IMG/VR virus record: IMGVR_UViG_2609459833_000005
Coordinates: 1-21,924 of that record
Length of the DNA: 21,924 nt
DNA from: a virus
Lineage: Duplodnaviria; Heunggongvirae; Uroviricota; Caudoviricetes
Reading direction: 5' to 3' (one strand)
Part shown: positions 1-21,924 of the stretch, in pieces
Layout of the letters: the number at the start of each line of letters is the position of its first letter
Numbering within the stretch: the first letter of the stretch is position 1
Notes under the pieces: generated by a model
Told to the model about the DNA's origin: nothing
Seen by the model: only the letters and a program-made list of their open reading frames with translations
Database searches by the model: none
Program-made: the position numbers and the translations under genes

Positions 1-402
1 ACCGACGTAGCCCCACTGTTCGTCCATTTCAGCGCAGACAATCACATCACTGCCCGGTTGTATGCGCGAGGTTACCGACTGCGGCCTGAGTTTTTTAAGT
101 GACGTAAAACCGTGTTGAGGCCAACGCCCATAATGCGTGCACTGGCGCGACATCCGACGCCATTCATGGCCATATCAATGATTTTCTGGTGCGTACCGGG
201 CTGAGAGGCGGTGTAAGTGAACTGTAGTTGCCATGTTTTACGGCAATGAGAGCAGAGATAGCGCTGATGTCCGGCAGTGCTTTTGCCGTTACGCACCACG
301 CCTTCAGTAGCGGAGCAGGAAGGACATCTGATGGAAATGGAAGCCACGCAAGCACCTTAAAATCACCATCATACACTAAATCAGTAAGTTGGCAGCATTA
401 CC
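1..402 (-). mobile_element. IS1-family insertion sequence, partial (terminal inverted repeat plus insA; the rest, including most of insB, lies beyond the window start)
   Basis: Reverse complement of 1-402 matches the remembered canonical IS1 left end: terminal repeat ggtaatgctgccaacttactgat at 380-402 (rc), followed by insA. Roughly 90% identity by eye, so an IS1 variant. Confidence 0.85.
72..347 (-). CDS. insA: IS1 InsA transposition regulator
   Basis: 91-aa ORF with GTG start; sequence [40 protein letters not shown] is near-identical to remembered InsA (Cys-rich zinc finger plus HTH). Confidence 0.9.
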
Positions 403-767
403 AACCCCCATTTAAAAAAATTAACCCACGGGTTATTTATCTCAGCCTTTTCAGGATGCCCGGGAGAATAATAAACATTAACTTTATCGCCTTCGCTGTC
501 TTCATAAAAATCGCTGCCGATACTCGAATTGAAAATTAGCGTGTAATCTGGCGTCGGTCGAAAGGCAACGACGGGATACCACGAACCATCTTTACCCGTG
601 CGATGAGAATGACTGGAGTGCCAGACGGTATCAACAATGACGCCTTCGGTATGAATCGCGTCTTTGCTATAGGTGAACTGGTTATAAAAGACAACAACAG
701 AAATGAGGATCAGTACCAGACCGATACCGAGGAATATACGAAAGAAAACTTTACTGTCCTGACTCAT
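381..767 (-). pseudogene. ymfA: ymfA-like inner membrane protein, 3' end disrupted by the IS1 insertion
   Basis: [33 protein letters not shown]... (SD aagga 8 nt upstream of the ATG at 767) reads about 22 nt into the IS1 terminal repeat before stopping at 381, so the last codons are IS-derived. Conserved gene neighbour of potD. Confidence 0.6.
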
Positions 768-785
768 TAGCCACATCCTTGCTAA

Positions 786-815
786 CTAAAAAACGGGCGG
801 TAATACCACCGCCCG
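786..815 (-). terminator. Rho-independent terminator downstream of potD
   Basis: Minus strand reads gcgggcggtggtattaccgcccg followed by tttttt: a GC-rich hairpin plus U-run immediately after the potD stop. Confidence 0.7.
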
Positions 816-824
816 CTTGCTGAA

Positions 825-1871
825 TTAACGTCCTGCTTTCAGCTTCTGATAATACTCTTCATAAATGCTGCTGGCTGCGCCAACGTCATTCTGCCATTCG
901 CCATTTTTAATGGTTTCAGCATCCGGGTAGAGTGTTTTATCGTTCGCCACTTCTGGACTTAACAGCTTACGCGCCGCAAGGTTTGGCGTTGGATAACCGA
1001 TAGTTTCAGCAACCTGTTTTGCCACATCCGGGCGCAGCAGGAAGTTGATCAATTTCAGCGCGCCTTCTTTGTTTTTGGCATTTGCCGGGATCGCCAGGCT
1101 GTCCATCCAGAAAATGCCGCCTTCTTTCGGCCACACCACGTCAATTGGCGTACCCGCCTGGCGTGCAACGAAAGCAGAACCGTTCCAGATCATGCCGAGG
1201 TTAACTTCGCCTTCCATGTACGGGTTCGCCGGGTTATCGGAGTTAAAGGCTGCCACGTTTGGCATCAGTTTTTTCAGCTCGTTATATGCAGCTTCAATCT
1301 CTTTCGGATCGGTGGTGTTACCGGAGTAGCCCAGCTTACGCAGCGCCATCTGGAACACTTCACGGGCATCGTCGGTCAACAGCAGGCTGCCTTTGTACTC
1401 TGGCTTCCACAGATCGGCCCAGCTGGTGACAGATTTCGGATCCACCGCATCACCGTTAACACCAATCGCCGTCGCACCCCAGATATACGGAATGGAGTAG
1501 TCGTTATTCGGGTCAAAAGGCTTGTTGAGCATGTCTGGATCGAGATTGCTGAAGTTTGTTAACTTCGACTTGTCGATCTTCTGGATCATCCCTTCTTTAC
1601 GCATTTTATCAACGTAATAGGTTGAAGGAACCACCAGATCATAGGCACCGTCTTTGTATGTTTTCAGCTTGGCGTACATGGTTTCGTTCGACTCGTAAGT
1701 CGAATAGATAACCTTAATACCGGTTTCTTTGGTGAACTGTTCAAGCAGTCCTGGCGGCACGTACTCGGTCCAGTTGTAGAAATACAGCGTGTTGTTGTCA
1801 TCGGCGTGAGCGGCGCTCATGCCCAGTGCCAGAGCCCCCGCCGCGAGCAGGTGGCGTGACCATTTTTTCAT
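825..1871 (-). CDS. potD: Spermidine/putrescine ABC transporter periplasmic substrate-binding protein PotD
   Basis: 348-aa ORF with signal peptide MKKWSRHLLAAGALALGMSAAHA and the recognisable PotD sequence; start overlaps the potC stop. Confidence 0.95.
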   Translation of the reverse strand: MKKWSRHLLAAGALALGMSAAHADDNNTLYFYNWTEYVPPGLLEQFTKETGIKVIYSTYESNETMYAKLKTYKDGAYDLVVPSTYYVDKMRKEGMIQKIDKSKLTNFSNLDPDMLNKPFDPNNDYSIPYIWGATAIGVNGDAVDPKSVTSWADLWKPEYKGSLLLTDDAREVFQMALRKLGYSGNTTDPKEIEAAYNELKKLMPNVAAFNSDNPANPYMEGEVNLGMIWNGSAFVARQAGTPIDVVWPKEGGIFWMDSLAIPANAKNKEGALKLINFLLRPDVAKQVAETIGYPTPNLAARKLLSPEVANDKTLYPDAETIKNGEWQNDVGAASSIYEEYYQKLKAGR

Positions 1872-2662
1872 TTAACGTCCCCTGTGTTACCTTTCGTTTT
1901 ATCACGAGCAATAAGCTGGCTGGCAATAACCATCACCAGCGACAGCACCAGTAATATGGTTGCCAGCGCGTTAACTTCCGGCGATACGCCGACTTTGACC
2001 ATCGAATAAATTTTTAACGGCAGAATTTCATAACTTGGTCCGGTGACGAACGAAGAAACTACCACATCGTCCATCGACAGGGTAAAGCTTAACACCCAGC
2101 CCGCCGCCACCGCTGGCATTGCCAGTGGCAGAATGATTTTTCGCAGAATGGTAAATTCGCTGGCACCGAGATCTTTCGCCGCTTCCAGCATTCGCACGTC
2201 AAAACCTTTCAGGCGCGAATACACCGTCACCACCACAAATGGCAGGCAGAAGGTGATATGCGAGAACAGCAGCGACCAGAAGCCAAGCTGAATACCCAGC
2301 AGCATAAACAGCACCAGCAGCGAAATCGCCATCACGATATCTGGTGACATCATCACCACAAACAGCATTCCGCTAACGAACGGCTTACCACGAAAGCGAT
2401 AACGGTACAGCGCAACTGCCGTCAGTGAACCGATAAGCGTAGCAAACGTCGCCGAAAACACCGCCATTGTTAGTGAATGCTGCGCTGCCTGTAACAGGCT
2501 GTCGTTGTTCATCAGCAGGCTATACCATTTGGTGGTAAAACCCTGCCAGTTGATGCCAAAGCGCGAGCTGTTAAAGGAGTTCACAATCAAAATAATGATT
2601 GGGATATACAGGTACGCGTAGATAGCGGTCATAAAACCGCCGCGAAGCAGTCGACCGATCAT
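1868..2662 (-). CDS. potC: Spermidine/putrescine ABC transporter permease PotC
   Basis: 264-aa polytopic membrane protein MIGRLLRGGFMTAIYAYLYIPIIILIVNSF...; ABC permease EAA-like loop (EAAKDLGAS). Confidence 0.95.
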   Translation of the reverse strand: MIGRLLRGGFMTAIYAYLYIPIIILIVNSFNSSRFGINWQGFTTKWYSLLMNNDSLLQAAQHSLTMAVFSATFATLIGSLTAVALYRYRFRGKPFVSGMLFVVMMSPDIVMAISLLVLFMLLGIQLGFWSLLFSHITFCLPFVVVTVYSRLKGFDVRMLEAAKDLGASEFTILRKIILPLAMPAVAAGWVLSFTLSMDDVVVSSFVTGPSYEILPLKIYSMVKVGVSPEVNALATILLVLSLVMVIASQLIARDKTKGNTGDVK

Positions 2663-2828
2663 TCGAGTTCCACCTTCTTATTCATAAGGTGGAGCACTTT
2701 CAGGATTTTGAATTTATTCAATTTTTTCCTTTCTCCAAAATCTCTCCAAAACTTTTCCCCAAAACAAGGCCACGCATTTTACAACACTTTTTTCCTGAGA
2801 TGGTGACGGATATTCCATATGGTGTTTG
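2663..2828. other. Prophage left attachment region (attL) between potC start and integrase 3' end; site of potB displacement
   Basis: potB, which should lie directly upstream of potC, is missing; phage int begins here. Region holds direct repeats tctccaaaa (2732-2740, 2743-2751) and ccccaaaa (2757-2764) and an inverted repeat ccacctt...aaggtgg (2671-2693). Exact core not determinable without attR. Confidence 0.5.
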
Positions 2829-3947
2829 TCAAATAACCAACTTAACCCATTCCTGACCTCGAGTATCGTTATAGCGATCGGTGGTAGCCTGGACTTTATG
2901 TCCCAGTAATGTTTTTGTATCGACACCCTGTGCGCGGTACAACCGTTCTGACAGGGAGCGTTGTTCATGAAATGTTGGCGGTGTTTTTCCTGCTGGTGGA
3001 ATTATTCCAGCCAGATCTCGCGCTTTGGCGAAGTAATCGCTCAGGTTGTCTTTACTCATCGGTTTTGGTTGTTTCTGGTGCCTACTATGGATTAGGTATG
3101 GACTCAACATTCTGTCCCTGCATCCATCAATAACTTCTTTTAACGATACCCCAATTTCATCGCATCGTAGCGTAAGAGGTAAGGCCAGACGCATTCCGGT
3201 TTTTCCTTGGGTTATATGTAGATGTCCATTCCATACATCTGAAAAACGCATGTGGCAAATGTCATCACGGCGCTGACCAGTAACAATCGCAAGAAGCATT
3301 GCGTTACGGATAAAGTGTTTTTCTGGCGTTGCATTATAAATTTTTTGCCAGTCTTCCAGGGTGAGTCTGGATCTGGTCACTTTAGGGATCGGTTTACGGG
3401 TAGCCTCCGGAGGATTCCATCCAGGAGGAACTTCTCCCGCATGCTGTGCTTCTTTATAAATATCAACCCATAATCCGCGATTTACTCTTGCTGTGCTGAC
3501 CATGTCTTTATCCATCCACTCGTCCAGTATTAATGCAAAGTCTCTTACCTCCAGTTCTTTCAATGGGTGGTTTCCCAGGCGGGAAACCAGGTATGCAGCC
3601 ATTCGCACTTTTTCTTTGTGGGTTGTAGCTGCAATGTCTCCATTTTTCAGTCGCGAATCCTGTATTTTCAGATATCGATCAACCCATGCCTTTAATCTGA
3701 TACCCCGACGTTTTGTTGCTGATGGACTTTCATCAATTTTGCGCATGAAATATTCTGCTTCTGCTGCAGCTATTCGCTGATTGGCTGTTGCAGCGATTTT
3801 TTCTGCCTTGACTTTGTCTGTCCCAAGTCCGTGAAATTTTCCAGTCACAGGATTTTTATACTGGTAGTAAACCTTGCCAGTTCTGCGATCAAACTTTTCG
3901 TAAAGAGCTGCTACGTCAGTACTGTTTTTTCGTGGCCTCGGTGACAT
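2829..3947 (-). CDS. int: Phage integrase, tyrosine recombinase
   Basis: 372-aa ORF adjacent to att; C-terminal catalytic-type residues (…GQRRDDICHMRF…, …LLGHKVQATTDRYNDTRG…) typical of lambda-family integrases. Confidence 0.9.
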   Translation of the reverse strand: MSPRPRKNSTDVAALYEKFDRRTGKVYYQYKNPVTGKFHGLGTDKVKAEKIAATANQRIAAAEAEYFMRKIDESPSATKRRGIRLKAWVDRYLKIQDSRLKNGDIAATTHKEKVRMAAYLVSRLGNHPLKELEVRDFALILDEWMDKDMVSTARVNRGLWVDIYKEAQHAGEVPPGWNPPEATRKPIPKVTRSRLTLEDWQKIYNATPEKHFIRNAMLLAIVTGQRRDDICHMRFSDVWNGHLHITQGKTGMRLALPLTLRCDEIGVSLKEVIDGCRDRMLSPYLIHSRHQKQPKPMSKDNLSDYFAKARDLAGIIPPAGKTPPTFHEQRSLSERLYRAQGVDTKTLLGHKVQATTDRYNDTRGQEWVKLVI

Positions 3948-4194
3948 GGGTTAAAATCTCCTTCAGTGCGTCATCATCGCCAGTATGAATTTCCGGCGCA
4001 ATTCCAGCTTCACCCGGTCCAACAAAGACTGCGCGGCGATCTATTAGCCAGCGACCACGAATTTTTTGTGGTCTTGGTACGATGTATCCAAGTTTTCCGT
4101 ATTTCACCAGGGTAGTGTTTGTTATTGGGAGACTGAACCGCTTAGGTTTCCACTCGTCGAGCGTAATCAGGTACTGTTCGCTCATGACCATCAC
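3916..4194 (-). CDS. xis: Excisionase (Xis-like winged-helix protein); start ambiguous (GTG 4194, ATG 4191 or ATG 4185)
   Basis: N-terminus SEQYLITLDEWKPKRFSLP resembles lambda Xis MYLTLQEWNARQRRPRSLETV; lies directly upstream of and overlapping int. Confidence 0.6.
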   Translation of the reverse strand: MMVMSEQYLITLDEWKPKRFSLPITNTTLVKYGKLGYIVPRPQKIRGRWLIDRRAVFVGPGEAGIAPEIHTGDDDALKEILTHVTEATKKQY

Positions 4195-4246
4195 TCCGGA
4201 ACGCGCCAGTTGCAGAATACCAACTACAACCGGCGACGGTTGAACA

Positions 4247-6685
4247 TTAAAAATCAGCCTGACTCGGGATCAGTTTTTGCCAGATAACTGAAACGTATTT
4301 TGCCTGGTAACGGGCGTCATCAAGTGCATTATGGCGCTCACCTTCGAATGGAATAGCCGTTCTGGCATCGAAGTCTATGGCTTTCCCCAGCTCAACGATT
4401 GTGCGTACATCGCGATCGTTGTAGTAACGCCACGGGCAGGGGATCCCCTGCCGTTCGTATGAACGGCGCAAAATCGTGTTTTCGAAGTTGGCTCCATTTC
4501 CCCAGACCTGAACAAAAAATTCACCGGAGTTTTCGTCGATAAATTCCCGCAATTGTAACAGTGCATCATCTAACGGGATTTCATCGGTCATAATGGCAGA
4601 CTGCGCTTCACGTGATTGCTTCAGCCACCTTTTAATGACGTCACGATCAATGACTCCGCCAGCAGTTTCCAGATCGATAGTCTTACTAAATTCCGGTCCC
4701 ATATCTCCGGTTTGCGGATCGAAAAATATTGCATCTATTGAGATAATCGGGGCATCAGGATTTTTGCCCATTGTTTCAAGGTCAATCATCAGATGGTGCC
4801 ACAACCTGCTGGTGGATGTGCTTTTACGATGACCGTTCACCTTAATTAAGGGATTTGCTGTCTCGCCTATTTCATTATTGTCATTGGCATGTTGATCGCC
4901 TTCGGTGCACTCCTTGTTCGGGAGTCCGGCACTTTCTATTTCCTCTGGATCTTTTTCCCGGGCTTCATCCTGGCTTTCTTCGTTGAATGTCTCCTGGTAG
5001 GTTGCGTCACCCATCACTGCGCCACAATCAGGGCAGTTACCACCACCAGTCTGATTGCATGCGGTACAAACTTTTTCCTCTTCCTGTTGCACGACTGGTT
5101 CAGGTTGTTTCGTTTCTGGCTCGTTTTGTAACGCATTTGGGCTGTTTTGTTCCGCTTTCTGGTCGTTCTGTTCCGATTCTTGCTGGTTCTGGTTTACAGA
5201 ATCGCGGGTTTCAATCCCCTTTACCCATTTCGGATCATTCGGGTCGCTAATCCCTGCAACAAATTCTCCGCGAGAGGCAGCAAGCAACTTATCGGCGTCA
5301 GGCTGGCTGATATTGGCTGCCTGCATAATTTTGTTTACTTCGTCAGCGGTAACTTTTACCTGTGACTTGTCATCCAGCGGCTGCGGGTCCTGATGATGTT
5401 CAACTGTATCCGCTGCCATTGTTTCAGCCGTTGCCTGTTCATCTGCCATTGCGCCAGATGGTTGCGGGTTATCTTCATCATTTTTTTCTTCTTCTGTTTT
5501 GCACTCAGCAGCCAGTCCGCCGTTAATTTCTTCCAGGATATCTTTTTCCGGTGTATGCCGGGCAGCCATGAGCGTTTCAGCTGTGGGATTCTCGTGATCA
5601 GTTTCTGTCAGGTTGGCATTGATATACCCCTGAAGGCGCCCCGGGTAGTGATAAAACTCAGGGTGGGCGCTTCGGATAAGTGCAAAAATAGCTGCGCGGG
5701 AATAGTCCAGGATACCAGGGGTTGCGCGAAGTGCTGCGGACCATTCCCTGAACGGACTTTCTTTTTTCAGGACGATTTCTTTTGCGCGACGATAAACGCT
5801 GCCCGGAATTTCATAAATATTAAAATCCATCGGAAGTGTGGCTGCTGCAATCTCCACATCCAGCGCATCGAAGGTGTGTACTAAATTCGGATTGCGATCG
5901 GTTTTGTTCCCGCCACCGGCATTTGCACCGGAAGCCGTACGGGTGATACGCGAAACACGATTTCCTTTCATCCACTCTTTTGTCAGCAGACCCCGATCAG
6001 TGTAATCAGCGTCCAGGTATGCCTCGAAAAAAGCAGTTATCAGTCCCAGGTCTGAATTACCGGGATTAGGGAAAACTTTGTCAGTGTCGCGTACCAGTTT
6101 GTGAAGGTCGCGAATCTCCAGCGGGTCGAGCAGCTTTGTTTTGTGAGAAATGGCCAGGGCAGTAACAGCCGGCAGTTCTTCCGCCCGTGCTATATGTAAT
6201 GCCTGAAGTTCTTCCCGTGCAACGTGCGTTACTGGTTTTTCGCTGCTGTGTTGCGCAAGCCAGCGAATGGGCAGCTCCTGACCAGAAACCGGCAGGAGCA
6301 TATTCTCCTCAATCTCCGTCATGTCTTCGCCGTTGACGTTGGTATTGTCAGTACTGGCTGGTTTCTCCTGCACGGAGGGAGAGGGCGCGATAAATACCAT
6401 TGTAATGCCATCTTCCCCGCCTTTTTCGTATCGGTTGCAGAATTCGGTATCAAACACGCCTTCAGGTGGAAGGTCATTCACAACGGGTAAATGGACGCGA
6501 ACGGGTTTTTTAAAGTCGTCTTCATCATAATCGTTGTCATCCATTGCGGTAATGCAGCGGGAGATGGCAACAGATAATTTTTTTGCTGTAGTCCAGTAAA
6601 AACCACCTTTAATTCCCAGACGTTTTCTGACTTTGTCATTTTTTGCTTCGCAATATAGCGCAAATTCTTCTTTATCAGTGCTCAT
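4247..6685 (-). CDS. Exodeoxyribonuclease VIII-like prophage protein with C-terminal DEDDh (DnaQ-like) 3'-5' exonuclease domain
   Basis: 812-aa ORF; C-terminus has MIDLETMG (Exo I D-x-E) and [10 protein letters not shown] (Exo III with His); internal zinc ribbon [16 protein letters not shown]; long acidic low-complexity linker. Position matches the early-left recombination gene of lambdoid prophages. Confidence 0.6.
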
Positions 6686-6777
6686 TGATAAACCTCATTA
6701 CAGATTTAAGGGTGAACAAATCCCTGCCATTGCTGGCATTTTTAATCCGTTGGTATGGTGTTAATATGGCTGGAGGG

Positions 6778-6966
6778 TTATCCAGCCGGTGTTTCGTTAT
6801 TCAGGTACAGCGATACTTTTTTTACCGGGAGGCATTCACCAGAAATTTTTTGCTCGTCTCTTGCCTGGAGGCAGGATTCTTTACTGGCATAAATTCCGGT
6901 AATCACATTCTGTGATTCACCCGTTATAAGAAAAACCGTCATCATCAGTGCAAATGCTGAAGTCAT
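6778..6966 (-). CDS. Small hypothetical protein, positional analogue of Qin YdfD
   Basis: 62-aa ORF overlapping the dicB-like stop (ATGA overlap); hydrophobic N-terminus MTSAFALMMTVFLITG. Assignment by synteny only. Confidence 0.4.
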   Translation of the reverse strand: MTSAFALMMTVFLITGESQNVITGIYASKESCLQARDEQKISGECLPVKKVSLYLNNETPAG

Positions 6967-7151
6967 TGACGCTCTCCGAAAATACCAAGTTCAAGAAGAG
7001 CAATTCGGGAAAGTATGGAATTATCATTGAGCAGATAAGGCTCATATTTCCTCATATTAATGGCATCTTCAGTAAACTCCCGGTTACTGAGCAGAACACC
7101 AATATCAAAACAACCTTCAGACGTATTAACGTTTGGTAATAACGTTTCCAT
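6963..7151 (-). CDS. dicB: DicB-like cell division inhibitor (Kil-type)
   Basis: 62-aa ORF METLLPNVNTSEGCFDIGVLLSNREFTEDAIN... closely matches the remembered N-terminal half of E. coli DicB (MKTLLPNVNTSEGCFEIG...TEDAINKRK); same length. Confidence 0.7.
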   Translation of the reverse strand: METLLPNVNTSEGCFDIGVLLSNREFTEDAINMRKYEPYLLNDNSILSRIALLELGIFGERQ

Positions 7152-7329
7152 TATCGCGTCCTCAACAATGAATTTTGTGATGCAGTGCCTGGTGCCTCCA
7201 GGTGACGTTAACCAGTTAACAATTAACGCCGGGTTAGTTGATGCTCGTTACGCCAGTAAAAGACCGCCTTACTGCTTTAACTGTTCCGCGTGCGCATAGC
7301 CGCATTCACCGCATCACAAAATTCACTTT

Positions 7330-7385
7330 AAAAAGGGTGGCAGAGCAGTCACGGAGTAGAACTGATGCCACCAAATACTACACAT
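7330..7385 (-). ncRNA. dicF: DicF-like small RNA (ftsZ-targeting sRNA of Qin-type prophages) ending in an intrinsic terminator
   Basis: Minus strand reads uuugguggcaucaguucuacuccgugacugcucugccacccuuuuu: stem GGUGGCA/UGCCACC plus U-run, nearly identical to remembered DicF; sits about 180 nt upstream of dicB-like gene as in Qin. Ends approximate. Confidence 0.55.
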
Positions 7386-7685
7386 GGGTATTGTGGCGGG
7401 GCTGTCACTTAAGCGTATGGTCAACCTGACGACCCGGTGCATTTTCTGGAGCAATGGAGGAAGCCCCAGCCATACTTACCGCCGCGCCATTTCGCGGACT
7501 GCCACAACCGGAAGTGCACGGTCGAAGAAATTTAACGACAAGCTTTATATGCAAAGGAATCTCGCCGTGCGCTTTCGTGTTGTGTGCCTGCTTTTAACCA
7601 CGTCAGGCGAGGTGGTTTCCGTCATTCCCCAATAACAGGAAATCTGTATAATCTGGATATCCCCAACAACAGGAAGGTGTTTTAT

Positions 7686-7844
7686 ATGGTGGTTCAAAAG
7701 AATTGTTCAGGTACTGGTAAGCCTGCGGACAGGGCGGACATTCCGAATACCAGGAAACATATACCTGAGAAAAACATTCGACCAAAACCATCTCCAGCTC
7801 CTTCAGAGGAGAGGGGGAACAGCAACAATCAAACAAGCAGGTGA
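7686..7844 (+). CDS. Possible 52-aa hydrophilic Pro/Lys/Arg-rich small protein immediately upstream of the 2-TM gene
   Basis: ATG at 7686 preceded by SD aggaagg (7671-7677, 8-nt spacer); stop 7 nt before the next start. Low-complexity product, coding status uncertain. Confidence 0.3.
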   Translation: MVVQKNCSGTGKPADRADIPNTRKHIPEKNIRPKPSPAPSEERGNSNNQTSR

Positions 7845-7850
7845 TGATAT

Positions 7851-8297
7851 ATGGACCGGGATGATATTCTTGACAGGGTTTTATATGGTTATTTTCTTGA
7901 ACAACTATTCTCTGTAGCGACTGGTCGTCTCGATAAACTTTTCTCAGTGGTGAGTATTATCCTCGGTTCATCTGTCATTGGTGGATTTATTCCTGAAGTT
8001 TCTGGAGTTCTCATTGTTGTGATAGCAACCGTTCAAACGATTTACGGATTCGGACAAAAGTCAGGTAACGCAATGAGAAAATCCGCAGAATATCTGCAGC
8101 TTTATGATGATGCAGAAAAATATTCCGATTCGGAATTGAAAATGCAGTTAAAGCTCCTGGAAAAAACAGATGATAATATTTGGTCGTCGCTTAAAGATAT
8201 CGCAATCTTAAAAACCCAGATCAAAATAGGAATCTCCGTAGAACAACAAGAGAAACTGTCTGCAAAATCCAAATTGATGCGATTCCTTTGTGGTTAG
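7851..8297 (+). CDS. Hypothetical two-transmembrane-helix membrane protein (candidate superinfection-exclusion or abortive-infection moron)
   Basis: 148-aa ORF in AT-rich DNA; SD aggtga 7 nt upstream; two adjacent hydrophobic helices (LFSVVSIILGSSVIGGFIPEV, SGVLIVVIATVQTIYGFG) then a charged helical C-terminal domain. Opposite strand to all flanking early genes. Confidence 0.7.
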   Translation: MDRDDILDRVLYGYFLEQLFSVATGRLDKLFSVVSIILGSSVIGGFIPEVSGVLIVVIATVQTIYGFGQKSGNAMRKSAEYLQLYDDAEKYSDSELKMQLKLLEKTDDNIWSSLKDIAILKTQIKIGISVEQQEKLSAKSKLMRFLCG

Positions 8298-8395
8298 GAA
8301 TACCCAGATTGTTAAAGAGCATGCCGAATGCTTACCCGTGTCCGGCGAACGTATTCCACTTCGCCTGTGGAGAACTCTTTAATTACTAACCTTCA

Positions 8396-8635
8396 TCAGT
8401 CAGAGTTTCTTGCTAACCAGCGACGCGCGCCAGCTTCCGTTTTAAACGTTTTGCTTCTGGTATACGTCATCGCGGTAAACGTGCCGTCCAGGTTGGGGAA
8501 TACTCCACATACCAGAGATTCGTTGTTGCCAAGCTCGATAGTATCCATGCTGACCTCATTTCCCCTTAACGCCGGGGTAGCGGAACTAAAAACCTGCTGC
8601 GCTGTTATACAAAGTGTTCCCGCCGTCATGTTCAT
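8396..8635 (-). CDS. Hypothetical early protein, first ORF of the leftward operon
   Basis: 79-aa ORF directly downstream of the leftward operator/promoter region; basic C-terminus TRSKTFKTEAGARRWLARNSD. Overlapping plus-strand ORF 8328-8657 judged less protein-like. Confidence 0.45.
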   Translation of the reverse strand: MNMTAGTLCITAQQVFSSATPALRGNEVSMDTIELGNNESLVCGVFPNLDGTFTAMTYTRSKTFKTEAGARRWLARNSD

Positions 8636-8728
8636 ACGCCTCGGGCTGGCTACTTAACCCCTGACCACTGCCGGGTAACTCGAAGTATTGCCCTGCATTC
8701 TGTGGGGAGGGTGGGTGATGAATAAACA

Positions 8729-8768
8729 ATAGCACTGCTATTTTATTCTGTTAAATAGTAATGCTATT
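8729..8768 (-). promoter_or_regulatory. Leftward early promoter with two repressor operators (OL-like)
   Basis: 15-bp palindromes AATAGCACTGCTATT (8729-8743) and AATAGTAATGCTATT (8754-8768), centres 25 bp apart. On the minus strand these overlap a -35-like TTTAAC and -10-like TATTGT reading toward 8635. Confidence 0.65.
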
Positions 8769-8784
8769 GTTTTTTGGAGGTAAG

Positions 8785-8807
8785 AAAAAAAAACCACCCG
8801 AAGGTGG
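8785..8807 (-). terminator. Rho-independent terminator after parE
   Basis: Hairpin ccacc-cgaa-ggtgg (8794-8807) followed on the minus strand by a 9-U run (8785-8793). Confidence 0.75.
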
Positions 8808-8823
8808 TTGTTGGTAGGAATGA

Positions 8824-9114
8824 TTAACAGCTTTTGTTTGGATACTGCCTTCGTGAGTGAACTACATTTACGATCTCGATGTTAGATGCTGTTACTCGGT
8901 AAAGTATTATGTAGTTAGGATGGGTCACTATCTCACGAAGGCCTAGAGCTCTTTCGCTTGGTGGATACAGGTAAGGGTGTTCAGTAAGTGACAAAACTGA
9001 TGTTTCAATGCGTATTTTTAGTCTACGTGCAGCGGGAGGGTTTTCCTTGGCAATATAGGCTACGATCTGACGCAAATCATCACGCGCAGAAGGTAGCCAT
9101 AAAATGGGCAGCAT
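8824..9114 (-). CDS. parE: ParE/RelE-superfamily type II toxin
   Basis: 96-aa ORF with ParE-like motifs (ARDDLRQIVAYIAKENPPAARRL, YIILYRV, IEIVNVVHSRR); start overlaps the stop of the upstream 63-aa ORF. Confidence 0.8.
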   Translation of the reverse strand: MLPILWLPSARDDLRQIVAYIAKENPPAARRLKIRIETSVLSLTEHPYLYPPSERALGLREIVTHPNYIILYRVTASNIEIVNVVHSRRQYPNKSC

Positions 9115-9305
9115 TACTCACTCCTGTTCGTCGAAGCTATTTGCGCAATAAGGTTTTCCATTTCAGCCATTACTTCGTCATGCGGAATTGCAGGACGGGG
9201 GTCTGCGAGGCTTGCTGCCACTTTGGTGCGTAACCATTCGTTATAGCTGTTTTCTTGTTCGATTGTTTCAAATTCTGAAATTATCGGGGAAAGGACTGTA
9301 CTCAT
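9114..9305 (-). CDS. Small antitoxin partner of ParE (PaaA-like, 63 aa)
   Basis: 63-aa acidic ORF with strong SD gaggagg 8 nt upstream; translationally coupled to parE. Size and context match the PaaA antitoxins of three-component PaaR-PaaA-ParE systems described in E. coli O157 prophages; family assignment from memory. Confidence 0.6.
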   Translation of the reverse strand: MSTVLSPIISEFETIEQENSYNEWLRTKVAASLADPRPAIPHDEVMAEMENLIAQIASTNRSE

Positions 9306-9322
9306 GTTCTAACCTCCTCAGA

Positions 9323-9823
9323 TTAGGCGCGAAGACCTTTTTGCGCCTCTAGCCACCGCGCAACGGTTTCTTCAATTGATTCTTTTTTCTCCTTCATTTC
9401 CTTAAGCATTTTCTCTTTGTCTTCTTTTGGGAAAGCCCTGAACGTCTGGATCAAATCTCGCTCTATAGGTTCTATATTAAACGGAAGTTCGTTTTCCGAT
9501 TGTTCCATCTCTGCGGGTAAAGCGACAACATTATCCTGCTGCAGTTCTTGGGGGTACATCCTTACAATTCGTAACAAGTCTGCCATATCTGGTCTAATTG
9601 ACTCAGGCGGAACTTGTAGCAACCCAGCGAACTTGATAACAGCCTCTAGATTTAAAGGTGTCTGACCATTTAGATAATGGCTTACTGCCCCTTGTGTCGA
9701 AAAACCCAGAATTTCTGCCGCACGCTCTTGGGTTAACCCAAGTTGAGTTTTTTTCGTCGTCCAGATTTCTTTCAGTCTCTGGGCGGCTTGCAGGTCGATC
9801 TCTGACAGGGGTTTTCTTTTCAT
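9323..9823 (-). CDS. Prophage repressor / transcriptional regulator, HTH XRE-family (PaaR- or DicA-like), no autocleavage domain
   Basis: 166-aa ORF; N-terminal HTH (LGLTQERAAEILGFSTQGAVSHYLNG); C-terminus charged and helical with no S24 peptidase Ser/Lys or Ala-Gly motifs; divergent from the cro-like gene across an operator-bearing intergenic region. Confidence 0.75.
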   Translation of the reverse strand: MKRKPLSEIDLQAAQRLKEIWTTKKTQLGLTQERAAEILGFSTQGAVSHYLNGQTPLNLEAVIKFAGLLQVPPESIRPDMADLLRIVRMYPQELQQDNVVALPAEMEQSENELPFNIEPIERDLIQTFRAFPKEDKEKMLKEMKEKKESIEETVARWLEAQKGLRA

Positions 9824-9858
9824 ACCTTCAATTCTAATAAGATTATTAATCTCTTTGA

Positions 9859-9898
9859 AATAGCAGTGCTATTTACTTTTAAAAATAACAATGCTATT
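9859..9898 (+). promoter_or_regulatory. Rightward early promoter with two repressor operators (OR-like), shared with the divergent repressor promoter
   Basis: 15-bp palindromes AATAGCAGTGCTATT (9859-9873) and AATAACAATGCTATT (9884-9898), centres 25 bp apart, overlapping -35-like TTTACT (9872-9877) and -10-like TATTAA (9895-9900); same architecture as the OL region. Confidence 0.7.
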
Positions 9899-9930
9899 AA
9901 TATTCATGGTCACATAACATGAGGTGAACA

Positions 9931-10194
9931 ATGAATCTTGGAGAATATTTGCATCATTCCCGTATAACCCAGAAAGATTTTGCTGAAATTGTTGGGGTAA
10001 CCCAAGGGATGGTAAGCCATGTTATTACTGGACGGGCGAAACTTACGGGGGGGAAAGTTTTACGCTGGTGTGAAGCAACAGGGTGGGTAGTGACCCCGCA
10101 CGAGATTGATAGCAGTACTTACCCCAACCCAACCGATGGCATACCTGTTGACTATCAGGCTAACACACAACCCGCGCTGGGAGTTGATTCATGA
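9931..10194 (+). CDS. Cro-like HTH regulator
   Basis: 87-aa ORF with HTH (ITQKDFAEIVGVTQGMVSHVITG), first gene transcribed rightward from the operator region; SD gaggtga upstream. Confidence 0.75.
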   Translation: MNLGEYLHHSRITQKDFAEIVGVTQGMVSHVITGRAKLTGGKVLRWCEATGWVVTPHEIDSSTYPNPTDGIPVDYQANTQPALGVDS

Positions 10195-10616
10195 AAATCA
10201 AGCATGAACACATCCGCATGGCGATGAATGTCTGGGCGCATCCGGACGGCGAAAAAGTACCGGCTGCGAAAATTACCAAAGCGTATTTCGAGCTGGGAAT
10301 GACGTTCCCGGAACTGTATGACGACAGCCATCCGGAAGCCCTGGCCCGTAATACCCAGAAAATTTTCCGTTGGCTGGATAAAGACACCCCTGATGCTGTT
10401 GAAAAAATGCAGGCTCTGTTACCGGCGATCGAAAAGGCGATGCCGCCTTTGCTGGTGGCCCGTATGCGCAGTCACAGCTCTGAATATTACCGTGAGATCG
10501 TCGAACGGAGGGATCGGCTGGGGAAAGATGTGGATGATTTTGTCGCAGCGGCGATCGCCTGGGGCACCCTGACTAACAGTGGTGGTCAGCCTGGTAATGC
10601 TGTTGTCGTGCATTGA
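10191..10616 (+). CDS. YdaT-like (CII-like) protein
   Basis: 141-aa ORF beginning MKIKHEHI and ending ...AVVVH, resembling remembered Rac YdaT; located directly after cro as in Rac (racR-ydaS-ydaT). Confidence 0.5.
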   Translation: MKIKHEHIRMAMNVWAHPDGEKVPAAKITKAYFELGMTFPELYDDSHPEALARNTQKIFRWLDKDTPDAVEKMQALLPAIEKAMPPLLVARMRSHSSEYYREIVERRDRLGKDVDDFVAAAIAWGTLTNSGGQPGNAVVVH

Positions 10617-10678
10617 CCAACAATATTCATGCCGGATTTCTTCCGGATGTTCGAGGGTAAAGTTCGGTATCAGATGAG

Positions 10679-11722
10679 GTGAGTATGGCTAATGCCTGGC
10701 TCAGATTGTGGCATGACATGCCAAATGATCCCAAATGGCGAACCATTGCCAGGGTCTCAGGACAGCCAATCGCAACAGTGATGGCGGTGTATATCCACCT
10801 TCTGGTGAGTGCGTCACGAAATGTCACGACATGTCACGGCGTGTCACTACGTGGTCACATTGATGTCACGACGGAAGATTTAGCAAGTGCGCTTGATGTG
10901 ACGGAAGACGTAATTGATTCAATTTTGCATGCAATGCAGGGGCGGGTTCTGGATGGTGACCTTATTTCCGGATGGGAAAAACGTCAGGTGCTGAAAGAGG
11001 ACAATGGTAACGTTTCGCAAACGGCAAAATCCCCGGCAGAGCGCAAGAGAGCGCAGCGGGAGCGCGAAAAGCTGCGGAAATATGATGCTGATTGTCACGA
11101 TGAGTCACGACGTGTCACGCATCTGTCACGACAAGTCACGACAGATAAAGATACAGATACAGAATTAAACCCCACACATAACGCGCGCATGCGCGAGAGT
11201 GCTCCAACCGGTGAGTCGCATGGTGCGCCGTTGCAGACAGCCGAACCTGAATACCTGGACGGCCTGAGCGAACCGATCGGGAAATTTTCGATGACTACTG
11301 TCTGGCAGCCGTCGTCGGATTTTCGACAACGGGCAGCAGTGTGGGGTATGGCTCTGCCTGAGCCGGAATTTACACCTGCTGAGCTTGCCGCATTCCGGGA
11401 TTACTGGATGGCGGAGGGGAAGGTTTTCACGCAGGTTCAGTGGGAGCAGAAATTTGCCCGCCACGTGCAGCACGTCAGGGCACAGGTAAAACCAGTCAGC
11501 AAGGGGGTAAGCCATGCAGCATCAGGTGGCACGGCATCACGGGCAGTTCAGGAAATCCGGGCAGCACACGAACAGTGGGAACGTGACAACGGATTTATCA
11601 GCAACGGAAACGGCCTGGAAGCTGTGGGAGCTTATGGGGGAGGTGTATTCGAACCGCTGGACACAGAAGAACGGGGCCGCACCTTCGAAGCTCTGGATTG
11701 CCCAGATTGGCACGATGACTGA
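10679..11722 (+). CDS. Replication initiation protein (lambda O-like / YdaU-like), contains the putative phage origin iterons
   Basis: 347-aa ORF immediately upstream of a P-like gene; two clusters of GTCACGA repeats inside the coding sequence, as in lambda O/ori. Confidence 0.55.
   Translation: MSMANAWLRLWHDMPNDPKWRTIARVSGQPIATVMAVYIHLLVSASRNVTTCHGVSLRGHIDVTTEDLASALDVTEDVIDSILHAMQGRVLDGDLISGWEKRQVLKEDNGNVSQTAKSPAERKRAQREREKLRKYDADCHDESRRVTHLSRQVTTDKDTDTELNPTHNARMRESAPTGESHGAPLQTAEPEYLDGLSEPIGKFSMTTVWQPSSDFRQRAAVWGMALPEPEFTPAELAAFRDYWMAEGKVFTQVQWEQKFARHVQHVRAQVKPVSKGVSHAASGGTASRAVQEIRAAHEQWERDNGFISNGNGLEAVGAYGGGVFEPLDTEERGRTFEALDCPDWHDD
10811..10874 (+). repeat. Iteron cluster 1: six direct copies of GTCAC(G/T)(A/G) at about 10-bp spacing
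   Basis: gcGTCACGAa atGTCACGAc atGTCACGGc gtGTCACTAc gtgGTCACAt tgatGTCACGAcgg, read directly from the sequence. Confidence 0.8.
11093..11143 (+). repeat. Iteron cluster 2: five direct copies of GTCACG(A/C) at 10-11 bp spacing, followed by an AT-rich stretch (candidate ori)
   Basis: tGTCACGA tgaGTCACGAc gtGTCACGC atctGTCACGAc aaGTCACGAc, then agataaagatacagatacagaattaaa. Confidence 0.8.
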
Positions 11723-12176
11723 ACAGCAAATCCGGCTGGTCTGCCGTCAGTGCATGGACCGCTGCCGGGCGGGTGAAACGTGGCCCCCGGACCTGGCTGA
11801 GTTTGTTGCGCTGATTTCGGAGAGTGGGGCAAATCCATTTGGTCTTACGGTGGATGCAGTGATGGAAGAGTACCGGCGCTGGCGCAATGAATCCTGGCGA
11901 TACGACGGGAGTGATAAATACCCGTGGCCACAGCCTGTGCTGTACCACATCTGCCTCGAAATGCGTACCAGAGGGATTGAGCGCCAGATGACGCAGGGTG
12001 AGTTAAAACGACTTGCGGAACGGCAACTGACGAAATGGGCAAAGCATGTTGGTAACGGGATGAGTGTTCCGCCAGTGCGACGACAACTGGAAGGGGCGAA
12101 ACACCCGCAAGGGCCAACGCCAATTGAACGGCTGAAACAGGAATACGAACGCCGGAAGGCAGCTGGTTTTATTTGA
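11514..12176 (+). CDS. Lambda P-like replication protein (helicase loader); start uncertain (11514 with strong SD, or 11634, or 11715)
   Basis: Segments TMTEQQIRLVCRQ...WPPDLAEFVALI, YPWPQPVLYHICLEMR and TQGELKRLAERQL align with remembered lambda P (ITTMEQVNAGM...SPGQFVAWC, YPWKSNAHYWLVTNLYQNMR, TDAELRRKAADEL). SD agggggt 5 nt before the ATG at 11514. Confidence 0.6.
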   Translation: MQHQVARHHGQFRKSGQHTNSGNVTTDLSATETAWKLWELMGEVYSNRWTQKNGAAPSKLWIAQIGTMTEQQIRLVCRQCMDRCRAGETWPPDLAEFVALISESGANPFGLTVDAVMEEYRRWRNESWRYDGSDKYPWPQPVLYHICLEMRTRGIERQMTQGELKRLAERQLTKWAKHVGNGMSVPPVRRQLEGAKHPQGPTPIERLKQEYERRKAAGFI

Positions 12177-12191
12177 ATCTGAGAAACGATT

Positions 12192-12935
12192 TTGTCGGAG
12201 GAAATATTAATGGAAACCGTATTTGACGCACTGAAAGCACTGAAAAGAGCCTCTTCACAGGTAGTGGCGGCCCGCCTTGGAATCAGCCGTGAAGATGCGG
12301 TCAACGAACTGTGGAAACTGAAGCGCCGCGGTGAAGCGGATAACAAGGGTTCGATGTGGCGGCTGATTCAGGCTGGTGAAAGTGAACCGATGTCACCGGT
12401 ACCGAAAGTGACAGCGCAAATGCTGACTGAGGCGATTGAACAACATGGCCCACAAACGGCGGATGAGCTGGCACTGATGTTCGGGATTACCTCCCGCCGG
12501 GCGAATTCATCGCTGGCCATGGCAATCAGCAAAGGGCGTCTGATTCGCGTGAATCAGGGCGGTAAATTTCGTTACTGCATACCGGGCGCTGATTTACCGG
12601 CAGAGCCGGAAGCTGCATCCGTAGCGGAAACCGATGGTAAAGCCTTTCCTCAGCCAGCAGGTGTTGCGTTACCTGTCCGGGAAGCAGAAACACAGGAAGA
12701 AATAAAAACGGAAAGTGTGGCGGTCACAGTGCAGTCACAGCCGTCGTTCACCAGAAAACATCCGGATGGTCTGATTTTACCATCGCTGCATGTGGCTAAC
12801 CGCGAGCTGCGCCGGGCAAAAGGTCAGGTTCAGAAGTGGGAGCGAGTCTGCGCCGCGCTGCGGGAGCTGAACAAGCACCGGGATATTGTTCGACAGATTG
12901 TCGATTCATCCGGTCGTATTGTGTCGGAAAAGTGA
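12192..12935 (+). CDS. Hypothetical protein with two winged-helix-like DNA-binding segments
   Basis: 247-aa ORF; HTH-like stretches ([52 protein letters not shown]); no family recognised. Confidence 0.5.
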
Positions 12936-12950
12936 TTGCCGGAGGCGCTT

Positions 12951-13343
12951 ATGGCAAAAGTATTTACACCAGAAGAGCGGGAAGAAGTGAAGGCGCGCAT
13001 TGTGGAATTCGTGCGCCTGAGCGGACGAGAAACTTTTCGACAACTGGCAGATAAAACGGGTGTCAGTAAGACCGCTATTCGTCGTTTATCTGGTGCGCTT
13101 GCGGCCAGTGGTGATGTCTGGCTCTCTGGTTGCGGGGTATTTCCATCAGAGCAGGCGTATCGCGTATGGCGTAAGACACCGGAGAAGGCTGCTGACCCGA
13201 CACTGATTCGAAAGTTACCTGACGGAGAAATACGTCGTTACAACAGACGGCAGAACATAATTTGTCGTGAGAGCAGGAGGAGCGAAGTTATGCAGCGTGT
13301 GCTGGCGTTCTATCGGGGAAACTTTCAGGAGGTGATGGAGTGA
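12951..13343 (+). CDS. Hypothetical protein with putative HTH
   Basis: ATG at 12951 with SD ggagg 5 nt upstream (the ORF track's 12936 start is a TTG); DNA-binding-like segment FRQLADKTGVSKTAIRRLSG. Confidence 0.5.
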   Translation: MAKVFTPEEREEVKARIVEFVRLSGRETFRQLADKTGVSKTAIRRLSGALAASGDVWLSGCGVFPSEQAYRVWRKTPEKAADPTLIRKLPDGEIRRYNRRQNIICRESRRSEVMQRVLAFYRGNFQEVME

Positions 13344-13690
13344 GGGTGAGAGTTTATATTGCCGGTCCAATGACGGGATATGAAAATTTCAACCGCGAGG
13401 CGTTTCACAGGGCGGAAGATGCGCTGGCTCGTAAAGCAGTTCAGGCATTTTGCGATGTTGTTGGCGACAGCACCGAGGTTATCTGCGAGGAGATTGGGCG
13501 AGATGGCGTTCTGGTTATTTTGGAGGCAATGAAGGCAACAGGAAATATGCCAGCCACCGATGCTTTCCTGTCTGAAGTGCGGGCGCAGGGGGTAGAGATG
13601 ATGCGCGAACATCCATCAATCAAACTTTGTTCTTTGACGCACATATGTGATGAGTTAGCCGCCCAGCTTCGCAAAGGAGGCAACCAGTGA
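13340..13690 (+). CDS. Hypothetical protein; N-terminus carries a nucleoside 2-deoxyribosyltransferase/DUF4406-like YIAGPMTG motif
   Basis: 116-aa ORF overlapping the upstream stop; only the first ~35 residues resemble that family. Confidence 0.4.
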   Translation: MRVRVYIAGPMTGYENFNREAFHRAEDALARKAVQAFCDVVGDSTEVICEEIGRDGVLVILEAMKATGNMPATDAFLSEVRAQGVEMMREHPSIKLCSLTHICDELAAQLRKGGNQ

Positions 13691-13911
13691 GCGGAAAAAG
13701 AATGACTAACAGAGAGCTTGTCGATGCCGCGATTAAGCTTGCTGGTGATTTTTATTCAATGATGGGGTACACGCATCGCCCAGGCTTCAAATATTGGGAG
13801 TCTCCTCACCCGCAAGAGCAACTGGTATTTCAAATGGCCTGCCGTGCTTTTGAGGTTATTCGCGGTTCTGATGTGATGGACGCCGTTGCCGACTTGGAGG
13901 ATGAAGAGTGA
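13687..13911 (+). CDS. Hypothetical small protein
   Basis: 74-aa ORF translationally coupled to both neighbours; no recognised motif. Confidence 0.4.
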   Translation: MSGKRMTNRELVDAAIKLAGDFYSMMGYTHRPGFKYWESPHPQEQLVFQMACRAFEVIRGSDVMDAVADLEDEE

Positions 13912-14603
13912 GCGAGATTAACTATCAGGCACTGCGTGAAAAGGCAGAGAAAGCAACTAAAGGAAGCTACATCGTAGGGCATACATCTGTTAACCAGCAC
14001 GGCAATTTAACAGGAGTTTTTGTTTGTCAAAAATGGAAAGGAGAACCCGGTGGCGTGATTGCCGAATGTCATGTTAACTGCCTGATTGAATCAGATGCTC
14101 AGGCTTATGCAAACGCTGAATTTATAGCAGATGCTAACCCAGCTACCGTACTGGCGCTACTGGATGAACGGGAAAGAAACCAGCAATACATCAAACGCCG
14201 CGACCAGGAGAACGAGGATATTGCGCTTACGGTTGGGAAGCTGAGAGTTGAGCTTGAGGAGACAAAATCAAAACTCAACGAGCAGCGTGAGTATTACGAA
14301 GGTGTTATCTCGGATGGGAGTAAGCGCATAGCAGAACTGGAGGAGCGGGAAATAAAACCAGCCAAAGGCGAAGTTCTTGTCGTTGTATCTGGTTTTACTG
14401 GTTGCGGGAAAAGCGCCATTGCCGGGGAAATAGAAATCGCGATGAAGGCTATTGGTGTACCGGTTCAGTGGACTAATGGCGATGCGGAAAAGCGCATGAC
14501 AGGAGCTGACTGGCTGACAGCGATTGAGATGTACAAACCAACAGTGCGCATCGTGGAAGTTAATGTGCCACACGCCGCGGGCATTCGCATCAAAGGAGAG
14601 TGA
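13908..14603 (+). CDS. Ead/Ea22-like coiled-coil prophage protein (tentative)
   Basis: 231-aa ORF with N-terminal YQALREKAEKATKG motif and a central coiled-coil segment; family recalled from lambdoid ea-region proteins, not verified. Confidence 0.4.
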   Translation: MSEINYQALREKAEKATKGSYIVGHTSVNQHGNLTGVFVCQKWKGEPGGVIAECHVNCLIESDAQAYANAEFIADANPATVLALLDERERNQQYIKRRDQENEDIALTVGKLRVELEETKSKLNEQREYYEGVISDGSKRIAELEEREIKPAKGEVLVVVSGFTGCGKSAIAGEIEIAMKAIGVPVQWTNGDAEKRMTGADWLTAIEMYKPTVRIVEVNVPHAAGIRIKGE

Positions 14604-14604
14604 T

Positions 14605-15120
14605 ATGGCGTTAACACACCACGAACTCTGTCAGATTGCGTACAAGTTCCTTAAGCGCAACGGGTTCAAGGTTTGCTTTCATGACCGCTTTGTTGCTGTA
14701 ACCAGTACCGGAGAACAGCCAGATGCTATGGGATTCAGAAATTCAGCATCATGCCTGATAGAGGCGAAGTGTTCTCGTGCTGACTTGTTGGCAGATAGAA
14801 AAAAGCGTTTCCGTAAAAATCCCTCACTTGGCATGGGCGACTGGCGATTCTTTATTAGTGAGCCGGGAATTATTTCAGTTGAGGATTTACCACCTGGCTG
14901 GGGATTACTTCACGTTGTTAACGGAAGAGTACGGAAAGTACATGGGTGGCCCAGGGGTAATTGCTGTTGGGGTAATCCTGACGATAAGCCATTTACTGGA
15001 AATAAGCAGGTTGAATGCGATTACATGTTATCTGCATTAAGGCGCATGGAGTTGAGAGGGCACCTTAATGAAATATATGACGGTGTAATTGTTAATAAGA
15101 AAGAAGGAAACGCGGCATGA
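14605..15120 (+). CDS. PD-(D/E)xK nuclease-superfamily protein
   Basis: 171-aa ORF starting at the ATG at 14605 (SD aaaggagag); motif GEQPDAMGF...CLIEAKCS fits the E...PD...(D/E)xK catalytic signature; Cys/Trp-rich C-terminal half. Confidence 0.5.
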   Translation: MALTHHELCQIAYKFLKRNGFKVCFHDRFVAVTSTGEQPDAMGFRNSASCLIEAKCSRADLLADRKKRFRKNPSLGMGDWRFFISEPGIISVEDLPPGWGLLHVVNGRVRKVHGWPRGNCCWGNPDDKPFTGNKQVECDYMLSALRRMELRGHLNEIYDGVIVNKKEGNAA

Positions 15121-15191
15121 CCACTATTACCAAAGATTGACTGCTGACAATCCAGCATTGGCGCGAAACATACGGACCGGGTAGCAACGTT

Positions 15192-15407
15192 GTGCTTCCA
15201 GCAGAAGAAGCGGAAGAGCTGGCACGGATTGCGCTGGCATCACTGGCAGCAGTATCGGATGAACGAGCAGCCTATGAATTATTTATGGAGAAGCGTTTCG
15301 GAGAATCTGTAGATCGCCGCAGAGCAAAAAATGGCGATAGAGAATACATGGCATGGGATATGGCGCTTGGCTGGATTATCTGGTGTCACCGCGCCGCCAT
15401 GCTTTAG
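15192..15407 (+). CDS. Hypothetical small protein (GTG start), coding status uncertain
   Basis: 71-aa ORF overlapping the next ORF by 55 nt; no motif recognised. Confidence 0.3.
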   Translation: MLPAEEAEELARIALASLAAVSDERAAYELFMEKRFGESVDRRRAKNGDREYMAWDMALGWIIWCHRAAML

Positions 15408-15736
15408 GCTGGAAACTTTGGGAAAATAAGGGTTCGTCAACCAATAATTTTCGGGAAATCTCGGAAACGTCAACCAATAATTTTCGGGAAATCTCGGAAA
15501 CGTCAACCAACTATCCGGTAACTCCGGATGGTTGGATAAGCTGTAGTGAGCGAATGCCGGATGATGGTCAGCACGTAATTATTTTATGTGATGGCGCATT
15601 CGTTCTTTATGCGCAATATCGAGACGGTGAGTTTTTTGATGTAGTCCGTAATGGTGATGAATTTTTCGAAACACAGAGCCGCAATGTAACCGACTGGATG
15701 CCGTTACCAGAACCGCCGCAGGAGGTGCGCCAATGA
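15353..15736 (+). CDS. DUF551-family phage protein with an N-terminal 11-residue tandem repeat; start uncertain
   Basis: C-terminal domain ends in the DUF551-type W-x-P-L-P-E-P-P motif (TDWMPLPEPPQ); N-terminal region contains STNNFREISET twice, encoded by a 33-bp tandem repeat. Confidence 0.5.
   Translation: MGYGAWLDYLVSPRRHALGWKLWENKGSSTNNFREISETSTNNFREISETSTNYPVTPDGWISCSERMPDDGQHVIILCDGAFVLYAQYRDGEFFDVVRNGDEFFETQSRNVTDWMPLPEPPQEVRQ
15435..15510 (+). repeat. 33-bp direct tandem repeat, 2.3 copies (cgtcaaccaataattttcgggaaatctcggaaa)
   Basis: Two exact 33-bp units (15435-15467, 15468-15500) and a 10-bp partial third; in frame with the DUF551 ORF. Confidence 0.85.
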
Positions 15737-15816
15737 TCTGGCCTGAAGCATTTGCAATTACAGGCGTTGCTATGGCTATCGCTTTTTTAGTATATGTTAT
15801 TTGTCGGTGTGGGTAA
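15733..15816 (+). CDS. 27-aa hydrophobic single-TM peptide (MIWPEAFAITGVAMAIAFLVYVICRCG)
   Basis: Below the ORF-track length cutoff; ATG overlaps the DUF551 stop (ATGA) with SD ggagg 8 nt upstream. Confidence 0.4.
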   Translation: MIWPEAFAITGVAMAIAFLVYVICRCG

Positions 15817-15851
15817 AAGCGTTCGCCGGGATTAACACCAAAGGAGGGAAT

Positions 15852-21924: not shown

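Follow-up and report, generated by a model that had tools for sequence, protein, structure and literature searches.

A 33-bp in-frame tandem repeat of differing copy number in the linker-coding DNA of a disrupted lambdoid-prophage early gene of Escherichia coli

Minisatellite or VNTR loci in bacterial coding regions, of the kind used in MLVA, are built of perfect head-to-tail units whose length is a multiple of three, and their copy number changes through slipped-strand mispairing. The array described here resembles them in its exact 33-nt units, in having an ancestral single copy that lies between short direct repeats, in the occurrence of one, two or three copies among close relatives, and in its location within low-complexity, probably disordered, protein-coding DNA. 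It differs from coding VNTRs in that its copy numbers are very low and vary in one disrupted allele lineage only; to our knowledge, the locus is not in established use for typing. Phase-variable contingency loci also carry a repeat tract within a gene, the length of which is altered by slippage. Unlike those loci, the array has a unit that keeps the frame, resides in a gene that is already off, plays no part in promoter spacing and is invariant in intact copies of the gene.

Two further kinds of system are relevant to this locus. Mosaic lambdoid early proteins of the Ead/Ea22 and DUF551 type are assembled from "portable domains", and DUF551 is one such domain of unknown function within Ea22-type phage proteins (PMC10834534). 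The gene under study shares with these proteins a two-domain mosaic architecture with C-terminal DUF551, adjoins an Ead/Ea22-like gene, and lies between replication genes and hokD/DUF968/RusA. Its linker (AAMLQxGNFRENKxSSTNNFREIxETSTNxP), like theirs, is found between many different N- and C-terminal domains, but the copy here is broken and its linker-coding DNA has expanded. Origin iterons and operator repeats are likewise direct DNA repeats in the prophage early region. In contrast to these elements, the units of the array belong to conserved coding sequence, occur once in relatives and lack an initiator or repressor context.

The window, the whole stretch of 21,924 nucleotides that was analysed (IMG/VR record IMGVR_UViG_2609459833_000005), is an E. 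coli lambdoid prophage integrated beside potC/potD. Its genes include those for an integrase, an excisionase, an exonuclease, dicB, the DicF sRNA, a repressor, replication proteins, an Ead/Ea22-like protein and DUF551, and it further holds a hokD/sok toxin-antitoxin system, DUF968, RusA and antiterminator-like genes and three tRNAs. Positions 15300-15800 are 100% identical to the chromosome of E. coli strain SW070917 (NZ_CM129862.1), though the two genomes differ elsewhere. SW070917 has an IS4 element at window positions ~6724-6735 that the window lacks, and the overlap of about 12 bp at this site resembles a target duplication. The two sequences are 99.97% identical over 6724-19253, after which SW070917 lacks a 2.2-kb segment of the window (19254-21418) that holds a 352-aa ORF (19364-20422) and three tRNA genes (20463-20711). 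The sRNA STnc100 is encoded at 21543-21748, just downstream of this segment.

The preliminary description of this DNA reported an exact 33-bp tandem repeat, with two copies and a partial third, in frame within a DUF551 gene. Tandem Repeats Finder and direct reading of the sequence agree with this report. The program gave the array at 15435-15510 its top score within the window (152), with a 33-bp period, 2.3 copies, 100% matches, 0 indels and the consensus unit CGTCAACCAATAATTTTCGGGAAATCTCGGAAA. At an offset of 33 there are 43 matches in a row, and a chance origin within 22 kb is ruled out. The array reads in frame with the DUF551 domain downstream and encodes STNNFREISET twice, and its partial third copy is the downstream arm of a 10-bp direct repeat in the single-unit ancestor. 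An inverted repeat abuts the 3' side of the array, overlaps the array end and sits at the 5' edge of the DUF551 module (Table 1). This element folds as a DNA hairpin of -11 kcal/mol (z = -6.5) and appears in the RNA fold too; alignment places it in intact alleles as well. The core of the inverted repeat, TCCGG-TAACT-CCGGA, is also found at the DUF551 boundary of phage SJ46.

Table 1. Features of the repeat array and the surrounding gene, in window coordinates.
Feature	Position	Strand	Evidence
Disrupted two-domain prophage gene (N-terminal helical domain, linker, DUF551)	15117..15736	+	alignment with O157:H7 Xuzhou21; PGAP
Nonsense mutation R8*, CGA to TGA at codon 8	15138..15140	+	alignment with Xuzhou21; in-silico repair
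Remnant ORF-A, 71 aa, GTG start	15192..15407	+	open reading frame list
Remnant ORF-B, 127 aa, ATG start (the "DUF551 gene" of the preliminary description)	15353..15736	+	open reading frames; hmmscan; alignment
Nonsense mutation Q97*, CAG to TAG at codon 97, end of N-terminal domain	15405..15407	+	alignment with Xuzhou21; in-silico repair
Older degenerate copy of the unit (ancestral AACTTTCGGGAAAATAAGGGTT..., NFRENKGS), bearing the 1-bp deletion	15414..15434	+	repeat search
1-bp deletion, C of ancestral codon 102 (CGG), -1 frameshift	between 15419 and 15420	+	alignment; in-silico repair
Exact 33-bp repeat, unit 1	15435..15467	+	sequence read directly; Tandem Repeats Finder
Exact 33-bp repeat, unit 2 (extra copy, absent from intact orthologues)	15468..15500	+	alignment; Tandem Repeats Finder
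Partial third copy CGTCAACCAA	15501..15510	+	sequence read directly; alignment
29-nt inverted repeat CCAACTATCCGG-TAACT-CCGGATGGTTGG, encodes NYPVTPDGW	15507..15535	.	DNA hairpin fold; RNA fold
DUF551 (PF04448) domain-coding segment	15530..15721	+	hmmscan; AlphaFold2 β-domain, pLDDT 93-97

The gene that carries the array is orthologous to the intact gene for a 195-aa protein (WP_000207955.1 / P0015), the start of which corresponds to 15117. Compared with the WP_000207955.1 gene of E. coli O157:H7 Xuzhou21, the differences that matter are the TGA, the TAG, the lost C and exactly one additional 33-bp unit. When these differences were repaired in silico, the resulting translation was exactly that of P0015, an intact protein of O157:H7 isolates, and the repaired DNA was a single synonymous base apart from the closest intact allele (P0015, loci L021-L025). 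All three lesions are present in 29 of the 29 disrupted-allele loci examined, and PGAP annotates the same sequence in SW070917 as a DUF551 pseudogene ("frameshifted; internal stop"). The term "pseudogene" is an annotation judgement rather than a measurement, because gene callers accept both of the ORFs into which the lesions divide the gene at its domain boundary. Programmed recoding was considered as well and rejected: the sequence contains no canonical slippery heptamer, the shift site comes after the TAG, and a further TGA occupies codon 8.

The two remnant ORFs divide the ancestral protein between them. ORF-A covers residues 26-96 of the ancestral N-terminal domain, and its exact 71-aa product is called on 90 contigs. 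Codons 1-23 of ORF-B lie outside the ancestral frame and overlap ORF-A, and the ancestral linker and DUF551 domain are read from 15422 on; the exact ORF-B product (P0121) is present on 57 contigs. PF04448 matches residues 60-123 of ORF-B over its full length (model positions 1-68 of 68; E = 3e-21, 76.5 bits against a gathering cut-off of 22, hmmscan). The assignment to DUF551 made in the preliminary description is therefore upheld for the domain, which is matched in full, but not for the gene, which carries two nonsense mutations and a -1 frameshift, is called a pseudogene by PGAP and does not form an intact ORF comparable to those of its orthologues. Nor does the repeat lie in an N-terminal linker, as had been supposed: it sits between the two domains, and the beginning of ORF-B is an out-of-frame remnant. 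The neighbouring genes at 13908-15120 also look degraded. According to PGAP, the Ead/Ea22-like gene of SW070917 is incomplete and the next hypothetical gene is frameshifted. This same upstream hypothetical gene is interrupted by an IS3-family element (HTH_Tnp_1 plus rve) in some of the metagenome relatives.

To place the unit within the protein, we used an AlphaFold2 model of the intact product built with 150 diverse homologues. The model contains a helical N-domain (residues 1-98) and a β-rich DUF551 domain (pLDDT 93-97), and residues 91-121 have pLDDT values below 50 and no secondary structure. The unit corresponds to residues 108-118, inside this predicted disordered linker, and is thus predicted to encode part of a flexible connection between the domains. 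Directly upstream of the array lies an older copy of the unit that is about 73-76% identical and encodes NFRENKGSST; a repeat search aligns three 33-nt copies in register, with 76% and 67% identity. The intact linker accordingly reads GNFRENKGSST, the older diverged copy, and then NNFREISETST, the unit. Phage SJ46, which is P1-like, and most family representatives have kept this older copy. We also looked for extra units in the SJ46 homologue and found none, its added length being another inserted domain.

Across the family representatives, many unrelated N- and C-terminal domains are linked through the module AAMLQxGNFRENKxSST-NNFREIxETST-NxP. The linker has two 11-aa units in most representatives and one in just five, and its length has therefore changed before. 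At the DNA level, the linker segment (15389-15477) is ~91-94% identical in otherwise unrelated genes of the P1-like phage-plasmids SJ46 and P7, Stx1 phages and Shigella phages, with the SJ46 counterpart (locus L003) at 1000-1100. An E. coli genome holds as many as 5 copies of the linker-coding DNA. Phage early proteins exchange domains at a junction that the conserved linker sequence marks, and the DNA that encodes this linker may serve as a recombination joint for domain shuffling.

Copy number was compared across relatives, as the preliminary description had proposed, and alleles with one, two and three units were found. Among 5426 complete E. coli genomes, the unit occurs at 1299 places in 634 genomes; it is single at 1298 of the 1299, and the unit-to-unit junction is found solely in SW070917. 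The junction was sought with a 54-nt query (27 + 27 nt), which single-unit loci cannot seed twice. This query replaced a 66-nt two-unit query that had been uninformative, since two overlapping pieces were joined and single-unit loci scored as 100% covered. A contraction-junction query had no match in the complete E. coli genomes, and a 66-nt query that spans the TAG and the deletion matched SW070917 only. Exact scans for the junction returned no hits among GTDB representative genomes, none among IMG/VR viral contigs, and a single contig in JGI metagenomes, which has the same lesions and 2.3 copies.

Protein collections gave a wider view of the same locus. In a collection of 5.8 billion clusters, the top protein matches carry a single STNNFREISET unit, with the exception of one cluster. 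The exceptional cluster contains P0121, its point variants P0001 and P0125, and P0124, a 138-aa protein with three exact units. The 4 contigs that encode P0124 come from two studies and at least three samples. A one-unit form of disrupted ORF-B also exists (P0276), and the disrupted allele is represented by 38 contigs with one unit, about 60 with two and 4 with three; four-unit and zero-unit forms of disrupted ORF-B were both absent from the protein collection. We then edited the five commonest intact backbones, several of which are seen on about 1000 contigs each, to carry two or zero units, and found none of the edited sequences among about 15 billion proteins. Intact alleles are fixed at one unit, and the variation seen is confined to the disrupted allele.

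The sequences that flank the array bear on how often its length has changed. Outside the array, 554 nt are identical in 19 disrupted loci with two or three units (of 29). Right-flank haplotypes are shared across unit numbers: one occurs with one and two units, a second with one, two and three, and a third with two and three. Because the same haplotypes carry different unit numbers, the array must have changed in copy number several times independently, or recombination must have taken place near it, and such a pattern is expected of an unstable array. Copy number is thus polymorphic among close relatives, with the proviso that the one-unit disrupted contigs are all short (under 8 kb) and come from short-read assemblies; some of them could represent two-unit arrays that collapsed in assembly, and the polymorphism would then be smaller than it looks. 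The earlier suggestion of a recent duplication of the slippage type is supported, as is that of a differing copy number.

Tandem repeats are prone to mis-assembly, and SW070917 was deposited as a whole-genome-shotgun chromosome, so we considered whether the duplication could be a sequencing or assembly artefact. This explanation is exceedingly improbable. The window shares its two-unit allele with a complete genome from which it is set apart by the IS4 insertion and the 2.2-kb indel. The allele is found in addition in the JGI metagenome contig, in four NCBI draft assemblies and in many ENA metagenomes, with dozens of NCBI and ENA contigs carrying it, and the array, at 76 bp, does not reach the length of a typical Illumina read.

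The single-unit alleles suggest how the duplication may have arisen. In Xuzhou21 and in every other single-unit allele, a 23-nt core is flanked on both sides by CGTCAACCAA, and this direct-repeat substrate can be read directly from the alignments. Misalignment between the two 10-bp arms, which lie 33 bp apart, through replication slippage or template switching would duplicate the unit and would yield exactly the product seen. RecA-independent rearrangements between short direct repeats, expansions included, have been documented in E. coli (PMC7145654). Once a first duplication had occurred, the 43 bp of repeated homology would make later gains and losses much easier and more frequent. It is the anatomy of the sequence that points to slippage. 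Two additional structures were examined in this connection. Hairpin-assisted slippage inside the unit was rejected, because the quasi-palindrome TTTTCGGGA/TCTCGGAAA reaches just -1.2 kcal/mol as DNA, no better than shuffled sequence, though it does fold as RNA via G-U pairs. The inverted repeat at 15507-15535 is not sufficient alone, because the intact, invariant alleles have it too.

We infer the following order of events, with the lesions first and the duplication second. An intact two-domain prophage gene would have been inactivated in one lineage, after which a rare first slippage between the 10-bp repeats would have produced two units. The longer repeat would then have grown to three units and probably shrunk back to one. 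These copy-number changes are most likely neutral, because the unit specifies disordered linker and belongs to a broken gene. On this evidence, the array is very probably a small in-frame minisatellite in the linker DNA of a decaying lambdoid-prophage early gene, without a switching or DNA-binding function.

The lesions themselves raise the question of whether selection has acted on the locus. Relative to P0015 (loci L021-L025), the allele has accumulated two nonsense mutations, one frameshift, one in-frame duplication and only one synonymous change. The three substitutions are all C/T differences, and the deletion removes a C. Stop codons are created by 4.6% of all possible substitutions and by 8.9% of C→T changes, and two or more nonsense mutations among three substitutions would be expected in roughly 0.6-2% of cases under neutral decay, an estimate that involves small numbers and a post hoc comparison. 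The excess of inactivating changes could hint at selection for inactivating the gene or for splitting it.

If the gene were split rather than lost, ORF-A and ORF-B would both work, ORF-B would be translated from the ATG at 15353, and the 11-aa units would tune or diversify the DUF551 protein, in the manner of a contingency-like locus that acts via length and not frame. Both ORFs are long open frames that gene finders call on dozens of contigs, and the break falls exactly at the domain boundary. Inactivating or splitting changes exceed silent ones, and identical haplotypes differ in unit number. Two- and three-unit alleles are, moreover, 100% identical outside the array across several prophage backgrounds, but a young lineage explains this identity equally well. 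We could read no convincing Shine-Dalgarno sequence at the ATG, and residues 1-23 of ORF-B are nonsense sequence from a shifted frame. The segment that holds the unit is predicted to be disordered and to have no structure, PGAP calls the locus a pseudogene, and intact genes, where function could matter, never vary. Taken together, these points make a working split gene unlikely. A related proposal is that selection favoured the dismantling of the DUF551 fusion, by inactivation or splitting, in one E. coli lineage and that the changing array modulates a still-expressed standalone DUF551 protein; we consider this slightly less likely again.

A neutral minisatellite also has to be weighed against switching and regulation, both of which were raised in the preliminary description. 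Phase variation fails as an explanation because the unit is a multiple of three (3 x 11 nt), the gene is already off and intact copies are invariant. A change of array length never switches the frame, and the array is internal to the ORF, where it does not alter promoter spacing. Functional copies of the gene show no variation, since intact alleles all have one unit.

In the regulatory reading, the repeats would be DNA or RNA elements, such as binding sites, iterons or structured RNA, upstream of a shorter true DUF551 gene. Each unit does contain a minus-strand promoter-like match (TTGACG/AATTAT), and the RNA fold of 15400-15540 has a z-score of -3.9. The promoter-like matches reach only 9 of 12 positions, however, and occur at chance level (4 found against 2.2±1.5 expected), so a promoter or operator was rejected. 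The fold signal is explained by base pairing of one unit with its identical neighbour and by the inverted repeat next to the array, the latter of which intact alleles share, and a DNA hairpin within the unit is no more stable than in shuffled sequence. A known RNA family was likewise rejected, as an Rfam search gave no match at the locus. Iterons are conserved in number across relatives and occupy non-coding or origin DNA, but this unit is single-copy at nearly all places and is read in one conserved frame as part of proteins with many different architectures. Finally, translation from 15554, the sole in-frame ATG beyond the array, would cost the DUF551 domain its first 8 residues. Protein-binding sites or other regulatory elements are accordingly very improbable here, and the suggestion that the array contains them is not sustained.

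As a probably neutral in-frame minisatellite, the array carries little weight for biology at large and is a new instance of a well-known kind. It does provide an example of 10-bp microhomology that seeds a first duplication and then an unstable array, with the one-, two- and three-unit stages all present in public data. The array could be used as a fine-scale marker of this prophage lineage, and annotators should not take the 127-aa ORF for an intact DUF551 gene.

Several other features of the window were recorded. Two clusters of 10-bp tandem repeats of the GTCACGAC type (10813-10858 and 11093-11163) lie within the replication-initiator-like gene at 10679-11722, which is annotated as a DnaT-like ssDNA-binding protein; these repeats look like candidate origin iterons. 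A complete hokD/sok type I toxin-antitoxin system is found at 16033-16357, just downstream of the DUF551 remnant, with a sok match of 117.6 bits in Rfam and a Hok/Gef ORF at 16145-16357. The DicF antisense sRNA (7335-7386, minus strand; Rfam, 62 bits) adjoins dicB, as is usual in defective lambdoid prophages of the Qin/Kim kind. An imperfect 21-bp tandem repeat (5114-5188; 3.5 copies, 71% matches) is located inside the gene for the 812-aa exonuclease, on the opposite strand.
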